This document shows positions 1-64,000 of a stretch of 64,000 nt of DNA, piece after piece. Where the stretch lies: the NCBI GenBank assembly GCA_000004985.1, contig GG738927.1, one strand, 5' to 3'. Every line of letters begins with the position of its first letter. Position 1 is the first letter of the stretch. This DNA comes from Naegleria gruberi (lineage: Eukaryota). The position numbers and the translations under genes are program-made. The notes under the pieces were generated by a model that was not told the origin of the DNA, did no database searches, and saw only the letters and a list, made by a program, of their open reading frames with translations.

Positions 1-1
1 T

Positions 2-411
2 GAATATGAATTATTATTAAAATCATATCCACAACAACATTATCATAATGCACCTTATCAATTATCAATTATACCACAATATTTAAATGGTAAATTTCAA
101 GATTCACCTTCAGATTCAATTATTACAAATATTAAAATACAAAATAATGATTTAATTATTTTAGCAACTGATGGTTTATTTGATAATTTATATGATCAAG
201 ATATTATTGATTTTATTAATCAAAATTTTAATTCAATGAATGAATTTCAATTAGCTAAAAATTTAGTTTTAAAAGCAAGAAATATTGCATTTGGTTTTGA
301 AAATAAAAATTCAACTCCATTTCAAGATCAATCTGAAAAGAATGGTTTTTATTATTTAGGTGGTAAACCTGATGATATTACTGTTGTCATTTCAAGAGTT
401 AAAGAAATTTA
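2..411 (+). CDS. 3' end of a gene (partial, runs off window start). C-terminal part of a PP2C-type Ser/Thr phosphatase, PTC7/PPTC7-like.
   Basis: Frame starting at nt 2 translates to ...IILATDGLFDNLYDQDIIDFIN...GFYYLGGKPDDITVVISRVKEI*. The 'TDGLFDN' and 'GGKPDDITV' motifs are characteristic of the PPTC7/PTC7 C-terminus. Stop is near 409-411. Confidence 0.55.
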
Positions 412-627
412 ATTTTTTTATTAATAAATTATTTTTAATTATTTTACATTTTTAATTTATTTTAATATTAAATATTGTAATAATAACATTGTTCTAAATT
501 GTTATTATTCTAATGATGGAACATTCAAACAAGCACACCTCCGAATTGGAAGAAGGAATAATTAAATGGGAATTCTATTTACATTCCATTTCATCTTTGC
601 CTTCTAAATAGTTCCAAATTCATTCAA

Positions 628-2214
628 ATGGATGTGTCAATAAAACAAAATAATCAAAAAAAAAATACATTCACATATTTACCTACCACACTCATTTTCA
701 ACATGAATAATAGTCAATATAATCCACAACCAAGACCATACGTTCATCCAACAACAACACCTAATATCAATAATAATGGTAACATGATGATGAGCAGCAA
801 TAATAATTATAGACCAATTACTCCAGTATCTAATAATTCCAATAACAATAATAATAATAATAATAGAAAGCCTTTGAATAATACAAATACCAATAATAAT
901 AATAATCAATTAAATGGTTATACTACAACTTATTATCCACAACAACAACCAATATTGAATAGTACACAACCACCACCACCTAATAGTCAAGTTATCTATG
1001 TACCACAAAATAGTTTTATTCAACCACAACCAATTCCAACTATTATTCAACAACAACAACAACCATCATCATTATTTACTCAACAACAACAACCATTAAA
1101 TCAACATCATCAATCAAATAATAATAATAATAATAATCAACAACAACAACAACAATATAATCATATTATTACAAATGAAAGTATTCAATTACTTGTACAA
1201 ACAGTTCAACAACAATTAGATCAAACTAAAGAATGGAAATTATCAATTGATGAACAAATTCAATATATGGATATGAAATTAACAAGTATTTTAGAATTTG
1301 TTAAAAAACAAAATACAAATAATTTACAATCATTAAAAGATTTGGAAAATTATGAAAAATTAAAAAATAAGATTAATCAACCAATTACAAATAATTTAAA
1401 TAATACTGTTAATAATTTAAATAATTTAAATAATCAAATTAATAATAATCAATCAATTCAACAACAACAACAACAACAATTAAATAATAATAATAATAAT
1501 AATACTATTTCATATCCATCATCTAATTTATCTACTAGTCAATATCTTTCAAATAATATTGTTAATACTAATAATAGTAATAATACCAATAATAATAGTT
1601 CATACTCTTATAATACTACTAGTAATAATAATACCAGTAATAGTAATAATAATATTCCAACATTTACTCCACCAGTAGTAACAAAACCACCAACAACAAC
1701 AAACACTCAATTACCAACTTATACACAACTTTCAAATCAATTTATTAATAATACTATTACTACTAGTCAACCAATTGTTACAACAACAATACCATCTAAT
1801 AATGCTATTAAATATCAACAACAACAACCAACAACAATAACAACACTTTCAGATGATTTTGAATTAGAAGAATTATCTAAAGAATTAAATAATACTAATT
1901 TAAACAATAATATTAAATCAAATAATAATAATAATACTACTATTACTCAACAACCAACAAGTAATGTTATTACAACACCATCATATCCATCTTTTGTAAA
2001 TAATTCTCAATATATTCCACAACAACAACAACAACAACAAACAATGCAACAACAACAACATTCTGAAAATAATATTGATTTTGAAGAATTAGAAAAGAGT
2101 GTTGGTTTTATGGTTGATATTGGTTTCCAAGAAGATTCTGCTAGAAATGCATTAATTCAATATAATGGTGATAGAACTAGAGCAATTAATTATTTAATTT
2201 CAAATAATAAATAA
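628..2214 (+). CDS. Low-complexity Q/N-rich protein with a C-terminal UBA domain
   Basis: 528-aa ORF with a true ATG at 628. Long poly-N, poly-Q and T-rich tracts. C-terminal EELEKSVGFMVDIGFQEDSARNALIQYNGDRTRAINYLISNN is a canonical UBA fold signature. Confidence 0.55.
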   Translation: MDVSIKQNNQKKNTFTYLPTTLIFNMNNSQYNPQPRPYVHPTTTPNINNNGNMMMSSNNNYRPITPVSNNSNNNNNNNNRKPLNNTNTNNNNNQLNGYTTTYYPQQQPILNSTQPPPPNSQVIYVPQNSFIQPQPIPTIIQQQQQPSSLFTQQQQPLNQHHQSNNNNNNNQQQQQQYNHIITNESIQLLVQTVQQQLDQTKEWKLSIDEQIQYMDMKLTSILEFVKKQNTNNLQSLKDLENYEKLKNKINQPITNNLNNTVNNLNNLNNQINNNQSIQQQQQQQLNNNNNNNTISYPSSNLSTSQYLSNNIVNTNNSNNTNNNSSYSYNTTSNNNTSNSNNNIPTFTPPVVTKPPTTTNTQLPTYTQLSNQFINNTITTSQPIVTTTIPSNNAIKYQQQQPTTITTLSDDFELEELSKELNNTNLNNNIKSNNNNNTTITQQPTSNVITTPSYPSFVNNSQYIPQQQQQQQTMQQQQHSENNIDFEELEKSVGFMVDIGFQEDSARNALIQYNGDRTRAINYLISNNK

Positions 2215-2773
2215 GATAATTATTTGTAATAAATATAGATGTCTTACTTAATAAACATGTTTCATAATTCAGACAATATTCTCCAACACTTTACCATTCA
2301 ATTATTTTGTTGGAGTTTTTTTAGTAATCTTGCACCTTTTAATGATGATGTTCTTTTTCAAATCTTGAAAATTGTTTCACTGATTGATCAAGATTGAACC
2401 ATATTATCAATAAAAACTTTGTGGTTATTTACATGGATATGAAATTTTGATTCTTAATGCTTAACCAAAAGAAATGCAATGTCAATCTTGTATCATTAAG
2501 AGAACAAGGGCTGTCTAAGTTAGTTCAATAAAATTGTAAACTGCCGTGTTAGGGAGTTAAGAAAAATTTCAAAGTCGAGCAGAGAGGCATTAATTTTTAG
2601 TCCACTGGCAGATTTCAACTGAATAACATAAGATCTACCTCTATGGAAGCAACTGAACAACATAAGGGTAGTTGGCTAGAAAATTAATACAACAACCCAG
2701 CATCAGATGGAATTTTCATGAGGGTGGAATCTTCTTCTAAATCTGCCCACCATAGTCTAATGTCACTAAGAGA

Positions 2774-3700
2774 ATGTGTGGAAAGTTCTGTCAGATGTTG
2801 AAACAATTATTAATTAAAAAAAATAGAACAATTTGTCAAATGTGTTTAATAGATAATGAATTGATGTGTTCCGATACACTACTTTACACTTTTTTATTCC
2901 TCGACATTATAACCATCAATAATTCGTGCTTTCTCGTATCAAAACAATTCCATAGAATTGCCAAAAGTAATTTGATATGGCAAATCATTTATGATGAGTG
3001 GATGCTAGGTCATGAGAATGATTTTTGGTGGAAATTTGATCACAATGAATTTATTAATTCTTTTAAATTAAATAATGATCAGGAAGAACGATATCAAGAT
3101 GATGATCAAGATGATGATGATGATTTTTATTGGTTTCGTAAATGTATTGAATTATTAGAATGTTTACCAAGGCAAATAGGTTTAATGAGATATTCAAAAT
3201 TCAGGTATGAGTTGAATAATCGTGATGCAAAAGCTAAACCTCACTTGAAATTGGCCACAATATTAACAATCATATATGGGGGCTGTAATATTTCCTATTT
3301 CAGTACCAATGTTGCGATTGGATTGAGAAATTATTGTGAAGAAATTTATTGTCCTATTGTAACATTTTGCATCATGATTTTGAATGAATCATATTTGAAT
3401 TGCTTGGAATATGTCAATCGACATAAAAAGAATACTAATTTGTGTGTAGCTGCATATTTTAGTGTAGATTTTAAAGATTGCTGTCATTTCAAACTTATGG
3501 ATACATATGGCCATTATGATCCATTAAATGGAAAGCTAACCTTTTCAAATGAATCAGATGAATATGATGGATTTTCATGGTGGTGTCCTAATTTCTACCC
3601 TACAGGTGAATATTGTTACCTTAGCAAGGTTGTGGCATCGAGCATTGGACCTAGTACTATCAAGGTCAAGCAAATATATTCCTCAAAACAACTTGTTTGA
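2774..3700 (+). CDS. Hypothetical protein, possibly F-box-like, in a GC-richer block. Exon structure is uncertain.
   Basis: 308-aa ORF with ATG at 2774. N-terminal LLYTFLFLDIITINNSCFLVSKQFHRIAKSNLIWQ resembles an F-box. No N/Q bias. Composition is atypical compared with neighbouring genes. Confidence 0.3.
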   Translation: MCGKFCQMLKQLLIKKNRTICQMCLIDNELMCSDTLLYTFLFLDIITINNSCFLVSKQFHRIAKSNLIWQIIYDEWMLGHENDFWWKFDHNEFINSFKLNNDQEERYQDDDQDDDDDFYWFRKCIELLECLPRQIGLMRYSKFRYELNNRDAKAKPHLKLATILTIIYGGCNISYFSTNVAIGLRNYCEEIYCPIVTFCIMILNESYLNCLEYVNRHKKNTNLCVAAYFSVDFKDCCHFKLMDTYGHYDPLNGKLTFSNESDEYDGFSWWCPNFYPTGEYCYLSKVVASSIGPSTIKVKQIYSSKQLV

Positions 3701-3747
3701 ATAGTAGGGAATAATTATTGGCATTTAACATGAATATTCCCTACTAT
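3701..3747. repeat. 13-bp perfect inverted repeat (hairpin) with a 21-nt spacer, immediately 3' of the 2774..3700 ORF stop
   Basis: atagtagggaata (3701-3713) is the exact reverse complement of tattccctactat (3735-3747). Confidence 0.6.
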
Positions 3748-4901
3748 ATTCAATGCCCAATTGATCAAAAGTAATTCTATCTTGTGTTGTGATCAACTTT
3801 CTTCAGTTAATTAAATGAATGGCTACATAGCATGCCCACAAATACTCACAACCAATCGTAAAAATTAAAAATAAACTCCAAATTGTAATCATTGGAGATG
3901 GTTTTCGCTTTGAACTCAGGTATCTTGCTATGAAACCAAAACGCTTTCCGTAAATATATAAAAACATTCACTAATTTATTTTCCTTTCATCCATTTTAGC
4001 TGTTTACTACAACCAATACTTGTTTGATAGATATTGTAACATACTTATGTTTACATACTATTCGCTTTGTGATGGAACCACTTCAATCTACAAAACGATC
4101 CAGAAACGGTGTTGACAATGGTTATAGATCAGAAATGAATATATTCACAAACGCATCCCATATGTTGAAACTCTCGGAATTACAATATTGTAGAGATGTG
4201 ATAGTTGTAGAACATGAGGACCTCTGCAACGAATGAAATATTACTTTTGTGGGCAAGTAGCGTATGTGCCTATAAAATATTGAAAATTGGTTAATGTTAA
4301 CAATAACATCAATAATCATTGTACTTCTCAAATTATTAGAAATTGAGATCATACAACTTCCCAAAATCTGTTATTACATTTATGTTTATCACATTATCCT
4401 TGCTTTACTGTGTTGATAACTTTGGTATAATTGTTTGCTTTCTATTTCTAGGTTTGCAAACTAACAATTGCTCGGCACATATCTGTTCTTCATACCGCTT
4501 TGTGTATTTTAGCCACATTACATATTTAGATTACTCCTTACTTCGGGTAGCATAGTGTAAGTACACATGTACCACATTCGCAAGTTGCTACCGAAATTCG
4601 TTCATTTCAATGGACAGTTCCACGAACCGCTAAGTTTCTGATCAAACTACTGCTTTGATTGAAGGAAATCTTTTCAGCTAGCTCATTTACGTTTGAGTTT
4701 TTTTGTTATTGTCATCAAAATTAATGATGATTCTGTTCATTTCTTTTCAAGTAAGAATCAGAGAAGGTTGGAAGTCAAATGAATGATGTTATTGTTGCTA
4801 GAGGATTGTTATCTGGTGTACATTTGCTTTGAATCGTTCCTGTTGTCAACAACCAGCATTCATCAAGTCAAATTTCTCAATGTTTAATTAAAAATATTTA
4901 T

Positions 4902-7109
4902 TTATAAATAATCATTTGCAGATCTGATATCAGCATATTGTTCCATATAATTCATTAATCTTGATAAAAATTGATTTGTTTTTAAAGTGTTTGAATCACC
5001 AATTAAACAAACATGTCTTTTAGCACGTGTGATGGCAACATTTAATCTTCTTTCTTCACTTAAAAAACCAACATCACCATTCTTATTAGATCTAACTGTA
5101 CAAATAATAATTGCTTCCTTTTCTCTACCTTGAAATCCATCTACAGTTGATATTTCTACAAATGGAAATTCATCACTCAATTTACTTCTAAGTGCTTGTA
5201 CTTGTGCACTGTATGGTGTTATAATACCAATATATTGTTCTGATATTTTACATTCATTCACTAATTTTCTTAAATAAATTTCAACTAGATTTACTTCATA
5301 ATGATTCACTTTACTTTTAGAGGTATGTAATTCAGTTGATTCTTCCAAATCATCAAGTGTTACTTCTTCCATTTCACAATTAGCTGTATCTATCATAAAT
5401 AATGGTGTTTCTAATTCTAATTCATCTATTATTAAATTATTTAAATTATTTGAAGAAGAATTAATTAATTTTGAATTATTTAAATTATTTAAATTAGTAT
5501 TAGTATTATAATTTAAATTATTTAAATTATTTAAATTATTATCATTTAATAAATCAGATAATAAATGATATTGTACAGATTCATGTGCTTGTAATTTAGA
5601 TTGATAAAATTCATTTGATGACCAATTCATAATTTCCTCATTCATTCTATATTGTACATTTAATAAACAAGTAATATGTGATTTAAATTTAAAATACATT
5701 CTTTCAAATAATGAAATTTCAAAACCTTCTTTTTGTGCTTGATTAGATAATACAGTTGGTGGTAATTGATAATGATCACCTGCTAATACACATTTTTTAC
5801 CTTTCAATAATGCAATCCAACATGCAATTTCAATTGATTGTGCAGCTTCATCTATTATAATCATATCAAATATTTTATCACGTAAATAATAATCATCTGC
5901 ACCTGTTAATGTACATAGAACAACATCTGAATATCTAATAACATCATGTATAGCTTGTTTTTCTTTTTGTTTTAATTCCTTTTCTAATATTCTTAATTCT
6001 TCTCTATATTGTCTTCTTTCTAATCCTCTTGTTTTACTTATTAATTTAGATATTCTAATTATATCTTTTCTAATATCTGCAATTACTTTAACTCCTTCAC
6101 CTACTGATATATTATAATCAATTGAATGTTTTAATATAGATTCCATCATTCTGGCTGGATGTCCTACTCTACATATTTTAATCTTTCTAGTTGAATAGGT
6201 ATTAGTATTTTCATCTGATAATTTTTCAACTATATTATCTACCTATTAAATTTAAATTTAAAAATTAAAATTAAAAATTATATTAAAATATTAAAAATAA
6301 ATTAAAATTATATTAAATTAAAATTAAATTAAAAATATTATAATTATATTACATACAGCAATGTTAGAAGGAGCACAAACTAGTAATTTCATTTTTTTTA
6401 AAATAACAGATTGTCTAATTAATTCAACAATTGTAGTAGTTTTACCAGTACCAGGTGGACCTAATATTAAAGACATGTCATTGGATTTTAATGATTTTTT
6501 AATAGCTTGTTTTTGTGAATCATTTAATCTTGTACTAAAAAAATTCATTTCATCCACTTGATTATCTTGTTCATTCATTGATGGTAAATAATTTAATGAA
6601 TCATTTGAATCACTATTTACATTTGAATCATTAGAATTATTATAATTAATATAATGATTAAAACATAAATTAACAATATTAATAGCAGGTGATTTATCAT
6701 ATTGTTCTAAATGTTTTAATGCAATATTTAATCTTTTAAATGTAACTTCATCTAATATTTTAGTAATTACTAATTTACTAGATTCATACCATTCATCTAA
6801 AAATTCATCCATTGTAACTATAATATATTTATCTGTTACACTCACTGATATTACTCCTCTAATTATATTTTTATCATTATTACTAGAATTAGAAGATGAA
6901 TTATTATTATTATTATTAGAATTATCTAAATCTTTTAAAGTAATTGATTCACCTACTTTAAATTCAGGACCAATTTTAGATTTAAATAATAATTTAACAT
7001 TACATCTACCATTACATCCCATTGTATATTCTTCTACTTGTACATATCTATAATTTTTACTATTTTTAGATGCTTCTTCTGATTCTGCTTCTTTTTCTAA
7101 TTCTAACAT
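4902..7109 (-). CDS. Superfamily-1 (Upf1-like) helicase, IGHMBP2/Smubp-2 homolog. Two exons: about 7109..6357 and 6242..4902. Intron about 6243..6356.
   Basis: Exon 1 carries the Walker A motif LILGPPGTGKTTTIVELI and ends ...CAPSNIA. The intron is flanked by GTATGT...TTAATAG. Exon 2 begins VDNIVEKL...RVGHPARMMESI and carries ADIRKDI, MIIIDEAAQ, KCVLAGDHYQLPPTV, VQYRMNEEIMNW, and VDGFQGREKEAIIICTVRSNKNGDVGFLSEERRLNVAITRAKRHV. Motif order and wording match human IGHMBP2. Confidence 0.85.
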
Positions 7110-7242
7110 TTTATTACTATAATATATATAATCTAATAAAGATGAACTATTGAAAATGTTATTATTATTATTATTATTTAATAAATATTATTTTAATTAT
7201 TATTTAATAAACATTCCGATCATGATCATGTTTAAATACATA

Positions 7243-7497
7243 CTATGGTTTTTCATTGATTTTCCTTTCATATCTAGCTGTTGTTGTATTGGAAGAAGAT
7301 GCTGATGATGATGGTTTACTATTACCACTATTACTACTATTAGATTGACTCTTTTTAGTTGTTGTTGTTGTTGTTGTTGTAGTAGATGATTTTAAAGTTG
7401 ATTTTGAAGATGATGATTTATCACCACCAGAAGTCTTTTTAGTATTTTTAGTCATTTTTTTGATTGTTGAAAATTTATGAGAACATTCAAATACCAA
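7243..7497 (-). CDS. Small Ser/Thr-rich basic ORF upstream of the helicase gene. It may be a small gene or non-coding.
   Basis: 84-aa ORF; an internal ATG gives MTKNTKKTSGG.... Low complexity, with no recognisable domain. Confidence 0.2.
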   Translation of the reverse strand: MVFECSHKFSTIKKMTKNTKKTSGGDKSSSSKSTLKSSTTTTTTTTTKKSQSNSSNSGNSKPSSSASSSNTTTARYERKINEKP

Positions 7498-7559
7498 CTT
7501 GCATTCAATGAACCAGTGAGTTGTGATTTATTTCAATTTTGAATTCCACCAATCATTAA

Positions 7560-8290
7560 TAGAAAATTATTACTCAAAGAGTTTATGAACTTGAGGTGGA
7601 TTTGAGTTGCTTGTTGAAGGGAGGTCTATAATCCTCTAAAAATGTCAAGCTCTTCTGAGAATGCTTTTTGACTTGTCGGTCCAAAGTTTGGTAGCAAATT
7701 CCGTGATTTATCATTAACTTTTTCATCATTATTTACTTGTTCACTACCAGTTTTTGAAATGATCAGCACACATTGTACCAATATTAAATCCCTCAAAATT
7801 GAAAAAATTGAAGCACCTTCTTCCGGACGTCCAGCAATGGCTGCTAATTTATTGAAGGTTTTGGAGCTCAAATATTCAAGAACTTATTGTTCATGGAGGA
7901 TTTCCTCATTCTGATTTTCCTGCAATTTCAAAAGTAATTGGTAAAACTTTAAAGTCACTCTATATTGAAGAAAAGGAAGAAACAGAAGGTCACTCAACTC
8001 ACTGTCCACAAGATAGAGATGGAACATTCGTATTTGGGTGGTGTAAAAGTTGACAAGAGAAAGGCTTTCTTCATACTTTAAGAATAGTTCCAAGTTAAAG
8101 TCAATAGTATTTGATCAATGTCATTTGAACATTGAGGCTATCATTGACTTTTTAATTACCACGTCTGAAGTAGTTGATAATGAACAACATTTAGAATTCC
8201 TTTGTTGCTCTGTCCTTGATTCTTTAAATGAGTGTACAAATGATACAGGATTGTCAAACTATCTCTCCTTTTCATTAAAGTATCCAAATT
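7560..8290 (+). pseudogene. Candidate frame-shifted remnant of an LRR (F-box/LRR-like) gene immediately upstream of tRNA-Asp
   Basis: Three plus-strand frames each carry LRR-like segments: (i) MISTHCTNIKSLKIEKIEAPSSGRPAMAANLLKVLELKYS, (ii) QELIVHGGFPHSDFPAISKVIGKTLKSLYIEEKEETEG, (iii) LKSIVFDQCHLNIEAIIDFLITTSEVVDNEQHLEFLCCSVLDSLNEC. The segments are separated by stops or frameshifts. There is no N/Q bias and the GC content is higher than in neighbouring genes. Confidence 0.25.
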
Positions 8291-8310
8291 AAAAATTATA
8301 ATATGTGAAA

Positions 8311-8382
8311 TCGGGTGTGGTATAGTGGTAGCATTCCAGACTGTCACTCTGGCGACCCGGGTTCAATTCCCGGCACTCGAGA
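8311..8382 (+). tRNA. tRNA-Asp (anticodon GUC)
   Basis: tcgggtgtggtatagtggtagcattccagactgtcactctggcgacccgggttcaattcccggcactcga. The 7-bp acceptor stem pairs TCGGGTG with CACTCGA. The anticodon loop CTGTCAC gives anticodon GTC. The T-arm is CCGGGTTCAATTCCCGG. The sequence resembles eukaryotic tRNA-Asp. Confidence 0.9.
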
Positions 8383-8730
8383 TTGTTTTTTAACCTTATT
8401 TCTAACATTTGAGTTTTAATTTTGTTGTCATATGAAGAAATATGTGTTGTGTATCTATCTGTAAAATTTCAAAGTCTCATCTCTTAAAACAATCAAGAAA
8501 ATAATCACAGATTAAACTCTTTCAGTTTTGCGGAAAAATTCGAAGCTCAAATAGCTTGTCTTCGAACCTTGTTCCTCTTCTAATGCTCTCCAAATTGGCC
8601 AAGTTGTGTTTTTAAAAACAAGGCCTAATACTTTTTGAAATCTTCTCCAACCATTACTTTCTATCTATTTTCTTCAGATGTATATTACCATACACAAAAA
8701 CTATTCTAGAAATCTATTTGCAAAATTATC

Positions 8731-8802
8731 CTCCCATGCCGGGAATTGAACCCGGACCTCCTGGGTGAAAGCCAGGTATCCTAGCCATTGGACTACACGG
8801 GA
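8731..8802 (-). tRNA. tRNA-Glu (anticodon UUC)
   Basis: The reverse complement reads TCCCGTGTAGTCCAATGGCTAGGATACCTGGCTTTCACCCAGGAGGTCCGGGTTCAATTCCCGGCATGGGAG. The anticodon loop CTTTCAC gives TTC. It has the classic tRNA-Glu D and T arms. It is convergent with tRNA-Asp, about 350 bp away. Confidence 0.9.
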
Positions 8803-9014
8803 ATCTTATTTATCTAGAAAAAAATCCTTTCCTAAAACTGGAATCTTTCTGTAATTGCATAATTTCTTTCTAAATAAACATCGTTAAATAACCGTGTTCC
8901 AATCTTGACTTGCTCTCTCTTTTTACTTCTGTTTTAGTTGTAGAAATTTCAAAAAGTGTGTTTCTCTTTTTTATTTACAATATTTTCGCAAAAGTAAGGG
9001 AATTTACAGGGTGG

Positions 9015-10116
9015 TTAATCAAGGTTTGGAATAATTTGTTCTTGCTTAAGTGCAATCAACAAGACAGCAGCTCCATAAATTTCCTTCTCGCGAGGATTTT
9101 CAATTGATTGTGCTTTTTTGCTAATCTCTGACAGATCACATTTTGACTTCTTTTTCAAATCTCGATTTTTGTATTCTTCATCTGAACCCATTTCAGTACT
9201 TGAATTATCATCTTCAGAGGATTGTTCTTCATACATGTCTTTATAAAAAACAAAATCAGAATTGTCATTTTGATGATTAGATTGTTTGTAATCTGGAACA
9301 GAAGAAAGAAAACCTGTATGTGCTGTTTTGAGCTTTTTGCTTCCTCGTTCTATTGTGAGATGGTTTGTTGCTGATTTGCTATGATTTTCTGTTGTCATAT
9401 TCGATGTACTATCTTCATTGTGAATGGAATTACGACGTTTGGTTGATGTGACAGATTGTCTTCTTGTCTTGTATGGTTTAGAATCCATAGTTTGTTCATC
9501 ACTGGATTCTTCATCTTCAGAAGAAGAAGTTGATGCTGACTTTCTCTTACTACCAGAAGAAGAACTACTTGGAATAGGTGTAGAACCTTTACTGTGAGGT
9601 GGATATGGCCACTTATCACAACCGAGCTCATGTCTCATTTCATAAAATCTTGATAAAAGTTTAAATATAATTATTATTATCATTATTATCAACAAGTTAG
9701 AAATGTGTGTGAATAAAACAAGGATTAACATACCTTCTCTTGAGTGTACTGAGTGAAACATTTAGTTTCTTTGCTGCATCCTTTTGGTTAAGATGAAGAC
9801 ACGACCTCATAGCATGAACGTCTATGGACATGAAGGTTTTTCTGTGTTTGGTCTCAGAGTGTGATTTTCTCTTCTTTTTACCTCTTTTTGAACCATTTTC
9901 ATCATCATCGTCTTCATCATCATAATCTTCCTCCTGGGAATTGTCTTCTGTGAGTGAAGTATTGTCTTCATCTTTCATGGTGGAATAGGAACCATCTTCA
10001 CCCAGCAGTGGTGGTGATAATTGTTGTTCAGTATTACTACTACTGGTACTTGTGTTGGTGCTTTCTTCAGGAATATCCTCTGATTTCACTAATGATTGTT
10101 CAACTGAGCGAGACAT
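9015..10116 (-). CDS. Acidic, Ser-rich nuclear protein with an RWP-RK-like domain. Two exons: about 10116..9734 and 9648..9015.
   Basis: Exon 1 ends ...DAAKKLNVSLSTLKR and is followed by GTATGT. The acceptor is ...TATCAAG. Exon 2 continues RFYEMRHELGCDKWPYPPHSK. Together these resemble the RWP-RK core (AAxxLGVxxTTLKRxCRxxGIxRWPxRK). The rest of the protein is acidic and S-rich. The domain assignment is tentative. Confidence 0.45.
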
Positions 10117-10159
10117 TTGAATATATTTTAGATGGTAATAATATCAATTGATTGTGTGA

Positions 10160-10230
10160 GTAGTGGTGGTGGTATTGGTATTGGTATTGGTGGTATTGGA
10201 TGGTTATGGTGTTGGTATTGGATTGGCTAT
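10160..10230. repeat. Imperfect (TGGTAT)n / GGT-rich microsatellite
   Basis: gtggtggtggtattggtattggtattggtggtattggatggttatggtgttggtattggattgg. Confidence 0.6.
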
Positions 10231-12517
10231 GCCTTTGTGTAAAGAAGGCTTGTTCAATAATTTGAAGGATCCTAATAACTGGATGTAGAAGAGTGATGAA
10301 GGAAATGCAAGTCCTATAATACCCAATATTATGTGTAATAGATGGATACTAATAGTATGGTAATCTCAATGAGTGTATGTCTAGTACTACTAGTAATGTT
10401 TTCTGTGTGGTTGGCCAATAAAAAGTATTGATATCGAGCTCTCGGAACAATTTTGAGCTCACTCTCTATTAAATTACAGCCTTGGTAATATAAACACAGC
10501 TGTTGCAATATGGTGTTACTGTCCACTGACTAGTTGAGCTGCAATTAGCTGTTGTTATTCTTGTTGATTTAGAGAAATTGATGTGCTCTAAATTAGTGCT
10601 ACTGTTGTTGCTGTGGTGGTGGTTGCCTACTTCGATGAGAGAGCAAATTGCTGACACAGAAGCCTTTTGAAAAAATGTGCGAGATAAAAACGGGAAACAC
10701 AGAATGGGACGTGTTACAGTTTTTTTTTCAAATTGGATTTTCCTGCAGCATTATTTGTGCTGGCTACTTTTGAAAGGATCTGCTGCATAAGCTGTTGATG
10801 CAGAGAAGTTTCCAAAATGTGATTTTTGGTTGCAAGCAGGAATGCTGCTGTGGTGATGGTAGTTACTGATACCCATCAACATTATCTATTCAATGCATTG
10901 ATCTTGTTGATGTTTAGAGTTGGTGGTGGTACAAGCTTGTAATGACAAAGGTAAATGGACTTGTTTGTTGAGGACAGTACGAAGTCACATCAAGGTGAAT
11001 GTGGAGTTGTTGGAACGACCACCAAATTTGACGAGGGGAATAATTGGTGATGTGCATTAACTTGAATGTTGTTACATCAACCACGTTATTATTCATTACA
11101 CGTGTCCTGCTCATTTAAATAGAATCTTGTAAGCTTGATTATTTATTGATAGAGAGAGCTAATTAACGATATAGAGAGAGAGTGTAGAGAGGTGGTAATA
11201 TGAAGGAGTAATTGGTGCGTTCAATCAATAAGATGGAAACACTTTTCCCTACCAGAATAAATGGTCACATTACATCATTCAACAGACCTGTATCTCTGTA
11301 ATATATAAGAGCACCGATTGATGATGGGCATGGTAAAATGTTATTGAACGAGGTCAATGACTAGTTGTGGGACTAGTCCTGTTGTGGTACTTTGATGTGA
11401 GCAATAATTGGAGTGAAAGAAGTAATGACACAATGTTATGAGACTTGAAGTAGTCAATATTTTGACGAGTTTATACAAGTGGAAAGGACATAAATGTATT
11501 GACCATAGTTTACAAAAAAATTAGTTCTTTAAATGAATTGTTACGATTTTTGTAGTCTGTGTTCAACATAGTGAAATACCCTCTTTGGCATTATCTGTAA
11601 TTAATTCTCATCTCTCTTGTTGTATACAATAATTATAGAGAGAGAATGTATTTTAACTGACTTTGTCATAGTGTGACTGGAATGTAAAGTATCCATATTT
11701 GTTAATTCCCTTTAGTATCGATTTACAGTTGTTTCAATCTAATCAGAGAACAAATTATATTTAAAAATTGTAGTTGAAGGTTTCGGTTGAATGTCTAATA
11801 ATATCCAATTAGTTTCTATTATTATTATTAATTTCTAAGTTGATGTTGCTTTTTGATTGAAGTTGTAAAATGAACTATTCAAAAATCCATAAAGATATTT
11901 TCCGTTATTGTCCCTTGCTTCTTCTTCTTATCCATTTTGAATGCAAATTTGCTCCACACAATATTATCTTCTTCTTCATCATGATGATTAAAATTCTTTT
12001 TCCATCACTAATTTTAATTTTAATTTTATTATTTAATATGTCTCGGAGCTTTCCAATTTTTGAACCAAATATTCTTAAATATCTCCACCTGTGAGGGAAG
12101 AATTATCTCGATTAAAATCCTTAATTTTGAATCATCCAACAATTATTATTAAAATTAGCAACAACACAACAGGTTCATTCTCCACAATAAATTTCATTCA
12201 CCATCATCAGCACGCAGCAGGCACCATTAAATTTTAATTATTTTATTAGGCTTCATTTTTTTGTGAAGCCTTTGTTCAAGCCTCCGTATTGTTGAAGGAA
12301 GGAGCAGCTATCATCTTCGTCAACCAAAAATCATCACAAAAAAAGTGAAAGAAAAAATAACTGCAAATCATTATACTGATCACCTTTTACATCATCAAAA
12401 AATTAAAACGGTTGCTTTATAATACAAATAATTTATTTTTGCTCTCTGGAATTTTAAATCAGAGAGAATAATTTAATATAAATTTTCTAATTGCTAAATA
12501 TTTATTATTGGATTGAA

Positions 12518-15500
12518 ATGCCAAGAAGAAAAACAATTGATGATGAGGTTGATGAAACATATGAAGATGAATATGATAGTCAATCCTCAGATAATGTTTC
12601 GGATCTAGTTGAAGATGAGGATTCTACACAATCATCAAAACAATCACGAAATGAACCAACACAAAGTGGTCCAAAAAAGAGAGGAAGAAAACCAAAAAAC
12701 GAATCTGGAGTTAAAACAACAAAAACTAAAAAAGCACCAACTGGTAGACCACGTGGAAGACCTAGAAAGAATCCTATTCCACCTTTAACAGTTAAAAATG
12801 ATTCACCAACTCCTTCTTCACCTTCTGGTGGTGTTGGTGGTAGTGGTGGTGGAGAAAATCAATTTGATAGTCTTTTATCACTTGGGCAAGCAGCTCTTTT
12901 AGCTTTAACTACAGTATCTGATGTTAAAACTGAGGATGATAATTCTTCTACAGTACCTTCTTCTCCAGCAACACCTTTATATCCTTTAAAAAAACGTTTT
13001 CTTGCTCAGTCAAATGTAACTCCAACTCTGGAAAAGGAAACTTTGGTTGTTGAAAAAGTGGAAAAACCTGAAATTAAACAACAGGCAGTTTGTTCATCAC
13101 CTGCTCAACCTGTTAAAAGAAGACCAGGTAGACCTAGAAAGGATCAACAGACAACACCTCAAATTATACAACCATCATCAATACATGAAACAAAAGAATC
13201 TCACAAGGATGAATCAGATGCTAAGAAAATGACAAGTAGACAACAAATATTATATCTTAAAAAATTAGAAGAGAAACGAGAAAGTGATTCTGATGAATCA
13301 ACTCATGAAAAGGAAAAAAATAATTACAATGACAAGGAAGATGATATATCTCTAGAATTTGACAGTGATGAGTCTGAAGAGGAAAAAAAGAAACCTAAGA
13401 GAAAAGTTTTGAAGAAGAAGGCTTATTCTTCTCCATGGATGAAAGTTGAGAAAATAACTGTCAAACACAAAGGAAAAGTTATTGGAAATTTTGATGTTTC
13501 TCTTTTTGGATCTGAAGAATCTTTTACACTTGATGTTGGTTCAACAATTGATGTTGGTAAATTATCATTAGAAAAGGCTAAAGATATGGATTATTCCTCT
13601 TTTTATATTTTATCCTTCTCATCGAGGAGTAAATCTGAAGAAGACAAACTTGAAGATTTATATAACACTTTAGAAAGAGATGATTATGTTGGCAGTGTTT
13701 CTTTTGATGATAGAGTTTTATTACTTATACCTAAAAAGAGTAGATTTACAAAACCACTAGGACTTTATGAAATACAGGATGAACCAAATAAGTTTATTGG
13801 AGGTTTATTTATGAAAGAAGTACCATCTAGTCCTGAAAGAGTTTCTAAAAAGAAATCAAAATCATCTTCTAGTGCTTTTATTAGCACACCTAAGTCACCT
13901 ATTTTATTCACATCTGGTATGGATGAAGATTTAAAGAGAAATCAACTTTCTCTCATGTCAATACCAAAAATTCCTAAGAATAAGCAAGTAAGCAGCAATA
14001 GTGGTGCAAGTGGAGATAATACTCCAGTTGAAGATGTGAAACCAGAGTCTATTTCATTAACAACAACAACACCAATTTCTATACCTCCTCCTAGTTCAAA
14101 CTTTACCACCTCTCACATCAACACACCATCATCATCTATTAATTATCCTCCTCAAATTGATAATAGAAATAATGCCTTCTCAAATGTAATAAGACTTCAA
14201 AACTCCAGTACTCCACTTCAATCGAATCAAGTTTATACTTCATCGATGTATAATATGTCTAAGAATCCAGAAGTTAATACAGGTTTGATTGTGACTCCAA
14301 ATGGTCATTACGATAAACCAATGGTTGAACCTCCTCAATCATCTTATCCATCAACAATGAATAGCGGTAGATATCAAGACACAGGTTATTCAATGCAAGA
14401 TCAATATCATTCTTCCAATTATTCTCATATGCAACAAAATATTCCATCAAGTTATTATGATAATTATGATAATGATTTAAAGAGAAAGAGAATGCAAAAT
14501 TTCAATGATCCTAATCGAACTGTATCTCCAAAGAGAAGAAAGAGTGATGTTCCATATCATTCACAATATTCCTATCAACAACAATCACATGTTGTTGATC
14601 AACATTCAATACCATCTTCAACCTCTTCACAACCACCACCACCAATGGATATGTATAGATCCTATCCTCCTCCTCCATCCAAACCACAACCACCACCACC
14701 AATAACAACAACAACACCAACTACTAGTATTCAACCTCCACCTCCACCACCTCCACCTACTAATTCATCTGCTACTTCAGTTGTACCAAATTCAAATCAA
14801 ACTCATTCATATAGTTCAAGATTTAATCAATCCTATACTCATAATTCATATCAACAATCAATTCCTCCACCAAGAAGAACTGATACTCAGAATACTAATA
14901 ATTATGGATATAATTCTAAACCTACTTATAATACACCTCCTTCCAAACAACAACAACAACAATATTACAAGAATGATGGAGATTATGATAATTATGATCG
15001 TCAACGTTCATATAAAAAGTATGATGATAGATATCAAGGAAATGGTGGAATGAATTCTTATTCAAGAAGAACAGATTACATGTCTTATGATAATGATTAT
15101 TTCTATAGAAAATCTCATTATGATAATTCAAGAAGATATGATTCAACTTCAAGCACTGCAATTCCACCACCACCTCCACCACCACCTGAAACACCAAAAG
15201 ATGTTTCAATTGGAAATGATAATCGTACTTCTCCAAATGAAGTAGATGATTATAATGATGTTGGATTTGATGAAGCTGCTGAACCAACAAGACATTTATG
15301 GGTTGGTAGATTCCATAATATGAAAATGGATTATTCTACAATTTATAGTGATTTTGAAAAGTTTGGACAAATTGATAGTTTGAATTTATTACGTGATCAA
15401 AAATGTGCATTTGTTAATTTTGCACTTGTTAAAGATGCAGTAAGAGCAAAGAAAGAGTTGGAAGGAACTAAAAAGTACAAAAAGATTGCCTATCAAAGAA

Positions 15501-15637
15501 GAGAGAAAAAGACAAGTTATTCTTCAGATTATAAGAAGGGAATGATGCCATCATCATCATCATCTTCTTATGGACAACAGAGGAATGATCATAATAATAA
15601 TAATAATGGATATCATAATGAATCATCATATCATTAA
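12518..15637 (+). CDS. Large nuclear protein with N-terminal AT-hooks, Pro-rich regions and a C-terminal RRM
   Basis: The ORF in the track starts at TTG (12491); the first ATG is at 12518 (MPRRKTIDDE). AT-hook motifs are KKRGRKPK, GRPRGRPRKNP and RRPGRPRKD. The C-terminal RRM reads HLWVGRFHNMKMDYSTIYSDFEKFGQIDSLNLLRDQKCAFVNFALVKDAVRAKKEL, with an RNP1-like KCAFVNF. Poly-P and PPPP tracts are present. Confidence 0.65.
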   Translation: MPRRKTIDDEVDETYEDEYDSQSSDNVSDLVEDEDSTQSSKQSRNEPTQSGPKKRGRKPKNESGVKTTKTKKAPTGRPRGRPRKNPIPPLTVKNDSPTPSSPSGGVGGSGGGENQFDSLLSLGQAALLALTTVSDVKTEDDNSSTVPSSPATPLYPLKKRFLAQSNVTPTLEKETLVVEKVEKPEIKQQAVCSSPAQPVKRRPGRPRKDQQTTPQIIQPSSIHETKESHKDESDAKKMTSRQQILYLKKLEEKRESDSDESTHEKEKNNYNDKEDDISLEFDSDESEEEKKKPKRKVLKKKAYSSPWMKVEKITVKHKGKVIGNFDVSLFGSEESFTLDVGSTIDVGKLSLEKAKDMDYSSFYILSFSSRSKSEEDKLEDLYNTLERDDYVGSVSFDDRVLLLIPKKSRFTKPLGLYEIQDEPNKFIGGLFMKEVPSSPERVSKKKSKSSSSAFISTPKSPILFTSGMDEDLKRNQLSLMSIPKIPKNKQVSSNSGASGDNTPVEDVKPESISLTTTTPISIPPPSSNFTTSHINTPSSSINYPPQIDNRNNAFSNVIRLQNSSTPLQSNQVYTSSMYNMSKNPEVNTGLIVTPNGHYDKPMVEPPQSSYPSTMNSGRYQDTGYSMQDQYHSSNYSHMQQNIPSSYYDNYDNDLKRKRMQNFNDPNRTVSPKRRKSDVPYHSQYSYQQQSHVVDQHSIPSSTSSQPPPPMDMYRSYPPPPSKPQPPPPITTTTPTTSIQPPPPPPPPTNSSATSVVPNSNQTHSYSSRFNQSYTHNSYQQSIPPPRRTDTQNTNNYGYNSKPTYNTPPSKQQQQQYYKNDGDYDNYDRQRSYKKYDDRYQGNGGMNSYSRRTDYMSYDNDYFYRKSHYDNSRRYDSTSSTAIPPPPPPPPETPKDVSIGNDNRTSPNEVDDYNDVGFDEAAEPTRHLWVGRFHNMKMDYSTIYSDFEKFGQIDSLNLLRDQKCAFVNFALVKDAVRAKKELEGTKKYKKIAYQRREKKTSYSSDYKKGMMPSSSSSSYGQQRNDHNNNNNGYHNESSYH

Positions 15638-15794
15638 AATAAATTATCTCTTTAAATCTTTGAAAATTCAATGTTTGATTGACTATCATTTGTCAGTCAC
15701 CACATTATAATTTTAAAAAAAAATAGTCGAAACTAATAGCTCATCATCATTCACTTCGGAATAATATTATCAATTTTAAAAAATAATAGCAAAG

Positions 15795-17024
15795 ATGAAT
15801 CAATTACAAGAAGATAATTATTATGAAATATTAAAATATTTAGATTTTAAAGACTTGTTATTAAATTGTACACTTGTTTGTAAAATGTGGAATTTTATTA
15901 TTAATGAAAAATTAAAATTTGGAATTTCAATTAATCATGAAAAAGTATTAAAAAAATTTCAATCTTCAATTTCATGTTTTAAATTTGTAAATTCATTAAA
16001 ATCTAATTGTTTCAAACATGACATGTTGGATAAATTTACAAATTTGGAATATTTAAAACTTTCATGTCAGGAAAATATTCATACAAAAATAATTGAATTT
16101 AAAAATTTAAAATATTTAAATATAAAATATGTTAAAATTAATTTGGAAAAATTTGAACAAATTTGTAAAAATTTAAAATATTTAAAATCATTTAAATTTC
16201 AAAATTCTCTTCCAATTAGTGATTGTATTAATATATTAATTAAATACTTACCAAATATAGAGAATACAAATCTTACTAATGTTGGAAGTGATGAAATTAA
16301 CTTATTAACAAATTTAAAAAATTTAAAAAATTTAAATTTAAAAAATATTAAAAATGAAGGTTTTGAATTAATTTGTAATTCATTTAAAAATTTAAATTCT
16401 TTAAAATTACCAGATAATTCAATTTCAAATTTCAAATCAATTACTAATTTAGTAAATTTAACAAAATTATCAATTGATTCAAATATGGAAATTAATCAAA
16501 ATATGGAATTTATTTGTAAATTAATTAAATTACAATATTTAAATTTAAATTATTCTTTAATTACAACAGAAAATGTTCAATTAATTTGTAATTCTTTAAA
16601 AAATTTAAATTATTTATCTTTAAAAGCAAACAAATTAAAAAATGATTCAATTAAATTTATTAAAAATTTAAATCAATTAACAAATTTAAATTTAGAAACT
16701 AATTTATTAGAAAATGATTCAATTCAATATTTAAATGAATTAAAAAATTTAAAAGTATTAGATTTGGGTGAAAATAACATTTCTGGTGAAGGAATGAAAA
16801 ATTTAAATCTACCTAATTTAGAATCATTTTCTATATTTAGTAATTATATTGGAGATGATGGTGCTCAATATATTAGTGAAAATTTAATTAATTTGACAAG
16901 TTTATGTATTAGAAAATGTTTCATGTCTGAACAAGGAGTAAAATATTTAAAATCATTAAAATATTTAATAGATTTATCAATTGATCCACATTTGGATGAT
17001 GAATTTTATGAAGATTATTATTAG
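15795..17024 (+). CDS. F-box/LRR-repeat protein
   Basis: N-terminal F-box YYEILKYLDFKDLLLNCTLVCKMWNFIINEKL, followed by about 12 LRRs of the LxxLxxLxLxxN type. Confidence 0.7.
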   Translation: MNQLQEDNYYEILKYLDFKDLLLNCTLVCKMWNFIINEKLKFGISINHEKVLKKFQSSISCFKFVNSLKSNCFKHDMLDKFTNLEYLKLSCQENIHTKIIEFKNLKYLNIKYVKINLEKFEQICKNLKYLKSFKFQNSLPISDCINILIKYLPNIENTNLTNVGSDEINLLTNLKNLKNLNLKNIKNEGFELICNSFKNLNSLKLPDNSISNFKSITNLVNLTKLSIDSNMEINQNMEFICKLIKLQYLNLNYSLITTENVQLICNSLKNLNYLSLKANKLKNDSIKFIKNLNQLTNLNLETNLLENDSIQYLNELKNLKVLDLGENNISGEGMKNLNLPNLESFSIFSNYIGDDGAQYISENLINLTSLCIRKCFMSEQGVKYLKSLKYLIDLSIDPHLDDEFYEDYY

Positions 17025-17172
17025 TATTATATGAAGATTGATAATTTATTCTAAAATAAATTTTTGTTCTTCTTTAATTTATTTATCTATTAAAAATTGA
17101 TTCATAAAATAAATAAGCATACTATACTTAACCTTAATATCAAATCAAGAATACATACTTTGTGAATGTGAA

Positions 17173-17243
17173 GCGTCGATGGTTTAGTGGTAGAATACGG
17201 CGTTGCCATCGCCGTGACCCGGGTTCAATTCCCGGTCGACGCA
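17173..17243 (+). tRNA. tRNA-Gly (anticodon GCC)
   Basis: GCGTCGATGGTTTAGTGGTAGAATACGGCGTTGCCATCGCCGTGACCCGGGTTCAATTCCCGGTCGACGCA. The anticodon loop TTGCCAT gives GCC. The acceptor stem pairs GCGTCGA with TCGACGC. Confidence 0.9.
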
Positions 17244-17872
17244 GAAATTATTTTGCATTTCAATACCTTTTCATTTTCTCTTTTTCAAAGTTATACCACT
17301 AAAGCTTGGCATATATCACTATCTGAAAATCAAAAATAACATGTTTAAACTCAATATCCATCGAGAAAGAGTCCTCAGTTTTGGACACAATTTTTATTGA
17401 TTTTTTTATCTGTTTAAACTGTAAAAAAATCAAGTGAGAGAAGATAAGTTTTTGTTAAATAATAACCTCCAATTGATTGTTTTTTTATCGATTTTTCATT
17501 TCTATTTGGTAAATTGTTAATTATTCTTAATTTTGTTTGCTTAGCTCTGTATCCATCATGTTAATTCAGTGCTTTCTTCATGAATATGAAAAATCGTGAT
17601 AGATTCACATTGTAGTAGTAGATCTTCCAGAATGTCTGTTTATTCTTCAAGAATTTAAGCTATTAGGTCTTCTTCCTTAGTATTGTTATGGCTTTCACTA
17701 GATAACCAACATTGTAAACAAGTAAAAAGAGAATAAACACCAAAAGCCAAATAACCATCACAACAATTCAGTTGTGTGAAAATTGGATACAATTACCCAG
17801 TTTATCCAAAATTCACCGATCCTCCTCTTCCTTTTTACTGTCAAATCCATTATTCCACAGAGAAAAAAATCA

Positions 17873-18655
17873 ATGCGACCAACAACACTCCAATCACTCT
17901 CAGTATTACTTCTGATAACAATTGTACTCTACATTATTAATTGCATTACTATCAAGGCAAAGGCAAATAATAATTCAATTATTTTGGATGAAGGAAAATT
18001 TGTAAAATTACTAAGACATGGTCAAGCCTATCATAATTTATTAGGTGATGCAAATATTAGAGATCCAACACTTACTCCGAAAGGAATTGAACAATCACGT
18101 CAAGTTAATTCTTTATTTGTGGAAGTGAATGATCAATTAAATACTCATTACAATAATATTAAAGAATTGGAATTTAGAAAGTATTTAATTATTGTATCAC
18201 CATTAAAGAGAACTATTGAAACTGCTATTTATGCTTTATCTGCTCAATTTATAAAAATTGATGGAAAATGTAATACATTGAAAGATTGTATTAAAGTATT
18301 ACAAAAATATAATATTAAATTATTATTACAACCTTTAATACAAGAAAGAGAAGCAGGTAAATTACCATGTGATACAGGTGTTGAATTGAAACAATTGGAC
18401 GAAGAATTTTATCAACATGAATTTAATATTTTAAATACTACTTTTATGGAAAGTAAATGGTATGAACCAAAAATGGAAATTAGAGAAAGAATGGAAAAAT
18501 TTAAATATTGGCTTGATTCATTGAATGATAGTAATAATATTATTATATTTACTCATCATGGATTTTTAATGGAATTGACAAATGGAATGGAATTTGAAAA
18601 TTGTGAAATGAAAAAATTTGTATTTAAAGAAATGAAATTAATTCCAACAATGTAA
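17873..18655 (+). CDS. Histidine phosphatase superfamily protein (phosphoglycerate-mutase-like branch) with an N-terminal signal anchor
   Basis: The first ATG is at 17873 (MRPTTLQSLSVLLLITIVLYII...). The catalytic RHG motif appears in LLRHGQAYHN. SPLKRTIETA matches the SPLxRAxQTA pattern. A second His lies in IFTHHGF. Confidence 0.7.
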   Translation: MRPTTLQSLSVLLLITIVLYIINCITIKAKANNNSIILDEGKFVKLLRHGQAYHNLLGDANIRDPTLTPKGIEQSRQVNSLFVEVNDQLNTHYNNIKELEFRKYLIIVSPLKRTIETAIYALSAQFIKIDGKCNTLKDCIKVLQKYNIKLLLQPLIQEREAGKLPCDTGVELKQLDEEFYQHEFNILNTTFMESKWYEPKMEIRERMEKFKYWLDSLNDSNNIIIFTHHGFLMELTNGMEFENCEMKKFVFKEMKLIPTM

Positions 18656-18785
18656 ATTGTATATAACTAGTTATTAATCATTAATAAACTATAGATGTAG
18701 TTCTATTATCACGGTAGTAACACAAAATATCACAAATTAATTGTTAAAAAAATAAATTATTGTGTTTACGGGATAATTTAAAAAA

Positions 18786-18903
18786 GACTACAGCACCACA
18801 GGTTCCCAAGTTGTCTCCAACCTCAGTACTGATGTGGCTCGACGATGCTTAACTTCTCAAATCGGACGGGATGAGGTGCATTCATCGTGATATGGCCGTA
18901 GCC
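18786..18903 (-). rRNA. 5S rRNA gene, copy 1
   Basis: The reverse complement reads GGCTACGGCCATATCACGATGAATGCACCTCATCCCGTCCGATTTGAGAAGTTAAGCATCGTCGAGCCACATCAGTACTGAGGTTGGAGACAACTTGGGAACCTGTGGTGCTGTAGTC followed by TTTTT. It matches the eukaryotic 5S consensus (GCCTACGGCCATACCAC...GGTGCTGTAGGC). Helix I closes. A T-run terminator is present. Confidence 0.85.
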
Positions 18904-18964
18904 ATTCATTACATTAAAATGTGAAATATAAAAAATATGAAACCATTTTTATTAATATAATTTA

Positions 18965-19879
18965 TTAATATTTTAAATCTAATAATTCTAAATTGGAAAT
19001 TTCATTCATTCCACTATCAGAAATTTCACTTGAATAAACTTCAAGTTGTTTGAGTTTCTTTAATTTTGCAAAATGAAGGATTGAATCTCCGATAATATTG
19101 TGACTAACCTTTAATACTATTAAATTACTCAATTTGGAAATATTTATAAATGCTTCGGAAGTTAATTTGCATTCATTAACATTTAAATGTTCTAATTTAA
19201 ATAAATTATTACAAATTTCCATTGATAGAAATGAATTATCAATATTATTATTGTGAAAATCTAAAAATGTTAAATTTGTCAAATTAGAAATTGAATTTCC
19301 AGAATTGGAAATTAAATTATATCCAGTGGAAAGAAATTTCAATTTTTTCAAATTTGAACATATTTGATAAAAACCTTCATTTCCAATATTATTATCACCA
19401 ATTGATAAACTTGTTAAATTTCCTAATTTGGAAATTTCCTTAGCCCCCTCATCCGTTATATTATTGCACCAAACATCAAGACTTTGTAATGTTTGAATAC
19501 TAGCCAATAACTTTGCACCCTCAACACCAAGTTTACTCCAACAAACATTTAAACTCGTAATATTAGCAATTCTACTAGAAATGTAAAGAAGGCTAGTTAT
19601 CGGTTTGGAATATAAATTAAAATGATATGAAACTCTATTAAATATTAACCAATTAAATTGTTTGCAAGTGAGCGAACATGCAGAGATTAATTGTTTCTTA
19701 TTAAGGAATTGAAAAATTTCACACCACAAATCATCACAAATATATTTAGTGGTGGTATTAATATTACTATAATTATTTGTATTATTATTGGTAGTAGTAT
19801 TAATAAATGATAATTCGTACAACATTTTTAGAGTTTGAGAATTTGAATTTTTGGTTTTTTTTCTAAGAATTTCGTTCAC
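18965..19879 (-). CDS. F-box/LRR protein (RNI-like LRRs)
   Basis: F-box-like YICDDLWCEIFQFLNKKQLISACSLTCKQFNWLIF. LRRs of the ribonuclease-inhibitor type follow (NNITDEGAKEISKLGNLTSLSIGDNNIGNEGF...). The real ATG is probably about 19825. Confidence 0.6.
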   Translation of the reverse strand: MNEILRKKTKNSNSQTLKMLYELSFINTTTNNNTNNYSNINTTTKYICDDLWCEIFQFLNKKQLISACSLTCKQFNWLIFNRVSYHFNLYSKPITSLLYISSRIANITSLNVCWSKLGVEGAKLLASIQTLQSLDVWCNNITDEGAKEISKLGNLTSLSIGDNNIGNEGFYQICSNLKKLKFLSTGYNLISNSGNSISNLTNLTFLDFHNNNIDNSFLSMEICNNLFKLEHLNVNECKLTSEAFINISKLSNLIVLKVSHNIIGDSILHFAKLKKLKQLEVYSSEISDSGMNEISNLELLDLKY

Positions 19880-20585
19880 AACATGAGTTTGCCTTAATAT
19901 TGATCATATTTTCATGTTGTTAATTATGTATCTAAGATGGGACCTTAGAATCTCACAATCCTATGGATAATAACAATTAATTCAAAAGAATGTTATGTAT
20001 TATCTATTTTTAAAACATTATGTTGAAGTCTAAATTTCAATATTGAAAACTGTTGATTAATTTAGAAACCAACAAAACCACAATAACAATTTTATTTTCT
20101 CTCTTCTCCATTCCAACACCATATTTTACGACTAGATATATTGAGAATTACAAATAGTTACCATTAAATGGAACAACAGACCAGCAAGTCAGTAATCTCC
20201 CTGAGGAGATTACTTACTACTGGTAAAGTAGTTGGGAATGGGGAGAAAGGATTTAAAAGAAGTCCTTACTCAACATATCCCGATAAGATGAACTGTATGT
20301 AATTCTTTTGCATATTTTTATAAATTTAATTTTATAAAAAATAAAAGGAAATTAAATTGTCCGTCTGTGGAATGTAGACGAAACTTGTAATTTTGATTAA
20401 ATTCTTCAATATTGAGACTGAGGAGAAAATAGTTCAAGAATGAAGATTTCATTTTTGAATATTCGAATCGATTTTCACAACTCCTCAAGTCCTGTGAATT
20501 CTCAATGTGAGCTTTTCATTAATTTTCCTATCTGAAAGTTAAAAAATTTTCCTTTTCACAACCGAAACAAACAAGAAAAAACGAA

Positions 20586-21654
20586 ATGACTCAATTTCCT
20601 ATGGAAAATGTCTTTCCATCATTCTATTGTGAATGTTATCCTCACACGAAAGGAAAGGATCATTACAACATTGCAATTGCTTTAATCTTTCGTCAATGTT
20701 TCTATTCGAATTCAGATGTGGCAAGTTATGTGATTGGATGGTTGAGTATTCTTACTAGTATGATTAGTTTATTTCCACAAATTATTAAGAATTTCACATT
20801 GAAATCCTCAGCTGGCTTATCAATTTATGTTTTTGTAATTTGGATGATTGGTGATATTACTAATCTTGTTGGGTGTATTTTGACTAATCAATTAGCAACA
20901 CAGATTTATTTGGCAGCTTATTATGTTGCAATGGATGTGATTATTATTTCACAATATATTTGGTATGAGTTCAAGTTTGAACAGTTTAAGAAGTTGTTGG
21001 AAAGAGTTAGAAATTGGAAGAAATCAAACGAAAGTTCAAAGCATGCAACTTCATCTCTACAAACTAGCACAAGTGGATCTACATCTACTGAAATGACAAC
21101 AACTCAAAAGACCATTCTTCCTTCTCACTATTTACCCAATTTGTTAACTCTAATTATAGTAATATTGATGATTGTAATGGCAGAATTGACTCAAGGTGAA
21201 GAGGAAATAATGATGATGGTGCAGAGTTGTGTTTCATCCACTGAACAACCTCAATATTTATACATTTTGGGAATTGTTTGCTCATACATTTCATGTATCT
21301 GTTATGTTGCAGCACTAGCTCCACAAGTTTACAAAAATTATAAAAGAAAAGGAGTGAAAGGTCTTTCAGTAAGTTAATTCTTAAATGTCACGTTTCAAAC
21401 CAATTGTTCAGCTCTTAATGTTTTTAATTGATGAATTAACTCAAATCCTGTACATTGTCAGTATTATTGTTGCGTATGGACAGGAGGATGCAGTGTTTGA
21501 TCCAATATCTGGAGTACCTTATTTACTTGGAAGTGTTGCAACCTTTGGTTTTTCTTTCATTATTGCCTGCCAATTTTGGTATTATAAAAAGAAGAACAAT
21601 ACTCCAATTCAAGAGATGCCACAAAATGATCCACAATCTGTTGAAAATAAATAA
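20586..21654 (+). CDS. PQ-loop repeat (cystinosin/PQLC2-like) 7-TM transporter. Two exons: 20586..21368 and 21412..21654. Intron is 43 nt.
   Basis: First PQ-loop: LFPQIIKNFTLKSSAGLSIYVFVIWMIGDITNLVG. Second: LAPQVYKNYKRKGVKGLS, then the intron (GTAAGT...TTGTTCAG), then LLMFLIDELTQILY. The GLSLL junction matches the PQLC2 pattern. Both exons are phase 0. Confidence 0.7.
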
Positions 21655-21718
21655 ATTTCTCCTTGTTTTCCTTTTAAAATCGAATATAGAACTATTGTGA
21701 AGAAATGTTACAAGTTTA

Positions 21719-23749
21719 TTAATAACTGTAAATATCAGCACTAACAGCTTCAGATTCACAATCACATTCATCAGTACCTCTCTTAATCTTACTAAAATAT
21801 AATTATTTGATTAATAATCATGAATAAATTAATAACTTACAAGAAACCTATTGAATTAAAAAATATTTTAACATGTTCATGAAATTGAATATTCCAAATT
21901 AATTGATAATTGATTAATAACTCAAAAATCACTCATAAAAACGTACCGTTAATTCCCCATGATGTACCCCATGAATTCTTAACTAACCAATATGGAACTC
22001 CATTTTCTTCACCCCAACCAACAAGCAAAACAGCATGGTTAGTTTCTTCCCAACCTGGTTCAGCAATCTTGGTCTTGAGAGCAGTTGAGTGAGTGTAAAC
22101 ACCTCCCTTATAATTGAAAAAGTCATCATAGACTTCAAATGCAATAGCAAGTGGACCTCCATGATACAATTCATACATCATATTCTTAGCATTAGTAGCT
22201 CCGTAAAAACCTCCAGTGTAGGCATAGTTAGTACCATAAGCTCTCTTTGGACATTGATCCTTCTTACAGACACTATCAACACCCTTGTATGGATCACATG
22301 ATTCTTCAGCCAAACCATAATCTTCAGCATACTTGGAAACCAAATACATGAAACCACCATCACATCTACAGATATTGTTTAGTTAGTTACCAAGATCTGA
22401 TTGATGGTGAAAAATAAACTTACCCTTGAGAATATGCGGAACATTCAACAATATCTTGTGGAGAATAAACTGGTGTCTTAGTACCATTAGTAATAACACG
22501 AACTCTACTGCCAAACATGTCACTTGAACTGAACGCATAGCAACTTCCGCAGACTTACCATATTTGGTAATTCAAAATAAATAAGTTTCCATATTTGATC
22601 AATTCAAAATATAAATAAAAAAAAAAAAAAAAAAAAAAAATAAAAAAAAATAAAAAAACATACACCTTGATTTCTGACTGGAACAACCAAATTCATGCCA
22701 TTAACATTGGTCCAGGAGAATTCCTTTGGCAATGCATTAACATCTTCTTCAGTAATAATCTTCTTGTTACCATTAACTCTTGCTTGAGTTTGGAAAATAG
22801 TTTGGAATCTTTCCTTTTGAGCCTTCAAAGCAGCCTTACGATTCTTGTTAGCAGTACGACCACCAGCAATTCTTCTCATAAATTCGAGAGATTTACCTTC
22901 AAATTGTGGATAGGCAGTAGCTTGCCACATCTTTTGACTCTTGTTAATAGTATTAATCTTTTCCATATTATTGGTAAAGACCTTATTCTTCAAGTCAACC
23001 TTTGGAGCAGACATGAGTTCATGTTCATGAGTGGATTCAGATGGAGCACCAGTTCTAATACCTCTGAAACAACCGAACTATTTCAATCATCATCACGATC
23101 ATTCAATTTTGTTAAAAGTTATTGTAAAATAGGTTGAGAATAGAAACAAACCTTCTTAACAGCAATACCAGCATCATGATACCAACCAGTGAAGGTTTGA
23201 CCACAGTTACTAGTAACAACCTTTCCTTGTTGGGTATAATTGAAGAAGGCGAAATACTTTTGCTTGTTAATAACAACTTCAAAGCCTTGATCCTAATTTT
23301 GTATAAATAATGATATGATGATGACGATGATGATAATATAATGTTTGTATTAATATTTGGTTCATGATAATAAAGTGCGTAATGATTAATATATTAATAC
23401 ATGATAATGATGAATGATGATGAATAATTAAAATATTAATATAAAAAATGATGAATAATTTAAAACGTACATAAATCAAAGTCCAGAAGCCTTCATTTCC
23501 TTGTTCATCATAAACAACATCAGGAGCCAACAATCTCAATTTAATAGTGTCAACATTAACATTAGGAAGAGGATTAGTCAAAGCACAAGTATTATGAACA
23601 ACATCATTAGAGAATGAAGTTGAGGTACGATAGAAGGTCCAATCACCGAAAACTTGATGGAACAAGCAATGGACAGGGATATCACCGTTGACCATCACAA
23701 CCAAACCACACAATAAGAGTGTGGAAATGATTACTTGAGAAATTTTCAT
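21719..23749 (-). CDS. Cathepsin C / dipeptidyl peptidase I homolog (papain family, C1). Seven exons on the minus strand, approximately 23749..23471, 23292..23152, 23077..22666, 22553..22424, 22365..21947, 21847..21841 and 21791..21719.
   Basis: A signal peptide is followed by the exclusion domain (DIPVHCLFHQVFGDWTFY...YDEQGNEGFWTLIY | DQGFEVVINKQKYFAFFNY...TGWYHDAGIAVKK | FGCFRG...). The catalytic region reads LPKEFSWTNVNGMNLVVPVRNQ..CGSCYAFSS...ECSAYSQGCDGGF...VYDDFFNYKGGVYTH...TNHAVLLVGWG...[33 protein letters not shown]. The match to human cathepsin C is residue-by-residue. Introns carry GTA(A/C)GT...AG signals. Confidence 0.85.
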
Positions 23750-24570
23750 TTTTTTTTAATTCAATTGAGTTGAAAGGAACTTTTGGGGTTTTGAACTCCG
23801 GAGGTGGAGTTTTGAATGACCTTATTAATCCAATATGATTGATCAGATATTGAATTTACAATATGTGTTGATTTTGTTTCTTTCGTTTATTATTGAATAA
23901 GGACCTCTTTAATGGTAAGACCATTTAAGTTTTTCATTTCAGTGGTTCCAATCTATCTTATTTCTATTCTTTGAAATTCAACAATCAATGTTAAATAACA
24001 ATAAAAGATGAAATTATTAATAGTATTTAATTAATTCAACACCTTCAATAATTTTCATCACTTTCAAAATTCAAATTCTATTAATAATCTTCTCGTTTGT
24101 TCCCATCACCTTAAATATTCCAACAACACTACATGTTGCACAATATATTTCTATCAATCCAAAAAAAAAGAGCAATGAAACGAGAATTGGCCAATCTTTC
24201 ATGTTCCTCTGATTCCAATCAAACTAATAGAGATTATAATGGCAATAATTCATTCATGAGCATGAAGAGAGTTAAAACCAATGAACCGTTACGTGCTCGT
24301 TTCAATACTCGACAAATCATTCCATACAAGACTAGAAACATTCAACAATAATAAATACTCCTTTCTCAATGAACCATTCTTCAATCTCTTGTTGCATCAA
24401 GAGATTAAAAATCTCCAATCACTAAATCTCTTCTCTGGAATGAATTGAAAATATTACAAAAAAAAACAACAAAAAGCTTCCGAAGGCTTTGCAAAAAATC
24501 TTCTTCTTCGTTTAAATCAACAACAACTGCTACATCTCAGGTGTCTCTACTTTAGGAACAATAAGAAAAA

Positions 24571-25503
24571 ATGGGTTTTCTTAGTCAAGAACAAATTGAT
24601 CAATTTAATGAACAAGGCTTTCTCGTGTTTGAAAATTTCATTGCCGAAGAAATGATTAAAACTCTTCGGGACGAAATTAAAACAATTGTTGAGAAGGATT
24701 TTCATCCTAATCAAAATCACTCTATATTTTCAACTTATAAACAAGATTCAAAGAGAGATTTGGACAGGTATTTTGATCAATCCATTGATAATATTTCCTT
24801 CTTTTTAGAAAAGAGTGCAAATATTGATCCGAATACAGGTGAATTAAAGCAAGATAAATTTACTTGTATTAACAAGATTGGACATGCTATTCATGATCAA
24901 AATAAGGTATTTAGAGAGTTTTCCCATCAGGAAAGTTTATTCGAAATAGTCAAGACACTCTCACAATTCGAAAGACCATTGCTTTTGCAAAGTATGGTCA
25001 TATTTAAACAACCTTTCATCGGAGGTGAAGTTATAGCTCATCAGGATGCAACATTTTTGTATAATGAATTGGATGAAAATGAAAAGGAGAAACCTGTGAT
25101 TGGTTGTTGGTTTGCATTGGAAGATGCAACAACAAAGAATGGATGTTTATATGTGTTGCCAGGATCTCACAAATGGGGATGCGTAAAGAGATGGGAACGT
25201 ACACCAATAGAGAAAGAAAATGGTTCAGTTGAATATGAAATGAAAATGAGAGTGGAAAAACCTGATTTATTGCCATACACTACAGAAATGGACTATGATC
25301 ATGACAAGTATATTAGTGTTGAAGCAAAGAAGGGCACTTTGATTATATTGCATGGATATTTACTTCACAAGAGTTTTGAGAATACTAGTGAAAAATCAAG
25401 AGAAGCTTACACACTTCATATTTTGGATTCTTCTAGACCTCTTTCAAAGAAATCATGGATTCAACCAAAGAGAAAACTAGTTAATTATTATTATGAGAAA
25501 TAG
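24571..25503 (+). CDS. Phytanoyl-CoA dioxygenase (PhyH) family 2OG-Fe(II) oxygenase, PHYHD1-like
   Basis: 310-aa single-exon ORF. The HxD iron ligand lies in EVIAHQDATFLYN and the distal His in LHGYLLHKS, with PhyH-fold spacing. Confidence 0.7.
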   Translation: MGFLSQEQIDQFNEQGFLVFENFIAEEMIKTLRDEIKTIVEKDFHPNQNHSIFSTYKQDSKRDLDRYFDQSIDNISFFLEKSANIDPNTGELKQDKFTCINKIGHAIHDQNKVFREFSHQESLFEIVKTLSQFERPLLLQSMVIFKQPFIGGEVIAHQDATFLYNELDENEKEKPVIGCWFALEDATTKNGCLYVLPGSHKWGCVKRWERTPIEKENGSVEYEMKMRVEKPDLLPYTTEMDYDHDKYISVEAKKGTLIILHGYLLHKSFENTSEKSREAYTLHILDSSRPLSKKSWIQPKRKLVNYYYEK

Positions 25504-25573
25504 AATGTACATATAAAAAATAAATCATTGATTGTGTTCATTGGATGATTTATTATTATTAAGAATTAAAAAA

Positions 25574-25691
25574 GACTACAGCACCACAGGTTCCCAAGTT
25601 GTCTCCAACCTCAGTACTGATGTGGCTCGACGATGCTTAACTTCTCAAATCGGACGGGATGAGGTATATTCATAGTGATATGGCCGTAGCC
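25574..25691 (-). rRNA. 5S rRNA gene, copy 2
   Basis: Same 118-nt sequence as copy 1, with 3 substitutions in the loop B/helix III region. It lies in the same orientation 6,788 bp away. TTTTTT terminator. Confidence 0.85.
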
Positions 25692-25960
25692 AATCTTTAC
25701 CTTAATTTCTGAAAGCAATGCCTTATCAAAAATTGATTCCTCGAGAGAAGGTTTGAACTTCACATTCCTAGAAACAAATTCAACGAATCTCGGTACATAT
25801 TTTAAATATAGTTTGCCAATTTGGAAACTTTATTCACATAACTCATTGGTGAAAATTTCCAAATTCTGTTGCTCGATATTCTTTTGAAAAAGAGCCCTTC
25901 CTTCATAATCCAATTCTTTAAGAAAGAAATTTCTCTAGCGTAATATATTGCATAGTAGAT

Positions 25961-28306
25961 CTATTTCTTGGTTGGTCTATCACAGAAATCCCATCCACTT
26001 GAATCTTCCATTAGTTGTTCTGAAAGATCTAATCTCATATGAGCTAACATGTCATCTGGATCAATGGAAGTAATTTGTTTCCAAATAGCATAGGATGCCT
26101 CAGGATTGAACATTTTTGGATTATAGAGTAAATCAGTGGCACTCTCAAACAAATCCTTTGTTGATCTTTTTGGACAATCTTCGTATGGTAAAATTTCAAT
26201 AAGTTCTACAGATTCCTTCTTACCAACGACAGCTACTTTACCAATTCTTCTAAAGAAGTTATCCTCAGTATGAGGAGTGGTATCCAAAATATTTCTTGAA
26301 ACAAGAATTTTAGCTCCGTATTGTTTTGTTAAAGATTCCAATCTAGCAGATAAATTGACAGAATCGCCAATAATAGTTGGATCCATTCTCTTAGATTCTC
26401 CTACCAAACCAACAGCAACACTGCCTCTCACAATACCAATTCCTACTGCAAGGGATGGATATTTAGGACCTAGGGTTTCATTAAATACTTCGAGAGCATT
26501 TTGAATAGCAATGGCAGCATGAACTGATTGACCTGGTTCTAAGAATAAGGCAGCAAAACCATCACCCAAATACTTATCAATATAAGCATTGTGTCTTCTA
26601 ATAATTGGACCTACTACCTTCAAATACTTGTTAATGAATTTGAATACTTTTTGGGAAGTGAGACTTTCACTAATACCAGTATAGTTTCTAACATCCACAA
26701 ACATAATATCCAACTCCTTTTCAAAAAAGTCGCCATGTCTCAGATCAGTAACCTTGTCCTTATTTACAATAGTCATAAATTCTCTAGGAACGAATTTATG
26801 GACAGTATCTTCTTGGAGTGAGAGAATCTTCTTCCAAGGACCTACAATTGTCTTGGAAAACACAATTGCAATAGTAGTACTCAAACATGTTACGAAAAAT
26901 GTAGCGACCACAAATCCAATAAGCGATCCAATAGCTTGATTATTCAGCTGATTTGCATAGTCGAGAGAAGTATTTCTCAATACATCTTCAACTTCTCTCA
27001 TGGCATTAATCACCAAGGTCATGTTATTAAACCAATCTGTTGATTTGTACAAAGTCAAACTTTGATAATTGTTAACAATATACGTTTCCATTGTTTTACA
27101 TTGTGAATAGACAGGAGTTGAAGTAACTCTATTGATAAATTCATTATGGAATTGGTCATTACTCTTTAAATCCAAGTAGTGTTGAAGAAGGTCACTCTAT
27201 ATAATTGAGGTAGTATTTGCAATATATAATATTAAATATCATCTTATTAAGCTGTTAACAACACTTACCTGTGTTTGGATTTGAAGGAAGTAGTTATAAT
27301 TTGCCGTGGACAAACGACCAGCTGCGAGACCGTTTGAACCTACTGCTCTCTTCAAACCATTAAACTCTTTCATGGCAGTTAAAAAGTTATATACCGTTTG
27401 TATATTAGTAAAGGTAGCATCAGTACTTTGTCCAGAAATCATCAATATAGTATCAATCATTAATGTATTCCAATTTGTATAATAATCTAGGGCAACCTTT
27501 GTTACATTGAATTGTAATTTCCAAATCTTTTCTCTCCAGACAGGAAGACCAGCAATATAAGTATCAATTCCTTTCAAGTTATCATCTGAATTTTTGTATA
27601 TTCTCGTAGAGTCATCACCTAATATTTGGAGAAGGGTAACCTTTCTTGCTTGATAGGCCTTAATAGCATTATCAGTATCATTTCTGTACTGAGGCAATTC
27701 AAGAACAAATGATTTACCTCCAGAGCCCATGTATAAAGATGATGAGCCTCTCTCAATTTGTGTTCGATGAGTAACATCAGCTAGTAAGACCGACAATTCC
27801 GATAAGCTTTGAATTTGGTAAGCTGATTGTATTTGTTGTACGGATTTGACAATTAGTAATGAACCAAATACAAATAATGAAAGAATAGCAAAAACAACAA
27901 TTAGAATAAGTTTGACCATCAGAGGAATTCTCTCTAATAAACCCACTATTGAAGTACTAAAAACAGAGCTATTCAAAATTGATGTAGAAGTTACTACTGA
28001 TGAAAGTGTTTTCCTAGTTTCTAGCTCATCCTCCTGGTGGTGTGCTTGTTGTGGTGTAGTAGTAGTAGTAGTGACTGTTGTTGTAGTAGTGGTGGCGATT
28101 GTTGGTTGCTGTTGTTGAAGTGGTGGCATGCTATTCGTAATATAACTAACAATATTATCAATGGGAACAATGGGAATATGAACGGATCCTCCCTCTGAAA
28201 ATTGTCGAGGGCTTTTCAGTTCATATAAAGGTTCTGGCATTATTTTGTTATTTTTGACCATAATTTCAAAAAGAGAACGGGCAAGTAGTGGTGTAGGACA
28301 GTGCAA
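25961..28306 (-). CDS. Receptor-type class III adenylate/guanylate cyclase. Topology is N-terminal cytosolic, TM, extracellular sensor domain, TM, cyclase. Two exons: about 28306..27270 and 27196..25961.
   Basis: The catalytic domain carries MFVDVRNYTGISE...YIDKYLGDGFAALF...IGIVRGSVAVGLVGESKRMDPTIIGDSVNLSARLES. Two hydrophobic helices (LILIVVFAILSLFVFGSLLIV and IGSLIGFVVATFFVTCLSTTIAIVF) flank a sensor region of about 190 aa. The intron signals are CAG|GTAAGT...TATATAG. The architecture resembles Dictyostelium ACG (a CHASE-type sensor plus a cyclase). Substrate (ATP or GTP) is not decided. Confidence 0.8.
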
Positions 28307-29161
28307 TAGAGAATCACTATTTTGTTTGAGGCTGATTATATTGTCCTGATAAATTGGTTGTTGTTGAATGTGTATATGAGTTGTAGTGGTATGTGAGTGT
28401 GATTGATTTTTTCTGTAGTGTCCTTAAAACCTTGTCTAAGCATACTACTAAGGAAAGGCTATTTGGGCTGCTGAAAATCACTCAACATTGGCCAGCCTCG
28501 TTGTTGCGTCTAGGTCCACACCATCATATTTGAATTGGGCATAATCGCGCAATTCTACACCACAAAACATGGAAAATCAAAGCATCAGTATTATTATTAG
28601 CGCATGAGGCAGAATGGGTTAATTTCTAATAAGGACCGATTAGTGATGATTTAAGAAAATTTGAATGCCTTAGAAAGATATTGAGATGCAACTTGGCATT
28701 CAATAAGGTCATCAGTATTAAAAAGACAATTTTGGCCACCACAAATCTGGTAGGATCCTTCAATCTTGTGCTAAAGTACATATCTAGAAAAATTGAGCAA
28801 CAAGACGCACCACTAAAAGGACACCATCTTTGAATTAATCGTAATAGTCACTAATTTTGAAAGTTGTGTTGTTGTGATGATCTTGCTAAATTGTCTTTTT
28901 TATCCATAGAATAGACAACATTTACAGCAGTCAAATTATTTGTAAATTATCTTTAACACATCCAACTGTTAAATAATACCGAATAATTGGCATGTTAATG
29001 TCTAATACGTTGTTCGTATTTTTTTTAAAATTGTTTGACAGGTTAATAATTATTTTACAATTAATTTAACACTCTGTTGAGTTAAATTAATTGTATTAAA
29101 TATATAACCAATTCAATACACAATTTAAAAAAAGTGTGAAATAAGGCGCCCTCTTTTCGAG

Positions 29162-29857
29162 ATGAATCAAGAGCTACCATTAATTAATTATTACCCACAG
29201 CAATATCACCAAACAAATATGATTGTTTCGGTGCCTGTTCAGCAATCGATCATTAATCATCAAGAACACGATCCGAGGAGTGTTATTCCTTCTATGATTC
29301 CGAATGTGCAAAATTCCCAATCTATTATTCCTCAACCATTCCAAATAATGTGTATGCAACAATTAGATCCCTCCTACACTCCAACAATCATGACTAATCC
29401 TTCTTCTCCTAAGGGAAAATTTAGTGTTGAAAAGGATTTATTGGGAAGAATTGTCATTAAGCAACCAAGTGGGAAAAATGGTTGGATGCTTACTCTTGGT
29501 ATCGCTTTGTTATTCTGTCTTCCTTGTGCTGGAGCTTTGATTCTTTTTGCTGTTTACAAAACTATAGTGTTGGAACTCATTCTTAATGACTCAAACAAAG
29601 AGCTAATTATCAGAACATTTGGAATTTACACTAAAAAGGAAGAAATAGTTACTATTCCATATGCAAATATTGCATCTTTAAGCGTTGTAATGGATCAATC
29701 AATGGTACCAGATGGATTACCGAATGGAAAGTTCTTTATCATTACCAAGGATCAGAATAGTATGCAAGTTAGAAAGGATGCAATTAATTATTATTCTATG
29801 GTAAATATGGCTCAAAAAGCAACTGATTTGATGAATGAAAGAATTGGTAGCTTGTAG
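29162..29857 (+). CDS. Hypothetical single-pass membrane protein
   Basis: 231-aa ORF with ATG at 29162. One hydrophobic helix, WMLTLGIALLFCLPCAGALILFAVY. No recognised domain. Confidence 0.35.
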   Translation: MNQELPLINYYPQQYHQTNMIVSVPVQQSIINHQEHDPRSVIPSMIPNVQNSQSIIPQPFQIMCMQQLDPSYTPTIMTNPSSPKGKFSVEKDLLGRIVIKQPSGKNGWMLTLGIALLFCLPCAGALILFAVYKTIVLELILNDSNKELIIRTFGIYTKKEEIVTIPYANIASLSVVMDQSMVPDGLPNGKFFIITKDQNSMQVRKDAINYYSMVNMAQKATDLMNERIGSL

Positions 29858-29874
29858 AGCCTTAATAAATGTCA

Positions 29875-32800
29875 TTATTTCATTTTGGATTTTTTTGCAT
29901 GCTCTAGAGTATCCATTGCTGATTCAGATCTTAATCCAAGCTTATTGATCCTTCTGGATGTTACAGTTGTTGAAGGTCTAGGTTTTTCGTCGATTGAAGT
30001 AGCAACACTCTTACTTCTCTGTTGACCAATTGATGGTATTCTGTGAATATGTGGAGGAGCCTGCACTTCAGATGAAGCAGAAGCCACTTGTTTTCTTCCC
30101 TTCACGCCAAACTTTGGAACGACAGGAGCTGAAACTAAATGAACATTTGTAGGACTGACACTGTTTGTTGGTGTAATGGAATTAAAACTATTTCTTTCAT
30201 GAATATTAATCAAATTAATGCTACTTATATTCATGATACTATTATTTGCTGTAGTTGTAGAGTTGTTGAGCTTATCCAATTGACCTAATGTGTTAATATC
30301 ATAAAGTAATGAATCATCTGTAGGTTGAGATGGTTGAGTTGGCAGAGCTGGGGTTTCTGCTGATTTCTTACTTGTTGCTGGAAAACCTTTGATTTTTAAC
30401 AGTGGTCTCATTAGATAATCTGTAGGGGTGATATGTTCATAATCCTCTTCACTATCACTATCACTATCAGTCTCCAGTCCAATTTTAGATTCATTGCCCA
30501 ATTCTGAAAGTATTTCCGAAATATTTTGAGGAGTGTATCTAATAACATTAAATTCTTTCTCAATAAGATGTTCCTTCTTAGAAGGGGACAATGAACGAGT
30601 ATTTTGCTTAATGTCATAATATTGGCTTGTTTCTTCCTCTTCTAATTGTTGAAGTAATTCTTCTTTCATTTTGCTAATTGAGTCAGGATGACCTTTTGAC
30701 ATTTGATTCCAGCTTGTCAATACTTTTTCTAATCTGTCTTGCTCTTCCTTCATCAATGCTTCCAATCGTTTTTGTTTCGAAGAGTTACTCAACTCAATAT
30801 GTTGTCCTAATGACTTGAATAGAGTTGGTGTGGTTATAGTGAGGGAAGCTCCTGGATGAAGTCCTTGAGAGCTGTTTGGTCTGCTGCCATTACTACTGGT
30901 AGATCTTCTATTACCATTATAATTTCTGGTACTTCCATCAGAGAAGAGTGTTTTTGAGTATGAGACGGTATGGTTAGGATCAGAGCCATCTATTGGATTT
31001 TTACCAATAAAAAGATCCCCAAAGCCATCATTGTTGTCACCCAAAATTCTTGAATTACCTCTATTTCTTCTTGCTAAATTTGTTGAAAAACCATGTGCAT
31101 TATTTCTTCCATTGAACGATCCAGTATTCCATGTTGGTGATAATCTAGAATTTGATTCATCATCAGCTCCATTATTACCTCTATTGAGGAAATCAGCAAT
31201 GGACATGTTTGGATTATTAAAGTCATAAAGCAAATTTCCATGCTCATCATAAAATTTACGATAAAGAGGGTGTGAAGGATCCATATTTCTAATAAATTCT
31301 TCTGTTAATTCTTCCTCATCCAACTTGTACTTGTAATTGTTATTGGTTTTATCTTTAAGGAATTCACTGCGTTTTCTGTTTTTAGAAATTACAACAGAGA
31401 GTTTCGTGCTTGCAGGTTTAGTTGATTTACCATCACTATTCGCTGTTGTATTCCCATCACTATTTGATTTATCATCTCCAGATCCACCAGCTCCCTTCTT
31501 TAAAACCAAATTACCATTTTCATCATAGTAATAATCATTATAACCATGTTCTCTCAATTCTCTACCCTCTTGACTGATAAGTAATCGCTCAATAAGAGTC
31601 ATGGTTCCAAGTCTTCTTTTTGGTCTAATTGCTTGAATATTAACATTGTTGTCATCCATCATTGCTGAAAACTTGACGCTCTTCCTTTCAGGTTTTATCA
31701 TTTGAGTATGTTCATCTGGATTAGTAGGGGAATCTGTGACATCAAGACTCTCTTCTTCTACTACTGGTTTTTCATCTTCACTGATAGAAATCACAGGAAG
31801 GGCATTATCTTGGTTAGCAACCAATAATTTGGCTTGTTCTGCCTCATCCATTGATTTTCTTCTTGCTTCAAGAATCATTTGTTTAATGTCATTATCTCCT
31901 CTTGAGAATTCTAATGAGGCAAGTCTATGGAGACGTTTTTCAGGAGATGAAGAGCGTTGATCAACCATTATTTCTTCCTCTTCATCATTTGTAGCGTCCA
32001 ATAAAACAGATGTATCTTCATTGAGGGGTGTAGTTGGTGAGGCAGTTGACTGGGTTTCATTCAAAGCTTCTTCCCCTGGTTCTGGAGTTACCACTGTTAA
32101 TGGAGAAGATAATGCTACTACTGAAGATGATCTGGAATTAGTATTTCTACTTGATGATCTACTACTTGTTCTGCTATTAGTTCTACTGTTTCCTCTACTA
32201 TTACTTCTGCTTGACCGATTACTCTTACTTTGTTGCTTAGGTTCAGCTTCTTTCTCTTTTTGTAATTGTTCCTCTTTGATTCTTGCTTCCTCTTGTTGTA
32301 ATTTTGTCTTGAACTTGTGGAAATCATAGTCTGGATCACTTTCATCAATTTCTACTGTTTGAATTGGTTCTTCTTTTGGTTTTGGAACCTGTTCAACAAC
32401 TTCTGGAGTTATCTTTGGAGAAGGTATTGTTATGTCTTGAGTAGAGTTTGTGCTTCTGGTAGTATTCATACTTGTAGGGATATTACCCCTTGATGTATTA
32501 GCACTTGATTTTGATTTATCATCAGGTTTAAGTGATTTTAAGGCAGTGCCAAGGTTAGTATTTGGATTTCTACTTGAAATTGGATTGTTATCAATAGTAG
32601 ATCGACTACTAACAGGAATGTTTGACTTCCTTGAACTAACCTTATTTGTTTGATCAAATGAGGCTATGCTTAAAGTTGGGTTACTTGTAGATATTGTCAA
32701 TTCAATTTCATTTTCTAATTCATCAGGTTTCAATTCTTTAAATACAGTTTTAGGGAAATCAGTCTGCACTCCAGAATCGCTTCTTTCAATAGGCGGAGGA

Positions 32801-35178
32801 GAAACATACTTTTCCACAACTTTTTCAACTGTTTCAATAACTCTTTCTATTACTGGTTCTGGAGGTATAACTGCCTTATTTTTTTCTGCTAAATCAGATT
32901 GAAGATCACTGATTTCACTTCTAAGATAGGATATTTTAGAGAGGAGTTTGGTAATTTCAGTGTTCAATTTGATATTTTCATTACTCAAATCCAGAATGTG
33001 CGATTCCTGAACAGTGAGCAAATCATCCTTATCTGCCATATCTCGTTTCAGTCTTTCGATTTCATTAATATAATATTGAGTCTTATCAACATAAGTTCTT
33101 TGATATTCGTCTTTCCATTCATTCAATTCTCTTAATCTGGTCGTCAAGTCTTCAATTTTGAAGAGGAGATTGTTCTTAGTTCTTGTTAAATCATCCTCTC
33201 TAATGTGAGATTTGTCAATTTCTTTTTGTAAAATGAAAGTCTCAGTTTCTAAAGCTACAATTAACTCTCTATAGGCCTTATACTTTCTTAGAGGTTTCAT
33301 TATACTTTCTTTTATCTTTTCAGGATCCTCAAAGTCTTTAATTTTTGCCTGAGCTTCATCTAGTTGGGCAGTAAGTTTGGTTATACGTTTTTCTTTTGAT
33401 CTTATTTGTTTCTTGAGTTGAGAAACGACAGGATTGACAACTATTGGAGTAATTTCATCTCCTTCTCCAACATTAAAAACACTAGCATTAATATTATTAG
33501 GTGCTTGACTTGTTGTAGTGGTATAGTTAGTGAAAGTGGTTGTAGCAGAAGTTACTGAGACGGTATCATCATCTTCATCTGCCTCTACAGAACCAGGAGA
33601 TCTTTCTGTTGCTGATCCTGACTTATTTAAAGCAGGAGTTGCAATATTTACTGGTGGTATTGCAACTTCCTCCATAGCAACCATAGCTTGTGCTTTTTGG
33701 ATATTTTGTAAAGCAGATAGCTCCCTTTTGATTTTTTCATTCTCCTTCTCTAATTGCAAAGCCTTATCAAGTAATGATTGATATTGATCGTGTGGAATGT
33801 TATTATCACCGTATAATCTTTGAGCTTTAAATTTGAAAGCATTCGCTGTCTCCATTAACTTTTCAATTAAATCAGTATTTGTTTGACTATGCTTTTTCAA
33901 CTTCTCAAAAGTATCAGCTTGAAAAGTATTGATAGAGTTCAAAAGGTTTCTAATTTCATTGTCTCTATCATCAAGAGCGTTTTTAGTTTGTAATAAGATT
34001 TGATTAAGTTCCTTAATATTTTCATCTTCCAAAAATGATAACGTTAGAACTGCATCAAAATTTTCAGGAAAGTAAGAGGGTGGAACGTATTGATAGTTGA
34101 GTTTTGTTAGTTCTTCTTTCAGACAAAGTATCTCTTTGAAATATTCTGTTCTTTGCTCTTCAAGCATTTTATCTCTCTTTTCCACAAGTGAGTTTAATAC
34201 CTGATTTTCCACTTGTAATTTTCTGTGTTTATCAATACCAATTAGATTAGAATCGTGATTTTCCTTATTAGATTCCATTTCTTGTTCCTTCTTTAATTGT
34301 AGTGAGCTTTTTAGTCTCAATACAAATTCTTGTTGCCAAAATTTAAATACCAGGTTTATCCTCTCATCGAAAAAGCTTTGTATTTCCTCGTCTGTCTTGA
34401 TTATACTACCAGTTCCACTCTGTTTCTTCTCCAATTTTTCCACTACATTTTTCTTGAAATTGTCCAAAAAAACATCCTCATCAGTTGTTGTGATAATATC
34501 TACTTTTTTGAAAAGTTCAACTTTAGTGAATTCCAAGTGCTCAGAAAGTCTCTTGACTACCTGCTCAATAAAATCAAGTGTTTCATCATTACCGTCATCG
34601 TCAGTGGCCACTTTACCAGTAGCTCCAAACTCGCTGAAAGTAACACCTTGCTCCTTTGCCTCCTTTCTCCTCTGCTCCACCACATCTAAGTGTAGCTGAG
34701 CTAATTTAGCGATAATTTTCTTATCCTTAATTTCATGAGCAACTCTTCTCAGTGTTTCCTTTGTTGGTGCTTGATTTTTTAGTGTTTTAATTTCTTTCAG
34801 AGCTGATTGAAATTGGGGAGTGTTGGTATTCAGAATTTTTTGTGACTTGAATTTTGTACTGAGAGGTAGTAAGAGAGGGGACGGAGAAGCTGTAGATGGA
34901 ATTTGAGACATTTGATCGAGATATCCCAGCATTGACTCATTATCGTCAGGATCAGTTGTTTTTGAAACGAGTGAGGCTGAAGAATTTTGATTACTATTAT
35001 TTGATTTGTAATTTCTTCTCTTATTACTAGGGGAAGAATTCGAGTAATTTGAAAAAGCCGAAGCAGATCGTGTACTCGTTGCACTCATTGGAGTTGTCAC
35101 TCCATTGTTTGTAGTCTTAGCCGGAGGAGATGATGACCGACTACTTATCATACTACTATTATTACTAATGCTCGTCAT
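29875..35178 (-). CDS. Very large (1767 aa) coiled-coil, Ser-rich protein of unknown function
   Basis: Continuous ORF with ATG at 35178. It has long heptad-like charged stretches (LKKEQEMESNKENHD..., KIKDFEDPEKIKESIMKPLRKYKAYRELIVALETE...) and S/T/N-rich termini. No motor or other catalytic motif is seen. Confidence 0.6.
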   Translation of the reverse strand: MTSISNNSSMISSRSSSPPAKTTNNGVTTPMSATSTRSASAFSNYSNSSPSNKRRNYKSNNSNQNSSASLVSKTTDPDDNESMLGYLDQMSQIPSTASPSPLLLPLSTKFKSQKILNTNTPQFQSALKEIKTLKNQAPTKETLRRVAHEIKDKKIIAKLAQLHLDVVEQRRKEAKEQGVTFSEFGATGKVATDDDGNDETLDFIEQVVKRLSEHLEFTKVELFKKVDIITTTDEDVFLDNFKKNVVEKLEKKQSGTGSIIKTDEEIQSFFDERINLVFKFWQQEFVLRLKSSLQLKKEQEMESNKENHDSNLIGIDKHRKLQVENQVLNSLVEKRDKMLEEQRTEYFKEILCLKEELTKLNYQYVPPSYFPENFDAVLTLSFLEDENIKELNQILLQTKNALDDRDNEIRNLLNSINTFQADTFEKLKKHSQTNTDLIEKLMETANAFKFKAQRLYGDNNIPHDQYQSLLDKALQLEKENEKIKRELSALQNIQKAQAMVAMEEVAIPPVNIATPALNKSGSATERSPGSVEADEDDDTVSVTSATTTFTNYTTTTSQAPNNINASVFNVGEGDEITPIVVNPVVSQLKKQIRSKEKRITKLTAQLDEAQAKIKDFEDPEKIKESIMKPLRKYKAYRELIVALETETFILQKEIDKSHIREDDLTRTKNNLLFKIEDLTTRLRELNEWKDEYQRTYVDKTQYYINEIERLKRDMADKDDLLTVQESHILDLSNENIKLNTEITKLLSKISYLRSEISDLQSDLAEKNKAVIPPEPVIERVIETVEKVVEKYVSPPPIERSDSGVQTDFPKTVFKELKPDELENEIELTISTSNPTLSIASFDQTNKVSSRKSNIPVSSRSTIDNNPISSRNPNTNLGTALKSLKPDDKSKSSANTSRGNIPTSMNTTRSTNSTQDITIPSPKITPEVVEQVPKPKEEPIQTVEIDESDPDYDFHKFKTKLQQEEARIKEEQLQKEKEAEPKQQSKSNRSSRSNSRGNSRTNSRTSSRSSSRNTNSRSSSVVALSSPLTVVTPEPGEEALNETQSTASPTTPLNEDTSVLLDATNDEEEEIMVDQRSSSPEKRLHRLASLEFSRGDNDIKQMILEARRKSMDEAEQAKLLVANQDNALPVISISEDEKPVVEEESLDVTDSPTNPDEHTQMIKPERKSVKFSAMMDDNNVNIQAIRPKRRLGTMTLIERLLISQEGRELREHGYNDYYYDENGNLVLKKGAGGSGDDKSNSDGNTTANSDGKSTKPASTKLSVVISKNRKRSEFLKDKTNNNYKYKLDEEELTEEFIRNMDPSHPLYRKFYDEHGNLLYDFNNPNMSIADFLNRGNNGADDESNSRLSPTWNTGSFNGRNNAHGFSTNLARRNRGNSRILGDNNDGFGDLFIGKNPIDGSDPNHTVSYSKTLFSDGSTRNYNGNRRSTSSNGSRPNSSQGLHPGASLTITTPTLFKSLGQHIELSNSSKQKRLEALMKEEQDRLEKVLTSWNQMSKGHPDSISKMKEELLQQLEEEETSQYYDIKQNTRSLSPSKKEHLIEKEFNVIRYTPQNISEILSELGNESKIGLETDSDSDSEEDYEHITPTDYLMRPLLKIKGFPATSKKSAETPALPTQPSQPTDDSLLYDINTLGQLDKLNNSTTTANNSIMNISSINLINIHERNSFNSITPTNSVSPTNVHLVSAPVVPKFGVKGRKQVASASSEVQAPPHIHRIPSIGQQRSKSVATSIDEKPRPSTTVTSRRINKLGLRSESAMDTLEHAKKSKMK

Positions 35179-35442
35179 TATTTACAATTCTTAGTTGTTG
35201 TTATTGATGATGATTATGTACATGATATATTCGTTAGTGATGAACCTAGATGCTTGCAGATAATTTTTTAAAGATGAATTTCAATTACTTGAATTTTGGC
35301 GGGAAAATTAAAAGGCTTGAAATGAAGATAAAGGGAACGATTAATATTGTTGACGATAAATATCAATGATGATACGATATCCAATTTGTCATCTCAATAA
35401 TAATTTAATATAAATATAAATAATTAATATTTAAATAAAAAA

Positions 35443-38073
35443 ATGCGAAAATTCTTAAACCTGGGAAAGAAAGGAACATCAACAAAGGACAATGACACCT
35501 CTTCAGCCATTCCGTATGATGAAATTATGGATCGGGTAAAGCAAGATCAAGAGGAAAATCAACAATTACAACAACAACAACATGAACCTCTTAGTACGGG
35601 TGATGATTTTATTCTTGCTTCACTTGTAGAATCAGGCTTTATTACAGGAAGTATTAAAACAGTTTATGAAAGAGGAAAGGAAGATACTTTTTATGAAAGT
35701 TTGGATAATTTTCTTGATAAACAAAAAACGGAAATTGAAACTATTTGTAGTTCTAATTATGAAGAGTTTTTAAAATCTGTTAGTCAATTGAAAAGTGTTA
35801 GAAGTGATGGTAAAATATTGAAAAAAAAGATTATTGGTCTTGATGAAGAAGTTCAAAAAGCTGGAAAGGAAGCTCTAGAATGTGGTAAACAACTTGTTTT
35901 ATATCGAAACATTGCTGAGAATATTCATTCAGCACTTCAAGTTGTTGATCTTTGTAAGCATGTTTCAACATTAGCAACAAAAGTACATCAACAAATTCAA
36001 GAAGAAAAATACTTTTCTGCTCTGAAAACTTTGGAACATTTAGAAAAATCGATAAGAACTGTTCACAAATTTAATTTTGCTAGATTTATTGAAAAACAAA
36101 TTCCAATTTTCAAGAGAAAAATCAAACAGAATGTTGAAAGAGATTTTAATCAATGGTTAGTGAATGTTAGAAATAAGAGTAGAGATATTGGTAAATCAAT
36201 GATTGAAATGCAATTTTCTTTAATGACTACTAATGGAGTTAAATATGACGATTTTGTCAAGACCAATAATTTCAATTTTACATTTCCAAATATTGATATT
36301 ATTAATGACAGCTTGACTGTATTTGATATTCTTGAAAAATATCAAGTTGAATTAACACCTGTATATACTTGTAAACATATTTATGAATCTATGGATTCAT
36401 ATGAACAATTCAAAGGTTACTATAAGAGAAATAGAACTATCCAGTTGAATCATGAAATTAATCATGCACCACTTCTCGAGCAAAAGAAATCAGACAAGGA
36501 TACATCCATTTACCCTGCCACTGTTCAAGAATGGCTTGAAAGAATAATTGGTTTCTTTACTGTAGAATCTGTTACCTTGAGAACAACTTCAAGTTTATTA
36601 TCAAATATTGAATTGAACTCTATGTGGGAACAATCATTGCAAAAAATTCTGACATCTATTGATGAACACTTGGCTATTCGTATGAATAATCCTAAAGAGT
36701 ACTTGAATATGAAGAAGTGTGTTTTAATTTTTAGTTTAACAGCCTCTGAACAATTGGGTCTTCACACATCATTATTGATTGATTTGTTAGCTCACTATAG
36801 AAGTGCCTTCTCTAACTCTATAGAATTTAAATCAATTAGTAATATTGAAGATAGTGATTGTAAGCAACCTTTTACTTGCCCAAGAACAGACAGTGCCGAA
36901 TACAAGGATTTGAAAAAGTATGGACTCATGCAAAATCCTAACAATTATATTGCCTTTTCTGAGATTGTTTTGACATTGGCAACAGAAGTGGAATCTTTCA
37001 TATTGGACTATGAAGTTTATTGTGATAGAATAGTCTCCTACACAACAAGTATCAAACAACTTAAGAGTGGTATTATGAAACTATTCGAACATGCTGTAAA
37101 ATGTTTAGATAAGGAGTTGAATAGTAGTACTGGAACTGGTATTGCTAGATATGTGCAAGTTGTTATTAATTATCAAGCCATTTCTGATTATATCATACCT
37201 TACTTTGAAGATTTTTATGGAAAGAGAGTTAAACAACAATCTACTTCCTCAACTACCTCTTCATCTAAGAACGCTGCCGTTTCTACCTCTGAATCATCAA
37301 CAATCACCTATTTCAAACAAGTTAGTATGCAAGTTCAACAATCTAAGGAAAGAGGAGAAAACTCAATCCTGAGAGAATTGACCTCCAAATGTTCTAAATT
37401 ATTAAGTTTTTGTCAAAATTTCTCATTTGCTCCTGAATATCAAGGAAACGGTGTTATTGGTACAATTACTGACAATTTTAAAACACTTGGTAATAACTTG
37501 GGTATCAATCAACAAGATCCAAAACAACAAATGTACAACGAACCTCATCAATTCGTATTCGACATGATTGAATATTTGGATAATGCTCATCGTACATTAC
37601 AGTATCTTAAGCAAGAGAAAAAGGATCAAATCATGTTCTCTGCATGTGATAGTATAGCTCGCTATTTGCAAAATGTAATAACAAAGGAAATGGAAATAAC
37701 AATGAAAGGAATTGTACCACTGTATAAGGATGTGCAATACTTACTCAAGTTTTGCAATGACACAGAGGGATTGAAGAATTGTGCCTCTTGTTTTGCAGAA
37801 TTAGATTGTGTATTACGTTTCCTGATTGACGAATCAAAATTTTCAGAGGAAGGTTTGGTTAGTTGTGATGAGGAGAATAGACAATTGATAGAACATGAAA
37901 AAGTAATGCAAGAAATTATTGCCAAATTCGAGAAGACTGACCTTAATCGTGACAAATCGTACCTCTTGAAGAGTGTTTTACAACATTTGAAGACTTCACG
38001 AATTGAATTTTTCAAGAGAACAGTCTTGAAGAAACCAGCACTTTTGAAGAATTTGAATTTATTCAAAAAATAA
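35443..38073 (+). CDS. Exocyst complex component Sec15 (EXOC6) homolog
   Basis: 876-aa single-exon ORF. The N-terminal region reads ...EIETICSSNYEEFLKSVSQLKSVRSDGKILKKKIIGLDEEVQKAGKE...EEKYFSALKTLEHLEKS. It parallels the Sec15 N-domain, including the 'YYSALKTMEQLE' block. Confidence 0.75.
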   Translation: MRKFLNLGKKGTSTKDNDTSSAIPYDEIMDRVKQDQEENQQLQQQQHEPLSTGDDFILASLVESGFITGSIKTVYERGKEDTFYESLDNFLDKQKTEIETICSSNYEEFLKSVSQLKSVRSDGKILKKKIIGLDEEVQKAGKEALECGKQLVLYRNIAENIHSALQVVDLCKHVSTLATKVHQQIQEEKYFSALKTLEHLEKSIRTVHKFNFARFIEKQIPIFKRKIKQNVERDFNQWLVNVRNKSRDIGKSMIEMQFSLMTTNGVKYDDFVKTNNFNFTFPNIDIINDSLTVFDILEKYQVELTPVYTCKHIYESMDSYEQFKGYYKRNRTIQLNHEINHAPLLEQKKSDKDTSIYPATVQEWLERIIGFFTVESVTLRTTSSLLSNIELNSMWEQSLQKILTSIDEHLAIRMNNPKEYLNMKKCVLIFSLTASEQLGLHTSLLIDLLAHYRSAFSNSIEFKSISNIEDSDCKQPFTCPRTDSAEYKDLKKYGLMQNPNNYIAFSEIVLTLATEVESFILDYEVYCDRIVSYTTSIKQLKSGIMKLFEHAVKCLDKELNSSTGTGIARYVQVVINYQAISDYIIPYFEDFYGKRVKQQSTSSTTSSSKNAAVSTSESSTITYFKQVSMQVQQSKERGENSILRELTSKCSKLLSFCQNFSFAPEYQGNGVIGTITDNFKTLGNNLGINQQDPKQQMYNEPHQFVFDMIEYLDNAHRTLQYLKQEKKDQIMFSACDSIARYLQNVITKEMEITMKGIVPLYKDVQYLLKFCNDTEGLKNCASCFAELDCVLRFLIDESKFSEEGLVSCDEENRQLIEHEKVMQEIIAKFEKTDLNRDKSYLLKSVLQHLKTSRIEFFKRTVLKKPALLKNLNLFKK

Positions 38074-38125
38074 ATTATTGTTAATATCATTGTAATATTA
38101 ACTAGCAGTTAGAAAGTTAGTAAAC

Positions 38126-40222
38126 TTATAAAATTTCAAATTTCTTTGGTGGTTCTTCTGTGAAATGAATAATAAAATCGTTAGCGTCAATTAAGGAATT
38201 CTTGTACTTGTCATTTTCTTCGTCATATTCGCTGAAGAAACATCCACCATGCTCTTTGTCGAGTGGTTCTGATAATTTCAATATTTCTTGATGTTGAGCA
38301 GTGTTATCATTAAGCTTATCCAGAGCCATTTTTCTTAACCAAAAAGCTCTATCAAACGCTTTCAAAATATTGTAATAATCTCCTTCTTGCATTTCCAATC
38401 TGATGTTTGGGTTCTTGGCATGTTTTTTCATGAAATGGCAAAACTGATCCAACATGGAATGTGATTTGAAAGTAATTTCAGTTGGTATTTTACCATTACT
38501 GAAAAACCCTCCATCTCGTGCTGATCTGGTTCTCTTGAATACCTTTTCGAAAAATTCCTTTTCATTTTCCTTAATTAAATTTTGCATTTCTTTTGAGAGT
38601 TCTAGAGATAACTTGTTCAATTTTCCCATTTTAACCTTTTTGAAAAATTGTTTAACACAAGTATTTTGATTAATCTTCTTATCAAAAATGGATTCCAAAT
38701 GTAAGGTTTGTAATAAATCTGTAACAAAATGTTGACAATTACATGAGCGAGTATTGTATAAATGATAAATATTCCATTTTGATACAACCTGAGCTATTTG
38801 CAAAAACATTTGATCCAAGTTATCAGATCGAATAGTAGCAACATCCAATACAAAGAGTGGATTCATACTTCCAGGTTCTCTAATTTTAACAAGACTACTA
38901 TCATTCCATTCTAAATATACATTTCCAATTAATAGAGCAACATGTACTAGACCAAATTTGCTTTTGATTAAACCACTTGATAATCTCTTCAAGTATCTAT
39001 TAAAGGTTAGATCGGTAATAACAAATTTGATTTTTACATATTCTTTAAATTGATTACCATTACTAATTACATTATTGCTATTAGTATTACTATTCGTATT
39101 GTTATTATTATTATTATTAGTAGAATTATTACTATTCGAAAATAATAAAGGTTTGAAATAGACATATTTCAGTCTTGATGGAATGGCCATATTTTGAGCT
39201 TTCCATGTTAATTCTATTGGTTCAACTTTCTCGGCTCTTCTTTCGTTTTGAATCTTTAATTTTTCAACAACTCGGTTAATTTCTAATTGAAAGCGTTCAT
39301 AGTGTTCATCATCCAAATTCCACAATTCCAACTTTGATTGATATTTACGGAAAGTAGAAGTAATACTTGTTGAATATTGATGAATAATTGATGAATCCGT
39401 CTGTACAACAAAAGAACTACTACTAGCATTTTGTATTGGATCACAGTCTTGAATTCTTGGTGATTTATCCAACTTGGATCTCTCTACCTTGTCGGTAAAA
39501 TCTTCAACATAATCACCTACTGACACTTCTTGATTCTTATCAGTTGAATCGGAATTTTCATCCTCCTCTTCATCGTCCTCTTCATTATCATCTTCGAAAA
39601 TATTTTCTTGTTGTAGTGTTAGAACACTTTTAATATAATCAAAGAATAGTAATAGAATTGAATCCACCTTCTCATCATGTTTTTCATGATAACTCAACTC
39701 GGTGTCTTCAATAAATTGGTCAAAGGTATATTCATTATCATTCTCATCAAATAATTTAAAATAGGTACCATCAATAGATTGTTCTTTGATCATCTCTACA
39801 CATACTTGGACGATATCTTTCTTATGGTCGTCTTGTAGAGTAAATTCATTAGATTTAAATAAGAATAATTTAGTTACGTCCGAGACTGTCCATTCATTAA
39901 CTTTTTGTTTTAAAAGTACTTCTTCAGAATTTCTCTTCTCTGTTGCTGAATTATTATAACCCTCCATAGATAGACCATTAATATTATTATTAGAGGTTGG
40001 AGAAATTAGAATTTGAGGAACATCCTGATGGTAACCATTGGCCGATTGTTGTTGTTGTTTCAAAGACATTGTAGCAGCACTTCCAGTGAGAGTATTCCCT
40101 CCCACTTGAACATTCACTTGTTGTTGTTGATGATGTTGGTGTTGGGTATTATCATTGGCTTGAGATGAATTATTAGTGGATACCTTTTTTCGTTTCGACC
40201 CAGCCGAGTTGTTTTGTCCCAT
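38126..40222 (-). CDS. N-myristoylated (MGxxxS) protein with a C-terminal LRAT/HRASLS-like (NlpC/P60 superfamily) domain
   Basis: Begins MGQNNSAGSKRKK. The C-terminal part has a His box (GLVHVALLIGNVYLEW) and a Cys box (RSCNCQHFVTDLL) resembling the LRAT/H-rev107 NCEHF catalytic motif. The domain call is tentative. Confidence 0.4.
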   Translation of the reverse strand: MGQNNSAGSKRKKVSTNNSSQANDNTQHQHHQQQQVNVQVGGNTLTGSAATMSLKQQQQSANGYHQDVPQILISPTSNNNINGLSMEGYNNSATEKRNSEEVLLKQKVNEWTVSDVTKLFLFKSNEFTLQDDHKKDIVQVCVEMIKEQSIDGTYFKLFDENDNEYTFDQFIEDTELSYHEKHDEKVDSILLLFFDYIKSVLTLQQENIFEDDNEEDDEEEDENSDSTDKNQEVSVGDYVEDFTDKVERSKLDKSPRIQDCDPIQNASSSSFVVQTDSSIIHQYSTSITSTFRKYQSKLELWNLDDEHYERFQLEINRVVEKLKIQNERRAEKVEPIELTWKAQNMAIPSRLKYVYFKPLLFSNSNNSTNNNNNNNTNSNTNSNNVISNGNQFKEYVKIKFVITDLTFNRYLKRLSSGLIKSKFGLVHVALLIGNVYLEWNDSSLVKIREPGSMNPLFVLDVATIRSDNLDQMFLQIAQVVSKWNIYHLYNTRSCNCQHFVTDLLQTLHLESIFDKKINQNTCVKQFFKKVKMGKLNKLSLELSKEMQNLIKENEKEFFEKVFKRTRSARDGGFFSNGKIPTEITFKSHSMLDQFCHFMKKHAKNPNIRLEMQEGDYYNILKAFDRAFWLRKMALDKLNDNTAQHQEILKLSEPLDKEHGGCFFSEYDEENDKYKNSLIDANDFIIHFTEEPPKKFEIL

Positions 40223-41039
40223 CGTTTTGCTCGCTCTTTTAAAGGCTTTTTTTATAAACTTTGTTTGTCGGGAATTTTTTGTTATTGCTGGTTTTTATAC
40301 ACAATATTGGCAGGCAATTAGTAGATGTTTGATTGTTGGGGGGGATTAGGAAATTCATTGGAGGAAATATATCCTTGGTGTACTTTGTTATTATAGATTT
40401 CAGAAAACTTTTATCACTGATTTTTGTTTCTTCAGTACAGCTGTACAATTTGAAAGCGAGGAGGGAAGAAAAGATATTATTGGCAACTTGGATCAAATCA
40501 AGTTGTGATTTAGGGGTAGAGCTTCTAAATTCTCTGTCCTTTACGCTCCTCATCCTTAATTTTAGATATTTCACTTTGATTGTTGAATCAGTAAAAGGAT
40601 TCATTAATCCTTAAATATTGTCAAAAATCGAAAGCATTTTCAGCCACTTTCATGGGAGATGTTATTTCAATTTAGAGCTTGGAGACAATATCTAAATGGA
40701 TCTGTCCATTTAATATGGAATTTTAAATTTAATTTGTAAAATGAAAATGGAAAATCAAATCTATGCTGGAAGGGACACAGTTCGATCGGCTCTTAATACT
40801 GTTCAGAGCAGTTCTCATAGAACAGTAAGGAAATACGATTAAGCAATGAGTCATGACCACTCGATCAAACATGTTCTATCTAGAAAACAGGACTCTATCT
40901 ATTCAGAGAGAATTTTTGTCTCGGTTTTAGAGCCCAAATTTCCATATTTTACCCAAATATTCTTCTTTTTAGGATGCCTAGTTTTTAATAGAGCACAACG
41001 AAAAAAAACAACGAAAAATACCCAAGCGGTTTTCTAAGG

Positions 41040-41786
41040 GTGAAAATAACGACAATTTCTCATCATCACACACGATCACCATTAATTTATAAAATCAATA
41101 TAAGGATGGGATCTGCCATATCAACAACACAATCACTTAACGTGACTAAGAAAACAGCCCGTTCTACGAATTATGTAACAGCCAAGAGTGCTACTTTTGA
41201 AGCTCAATCGATAGCAAATCCAACCACCTCGATAGGCAATTTTAATATGATCACCTCGTCAATAGAGTCAGCTCCAGCAAGCACTAATATTAAACAATCA
41301 CCATCAAAGAAAAGACTCTCGCGGCGATTGTTAAACTCTTCAATGAAGAAACAACATACAGATGTCGACTTTAACACACTAGAACAGAACTTGGCATCAA
41401 AAGATTACGGTAATATGGAAGATTATGCACTGACATCACCATCTGACCTGAAATGTTTAAATACCAAATCTCCAACATTGAAGAGATACTGTAAATCATT
41501 CGCCAAGACTCAAATTTCACTATGCCCAATGCCTCTTCCATCTATACACCAAGGATTCGATGTGTCGTCATCTCATGAAGATGAATTACAAACCAATTGT
41601 GAATCCATTGTATCATCATTTAGATCTAATTCCACCTCCTCCTCTTCCCTTCTCTCTTCCCAACAATCGAGTCCTAATTTCTCAGGTTCCATGCTAAAAA
41701 GAATGGAGCTTGACACATACATTGTACACAAGCAAAGAATTGCTGGGAGTGAGGTGCGAGACTTGAAAACCTATCACTTCCCTTAA
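41040..41786 (+). CDS. Hypothetical Ser-rich protein
   Basis: 248-aa ORF. An internal MGSAIS could be an N-myristoylation start. No domain recognised. Confidence 0.25.
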   Translation: MKITTISHHHTRSPLIYKINIRMGSAISTTQSLNVTKKTARSTNYVTAKSATFEAQSIANPTTSIGNFNMITSSIESAPASTNIKQSPSKKRLSRRLLNSSMKKQHTDVDFNTLEQNLASKDYGNMEDYALTSPSDLKCLNTKSPTLKRYCKSFAKTQISLCPMPLPSIHQGFDVSSSHEDELQTNCESIVSSFRSNSTSSSSLLSSQQSSPNFSGSMLKRMELDTYIVHKQRIAGSEVRDLKTYHFP

Positions 41787-42061
41787 AATAAAAATCGAGT
41801 TTATCACCCAAGGCCAAATGAAGTGAATTTTTCCAGTAATCTTAAAGATCTTATGAGTAGTTAGTTTTTTAACAATAAGCAAATGAAAATAAAGTGTTTG
41901 ATAATAAGGAAACAGATTACAAGATGTTTCTTTTGAGCTTGTTCTTCTTTGCATTTTTCTTCTGATAATTAATGCGTCCTCACTCGGCTTGCAAAACTAG
42001 CGCTTCCAACACCCAACCCAAAATTTCTCAGATGAAGTTTTCGAAACAAAAGTAAAAAAAT

Positions 42062-43862
42062 TTGGAATACACAATGCAACAAGATTCAAGTAGTAACAGT
42101 TCTAATGATGAGAATAAATCTCCTCCACCAACATCATCATCAGCATTTGTCACATCATCATCAGAAGCTGGATTGGAGGCTAATTTATCACCAATTTCTT
42201 GTATTTGCTGTAGAAAGGCCCACAAACGTTGCGATCGAAAGTTTCCCTCATGTTCGAAATGCATTCAGAGAGGAGTTGATTGTTTTGTAGGTTTAATTTA
42301 AATTGTATATACTGATTATAAATTAAAGTATAATGAACCTAAAAAGAGAGGAAAAGCCTCGGAAACCTACAGACAAAAGAAGAGAATTAAACAAGATGGA
42401 ACTGAATTAAAGCAAATTGTTCATTACTATTACTCGTACATGGCAGGTGGTTATCCAATTATTGTCAAGGCAAAATTAGAATACTTTATAGATGAATATT
42501 TGACACAAATTGAAAATAATGATGAATTTACAGTTGAAAAGAATCAATATATTACCAGCGAGCAAGAATTGAATGCAATTTATTCATTCTTCTTGGCAAT
42601 CAAGGGTATTTATTTTCAATTGAATGCCAATTTACCAAAAGCATCTGAAACAATTAGTATGTGTGAAGAGTATTTGGGGAAATTGTTGACCAAATCAATG
42701 CAGTTCTACATTTATGCTGCATGTCAAATGGTGGCAGTTTATTATAGTGGAGCAGGGGATCTTTCAAAAGTGAGATTCTATGACACGATGGTGAATTATT
42801 ATTTGAATGGAAATGAGAAAACAGTTTTTGACAAGTATGAGGAGAATATGAGGAAGAGAATGACATGCCTTTCAAAATCATCAACTGATTTCTTGGATGA
42901 ATACTCTGGATTCTTTAAAAAGATGCCAACCTTTTTCGAACATTCAGTTGCCCGTAAGCTTCAGGATTTGTTACTTCCTGGAACTCTTGAATATTTACAG
43001 GTAGCTCCAAAAACATTAGAAGGTTATGCATTCTTCAAAAAGGTCACAGAATTTACATACAGAGTTATGGGGCAATATCATAACGATATTATTAAGGAAA
43101 TGAAGGATTGCCATACGAACGATTTTTTCAAATTCGAACAAGTGCACAAAACTATTATGTATTTTGGATTTCACCTGTACTATCTGAATGCAATACCCTA
43201 TATAACACCTCAACTTGAAGAAGTAGCTCTCAAAATAACAGTTTCCACTGAAAGTGAATATTTCAAGTAAGTTTAGTTGATTTGCAAATAATTTAACTCT
43301 CAAAAGCTACGCCATTCCAGAGGTGCTTATTTCAGTGAAAGGTGCAGCTCAAGTTCATTTAGACATTTGTAAAGAAATAGAGTCTGGAAAGAGACAAAAC
43401 AATTCTACACTTCAAACAGATGGAAAAATACTAACTTTGGATTATTATTCGGTGCTGGAAAAGGATGTCAATGCTCTTACATCGTTACAGAAAAAGTACC
43501 CAAACAGAGTGGCTGATCTGTGTGAAGATTTACTGGCAAACATGAGAAATTTATTAAGAGCTCACAATGAAAGACTGATAAGATTTTCCACACAGTTCAT
43601 TGAAGAAAATGATTTGGAACCAATTGCCAATAATGAACATTGTAACAGTGATTGTTATAGTGATCAATCCAATGATTTGACACGTTCAGATGAGACGGTT
43701 AATTGTACTGAAGGACCAGCAAAGTGGAATTCTCTCATTCACTATTTGGAAGCTATTGATGGAGAATTAGGCAATGTATCAGGCAATAACAGTACCACCG
43801 AAAATACAGATTTCATACCATCAAATGATAATGAGCTAGACCTTGATCAGTTCATAATTTAA
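42062..43862 (+). CDS. Zn(II)2Cys6 binuclear-cluster (GAL4-type) transcription factor, paralog A. Three exons: about 42062..42286, 42329..43266 and 43307..43862.
   Basis: Exon 1 ends CICCRKAHKRCDRKFPSCSKCIQRGVDCF (CX2CX6CX5CX2CX6C). The intron, GTAGGT...AAAG, sits right after the cluster. Exon 2 starts YNEPKKRGKASE, giving the GAL4-like 'C-x-Y-x-x-K-x-K-R' linker, and ends ...TESEYF. Exon 3 reads YAIPEVLISVKGAAQVHLDICKEIESGK...WNSLIHYLEAIDGELGN followed by an acidic tail. Confidence 0.7.
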
Positions 43863-44105
43863 ATTTCTGAAGAACTTTATACTTCCTTAGCGGACGTAAA
43901 AACAACAATTTAGCAAAGATATGTGTGGAATGAATTACCCTTATAACCTCCTTAGTACTGTAGAGTTCTGCAACATTTAATAAAAAATTTCCACTTTCGC
44001 TTGGAAACCGGTTATTGATTTCATTTAAGCTATTCACACGTATAATAATAATCAAACCACAATCGAATTAAATAGCCACAGTTCCCGCCACAAATCCAAA
44101 AAAAA

Positions 44106-45251
44106 ATGACAGAACCAGCAGCCAAGAAGATGAAGATCACACCACAACAAGAACATTCCATCAACTCCATTCCAGATGATGTGTTTAGTCACAAGATTTT
44201 CCCATTCCTCTCCGGAAATGATTTATTTAACAATCAAAGATTGGTTTGTTCATCATGGAATAATCGGGTGCTTGCTACCAGATGTTCCATTAGAGTTTGT
44301 TTGACTGATGAAGAATCTATCCGAAAGTTTATTGCTAGTGCAGAGGGAGGTTTATTCAAGAATGTTGTTGGTCTTGTTTTGAGAGCAGAAGGTTTTGGAT
44401 CAACATCATTTGAAAAGATTGTTAATCTTGATTGGCCATGTTTGACAGCATTGGATGTGTCAGATAATGATATTGGCAGTGCTGGTATTGAACAATTATC
44501 GAAGGGTAATATTAAAGGACTCACCTCATTGAAGATATTTAACAATAATATTGGTGAGGAGGGTGCTAAATTTGTATTGAGTGGTAATTTGAGTGGATTG
44601 ACCACATTGAATTATCAAAGTGTGGCTAGAAAGGGACAAGATAAGTTTTTTGCCATGACTGATCACTTTTGTGGAGATACTCCTTTTACTGTACATAGTT
44701 TTGATAACAGTGATGAATTCACTGAATATATCTTTAAATATTACCTTGATTATTGGAAACACTATGGAAGTGACTCATTGGATCTTGATGATTATGAACA
44801 AGAGGATGATGAAGAACCAAATGAACCAATTTTGAGAGAAAAAGTTTATGCATTGACATTTGGCAAAATTGCTGACATGGCAGTTAATGAAGTTGGTGGA
44901 ATGGTTTTCAATGAATGTGAAAGAGAGAGTATTGTTGCTACCATCTATGGACAAGAGCTTACTGCAGAACTTTTGAGTAACTCTGATGAGTCAACTCCAT
45001 TTGTTATGGATATAAAATCTTCCTGTAACCATGAAACGATACAAATTATTGGAAAGTCCAAGTTTTTGAAACATGTTGCAGAATACTTGGGTGGTGAAGA
45101 TGAGGACGAAGATGAGCAAAGTGATGAAAAACTATTCGAAAGGATTTCTCAAAAGATTGGAGAAAATATTGCTTCTGATGATGGTGACGAATGCCTTGTA
45201 GCAGTTTGCATTGGTGAAGTTATCAATTGTGAATTTGTCTTACTCAAGTAA
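44106..45251 (+). CDS. F-box/LRR protein with an acidic C-terminus
   Basis: F-box-like IPDDVFSHKIFPFLSGNDLFNNQRLVCSSWNNRVL. RNI-like LRRs (DNDIGSAGIEQLSKGNIKGLTSLKIFNNNIGEEGAKF). D/E-rich tail. Confidence 0.6.
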   Translation: MTEPAAKKMKITPQQEHSINSIPDDVFSHKIFPFLSGNDLFNNQRLVCSSWNNRVLATRCSIRVCLTDEESIRKFIASAEGGLFKNVVGLVLRAEGFGSTSFEKIVNLDWPCLTALDVSDNDIGSAGIEQLSKGNIKGLTSLKIFNNNIGEEGAKFVLSGNLSGLTTLNYQSVARKGQDKFFAMTDHFCGDTPFTVHSFDNSDEFTEYIFKYYLDYWKHYGSDSLDLDDYEQEDDEEPNEPILREKVYALTFGKIADMAVNEVGGMVFNECERESIVATIYGQELTAELLSNSDESTPFVMDIKSSCNHETIQIIGKSKFLKHVAEYLGGEDEDEDEQSDEKLFERISQKIGENIASDDGDECLVAVCIGEVINCEFVLLK

Positions 45252-45287
45252 GAATCTAATAAATAATAATATCATTTATTGAACTAA

Positions 45288-46022
45288 TTACCACTGAATG
45301 ACTTCTGGATTTTCTGCTTGACCTTCCAAATTGAAAAAACCACCAGTGACACCATCATCCTTAATAAGTGCCATCCTGACAATAACTTTAGCACCTTCTT
45401 GTGGAGTCTTTGTTCCCTGATAACCATTTAATTCAGTGGCACAATAGCCAGGACAAGTGGCATTTACCTTAATGTTAAATTCTGCAAATTTTTGAGAGTA
45501 GATTATGGTTAACATGTTGAGAGCAGATTTGGTAATTGTATAAGTAGTGTACAATTTTTGAGGAGAGTTTGGTAATTGGGCAACTGCTAATGATCCAAGA
45601 GTTGATGAAACATTGACAATTCTTGGATGTTTGGATTGTTCCAGTAATTCCTTGAATTCATCCATAATGATAGCAACAGCAGCAACATTGACTGAATAAA
45701 TATCAAGATATGAATCTCTAAGAGATGGATCCTTCTTTGGTGATGAAGCAACAGCAGCATTATTAATCAAAATATCAATCTTTCCATATTTTTCCTTAAT
45801 TGTCTTTTTCAAATCAAAAATTGATTGATCTGATGCAAGATCAAGAGGTAAATATTCATAAGAGATTCCTTCTTCCTTCAATTGTGTAAATGCTTGTTCA
45901 TTTGGAGATCTAGCAGTTACAATAATATGAATTGACTCATTGTAAAACTTTTCCTTTCCCAATTGAAGAGCAACTTGCAAACCAATTCCTTTAGTACCTC
46001 CAGTGACTAATGCAATAACCAT
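45288..46022 (-). CDS. Short-chain dehydrogenase/reductase (classical SDR, carbonyl-reductase-like)
   Basis: The ATG at about 46022 gives MVIALVTGGTKGIGLQVA (TGxxxGxG). NNAAV (NNAG-like) and the catalytic YTITKSALN (YxxxK) are present. Confidence 0.8.
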   Translation of the reverse strand: MVIALVTGGTKGIGLQVALQLGKEKFYNESIHIIVTARSPNEQAFTQLKEEGISYEYLPLDLASDQSIFDLKKTIKEKYGKIDILINNAAVASSPKKDPSLRDSYLDIYSVNVAAVAIIMDEFKELLEQSKHPRIVNVSSTLGSLAVAQLPNSPQKLYTTYTITKSALNMLTIIYSQKFAEFNIKVNATCPGYCATELNGYQGTKTPQEGAKVIVRMALIKDDGVTGGFFNLEGQAENPEVIQW

Positions 46023-46492
46023 TTTTTTCAATTTTCTTTTTGTTCTTTTTGTTTTTATGAAACTAATCAAATTCTGACTTTCGTTTTATTTATACATGAA
46101 ATTTGTCCTTGTTGAATAGGATAAATTGATGCGCAAGCATTTTTTGGTTGTAAACTATATTATGTGCGCTTTGATGATAAAATTGAATGGATAATCAAAA
46201 CTGTAGTTGTTAGTTTTGTTTTGTTTACAAAAACTCAATTAGTTTCAGGTATTTCTAGTGAAATATTCAAGTTAAAAAACATGACAACAAAAAGTTGGCT
46301 CCTCCCAAATGGAGAATTAAACTAAATAAGCTCCACTAACTAAAACAGTTACCTAACCAAATACCCTCCCATCATTCACTTAAAAACCAACTTTTGCTTC
46401 ACCTTTCCTCTGTCCACAACCAAAACTTCAACTCGACCTCAAAATCTGTCAAGAAAACATTGACTTAAGAATCCCTCAATTTTACAAAAAAA

Positions 46493-48271
46493 ATGTCCTC
46501 AAGCACAACTTCATCCTCAGAGCAGTTATTACCACCATCAACATCATCTTTGACATCAACATCAGCAACAACAACATCATTATCCACAATCAGTTGTGAA
46601 TCTTGTCGACATTCCCATAAGAAATGCGATAGACAACTTCCTTCGTGTACTAAATGTTCAAAGAAGGGAATTGAATGTAATGTAAGCTTTGAAATAATAA
46701 TTAGCATATTCGAATATATATTTAATAAAAGTATTCGGAGCCTAAAAAGAGAGGAAAAGCCTCAGATGCCTATAAAAAGAATAAGAAACAAAAAACTGAT
46801 TTTCCTCATCAGAATCAAATTGCACAATCATCACATGAAGATTTAATTCAACAAGTGAGTGAATTTTACTTTACATTTGTGTGTTCGGGATATCCTGTGC
46901 TTGATAAGACGAAATTGGAATATTTCACGAATGAATATTTGACCAAGTTTGAGAATGGAGAACATGTTGAATTGATTGCTAATGATTTTATTCATTCAGA
47001 GGAGGAATTACAATTGCTCTATGTTTTATTCTTGTCAATGAAGGCAATTTATTATCAATTTCATTATGAATTGGATATTGCTGAAGAAATTATGAAGAAA
47101 TGTGAAAAGTTGCTGGGACAATATTTAACACAATCATTCAATTTCTATATTTATGCATCTTGTCAGTTGGTTGCTGTTTATTATAGTGGTATTGGTGATT
47201 TGTCAAGGCTTAAATTTTATGAAACTTTGGTGAATTTTTATTTAAATCATTTGACAGGAAATACTTTTGACTTGTATGAAAAGAATTTGGAAAGAAGAGC
47301 TGCTTTTGTTTCTGGTATCACTAATGATATGGCAACTGATGGTGTTTCATCATTTATTGAAAGAGTTCCAAAGATTTTCCAAGTCACAGTGGATCAAAAG
47401 CTAGACAATATTTTACTTCCTGGAACTTTGGAGTATATTCGTACAGCACCTGCCACTACTCAAAACTATGCCTTCTTCAGACAGGTGTTAGAGTTTGTGT
47501 TTAAAGTAATTGGTCAATTCAGAGCTGAATATTGTTCCAGGTTGACATTTTGCAACACAGAAACAGCATTGAAATTTGCACAAGTTAATAGACATTTGAT
47601 TTATTGTGGATTTCATATGCAATATCTCACAAGAATGCCAAGTATGGCAAATGAATTGGAAGAATTGGCTCTCAAAGTTTCTTGCATTACAGAATCCGAA
47701 TACTTCAGGTTAGTTTCAATAATCAATATATATATCTCACAGTTGAATCAGGTATTGCTCTGCTGAAATGATTGGTTGTGTAAAAACAGCTGCTGAAATA
47801 CATTTGCGTATCTGTAAACAAATTGAGAATGGAAGCAGAAGAAATAATGCACCTCTCATAACAACAACAGGAAAATCATTGAATATTGATTATTACGCGA
47901 TATTGGAAAAGGATTTGAATGCACTTACATGTATGGAAAAGAAATTCAAACGAGTTAGTATGGTGTGTGGAACTTTAATTCAGGAAATTAGAATTACATT
48001 ACAAAATCATTACAATATGCAAGTCAATACTTTAAATCTTGCCACTGCACAAGCTCTTCGATTACCTACCATCATTGCCCAACAACAGCAACATCAACAA
48101 CATCAGCAGCAACACACCTCTCCACAAAGTTCGCACGAGGGTGATGATAAATGGATGTCCCTTATTAAATATTTGGAAGCAATTAAGGAGAGAATTGGAA
48201 ATCAACCTTCTGAAGAACCAGAAGAGACCGATGATGATGCCTTCTTAGATTTTGATTCACTTACCAATTAG
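46493..48271 (+). CDS. Zn(II)2Cys6 transcription factor, paralog B. Three exons: about 46493..46681, 46732..47708 and 47752..48271.
   Basis: CESCRHSHKKCDRQLPSCTKCSKKGIECN | YSEPKKRGKASDAY...GYPVLDKTKLEYF...YIYASCQLVAVYYSGIGDLSRLKFYETLVNFYL...ESEYFR | YCSAEMIGCVKTAAEIHLRICKQIENGSRR...WMSLIKYLEAIKERIGN. The intron positions and phases are the same as in paralogs A and C. Confidence 0.7.
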
Positions 48272-48293
48272 AGAATTCAATATTAAATTATAT

Positions 48294-49844
48294 TTATTTC
48301 TTAAGAACTTGTAAAAGAGATTCGAATACTTTTTCATCAAGAACAATTCCAATGTGAGAAGTGTTGAAAAACCTATGTTGATACACGGCATGTTTTTGAT
48401 ATTTTGCAAACTCATCACAAATTTGGAGAGAATAGGCAGGAACTGTTCCATCCCCATCTTCAATATTTAACACTTTCATTCCTTTCCACAAGTCATCAAA
48501 GTCCAAATCATGCAACTCCTTAGAACCCGAATATTCCATATGAGTAATAGTATGAACACCATAACCATAAAAGCAGTGAGTGGTTACATTTGGAGCGGCA
48601 ATCTTGTTATTGGAATAGGCAGAAAATTCATGATTGTAAATGTTAATGCCATTTGCAATTTGGGCATCTGAAAAGTATCTTTCAATATCTGGAAGATTAA
48701 TTCTATAACTTGGTCCAGACACATTATTTCTATTATAGGTAAAGAATGGGTAATTGTAAGGGAAATAATTTGGTGACATGAACAATGGAGAAGCATATTG
48801 GCGAACAATTTTTCTAGCATTAGAGAGCTCAAAGGTTGGAATTCCCCAATTTGTACCAGTTACATATAAAATCTGAATTGAATGTGAAAATTATTGTAAA
48901 GAATATTGTAACAAATCAATTGAAAAACTTACCAAAGCAAGTGGAGAACCATCAAAAGCACCTGCCATTGGAATGAAATTATCAATGAATTTCTCCTTCC
49001 ATGGTTGATCCACAAAAGTAGCCAAAAAGTATTGCAAGAATGGACCACCCATCGAATGTCCCAAAAGTGAAACTTTCTTATTTCCATTAATCTTGTAAGT
49101 GTCTTCAACTAATTCTTTCAAATTAAAGAAATCACCGCCAATAGAATTGTTTCTACTGGCCCATTCTCTCACACCCAATCTCCAATCCATTGTTAACCCT
49201 CTCAAACTCTTTCCAATTTGATAATTTCCATTCTGTACCAAATAATCAGATAAACTCTTCATGTAATAAGCCTTACTTTCGAATTGTGCTAAAACTGATT
49301 CTAAACCACCCATTCCACCAATATCCTTTCCAAAAATCTTTACACCTTGATCTTTTTGTCTCAATAAACCATCTTTCAATTCAATAGACATGTCATGAAC
49401 GAAACAATCTTCAGTAAAGTATGGAACTAGCTCTTCCAAAGAAATCCAAATTTGGAATGGATCAGTTGACTTTTCACACCACCAATGAGGCTCCTTCACA
49501 GCATTATTTCTCTGAGACATGAGTGCTGAACCACCCAATCCTCCCACAATAATCAATGGTGAGAAATTTCCATTCACATCTGCACCTTTCATCTTGCCTG
49601 AAATTCTTGATGACTTTACAGCTGACTTTTGAGCAATGAATTTCTCATCTTGATACATGGAAAACAATTGACCAATCTCTACATTATCTCTCTTAACCAA
49701 TTTTCGAAGATTTTCTTCCTTGATCGGAATGGAAAATCTTCCCATCATTTTGTTATTCATTGCTTGATGACTTTTGACCATCATTACCATGAACATGATG
49801 CAAATGGACAATACACAACAATAACCAATCCTCACACCTTGCAT
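48294..49844 (-). CDS. LCAT-family lipase / phospholipase (LCAT/PLA2G15-like). Two exons: about 49844..48933 and 48872..48294.
   Basis: Signal/TM helix MQGVRIGYCCVLSICIMFMVMMV. Then PLIIVGGLGGSAL...HWWCEKSTDPFQIWISLEEL...YYMKSLSDYLVQNGNYQIGKSLRGLTMDWRL...KVSLLGHSMGGPFLQYFL (GHSxG nucleophile elbow) ...FIPMAGAFDGSPLAL | ILYVTGTNWGIP...DGDGTVPAYS. The order parallels human LCAT. The intron signals are TTG|GTAAGT...TTCAG. Confidence 0.8.
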
Positions 49845-50107
49845 GTTGCTAATTTTCCTGTTATTAGTATTGTGTGTAGTGAACAACGGAGTGTCACGAT
49901 TTACTTCTATTTTTTTCTTGGATGATAATTGGAAGGAAGGACAGCAAATTGTTGGTTGATTTGAAAGTGGAAACCCGATGGAAGGACGATTGATCCATCC
50001 GGATAATGAGGAGTCTGTTTTAGTGAAACTCCCAACTGAAATCAATGACCATTCTTGGAAGATGATTAAGCATGATGATTTTGTTAAACATTTTAAGATT
50101 TTGTTTA

Positions 50108-51829
50108 TTATTCGTTCTTTTGCTTTGATTTTGAATAGCAGCAAATGAGTTTTGACATTTTGATAGTGAAATAAATGATAATACCATAGAATAGAATGAT
50201 ATCCAGACAATAGAATTGCCACCATGTCAAGTGCTTATCTGCAACTCCCCATGATAAATCACCATCCACTTCAGAGACTAATTCCACAATCTCAGCAGCT
50301 CTGCTCACTCCTCCAGATCTTCTTGTCAGTGCCTTAGCATGTCTAGCGGCTGTTTTGTACTTGTCACTTGTCTGTTCATCATATAAAAGCTCATGAACTG
50401 CCTTTGAGATGCTATTGATATTCCAATCTGAGGATTCCTTCTTTGAATGGTAAATGGAACGACCCACTTTGAATTCCTCAATGGCATGTGAAACTCTCAT
50501 TTGATCATAGGCAAATGGGAATCCAATTAGTAATTTTCCAAAATAGAGAGCTTCATTGACACTATTAGCTCCGCAATGTGTGAAGAAAATCTTGACCTTT
50601 TCCAAAGATAGTAATCCCTTTTGAGGAACGAATCCTTTCAATATTTTGAATCTCTTTGAATTAGTTTTGAACAAATCATGGAATGAAAGTCTTTCAAATA
50701 TTTCCATATTGAGATTTCCAAGTGCCATCAAGATTGAAATTCTTGGATTTTCATTTAAGGTAATTTGAAGTCCTTCCAATAACTTTTTCATTCCATTTTC
50801 ATCCAAAACCATTGTAGATCCGAGAACCATTAACATGATATCTTCCTGCTCATCAATCCAATTGAAAAGATCTCCCATTCCAGAACTCGAATCATTGGAA
50901 TGAGCTAATTTTCTTAGAGTTTCAATTTCATCATTAATTTGTTTCTCATTCATGAATGGACCCACAAGATGAGCATTGAAATATTGAGTATTTCCAGAGG
51001 CAAATTCAAATCCATAACTGGAAGTTTGAATTAGGGCACATTGGCTATCACTTGCAATGATTTCATTCATCTCAAAATATTCACCCAAATTTTCCATGAA
51101 TGCTTTGGCATAGAATACATCCTGAATGGCAACGAATGGCATATAGAAACGATTAGGATATTTAGTGAAATAATCCAATGAATTGGCAATGATTCCAGGA
51201 TAGTGCAACATGAATTGTCTGAAAAAGGCAGTGAAAATTTTCGTACATGGAATTTTGCTTCCTGCAATGATGGATTGAATGGAAATTAAGGTAAAATCAA
51301 TAACTGCTTGGTCAAATAAGGTCTGTGAAGGATCATTTCTAATTCTCAAATATCTCTTAATTCCAGGTTTTGCAATTTTTGATAATTTTTGTAAACGTTC
51401 CTCAAATGAAATGACATTTTCAATTTCTCCGCTTTCCTTCCAAACTTCCACAATTTCCAATTTTGAAATCATTAATCGTTCATAGGGAATCATCATTCTA
51501 TCAAATGTAAACTTGAATTGATCCAAAATATCCATATCAATCATTTTACTCATTTCTCTATGAAATTCTTCAAAATCCTCAACTTGAGTAAAGAAAACAT
51601 CCTTAGATTCCATTAAAGAAACATGAATCTTTCTCTCTGACTCCGAAATATTCAGTTTTGAATGCCATTTCTTCATTCTTGAATCTGATAACAATCCCAT
51701 TTTGGAATTCAATATTGTAATGTTTGAAATTGTCAATGATTGAGAAAGTTTTTCAACTAATTCAACCTTTGGTCGGATGTGACCGGGAAATGGATGAGAT
51801 AGAATCAATATATTCTTATTATTCATCAT
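50108..51829 (-). CDS. UDP-glycosyltransferase (GT1 family, UGT-like) with a C-terminal TM anchor
   Basis: UGT signature FFTHCGANSVNEALYFGKLLIGFPFAYDQ. N-terminal ILILSHPFPGHIRP is the GT1 N-lobe motif. C-terminal helix WWQFYCLDIILFYGIIIYF. The ORF in the track starts at an upstream TTG; the first ATG is about 51829. Confidence 0.75.
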   Translation of the reverse strand: MMNNKNILILSHPFPGHIRPKVELVEKLSQSLTISNITILNSKMGLLSDSRMKKWHSKLNISESERKIHVSLMESKDVFFTQVEDFEEFHREMSKMIDMDILDQFKFTFDRMMIPYERLMISKLEIVEVWKESGEIENVISFEERLQKLSKIAKPGIKRYLRIRNDPSQTLFDQAVIDFTLISIQSIIAGSKIPCTKIFTAFFRQFMLHYPGIIANSLDYFTKYPNRFYMPFVAIQDVFYAKAFMENLGEYFEMNEIIASDSQCALIQTSSYGFEFASGNTQYFNAHLVGPFMNEKQINDEIETLRKLAHSNDSSSGMGDLFNWIDEQEDIMLMVLGSTMVLDENGMKKLLEGLQITLNENPRISILMALGNLNMEIFERLSFHDLFKTNSKRFKILKGFVPQKGLLSLEKVKIFFTHCGANSVNEALYFGKLLIGFPFAYDQMRVSHAIEEFKVGRSIYHSKKESSDWNINSISKAVHELLYDEQTSDKYKTAARHAKALTRRSGGVSRAAEIVELVSEVDGDLSWGVADKHLTWWQFYCLDIILFYGIIIYFTIKMSKLICCYSKSKQKNE

Positions 51830-52904
51830 TATTTCTATCAAATATTTATTAATATTTAATAAATATTAAATTAATACTATTTACCATTCTTGCAATTTAT
51901 ATGTGAAATTAAAGCTAATAGCAAAAGGAATGTAATAAGCATTCCGATTGCTTTCGTAGGTAAATTATAGGTCCTCATGTAATGCTATTTTTTTGAAAAT
52001 TTCTTTTTGATTGAAAACGAGAACCAACAATAACTATTCAATACCATGTCGTTCAATTACTAGAAATGGAATAATTGAGAAATGTGAGATTAATCCACCA
52101 TTTGAATTTAGGTTTCATGTCCATTAAGAAATGAGAAGGATGTGGACTATATATCTGGTTTCTTAGTAATAACCAAGATATGCATTGGGATGTGAACTAT
52201 TGACTGATTTCTGCATATGTGTCTACACATTTCTACACATGCATCAGTTGATCATGATTTTTTTTTTGAATACATTCTTCAAATTACAACAGGTAGCATC
52301 CATGCACATGTGCAGATGTTTCTTCACTCCACTTGAAACATGTTGTTTTGAATGTTGAAAAGCAATGCAGCAACAACGTACTACTGATTGAAAACAACAC
52401 TCACCGTATGAATAACCTCCAATGATACATATGAAAATTGATACAACAACCGTAATAATCAAATACTGTTCCTTATGGACATTACTGTCGATCAAAACAA
52501 CACCTTATTCAAATCCAATTAAATATTGAAAGCTATTCTTATTCAAAAGCAAATGAATGATCAAGACAACACACTTCAATAAATTGGCACTTTATAAATG
52601 GTTGACCTTAATTGTGAGATACTGCTTTCCTTTCTGAGTAAACGAGTGCAAAACTCTTTAAAAAACACATGTGTTTATTTGTTCTTTCAGAGCGTGAGAA
52701 AATAGCATGTTTGTAACATGAGATGTGGAATGACATCATGTGAATGTGTAGACATTACTGGTTGTGTTTAATTTAACTTTCACATGATGTCATTCCAAAA
52801 CACATTCCAAATGCCTCTGGATTCAGAAACATAGCTAAATAAAATGTTCACTAATTGATTTCATAAAGCACGTTTATTAATAAACGTGATGTCAAAGGAA
52901 TAAA

Positions 52905-54582
52905 TTAAAAGTTTTTGTTTTGAGTAAAAGTTCTAACCATTTCCAACACATTCTTTCCTTGATTCATTGGAGACATATGTCCGGCTTTGTTGACCAAAAT
53001 AGTTACCAAATTATCATATTGATGAGAGTAACCAACAATTTGACCGTCAACCTTCCATGGCTTTCTACCAAGACCCAAATCTTGATTGAAAGAACTAGCT
53101 CCATGCCAGTTCATTGATTGAATCCAATTGGTAGCTCCAACGGAATTAACTATCCAATCGTACTGACCATTATATAACAATACACGCACCTTTCTTTCTG
53201 GGCTATCAAGTAAAGCTTCAACCTTATATTTGACAGACTTGGCAATATCAGCCAAGAGATTATTCCAAACATCATTGTTTTCATCGTAATATTTGACACC
53301 TTCTGTGTGCATGAGCTTTTTGGTTTCTGGCAAGTTTACATATTGGACGTAGGCAGAAATGTCTGGATCTCCATAACTTCTAATATCGTAAACATTGACA
53401 CCACCAGCACATTGATTAATTACAAAGTCTGTGAGATTATTGTTAACATTCATAACATCGACAAATCTCTTTTCCTTGATAAGTTTAACAATTTGATCTT
53501 GATAATTCTTAACAACTGCTCTTTGAGGTCCATCAATCAAACCAGTGGCAAAAGAATAAGTATCATAACTGGCAAATTGAATTTCTGGATCAGTTAAACC
53601 ATCCTAAAATTGATTTAGTTTACAAATTTGAAATAATAAAAACCTACACCAATACCAATACCGGCCAAATTGAATGGGAAACCAGAATTCATAATACTAT
53701 TTTATGAATCAATGTAAATTCCAAATTCCAATATTTATAAACTTACTTGTAAGCAATAGATGGAACTATTTCAATGTGAATAATTTAAATTTCATAAAAT
53801 ACTTACTATATTTTCCAGCATAACTTTCACCAAACAAGTACAATTCATTACCTCTATATTTTCTAGCAAAGTCCAATTGGAAGAATTTTTCCAAAAAGAT
53901 ATGCACCTCACTAGCAACTCTATCTTCACTGTGAACATAACCTGGAGATTGAACATGTGAGAAACCGCTTCCCAATGGATTATCAAGCCAAATCTTTTGA
54001 CAGTTTGGTGAATTAGCTCAAAAATATTGAAATGACATACCATGTGATAATCATAATTCCAAGTTGTTGGATTCTTGACAAGTTTCAAAGTTTTTGGATC
54101 TACAAGATATGGTCCATTTTCAACAAACAATCCAAATTCACTTCCGGCACCAGGTCCTCCTTGGAACCAAATAATAACTTTGGTCAATCAGCAAAATTTC
54201 ATCATACACATTTTGAATAATTAATTATTAAATGATCAATCACTTGTGAAAATCTAAACATACTTGGACTATCAGCCTTTCCACTCAAAGCTTCACTAAA
54301 AACATAATACATTTGTCCCTTGTATGTCGAATTTACTTCAATAAAACCACTAAATTCAAATGGATTATTATCCATATCAACCTTGACATAATCTTCAGGC
54401 GAAATCTTCATTGGAAGAGGTGCTGGAGCAAGTCTCCTCCTTCCAGCTATCTTCTTTCCTCTCAACAAATCCACAAATAAATTAGATGTTGGAGGAGCCT
54501 TTCCTTCCGAGCCTTCCAACATCATCATGAACATTAGCGCAGAAAAGCACAACAATAAAACGATCAAGTAATTGGCGCGCAT
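52905..54582 (-). CDS. Serine carboxypeptidase (peptidase S10). Six exons: about 54582..54264, 54177..54041, 53993..53807, 53765..53747, 53696..53648 and 53603..52905.
   Basis: Signal peptide, then ...FIEVNSTYKGQMYYVFSEA...SP | IIIWFQGGPGAGSEFGLFVENGPY...TTWNYDYHM | IWLDNPLGSGFS...ELYLFGESYAGKY (active-site Ser) | IPSIAY (19-nt exon) | NIMNSGFPFNLAGIGIG | DGLTDPEIQFASY...NKAGHMSPMNQ (active-site His). All introns are 41-86 nt with GTA(A/T)GT...AG. Confidence 0.85.
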
Positions 54583-55021
54583 TTTTTTTTGTGTTTTTTT
54601 TAATTTTCAAATTTTTATTCGTTTAAACTCCTGAATGGATTTAATGAGGAGGAGTTTTGTGGGGAATTTTTGGAGTTATTTTGATGAGAAGGTGGCAGGT
54701 TTTTAAACTCCTGTGTTGGGACAGAGATGGATGAAATATTGATTTTGCTTGAATTGATTTTTATCAAAACACTTTACAATCAATGAAAATAGTTAAAGAA
54801 ATAGAATCTCAATATCCAAACACATTAATAACACAATTTTTCAACTAAAAACAATGGAGTCCATGCTGTTCGGTACCCATTCTTCCCTCAGAGTGAGTAC
54901 TTTCAGTCTCCTTCCATAGTAAATTATATGTTCGTACATATTGGAGGAGATTTTAAATACTCTCATTCCAAATGAGTATGAACAATAAAAGAGTCGTTGT
55001 TATTAAATCTCAAAAAAGAAA

Positions 55022-56794
55022 ATGCAACAAACTACATCAACTCTAATTACTGAATTAGCATCCAACTCCGAAAATGATGAAAATTTAAATTCTTTGAATG
55101 AAAAACAAAATGATAGAGTTGAAAATTTATCGAATTTATCACCAATTTCGTGTATTTGCTGTAGAAAGGCACATAAAAAGTGTGATAGACAACTGCCAAC
55201 TTGTTCAAAATGTATTCAGAGAGGAATTGCATGTGCTGTACGTTTACAACACTTTAAACACTTTAAAATATTTAAATGTTTAATATGAATTGAATATCTG
55301 AATAGTATAATGAACCTAAAAAGAGAGGAAAGGCAGCAGAGGCTTACCAACAGCGAAAAAAGAGAAAGGAACAAGATTTAGATGAGCTAGCTGCCAATGT
55401 CATTCATTATTTCTATACTTTCATAAGTGGAGGACATCCTGTCATTAGAAAACCCAAATTTGAATATTTTGTGAATCATTACTTGGCCCAATTGGAAAAT
55501 AACAATGAATTTGTATTAATTCCCAATGATTACATATCGAATATTGAAGAATTACAATGTATCTATTTATTTTACTTATCCATCAAGTCAATTTATTATC
55601 AATTGAATACAGAATTGGAATTGGCAAGTGACAGTATGAAAAATTGTGAGGAACTTTATTCAAAATTGGTTACAAAATCATTCATGAACTTTTATTTCAA
55701 TGCTGCTTGTCAATTTATTTCATTATATTATAGTGGAATTGGAGATTTTGTAAAAGTGAGATTTTACATTGCCATTGTAAAGTTTTATTTGAGTGAGAGG
55801 AAGGAATTTACTGATTTATATGAAAAGAATTTGGAGAGAAAGATTGTTTTTCAAAACAAGTCATCAAATGATCTCATTGATGGATTTTCTGCATTTATAG
55901 AAAATATGCCAAAAATATTTGAAGTGACAGTTGGTCAAAATTTGGAAAATTTACTCATTCCTGGGGCTTTGGAGTATTTGAGAACGGCTTCAGTCACAAC
56001 AGAGAATTACTGCTTTTTCAAACAGGTTGTGGATTTTGTTTTTAAAGTAGTTGGACAGTACAGAGTGGATTTATTCAAACAAATGATTGATTGTCATTCT
56101 GAAACATTCTTCAAATTTGAAAAACTGCACAGAAATTTAATTTATTATGGATTCCAGTTGTTTTTCCTGAGTCGATTACCTGCATTTTCACCTCAACTGG
56201 AAGAGGTTGCTCTGAAATTATCATGCTTGACAGAACATGAATATTTCAAGTATGTTTCAACAATCATTTAATTAACCAAATGATTAACGTTTATATCGTG
56301 ACAGGTATTCTGTTCCTGAGGTGATACCATGTGTGAGTGAGTGTGCAAAAATTCATTTACAAGTCATTCGACAAATTGAATCAAGAAAACGAGCAAATAA
56401 TATGCCATTCATAACTTCAAATGGAAAGGTTCTGACCATTGATTATTATTCGATACTGGAACGAGATTATAATGCTCTCAAATCACTAGAGAAACGATAT
56501 CCCCGAGTGAGGAATTCTTTTGGATCTTTGATCAATGAAATTCAAACAATTTTGAATAATCATGATAACCAAGGTGAGATGGCTCCGATCGAACCAAATC
56601 CCATTCTTTTCAATAAGCAAACCATTGATGATTCTTCGGATTTTGTTTCATCACCCAATTCCAACATATTGGCTGAAGATTTGAGATGGAAATCTTTATT
56701 GAAATATTTAGAAGCCATCAGGGAAAGATTGGGTGATGACAGTGGAAGTAGCAGTGGAGATTCTAGTTTTGATTTTGATCAATTTTTTGATTAG
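55022..56794 (+). CDS. Zn(II)2Cys6 transcription factor, paralog C. Three exons: about 55022..55237, 55306..56249 and 56305..56794.
   Basis: CICCRKAHKKCDRQLPTCSKCIQRGIACA | YNEPKKRGKAAEAYQQRKKRKEQ...GGHPVIRKPKFEYF...FNAACQFISLYYSGIGDFVKVRFYIAIVKFYL...TEHEYFK | YSVPEVIPCVSECAKIHLQVIRQIESRKR...WKSLLKYLEAIRERLGDD...FDFDQFFD. Confidence 0.7.
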
Positions 56795-57043
56795 CATGTT
56801 CCGTTATCATTGTGATCCTGAACATGTTCATGTAATCATCATGTTTTCGATCAAGATATTCAAAAGAAGGAATATAAATTTGTTTATTATGTATATTATT
56901 TTAATGTTATTTTGTATATTATGTATATTATTGTTTGTTGAATTGTATATTATGTATATTGTTGTTTTGTTAATATTATGTACATTAGTTGATTAAGGTT
57001 TTAGGAATTTGTAAATTTAAAGATAATTTAAGAAGAGGAAAAC

Positions 57044-57976
57044 TCATTCCATCCACTTCCATATATGCAAGGAAGATTCTCCTGGATACTTCATTCTCTT
57101 TCTACTCTTCTTCTCTTTAAATCTACTCTTGTTGATCAATTCAATCTTTTTGCTATCTTCTGAAGTAACAAGGACTGATTTTCTTTGTTTGAATACATGT
57201 TCTGGTTTTACAATCTTGTTAATATTATATACATTAGTTGATTGAGTTTTTAACTGAATCCTAATATTTGATGCAGCATCCACTGACTTTGGAGAGCTCA
57301 ATTCTTCACCTGATTGATTAGATGCAGATTCATAGGAAGCATCCGTATTAAACGGACTAGTAGTACTCCTGGTTGATAATGTAGATGTAACACTGCTGGA
57401 TGTTGATGTTGGACTACAACTTCCCTTAATGTTACATTCATTGAACAAATCTGTCCAAGATGTTAACATGTCATTAACATCCAATCTTAACATTGGTTGT
57501 TGTTGGCTTTCAATGTCAACAGATGGTTCAATGTTCAGCATGGAATCATCATGTTCCTTCTCTTCTGGGAGGATAACGGATTGGAATGGATAATAAGAGT
57601 TGAGGAATTGTTGTTGAATGGATGAGTAATCAATAGATGCATCTACAGGAATAACGGATGGTGAAGTTACATTCATCATGGCATGAACATTCATATCACT
57701 TAATGAATTTACATGATTAAGGGAATTCATTAAGGTGGTGGAGTAGGCCGTTGGTGATTGTGGACTAACGGCTGAGCTTGATGTGCAAGTGGTCGTCAAG
57801 CCGTGATGAAGATAATTAAATGTACCTGCTGATGCTGCTATTGGGAGAGTAAGAGGTGTAGTAGTAGGGGAGGTTGGAGGAGTTGGAAGGAAACATGATG
57901 ATTGTGCTGCTACTGCCATTTGGTTTAATAGTAGGGCAAAAGAATCATGAGGAAGCACATAAATAATAGGATTCAT
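57044..57976 (-). CDS. Hypothetical Pro/Ser/Thr-rich protein with a basic C-terminus
   Basis: 310-aa ORF in a moderately GC-rich block. C-terminal KSRFKEKKSRKRMKY is basic. No confident domain. Exon structure not resolved. Confidence 0.25.
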   Translation of the reverse strand: MNPIIYVLPHDSFALLLNQMAVAAQSSCFLPTPPTSPTTTPLTLPIAASAGTFNYLHHGLTTTCTSSSAVSPQSPTAYSTTLMNSLNHVNSLSDMNVHAMMNVTSPSVIPVDASIDYSSIQQQFLNSYYPFQSVILPEEKEHDDSMLNIEPSVDIESQQQPMLRLDVNDMLTSWTDLFNECNIKGSCSPTSTSSSVTSTLSTRSTTSPFNTDASYESASNQSGEELSSPKSVDAASNIRIQLKTQSTNVYNINKIVKPEHVFKQRKSVLVTSEDSKKIELINKSRFKEKKSRKRMKYPGESSLHIWKWME

Positions 57977-59333
57977 TCAGTTAGGGGAGGTTTCTAGTTA
58001 ATTTTTTTAACAAATTTTTCTCTGTGCGAGATAACTGATTACAGTAAGCGTCATCCAAATATGTAAAACGATTAAGGTAGATTTGGTCCCCACCCAAAGA
58101 TTGAGTAAGATCGCATTCAAATGTACGTACGTTTAACGAGATGGTCACTTGATACAAATATCGGTTGGATAGTATTGATTGTATTAAATTTGTCTGTTAT
58201 TATTATTATTATTGAAGAACGTTTGTGTTAAATCAAGTGTGAAAAGATTAGTGAAAGGAATAAATTCACACACGCAGCTTAATGTTGTTTTTTTTGAATC
58301 TGGGACGGAGATCTTCTCTATCAAATTGGAACAATTTTCAATGTGTGTCACACCTTACCAAGCAGGTAGCAAGTTGAAGTGTTCAGGAGCATATTTAGTC
58401 AATTGTTTAATTCCGTAAGATACTCCTCAACTAACAGATAACCACCACTGAGAGATACGCTAAATATCCAATTGCAACCTTAAAGAGCTCTTTCAGGAAA
58501 AGTATCTCGATGATGCATATTTTCGCCACTATTCAAGTTTGGAAACATTGTTTCTTGGTATAATGCTCAAATCCTTGCTATCTCTCGCCCTTAATAGTAT
58601 GTTAAAAAAAAATCTTCTGGAATATCTTTACGTTGCGTGTGAAAAATTCAAAATGTTTGGAGTGCATGGTGTGATTACAATATCAACAACAGGATATGGG
58701 ATGGGAGTATGCATGAATATGGGTCGTGGATTGTCGATAAGGGTAGGACCATTGCCATCCTCTAATTGGTGTGAGCTGAGTTTGTAATGTAATTGTATCA
58801 GTTTGTTACAAACGTATATTGCATCGTAATATATCAATGGAGTGGCAGTTAATGTTTCAGTTACATGAATTGTATACACAACAATTGAGTGTACGTTCCG
58901 TTTCAACTTGCTTCTCTTTTATATTTTAAAATTAACCTTATCAGTTTAGCGTGATGATCAATAATAGTAACACACCTCATCTTGTTGTTGAACTTTCAGG
59001 AGAGAATTGCTGTATGATTGTATGAGTTTAGTTCTTATAATTACCTTAAAGGTGAACCCTCAATAGTGTTGTCATTCAAGGAAATGGTCAGTACTGCAAA
59101 AATTAGAGATATAGTTAACCTATGAGGATTTATACAACAATGATGTACTCTCAAAAGTTGGTTTATACAATAACTGAATGAAATCTGATCTTCCAATGCA
59201 AACAATTCATGCCTACTCGAACGAGTGTTATGAGTTATAGGTTTGCACTGAGTAGAAGATGCCATTGAGCAGCGAAGTGTTAAATGTCCTAAAATCTAGT
59301 TATATATGGTGTGAAAAATCTAAGGAATTGTGT

Positions 59334-61703
59334 TTAATTCCAGTCTTCTTGATCTTCATAGATTGTTTCTGGTTCGTCATCTTCAAAGGTTGGGATTGGT
59401 GAGGTTGGTGTTGATTCGTCTGGTAAATGAATGACCTTGAATAGAATCTTTGGTGTTTCACTAATTTCTATAAATGAATGTCTTGCTAGCTTACCAATCT
59501 TGGTAATGATAAAGCTTCTCAACTTTTTCGATTTGATTGATAATTTTGATTTAAGCTCCTTGATAGAATAAACTAGGAAATGCTTCAAGTGATCCATTTG
59601 CTCCTGTAAGATTATGCTAAAATAGCTCATATCCCAAATTTTGATTGATTGTAATTGTGTCATACCAGTTAAATCAACTTCAGCTCCTTCAATGTTACAT
59701 CTATTCATTTCCAATATTTTGAGATTGGGTATTTGTACAAACTTGAATTTGTGTGGACCTTTCAAATATAAATATTGCAGTGATGTGAAAGAGTGTAAAC
59801 TCAATGCTCTCTGATTGTAGACGAGAGAGTTAATATTGGAGACAAGGTTGAATTTCTTGGAGAAAATATCGTGAAGTAAATCCTCAGTGACTGGAGTAAG
59901 TTGTGTATCAATATTGTAAACGTAATCTTCATGAACCACAATCTTCAAGTTCTTCAGGTTGGAGAATTGAGAGAGGAATGCACAAAACTTTCCAGAAATT
60001 CTCGCCAAGTCATCTTGTTCGTGTTGTTGTAAAAATAGAGATGGAACTGACACTGATGAAAGTGAAAGTTTAGCTGTCTCGTCAAGATGAATGTTATGGC
60101 AAAATTCAAACTTTTCCACTCTAGACGCAATCAATTCAAGGTTTGAAATATTTCCTGAAATGTGTATGTGAGTCTTGGAAGATTTTGAATAGTCAATATC
60201 TAAATCGTTGCATTTACCAACATCCACATACACAGAAGTTTCTTGGTTAAGGGATTCGTTGAAATTCAGTCCAATTCTCTTTACATTTCTTCCTTTGATG
60301 GTGGCTTTACTACCAATATTATAAACAGTTAATTGAATTGGACAATCTTCAATATAGAGTTCAGCGTCGGATCTAATATTGAGAGCTTTCATTCGATTCA
60401 ATTTCTTTTTGAGAATCAACTCGGGTACTTGTTTTTCCTTTTGTTTCTTTGTCTGCACCTCTGATGGTAGCGAGCTAAATAGTACTGTCTTTAATTTTTC
60501 GTGCTTATTCATCCAAAAGTTGAATAGAGTCTTTTGATCCGTTAAAGAATTCCCAAAAGTATCATAATAAAAGCATTCCAAATTTGGGAATGGTTTTTGG
60601 TTTTCTGTTATCACACAAGAAATTTGTAAATCCAACTTCTTGAGTTTAGGTAGTAAAATACCATTGAAACAAACAGAAAAGGTTACCTCTTCAAAAAAAC
60701 CTCCAACATTAATATTATCCATCACCGTCAAATCTGAAACAGAATGAGGCACTACAAAAATCTTATAATCACCTGTATACCTTTTGGCGTTTGGATTATT
60801 TTCTAACTGAACCGAACAACAAGTTTGCAAGCATAACCGTTTGAGAACTGTTAAATTTGGTGCCAATTTGTTCCAATTCTCCAATGATTTGTGTTGGGTA
60901 TTATCAATACCAATATTTTTGAGTTTTGGTGCTATACATAAAAGCGACTCGTATAATTCGTCCGTAATAGATAAGCATTCCGAACATAATTCAACAGTTT
61001 CTAATTTCGATAAATTTTTACAACTCTCAACAAAATTCTTAATAAATGATTCCCTTGGAACTTTTGCCTCTTTTGGCATGTCCAAAGCTATCTTTCTCAA
61101 ATTACTTCCAACTGGAGTGTGAATAATAGAGTGTGGATCCACAAATCCATCGAAAATATCCAAACTATCTAAATGGGAGAAGGATATCTTGGATTTTTCA
61201 ATAAATGTCTCCATTCTCAATTTTACATCAACCGGATACATTAATAGGTAAGACAACATGGTAGTATTTTCGGACCATAATTTCATAATTTCATCAGGTG
61301 AATCATCCACAGGTATTGGTATTTCTAATTTTCTAATCAATGACAAGTCGCAAAACGACTGCAACCACATGATGTATTCTTTTGTAATTTCCTTCAACAA
61401 CGAATAATAATAATTTCCATTTTCCTGATCCACAGAACAATTAGAAAATTCCTTTTCGCAATCAAAAACCAAAGGAAAATCTTCCACAAAATAGGTTGAT
61501 ACAAAAACTGTAAATCTAGCAAAGACCGAACTCCAAAAAAACGAATTATTTCTCATCCTCTCTCTCAATGCTCTATTTGTATGAGAAATAGCCAACAAGT
61601 CATTAAACCCAGTCACTTTCCTTGTCTCGGCACTCGGTAATAAATAATAGAAAATATGGTCAAATATTTCATAAGGTAAATCCTCTATGCTAAATTGTGT
61701 CAT
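59334..61703 (-). CDS. Large F-box-like / LRR-like protein
   Basis: N-terminal IEDLPYEIFDHIFYYLLPSAETRKV is F-box-like, followed by about 700 aa with irregular Leu-rich repeats. The first ATG is about 61703. Confidence 0.45.
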   Translation of the reverse strand: MTQFSIEDLPYEIFDHIFYYLLPSAETRKVTGFNDLLAISHTNRALRERMRNNSFFWSSVFARFTVFVSTYFVEDFPLVFDCEKEFSNCSVDQENGNYYYSLLKEITKEYIMWLQSFCDLSLIRKLEIPIPVDDSPDEIMKLWSENTTMLSYLLMYPVDVKLRMETFIEKSKISFSHLDSLDIFDGFVDPHSIIHTPVGSNLRKIALDMPKEAKVPRESFIKNFVESCKNLSKLETVELCSECLSITDELYESLLCIAPKLKNIGIDNTQHKSLENWNKLAPNLTVLKRLCLQTCCSVQLENNPNAKRYTGDYKIFVVPHSVSDLTVMDNINVGGFFEEVTFSVCFNGILLPKLKKLDLQISCVITENQKPFPNLECFYYDTFGNSLTDQKTLFNFWMNKHEKLKTVLFSSLPSEVQTKKQKEKQVPELILKKKLNRMKALNIRSDAELYIEDCPIQLTVYNIGSKATIKGRNVKRIGLNFNESLNQETSVYVDVGKCNDLDIDYSKSSKTHIHISGNISNLELIASRVEKFEFCHNIHLDETAKLSLSSVSVPSLFLQQHEQDDLARISGKFCAFLSQFSNLKNLKIVVHEDYVYNIDTQLTPVTEDLLHDIFSKKFNLVSNINSLVYNQRALSLHSFTSLQYLYLKGPHKFKFVQIPNLKILEMNRCNIEGAEVDLTGMTQLQSIKIWDMSYFSIILQEQMDHLKHFLVYSIKELKSKLSIKSKKLRSFIITKIGKLARHSFIEISETPKILFKVIHLPDESTPTSPIPTFEDDEPETIYEDQEDWN

Positions 61704-62285
61704 TTTTTTCAATGTTTTTCATGATTTTTGCAAACCTTTATTTTCTAAATTTCCATCCTTGTGTGATGTTGGTTGTTAAATTTCTTTCCTCAATAATATA
61801 ACACAACATGTCTAGATGAATTGATGATCGGGTAGTAAATAGATATACCCAGAGAATGCATTCCGAGACAAGCTTGAATGTTCTTATTTTACAGTAAATA
61901 ATTTCTTAGTATTCAGATACTAACGATCATACAACATGAACTGTCCGCATTGTTGTAGCTGCCTTAAGTTCGGTTTACGAATCATGCTAAGGTAATAGAA
62001 TAATCAATGCACTTAATTGAGAGTCGTTGAAAAGGAATATTGAGTTTCATGTGTTCTAATATCGAGAGCTTTGTGATCCAAGAAATAAAAAATTGGTACC
62101 TACTCTCCCCTAGGCTTTGAAATAATTCCATCATCAATTTGTTTTTAATATATTAAAATTGAACACAAGGATATTGGAAATTTCATCTAGGAGAATCCTA
62201 CTAGATAATCATTTAAAAGAGAGTGTAACAATATTAAATTTTGAAACTCTACATCATCTATTCAATTTGTAAATAATACTTTTGG

Positions 62286-63047
62286 ATGAGAAGGAATCAA
62301 GAAGACTCGGATGTTGAATTGAGTGTTAGATCAGAGGTCTCCTCTGTAACTAGTCTAGGAACAGCAATGATTGCTGAAGAACAAGAGGAAAGTAGGAAGG
62401 AATGTAAACGAAAGTCTATCTTTTTATGCATATTCACAGCCTTCTTCCTAATGCTAGTCATTCCACAGTTGAGTTTATTCATTTACTTTTACTTGACCGT
62501 TGATAGTGATCCATCATTGGCCAATGATCCGAATGCTCTAGTTTTTCGACATTCTAATTGTTGTACAATAGAAAATAGTTTTGTAGATTGTTTTACAAGT
62601 CTGAAGGATACATTCTGTTCCTTCAATATTACATTCCCTGTGCAAGGGTTTGATGAGGATAGTGACCCAGATGCAATTAATGATTGTGTAATTGCTCCTA
62701 ACACAACTTTTAGAACACGAACTGATAGTATTACATACAAGATGAATGTTGGTTCCGAAGATTACATCAAGTATGCAACTAATATGCAAAACAGAACCAA
62801 AATTGAAAACATTTCATGTTACACAGATAGGACAGAGTCTTATGTGAGTGTAAATTCCATATCTAGGCTATATAATTCATACTATTTTGCAATGATTGCC
62901 ATGGGTATTCTAATGTCTGGTTTTTGTTTGGCTATTATAATTGGATGGATGGTCATTCCCTTCATCAATTTGAAAAGAGATGGTCCTAGGAGAAGGAAGA
63001 GAAATAGACAAGCAGCTGCTAATATCATCAATACTGCTAACAGATGA
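62286..63047 (+). CDS. Hypothetical two-TM membrane protein with a basic C-terminal tail
   Basis: 253-aa ORF with ATG at 62286. Two helices: IFLCIFTAFFLMLVIPQLSLFIYFYL and YYFAMIAMGILMSGFCLAIIIGWMVIPF. Ends in RRRKRNRQAAANI. Confidence 0.35.
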   Translation: MRRNQEDSDVELSVRSEVSSVTSLGTAMIAEEQEESRKECKRKSIFLCIFTAFFLMLVIPQLSLFIYFYLTVDSDPSLANDPNALVFRHSNCCTIENSFVDCFTSLKDTFCSFNITFPVQGFDEDSDPDAINDCVIAPNTTFRTRTDSITYKMNVGSEDYIKYATNMQNRTKIENISCYTDRTESYVSVNSISRLYNSYYFAMIAMGILMSGFCLAIIIGWMVIPFINLKRDGPRRRKRNRQAAANIINTANR

Positions 63048-63197
63048 TATGAATAATTATTGTCGAGTATTATCATGGAAGATTAGAGAGAAATATCCTC
63101 AGCGGAGGTTTGCTTTGATTATCTGCGATCAATAAGATTGTTTATCTTTCTTGTGGTTGAACAACTGTTGTGTTTGCAAAGAAGAAAAAACATCATC

Positions 63198-64000
63198 ATG
63201 AGCACACTTAGAGCACTATTATTAGGAGTCTATGGTTATTGGAATTATACAAAAGCTGGATTCGAGAGAAGACTCGGAAGCACCATATCAGATGAATCTG
63301 TAAAGAATGTTGGAACAATGACAAACAAAGTATGCATTGTTACTGGAGCAAATTCTGGTTTAGGTTAGTATTGTTGTTAACTGTTATTATTAACAAGTTG
63401 TATGATTAGGTTATCAGACATCTATTGATTTGGCCAAAAGAGGTTGTACATTGCATTTACTTTGTAGAAATGAAGAAAGAGGAAAGGAGGCAGTTCAAAA
63501 TATCATCAAGGAATCGAATAATGAACAAGTTTATTTACACATTGTGGATATGTCCTCTGTGAAGAGCATTAAACAATTCTTGGATAGTCAAATTGGCAAT
63601 ACAATTCCTAAACTCAATATTCTAGTTAATAATGCTGGAGCTATTGTGGAAAGGATTGATCCAGTGACTAAAACTGCTCAAGTTACCTTGAATGAGAATG
63701 GATATGAAAACAATTTCCTTGTAAATACTATTGGACCATATTACTTGACTAGAGAATTAATTAATTTCATGGAAGAGTCTGCCAAGAAAGACAAGGATGC
63801 AAGTAGAGTTATTTTTGTATCATCTGGTGGAATGCTTACTTCTAGATTGGATTTGAATAATTTACAAAATCAAGGATTTACTGGAGCTTCTGCTTATGCA
63901 CATTGCAAACGTCAATCATGTTGCATTACAGAAGAATGGGCCAAATTACATGACAAATCTCTAATAACATTCAATTCATGCCACCCTGGTTGGGTCGATA
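63198..64000 (+). CDS. SDR family member, DHRS12-like. Partial: exon 1 about 63198..63363, intron, exon 2 from about 63410 to beyond the window end.
   Basis: MSTLRALLLGVYGYWNYTKAGFERR...KVCIVTGANSGLG | GYQTSIDLAKRGCTLHLLCRNEERGKEAVQNI...ILVNNAGAI...VIFVSSGGMLTS...ASAYAHCKRQ...SCHPGWVD. It aligns closely with human DHRS12 (YTKSGYES...VTGGNSGIGKATALEIAKRGGTVHLVCRD...INNAG...YAQNKRQ...MHPGWADTPG). Confidence 0.8.

Follow-up and report, generated by a model that had tools for sequence, protein, structure and literature searches.

The analyzed stretch of DNA, referred to here as the window, comprises 64,000 nucleotides at the start of Naegleria gruberi scaffold_83 and contains two genuine full-length 5S rRNA genes on the minus strand, copy A and copy B (Table 1). 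Both genes span the whole RF00001 model of Rfam (120 positions) with scores far above the gathering score of 38 bits, and these matches are unaltered in a permissive Rfam scan. The copies differ at exactly three nucleotides, G/T at position 18, G/A at position 25, and C/T at position 26 (A/B; gene identity, 97.5%), and are spaced by 6,788 bp enclosing four protein-coding genes or open reading frames (ORFs). A first-pass annotation had described two minus-strand 5S genes 6.8 kb apart, with three differences and a T-run terminator each; all of this is borne out, the gene limits agreeing within 1 nt.

Table 1. Features of the window bearing on the two 5S rRNA genes (positions in the 64-kb window)
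Feature	Position	Strand	Remarks
tRNA-Asp	8311-8381	+	Confirmed
tRNA-Glu	8730-8803	-	Confirmed
tRNA-Gly	17173-17243	+	Confirmed; 1.5 kb from copy A
Downstream block of copy A, with second T-run	18747-18778	-	Common to copy B
T6 run, Pol III terminator of copy A	18780-18785	-	Read in the sequence; the Rfam match ends on its first T
5S rRNA, copy A	18785-18903	-	RF00001, 105.4 bits, model 1-120
Upstream block of copy A, -1 to -23	18904-18926	-	TTTCACATTTTAATGTAATGAAT; 17/23 match to copy B in register
Downstream block of copy B, with second T-run	25515-25550	-	Common to copy A
T6 run, Pol III terminator of copy B	25568-25573	-	Read in the sequence
5S rRNA, copy B	25573-25691	-	RF00001, 99.6 bits, model 1-120; variant with T18, A25, T26
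Upstream block of copy B, -1 to -23	25692-25714	-	TTTCAGAAATTAAGGTAAAGATT; nearest to the N. lovaniensis copy (GAAATTGGGTAAATGAAT)

Gene structure and genomic setting

The architecture is that of type-1 RNA polymerase III (Pol III) genes, with internal box A and box C at canonical positions and at least four T residues directly 3' of the gene. Box A (positions 50-64) matches the consensus perfectly and the box C-like element (positions 80-97) shows two mismatches in 12 specified positions, both judged against the consensus strings given in Feng et al. 2012, PLoS One 7:e36878. The consensus of the intermediate element is too degenerate to inform. The consensus helices comprise no non-standard pair in copy A and one in copy B.

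The ORF at 24571-25503 corresponds exactly to N. gruberi XP_002669380, and two further ORFs of the window to XP_002669378 and XP_002669379. The protein search with the LRR-protein neighbor of copy A returned neither a self-match nor a close relative; for the PQ-loop neighbor, the sister-strain contig L022 ends about 1 kb before copy A. All three tRNA genes of the earlier annotation, including the tRNA-Gly close to the 5S genes, were recovered.

Both 5S genes are present in the published catalogue of 279 putative N. gruberi 5S genes (Feng et al. 2012, PLoS One 7:e36878), where Table S1 lists copy A as R33421 (scaffold_83 18784-18900) and copy B as R33705 (scaffold_83 25572-25688). The same paper describes N. 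gruberi 5S genes as unlinked to rDNA and as having, besides the internal control region, a TATA box upstream, and reports that TFIIIA was not found in N. gruberi by BLASTp/PSI-BLAST. According to our own parse of Table S1, the 279 genes are spread over 117 scaffolds with a median gap of 34 kb, a minimum gap of 462 bp, and a single gap below 1 kb; gaps of 10 kb or less number 42 versus 18 ± 4 expected, disclosing loose clustering. These coordinates contain no tandem 5S array genome-wide, nor do copies A and B form a head-to-tail array. The 6.8-kb pair is thus typical of a family that is dispersed with loose clustering, although Table 1 of the same paper scores the arrangement as tandem, a summary contradicted by its own coordinates.

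As to the rDNA linkage check proposed earlier, Rfam detects no SSU, LSU, or 5.8S sequence across the whole 64 kb with a cutoff as lenient as E ≤ 0.05, and the Naegleria rDNA plasmid is a circle of about 14 kb with 18S/5.8S/28S only. Copies A and B therefore belong to the known family of dispersed chromosomal 5S genes, lying among protein-coding genes as first described and unlinked to 18S/28S rDNA. Since both genes and their dispersed, rDNA-unlinked arrangement were already published in 2012, the earlier statement that this genome organizes 5S differently conveys no new information. Dispersed 5S families are already known in fungi and other protists, so that dispersal has little weight as a discovery; the statement of the rDNA-plasmid literature that Naegleria has no nuclear rRNA genes overlooks about 279 chromosomal 5S genes.

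The upstream and downstream blocks

The similarity between the copies extends beyond the gene on both sides. Downstream, a block of about 35 nt that includes a second T-run, possibly a backup terminator, is common to both (local alignment score 30 versus a null of 17.3 ± 3.7, p ~ 0.013), and was found at no other sampled 5S locus. Upstream, no local similarity was found between the copies from -24 to -113 (p = 0.65), their identity being at background (about 47%) by -60 to -100. Because the similarity is bounded at about -23 on one side and about +40 beyond the terminator on the other, the pair most likely derives, as judged from sequence, from local duplication of a small unit of about 180-200 bp. 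The earlier description of unrelated flanks stands for the region upstream of -23, but not wholly for the downstream side.

Immediately upstream, the copies share 17 of 26 nt, as counted in the first-pass annotation, and these amount to 17 of 23 over -1 to -23 in an ungapped comparison anchored at the gene start (flank identity, 74%). This exceeds chance, with an empirical p of 3.5e-5 against random segments of the window and about 1e-4 against AT-rich segments only. The block consensus is roughly TTTCAGAAWTTAAnnTAAWGAAT, followed by GGC.

Further loci were sought by two routes. A search for spurious ORFs with antisense-frame 5S peptides yielded three new usable upstream flanks and no more, several contigs (L023, L026) breaking off at the gene. 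A 5S DNA pattern matched 14 metagenome contigs, of which L010 alone is Naegleria-type and the rest are from another eukaryote, with 0 matches in viral contigs and 0 in prokaryotic genome bins. The motif rests on five independent upstream flanks. Three independent loci, (i) N. lovaniensis, (ii) L024, and (iii) L010, were scored at the 17 positions identical in A and B, and together match 27 times versus 15.5 expected (p = 4e-4). This stricter in-register test is preferred over a shifted ungapped comparison with A or B, which is weak (p = 0.42 for L010 and p = 0.06 for N. lovaniensis). A gapped end-anchored test returns p = 0.008 for N. lovaniensis, whose flank stops at an N-run at -21, and p = 0.001 for L024. 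Taken alone, L010 falls short of significance (p ~ 0.15). A third, more distant species displays no block upstream of its 5S gene (p = 0.62). No 5S gene occurs within 10 kb of the orthologs of PhyH, the gene adjoining copy B, in N. fowleri (three assemblies), Willaertia magna, or a metagenome contig, and gene order is not kept at these orthologs. The position of copy B is thus not conserved in N. fowleri or Willaertia, and the cross-species similarity of the block is not a matter of flank orthology.

Two other upstream signals were considered and rejected. A TATA box as the common element finds TATAT only in copy A, at about -28 to -24, and none in copy B, the published TATA box corresponding to one example gene (Feng et al. 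2012, PLoS One 7:e36878). A general Pol III element, common to all the Pol III genes of the window as had been implied, fails at the tRNA-Asp, tRNA-Glu, and tRNA-Gly genes, where the block is absent. The block itself appears to be partly inherited from the duplicated unit while also recurring at unrelated Naegleria-type 5S loci and in N. lovaniensis, and is a plausible candidate for a genus-specific Pol III promoter-proximal element at -23 to -1. The earlier reading of an upstream Pol III promoter therefore gains from this recurrence, but loses the part of the A/B similarity that reflects common descent, and is kept as a candidate only.

The strongest competing explanation, to which we give roughly one chance in three, is that the upstream similarity is a functionless relic of one duplicated segment of about 200 bp, recurrence elsewhere reflecting recent paralogy or gene-conversion tracts that spill into the flank. 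The common downstream block indicates that the duplicated unit exceeded the gene, the flank is far less conserved than the gene itself (74% versus 97.5%), as would be the case for unconstrained sequence, and the sister-strain ortholog of copy B, L020, has lost 6 nt (AAGGTA) within the block, a deletion that points either to decay of copy B or to spacing being unimportant. In addition, L010 is not individually significant, the third species is devoid of the block, and L024 and L010, both from the N. gruberi complex, may be paralogs of recent origin. A relic would nevertheless leave three observations to be accounted for: the N. lovaniensis copy, in an unrelated gene neighborhood, still carries GAAATTGGGTAAATGAAT directly upstream (gapped p = 0.008); the upstream block recurs at other loci and the downstream block at none; and the combined in-register comparison remains at p = 4e-4. 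Going beyond the candidate element, a more tentative proposal, somewhat less probable than the relic, is that Naegleria 5S genes depend on the genus-specific element at -23 to -1, which would position TFIIIB/Pol III and might partly replace TFIIIA recognition of the internal control region. If true, 5S transcription in Naegleria would be closer to an upstream-promoter mode, either type-3-like or hybrid.

A canonical copy and a probably drifting copy

Copy A has the canonical N. gruberi 5S sequence. The 5S gene of sister-strain contig L023, although at a different locus, has the same sequence (100% identity) and that of L010 differs by 1 nt; copy A is presumably a working gene. The 5S genes of N. 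lovaniensis and the third species differ from copy A by compensatory or unpaired changes only, with 0 broken pairs, the compensatory pairs being 68/107, 2/117, 3/116, and 19/59. Copy B, on the other hand, contains one broken helix pair, U18-C60, its changes at 25 and 26 keeping the pairing. Its sister-strain ortholog (L020, 1201-1319) shows two further substitutions, at 26 and 73, with two broken pairs in total, position 26 having changed again and disrupting another pair; its terminator T-run is one T shorter than that of copy B and the second T-run is disrupted. The between-strain rate of copy B (2/118) stands against 11/315 in intergenic and 2/244 in coding DNA, too few sites to separate the classes statistically. 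Given the helix-breaking substitution and apparent evolution without the constraint of canonical copies, copy B would be weakly functional or decaying.

Might copy B instead belong to a separate class of functional 5S variants, such as a stage-specific one? Xenopus has stage-specific oocyte and somatic 5S types and Naegleria has distinct life stages; copy B still scores high in Rfam, with box A, the box C-like element, and the T-run all retained, and two of its three changes preserve pairing. However, the third change breaks a helix pair, L020 has changed further at 26, with another broken pair, and at 73 and is missing part of the upstream block along with the second T-run, and the B-type substitutions occur at no other sampled 5S locus. 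We consider such a variant class improbable.

Joint reading and relation to known systems

Altogether, the observations are best accommodated, with a probability of about 0.85, by a joint reading in which copies A and B are members of the known dispersed family, arose by duplication of a small unit, and comprise a presumably working copy A and a weakly functional or decaying copy B, with the upstream block part inherited and part recurring. Chance similarity is very improbable; the local intergenic DNA has about 25% GC and TTAAnnTAA-type A/T words occur 0.33 times per kb per strand, but the fixed-register match of 17/23 persists under the AT-rich-only null and the independent loci contribute p = 4e-4. 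Hardly any credence is left for a Dictyostelium relative whose 5S genes have left the rDNA palindrome for dispersed chromosomal sites, a framing inherited from the first-pass annotation, in favor of which are AT-rich DNA and proteins with poly-N/poly-Q tracts and LRR repeats of dictyostelid appearance: three ORFs are exact N. gruberi RefSeq proteins on a scaffold of 174,313 bp, the 5S coordinates are those published for scaffold_83, N. fowleri, Willaertia, and Acrasis supply the closest orthologs, and the organism is a heterolobosean with its rDNA on a circular plasmid.

By analogy with established type-1 Pol III genes, copies A and B, the probable products of local duplication of the unit of about 180-200 bp, would act as separate Pol III units, each starting at its first G under the direction of its internal control elements and ending at the T6 run, and the block at -23 to -1 may serve as a promoter-proximal or start-site element that helps to place TFIIIB and Pol III. 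The description of Feng et al. 2012 includes neither the block nor the probable duplication of a small unit nor the putative drift of copy B. The upstream block is the only fresh point and may help to start transcription; shared by N. gruberi and N. lovaniensis, it offers a testable Pol III promoter candidate in a lineage reported to be without TFIIIA. The A/B pair together with the sister-strain ortholog illustrates family turnover, in which a small unit would be duplicated locally and one of the copies would then decay.

Among known systems, the dispersed 5S genes of Neurospora crassa and Schizosaccharomyces pombe are said to carry short conserved 5' elements, TATA-like near -29 in Neurospora. 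Naegleria resembles these fungi in having some 100 or more single 5S genes among protein-coding genes, with their own Pol III signals and variant or putative pseudogene copies, and with flanks unrelated except for a short conserved upstream stretch; in contrast, Naegleria belongs to a different supergroup and its block is nearer the gene (-23 to -1), is not a TATA box, and is a candidate only as to function. The 5S genes of Arabidopsis thaliana reportedly have upstream a TATA-like motif at -28, GC at -12, and C at -1. Naegleria shares with Arabidopsis the type-1 internal promoter and, as a candidate, a position-fixed upstream element near the start, whereas Arabidopsis has its genes in tandem arrays and other motif sequences. 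Finally, the large rRNA genes are extrachromosomal in both Dictyostelium discoideum and Naegleria, two unrelated organisms, but the 5S genes reside on the rDNA palindrome in D. discoideum and are chromosomal and dispersed in Naegleria.

Two chromosomal 5S rRNA genes and their surroundings

The full Rfam RF00001 model recovers both 5S rRNA genes, copy A and copy B, far above its gathering score (38), confirming the minus-strand pair reported by the first-pass annotation as 6.8 kb apart, different at 3 nt, and each followed by a T-run. The copies lie 6,788 bp from each other with protein-coding ORFs in between, differ at positions 18 (G/T), 25 (G/A), and 26 (C/T), and carry a T6 tract directly 3′ of the gene. 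Both copies retain intact internal promoter elements, box A (50-64, perfect match) and a box C-like element (80-97, with two mismatches), and are standard members of a type-1 Pol III gene family with no departure seen. A permissive Rfam scan of the whole window disclosed, beyond the two 5S genes, only the three tRNA genes that had been claimed, with tRNA-Asp and tRNA-Glu forming a divergent pair ca. 350 bp apart (8311-8803).

Features of the window and of related contigs
Feature	Sequence	Coordinates	Strand	Basis or remark
tRNA-Asp	window	8311-8381	+	Rfam scan
tRNA-Glu	window	8730-8803	-	Rfam scan
tRNA-Gly	window	17173-17243	+	Rfam scan
ORF	window	17873-18655		exact match, N. gruberi XP_002669378
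Downstream block, copy A	window	18747-18778	-	
5S copy A	window	18785-18903	-	RF00001 full model, 105.4 bits
LRR ORF	window	18965-19879	-	304 codons
ORF	window	20586-21377		exact match, N. gruberi XP_002669379
ORF, phytanoyl-CoA dioxygenase (PhyH)	window	24571-25503	+	exact match, N. gruberi XP_002669380; contig of 174,313 bp
Downstream block, copy B	window	25515-25550	-	
5S copy B	window	25573-25691	-	RF00001 full model, 99.6 bits
5S locus L024, sister strain	ENA ERZ929261	1-1354		92 bits; 2-nt insertion and T-to-C change
5S gene, N. lovaniensis (L025)	PYSW02000026.1	10102-10220		
Kelch-domain model P0173	PYSW02000026.1	10001-10933		285 aa

The nearest orthologs occur in N. fowleri, Willaertia magna, and Acrasis kona. 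The proteins look superficially dictyostelid, but a dictyostelid origin is ruled out by the three exact N. gruberi matches. The best relatives of the phytanoyl-CoA dioxygenase outside Heterolobosea are bacterial (Acidobacteria/Pyrinomonadaceae, ca. 45% identity), and this gene may be of bacterial origin, judging from protein similarity. The LRR ORF ends 61 nt upstream of copy A; a protein-collection search returned neither a self-hit nor a close relative, and the consecutive RefSeq entries XP_002669378 to XP_002669380 pass over it; it may be a gene missed in annotation or a pseudogene.

In a survey of the N. gruberi assembly, Feng et al. 2012 (PMC3369914) catalogued 279 putative 5S genes. They described them as located away from the rDNA units, with a TATA box preceding the gene in addition to the internal control region, and found no TFIIIA homolog. 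The coordinates of entries R33421 (scaffold_83 18784-18900) and R33705 (scaffold_83 25572-25688) of their Table S1 are those of copies A and B; the window therefore spans scaffold_83 from its start to 64 kb, and neither copy is new to the catalogue. The chromosomal, rDNA-unlinked location of 5S in this genome is established, and the finding is real and already known, the upstream block discussed below being a small testable addition. Since the large rRNA genes of Naegleria (single 18S, 5.8S, and 28S) reside on a circular extrachromosomal element of ca. 14 kb, the initial comparison with the D. discoideum palindrome was misplaced. The statement in PMC5805870 and related rDNA-plasmid papers that rRNA genes are absent from Naegleria nuclear DNA misses the ca. 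279 chromosomal 5S genes.

The parsed 279 entries of Table S1 (PMC3369914) spread over 117 scaffolds, with a same-scaffold neighbor spacing of 33.9 kb (median) and a minimum of 462 bp. Only one gap falls below 1 kb, and tandem arrays are therefore absent, although Table 1 of the same paper states "tandem arrangement: Y", contrary to its own coordinates. Gaps of 10 kb or less number 42, where random placement would give 18 ± 4, and for 79 genes a neighbor lies within that distance; the A/B pair is a typical example of such loose clusters.

Origin and divergence of the pair

Additional copies were gathered indirectly, by means of (i) a 24-nt core of the 5S gene scanned against metagenome contigs, (ii) the PhyH protein cluster, and (iii) an antisense-peptide search. 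The scan returned 14 contigs with one 5S gene apiece, of which L010 is the sole Naegleria-type sequence, 1 nt from copy A, the rest coming from another eukaryote. In the latter (L006-L009, L011-L013, L015, L017, and L018; VFQM/VFQO), each 2-7-kb contig (33-38% GC) bears one 5S gene, by eye roughly three-quarters identical to that of Naegleria; a pyrimidine-rich, TTTCTTC-like stretch closes the upstream flanks, and the flank pairs L012/L015 and L006/L009 are clearly related. The 90%-identity PhyH cluster led to L020, a contig from a sister strain within the N. gruberi complex, which aligns collinearly with the region around copy B (96% column identity) and bears the 5S ortholog of that copy. 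Around the PhyH orthologs of N. fowleri, Willaertia, and one metagenome contig, gene order is different and no 5S gene occurs within 10 kb.

Read in antisense, the 5S gene has an open frame of 34 codons; the corresponding peptide, used as query, retrieved spurious ORFs called over 5S genes, whose contigs were fetched. These comprise L023 (sister strain; another locus, with the same 5S sequence as copy A and no upstream flank retained), L024, the N. lovaniensis contig, L026 (N. fowleri-type; 5S cut at its 5′ end), and L027-L029, three loci from a third species that is more distantly related. Within its 1.35 kb, L024 displays a cluster of tRNA-Glu, 5S, tRNA-Met, tRNA-Glu, and a partial tRNA. The N. 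lovaniensis Kelch-domain model starts with the antisense-translated 5S gene, which looks like an annotation artefact masking an RNA gene.

Beyond the gene, copies A and B share only positions -23 to -1 and a downstream block of ca. 35 nt (local alignment p ~ 0.013), displaced in copy B by a 16-nt insertion, whereas the local alignment of -24 to -113 reveals no similarity (p = 0.65). The earlier view that no large block was duplicated is thereby borne out; on sequence grounds, the pair looks like the product of duplicating a small unit, about 180-200 bp long, in keeping with the surplus of closely spaced 5S pairs across the genome. A second T-run (ATTTATTTTTT), perhaps a backup terminator, lies inside the downstream block of both copies, 30-55 nt beyond the primary terminator; in the L020 ortholog of copy B this run is disrupted.

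Copy A forms every consensus pair. The N. lovaniensis and third-species genes differ from it at 5 and 12 positions, respectively, all compensatory or unpaired, with no pair broken. In copy B, U18 faces C60 and breaks a helix pair, while the changes at 25 and 26 retain pairing; its L020 ortholog shows a further change at 26 that breaks a second pair, a change at 73, and a terminator one T shorter. Between strains, the copy B gene accumulates 2/118 substitutions compared with 11/315 in adjacent intergenic and 2/244 in flanking coding sequence, all small counts. Because structure-breaking changes are confined to the B lineage among all sampled 5S genes, we conclude that copy A is probably the canonical working gene and that copy B appears to be under relaxed constraint.

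The upstream block

The first-pass annotation had proposed a shared upstream motif with 17 of 26 nt in common; the count holds, and all 17 identities fall within the 23 nt from -1 to -23, aligned without gaps from the gene start (empirical p = 3.5e-5 with random segments of the window as the null, ~1e-4 when the null is restricted to AT-rich segments). Identity declines to background by -60. The consensus reads TTTCAGAAtTTAAnnTAATGAAT followed by GGC, with A-17, T-14, and T-1 invariant. A TATA box was rejected as the shared element, a TATA-like TATAT at about -28 being found in copy A only.

Recurrence was assessed by deriving the pattern from copies A and B and testing it on the other loci, with the 17 agreeing positions compared in fixed register without shifts. 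Matches amount to 11/17 in L024 (p = 0.006), 8/17 in L010 (p = 0.15), and 8/14 in N. lovaniensis, where an N-run masks the remainder (p = 0.15); combined, 27 matches are observed versus 15.5 expected (p = 4e-4). End-anchored alignment with small gaps gives p = 0.001, 0.14, and 0.008, respectively, the N. lovaniensis sequence GAAATTGGGTAAATGAAT aligning to GAAATTAAGGTAAAGATT of copy B, and a looser earlier comparison of the same loci gave a weak signal. Taken together, these loci favor recurrence of the proposed motif; no signal is seen in L027-L029 of the more distant species (p = 0.62), and the tRNA genes of the window lack the block. Directly 5′ of the mature end, tRNA-Asp and tRNA-Gly share ATGTGAA, unlike the 5S block.

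Two readings of the block stand at roughly even odds. Across the five flanks compared, a promoter-proximal or start-site element kept by selection would be the most economical account. Alternatively, the block may be a mere relic of the A/B duplication, devoid of function, as suggested by the internal 6-nt deletion tolerated in the upstream block of L020, a probably decaying copy. Against this, the N. lovaniensis 5S gene lies amid unrelated genes and only A and B have the downstream block in common, so that simple descent of the flanks fails to explain the cross-species recurrence.

Neurospora crassa and S. pombe possess dispersed 5S families with short conserved 5′ elements, and by analogy would share the mode of working of the Naegleria genes; in Arabidopsis, upstream elements supplement the internal 5S promoter. 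The closest known system is the N. gruberi 5S gene set catalogued by Feng et al. 2012.

Follow-up and report, generated by a model that had tools for sequence, protein, structure and literature searches.

The window analysed here is a stretch of 64,000 nt of contig GG738927.1 from the Naegleria gruberi genome assembly (GCA_000004985.1). On its minus strand, with a coding span of 21719..23749, lies a seven-exon gene for cathepsin C (dipeptidyl peptidase I) that corresponds to N. gruberi NAEGRDRAFT_75630. The coding exons are the following:

Exon 1: 23749-23471, minus strand; translation as in the reference protein XP_002669412.1
Exon 2: 23292-23152, minus strand; translation as in XP_002669412.1
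Exon 3: 23077-22660, minus strand (boundaries of the reference model); translation as in XP_002669412.1
Exon 4: 22553-22424, minus strand; translation as in XP_002669412.1
Exon 5: 22365-21947, minus strand, 419 nt; ends ...TGG GGA ATT AAC G, in phase 1 within a Gly codon
Exon 6 (microexon): 21847-21841, minus strand, 7 nt, GTTTCTT; translation as in XP_002669412.1
Last coding exon: 21791-21719, minus strand; reads T AAG ATT AAG AGA GGT ... TAT TAA, with the stop codon at 21721-21719

The introns of this seven-exon model are 178, 74, about 110, 58, 99 and 49 nt long, and all have a GC content of 12-29%. In the neighbouring PQ-loop gene, one intron measures 43 nt, so short introns are normal in this part of the genome. 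Elsewhere in the window, a serine carboxypeptidase gene has a 19-nt exon; exons of small size do not seem to be uncommon in this genome.

The predicted protein shows three of the features that characterize cathepsin C (MEROPS C01.070). It contains an exclusion domain (Pfam PF08773 CathepsinC_exc, E 1.7e-41, residues 23-147), a catalytic domain (Pfam PF00112 Peptidase_C1, E 4.3e-55) and an apparent signal peptide, delineated by eye, after which the Asp of the MKISQVIISTLLLCGLVVMVNG/DIPVHC boundary lines up with the first residue of the mature human protein (DTPANC). The catalytic Cys, His and Asn (in the motifs CGSCY, NHAV and KNSW) occupy invariant columns of an alignment of 12 homologs. Human DPP1 (3pdf_A) matches the full model end to end, starting at the mature N-terminus (E 2e-115), and rat dipeptidyl peptidase I (1jqp_A) also aligns over the entire length. 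The closest homolog displayed is a protein of N. lovaniensis (72% identity), and another open reading frame (ORF) in the window encodes the N. gruberi Sec15 protein with 100% identity. Together, these matches identify the window as N. gruberi DNA, that is, heterolobosean, and not dictyostelid as the first-pass annotation, made from the sequence without database searches, had presumed.

Downstream of exon 5, the coding sequence is interrupted twice within a short distance:

Intron 5: 21848..21946, minus strand, 99 nt; from the donor GTACGT (21946-21941) to TTCAATAG, 19% GC
Intron 6: 21792..21840, minus strand, 49 nt; from the donor GTAAGT to TATTTTAG, 12% GC

The heptanucleotide GTTTCTT (21847-21841, minus strand) is preceded by TTCAATAG and followed by the GTAAGT donor, and the last exon starts at 21791, directly after TATTTTAG. 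The first-pass annotation had proposed this arrangement, and its motifs and positions (the GTACGT donor, GTTTCTT at 21841-21847, GTAAGT and the acceptor at 21791) proved exact, all on the minus strand. When exon 5, the microexon and the last exon are joined, the result is a cathepsin C-like C-terminus that continues up to the TAA stop codon. The microexon supplies nucleotides 2-3 of a Gly codon, an entire Phe codon (TTC) and nucleotides 1-2 of the next Phe codon, and thus contributes to residues G463-F464-F465 of the 488-aa protein. Across the 12 homologs, the G is invariant, the Y/F and F positions are nearly invariant, and the segment is free of gaps; the alignment with human DPP1 (3pdf_A) has zero gaps across the microexon-encoded stretch, in agreement with the residue-for-residue match to human cathepsin C that had been claimed. 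Unspliced, the ORF terminates at ...INGTFL*, exactly as the earlier ORF list had it, and a transcript from which the microexon is left out is shifted in frame. GTTTCTT thus has the layout of a microexon (an internal coding exon of at most 30 nt), namely a short segment bounded by a 3' and a 5' splice site and flanked by an intron on either side, and the product assembled with it retains both the reading frame and the conserved residues; presence in the mature mRNA, a further property of a microexon, is predicted.

In papain-like peptidases, the core of the second domain includes the stretch located after the catalytic Asn and the NSWG motif (Gly185-Tyr186-Ile187 in papain), and G463-F464-F465 belong to this stretch. 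Under the proposed splicing scheme, two short AT-rich introns (99 and 49 nt) would flank a constitutive 7-nt coding exon at the 3' end of the cathepsin C gene. Inclusion of the exon would restore the frame and provide the Gly-Phe-Phe of the conserved pattern ...NSWG..WG.NG[YF]F.I.RG..., and exon skipping would cause a frameshift and destroy the C-terminus of the protein.

Chance does not explain the microexon signature. Under a first-order Markov model trained on the introns of this gene, the expected number of AG/N7/GT segments in the 155-nt span is 0.057; it drops to 3.5e-4 when the segment also has to encode G-[FY]-F, and to 1.3e-5 when a GTNNGT donor is required in addition. When both strands of the window (128 kb) were scanned for an acceptor, 1-20 nt and a consensus donor with flanks of at least 80% AT, only 2 matches were obtained, one of which is the cathepsin C microexon.

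An exhaustive enumeration covered all GT-AG models in which one or two introns separate exon 5 from the end of the gene. The coding sequence is open through the junctions in 270 of these, among which the microexon model ranks at the top, with a score of 258 against the N. lovaniensis C-terminus. The Pfam Peptidase_C1 profile yields 198.9 bits for the microexon model, 186.8 bits for a model with an alternative donor (21942), 180.0 bits for read-through and 176.7 bits for an alternative acceptor (21777), so that the microexon model exceeds the best in-frame microexon-free model by 12 bits. Direct joining of the flanking exons had been said to break the frame; this is the case for the GTACGT donor but does not hold generally, given that two microexon-free joins (21942/21791 and 21946/21777) are in frame. 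The second of these, from the donor at 21946 to the acceptor at 21777, reads INGTDEC and scores 207. The first employs an additional donor:

Alternative weak donor GTTTTT: 21937..21942, minus strand; joined to 21791, it gives the in-frame INGTKIKRG, one residue short, with a score of 236

A 3.5-kb contig from an ENA metagenome (denoted L002), which covers most of the gene at 95.3% DNA identity, provides a comparison at close range. The sequence AATAG/GTTTCTT/GTAAGT is identical in L002, so that the microexon and both its splice sites are kept. Exon 5 differs by 1 substitution in 419 nt, and intron 5 by 3 substitutions, one of which changes the donor from GTACGT to GTATGT. Intron 6 has 1 substitution and, through a 2-nt deletion, measures 47 instead of 49 nt in L002, so it cannot serve as coding sequence. 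At the start of the last exon, the window has T where L002 has C; the resulting codons, TTT and TTC, both specify Phe, and this base yields Phe only if it is joined to the TT of the microexon. Over the entire region compared, 16 substitutions and 0 indel columns fall in the 1185 nt of exon sequence, whereas the 493 nt of intron sequence contain 23 substitutions and 43 indel columns; 9 of the codon changes are synonymous and 5 non-synonymous.

Homology, the best rank among the 270 models, the pattern of change in L002 and identity with XP_002669412.1 all bear out the proposal that the 7-nt exon is needed for a cathepsin C-like C-terminus. We put the probability that this coding exon is a real feature of the N. 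gruberi cathepsin C gene at about 0.9, and it can be predicted to be included in the mRNA. A scan of metagenome and metatranscriptome contigs with a pattern that matches any spliced form (with the microexon, from the alternative donor or with skipping) returned 0 matches.

The best of the competing explanations dispenses with the microexon altogether and posits a single 151-nt intron that extends from the donor at 21942 (AAC GGT AC/GTTTTT) to the acceptor at 21791, so that the upstream exon is 4 nt longer, with a Thr in place of Tyr/Phe-Phe. This model is in frame and ranks third among those enumerated (236 compared to 258), and because GTTTTT is also the donor of intron 3 in the reference model, a donor of this type cannot be dismissed outright. 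Nevertheless, we consider it very improbable. Apart from the Pfam score, which is 12 bits lower (186.8 vs 198.9), the single-intron model removes one residue at a place where 12 homologs show no gap, and its donor lacks the +5 G that this gene's remaining donors, and those of the N. lovaniensis ortholog, possess. Furthermore, the two differences in L002 at the ends of this putative intron (C to T at 21943 and T to C at 21791) would fall in one codon and replace Thr with Ile, whereas under the microexon model, one of them is intronic and the other is synonymous. Finally, the perfect TAG/N7/GTAAGT arrangement within the 151-nt intron would be left unexplained.

Still less probable is the absence of productive splicing at this site, such that the protein would end at INGTFL* with intron 5 retained, or else the acceptor at 21777 would be used and FFKIKRG would be missing. 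The ORF list does end in INGTFL*, and the join from 21946 to 21777 preserves the frame. However, the profile scores for these two forms are 180.0 and 176.7 bits, compared to 198.9 bits for the microexon model, and the match to the profile stops at positions 198-200 of 220. Both forms lose the conserved core segment, and the read-through form also loses the conserved ...RG.DEC..E... tail. The exon downstream is conserved in L002, with a synonymous substitution as the sole change.

A separate difficulty in the same gene concerns intron 3, which adjoins the codon for the active-site Cys. In all 12 aligned homologs, two residues separate the oxyanion-hole Gln from the Cys of CGSC, and no canonical splice in the window yields the Q-x-x-C-G-S-C spacing. 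The spacing obtained varies with the splicing of intron 3, for which the options are:

Intron 3: 22554..22666, minus strand; boundaries ambiguous, next to the active-site Cys
Intron 3 in the reference model: junction 22660/22553, donor GTA T/GTTTTT; NQGVFCGSC, one residue more; Pfam 193.5 bits
Intron 3, other GT-AG option: junction 22666/22553, donor G/GTGTAT; NQVCGSC, one residue fewer; Pfam 190.1 bits
Intron 3 with an AA acceptor (GT..AA): junction 22664/22554, GTATGT...GGTAA/G; NQGVCGSC; Pfam 198.9 bits

In L002, the junction reads GGAAG/AGT TGC and gives the canonical NQGSCGSC. The first 21 nt of exon 4 contain 7 differences from L002, compared to roughly 1% in the other exons. Possible causes of the odd junction include a 1-nt assembly error, a non-canonical acceptor, a small conversion tract and a real insertion. 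This doubtful junction of the gene model places an extra residue beside the active-site Cys, and such insertions have been taken as real in a published structural comparison. To the idea that the copy of the gene in the reference strain is decaying or unexpressed, so that the microexon would be devoid of functional meaning, we give almost no credence: the lack of a canonical intron-3 splice that would keep the universal Q-x-x-C spacing is in its favour, as is the failure of protein searches to recover a transcript-derived protein (with E-value cut-offs that would exclude short fragments), but all seven exons are open, the catalytic residues (Cys, His and Asn) are intact, as are the exclusion domain and the signal peptide with Asp1, and relative to L002 the exons are free of indels and synonymous changes are in excess.

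The gene is by no means new to the databases. An exact-sequence look-up identified the 488-aa product as XP_002669412.1 (EFC36668.1; UniProt D2W2L3), which rules out the reading that the gene is unannotated in N. gruberi; in the clustering at 90% identity, the representative displayed for the cluster of this protein is P0134, a 138-aa ORF fragment of metagenomic origin. The seven-exon model that includes the microexon translates exactly to XP_002669412.1, and by this identity of translation, which was our measure of the annotated splice pattern, the microexon is already present in the public N. gruberi reference model. The expectation that gene predictors would miss such an exon is thus not borne out here. 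The product also appears, inclusive of the microexon residues, as DPPI(1) of Naegleria gruberi (MEROPS MER0345059) in Supplementary S1 of a 2022 study on DPPI evolution (PMC8836896). That copy has one extra C-terminal H, which the genomic TAA does not account for, and is the same in the microexon part. A literature search found no paper that discusses microexons in Naegleria or comments on the cathepsin C microexon. Because the public annotation holds the feature and the feature is of a known kind, it is of little interest as a discovery; its significance is mainly one of bookkeeping, in that the earlier splice reasoning was sound and XP_002669412.1 already encodes the microexon.

Among more distant relatives, the microexon disappears. 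The N. lovaniensis ortholog has one intron in this region (AA/GTAAGT...AATAG/T GGT TAC TTT AAG), at a position 2 nt away from that of intron 5 in the window, and no second intron. In a Naegleria-like contig with 72% protein identity (L003), introns occupy two other positions and GGC TTC TTC is uninterrupted, and the ortholog from Willaertia magna is intronless. Hence G-[YF]-F is encoded without interruption in N. lovaniensis, L003 and Willaertia, intron 6, within the set of genes compared, is confined to the N. gruberi lineage, and the intron positions in the C-terminal segment differ in every Naegleria-like ortholog examined. The microexon is, as judged from this set of genes, specific to the N. 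gruberi lineage. Conservation in orthologs, which had been suggested as a check on the exon, extends to the 95%-identical L002 and no farther, so deep conservation cannot be used as support. A search of metagenomes for further relatives retrieved distant cathepsins only; two candidate contigs (L033 and L034) were rejected upon inspection as unrelated cathepsin B-like genes.

From this distribution, the route by which the microexon arose can be tentatively reconstructed. Intron 5 would correspond to the single intron of N. lovaniensis, with boundaries shifted by 2 nt, and intron 6 would be an additional intron, present in the N. gruberi lineage, by which a 7-nt piece is cut off the last exon. 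Intron 6 could have been either gained in the N. gruberi lineage or lost elsewhere. The microexon would then represent a recent, lineage-specific product of intron turnover. Intron 6 does not appear to be a duplicate of intron 5, a possibility that we rejected given the marginal similarity between the two (p = 0.034, dinucleotide shuffles), in which the shared donor motif is included. Further copies of intron 5 or intron 6, such as would be expected of an introner-like repeat, were sought in the window, and none were found. An origin of these introns by duplication or from a mobile element is not supported by such comparisons.

The introns of this gene and its neighbour, which span 43-178 nt, have strong GT(A/C/T)(A/C/T)GT donors and TAG acceptors. 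This combination of short introns, strong donors and TAG acceptors makes recognition across the intron likely, so intron definition is probably the mode of splice-site recognition here. Because 7 nt cannot hold the 3' splice-site complex and U1 together, introns 5 and 6 are probably removed one after another.

A second case of the same exon size is found within the genus. A cathepsin C paralog of N. lovaniensis, C9374_008973 (P0004), has an annotated 7-nt microexon, GTGATTG (L037, 738-744). As in the window gene, a phase-1 intron interrupts a Gly codon (G/GT), the 7-nt exon opens with GT, and a GTAAGT donor follows; unlike in the window gene, the exon encodes a conserved G-D-W in the N-terminal exclusion domain, so that the two microexons differ in position, paralog and species. 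Of the two introns that flank the microexon of C9374_008973, the first alone is present in P0001, the N. lovaniensis ortholog of the window gene. Comparison of the introns downstream of the two microexons revealed no sequence similarity. Thus, two independent 7-nt microexons in cathepsin C paralogs of two species share the organization G/intron/GT plus 5 nt/GTAAGT intron, and in each case, the counterpart from the other lineage contains the first intron only. The 19-nt carboxypeptidase exon is a further small exon within the same 64 kb. Naegleria might form tiny exons unusually often in this manner, when a second intron is placed just a few nucleotides beyond one already present on its downstream side, but we regard this generalization as improbable. 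If the pattern were general, it would imply a local process of intron gain near existing splice junctions, and it would offer a simple system for the study of how 7-nt exons are processed by a spliceosome that has no animal-type microexon factors.

Constitutive coding microexons are known from other eukaryotes. Plants are described as having constitutive coding microexons of at most 15 nt (Nat Commun 2022, PMC8831610) and human MPC1 as having a constitutive 4-bp microexon (PMC9929638). By these descriptions, the plant and MPC1 microexons, like that of Naegleria, are tiny internal exons with canonical splice sites that are needed for the frame of a conserved domain, and constitutive inclusion is necessary in this class, as it would be for the Naegleria 7-nt exon, where the length is not a multiple of 3. 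The plant microexons, as characterized there, are evolutionarily conserved and mostly unannotated, whereas the one in Naegleria is lineage-specific and annotated. These differences notwithstanding, the Naegleria cathepsin C microexon is an ordinary member of the class of constitutive coding microexons. The SRRM3/4-dependent neuronal microexons of animals are regulated cassette exons, usually multiples of 3 nt in length, that depend on animal-specific splicing factors. The Naegleria exon has the size class alone in common with these: with a length of 7 nt, skipping would cause a frameshift, so that, unlike for neuronal microexons, inclusion has to be the default.

Beside the codon for the catalytic cysteine of cathepsin C, the splice boundaries are ambiguous, and the adjoining exon start diverges from its counterpart in L002, a metagenome contig carrying a 95%-identical relative of the gene.

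22554-22666, minus strand: cathepsin C intron 3 and start of exon 4, ambiguous splice boundaries
22534-22554, minus strand: first 21 nt of exon 4, compared with L002

No canonical GT-AG splice of intron 3 gives the universal Q-x-x-CGSC spacing at the catalytic Cys. The reference-model donor, T/GTTTTT at 22659, leads to NQGVFCGSC, and the donor G/GTGTAT to NQVCGSC; among the splices of this intron, NQGVCGSC, with the best Pfam score, comes only from GTATGT...GGTAA/G, that is, with an AA acceptor. In L002, the acceptor reads GGAAG/AGT and yields the canonical NQGSCGSC. To explain the odd spacing, the assembly could be wrong by 1 nt here, the acceptor could be non-canonical, or there could be a genuine insertion; N. 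gruberi insertions were taken as real in a study of DPPI evolution (PMC8836896).

The first 21 nt of exon 4 differ from L002 at 7 positions (TGC GGA AGT TGC TAT GCG vs TGC GGC AGC TGC TAC GCT), compared with about 1% in the remaining exons, and all these changes are synonymous except for one V/S replacement. The divergent segment looks like a short conversion tract, the donor perhaps being a paralogous cathepsin gene whose product shares the CGSCYAFSS peptide. Indels between the two genes are confined to introns: the long T-run in intron 3 (22615-22655, minus strand) is 16 nt shorter in L002, and intron 4 shows a 13-nt indel along with 20% substitutions.

At the C-terminus of the protein, the copy labeled DPPI(1)_Naegleria_gruberi in Supplementary File S1 of PMC8836896 terminates in ...DIYSYH, one His beyond XP_002669412.1. 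The genomic TAT TAA leaves no room for this residue, which is probably a transcription artefact. The stop codon lies 64 nt from the end of a convergent gene.

20586-21654, plus strand: PQ-loop transporter gene

This gene consists of two ORFs joined via a 43-nt intron, GTAAGT...TTCAG (21369-21411); an intron length of about 45 nt is thus normal for the N. gruberi genome.

We compared intron positions with those in the orthologs from N. lovaniensis (L001, 3001-4798), a Naegleria-like contig (L003, 2016-3790) and Willaertia magna (L036, 501-2003). The N. gruberi gene contains six introns and that of N. lovaniensis five, with two at identical positions and one shifted by 2 nt; the C-terminal part of the L003 gene has introns at still other positions, and the W. 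magna gene has none. The positions differ strongly, suggesting that introns turn over at a high rate in these heteroloboseans.

A window-wide scan for the microexon architecture returned, besides the 7-nt cathepsin C microexon, a single match.

53747-53765, minus strand: 19-nt exon of a serine carboxypeptidase (S10) gene, ATTGAAATAG/TTCCATCTATTGCTTACAA/GTAAGT

Spliced by hand through this exon, the gene encodes GESYAGKY-IPSIAYN-IMNSGFPFNLAGIGIG, and the product matches Pfam PF00450 in one contiguous segment (E 9e-31).

Another microexon is present in the annotated model of an N. lovaniensis paralog, C9374_008973.

L037 (PYSW02000036.1) 738-744: 7-nt microexon GTGATTG

It lies between a 124-nt and a 99-nt intron and codes for G-D-W in the exclusion domain. 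In N. gruberi, the counterpart model (P0017, 430 aa) begins immediately past the microexon region and may be truncated due to the same kind of exon. The C9374_008973 microexon and that of the N. gruberi cathepsin C gene share a common layout, G/GT... followed 7 nt further on by GTAAGT.
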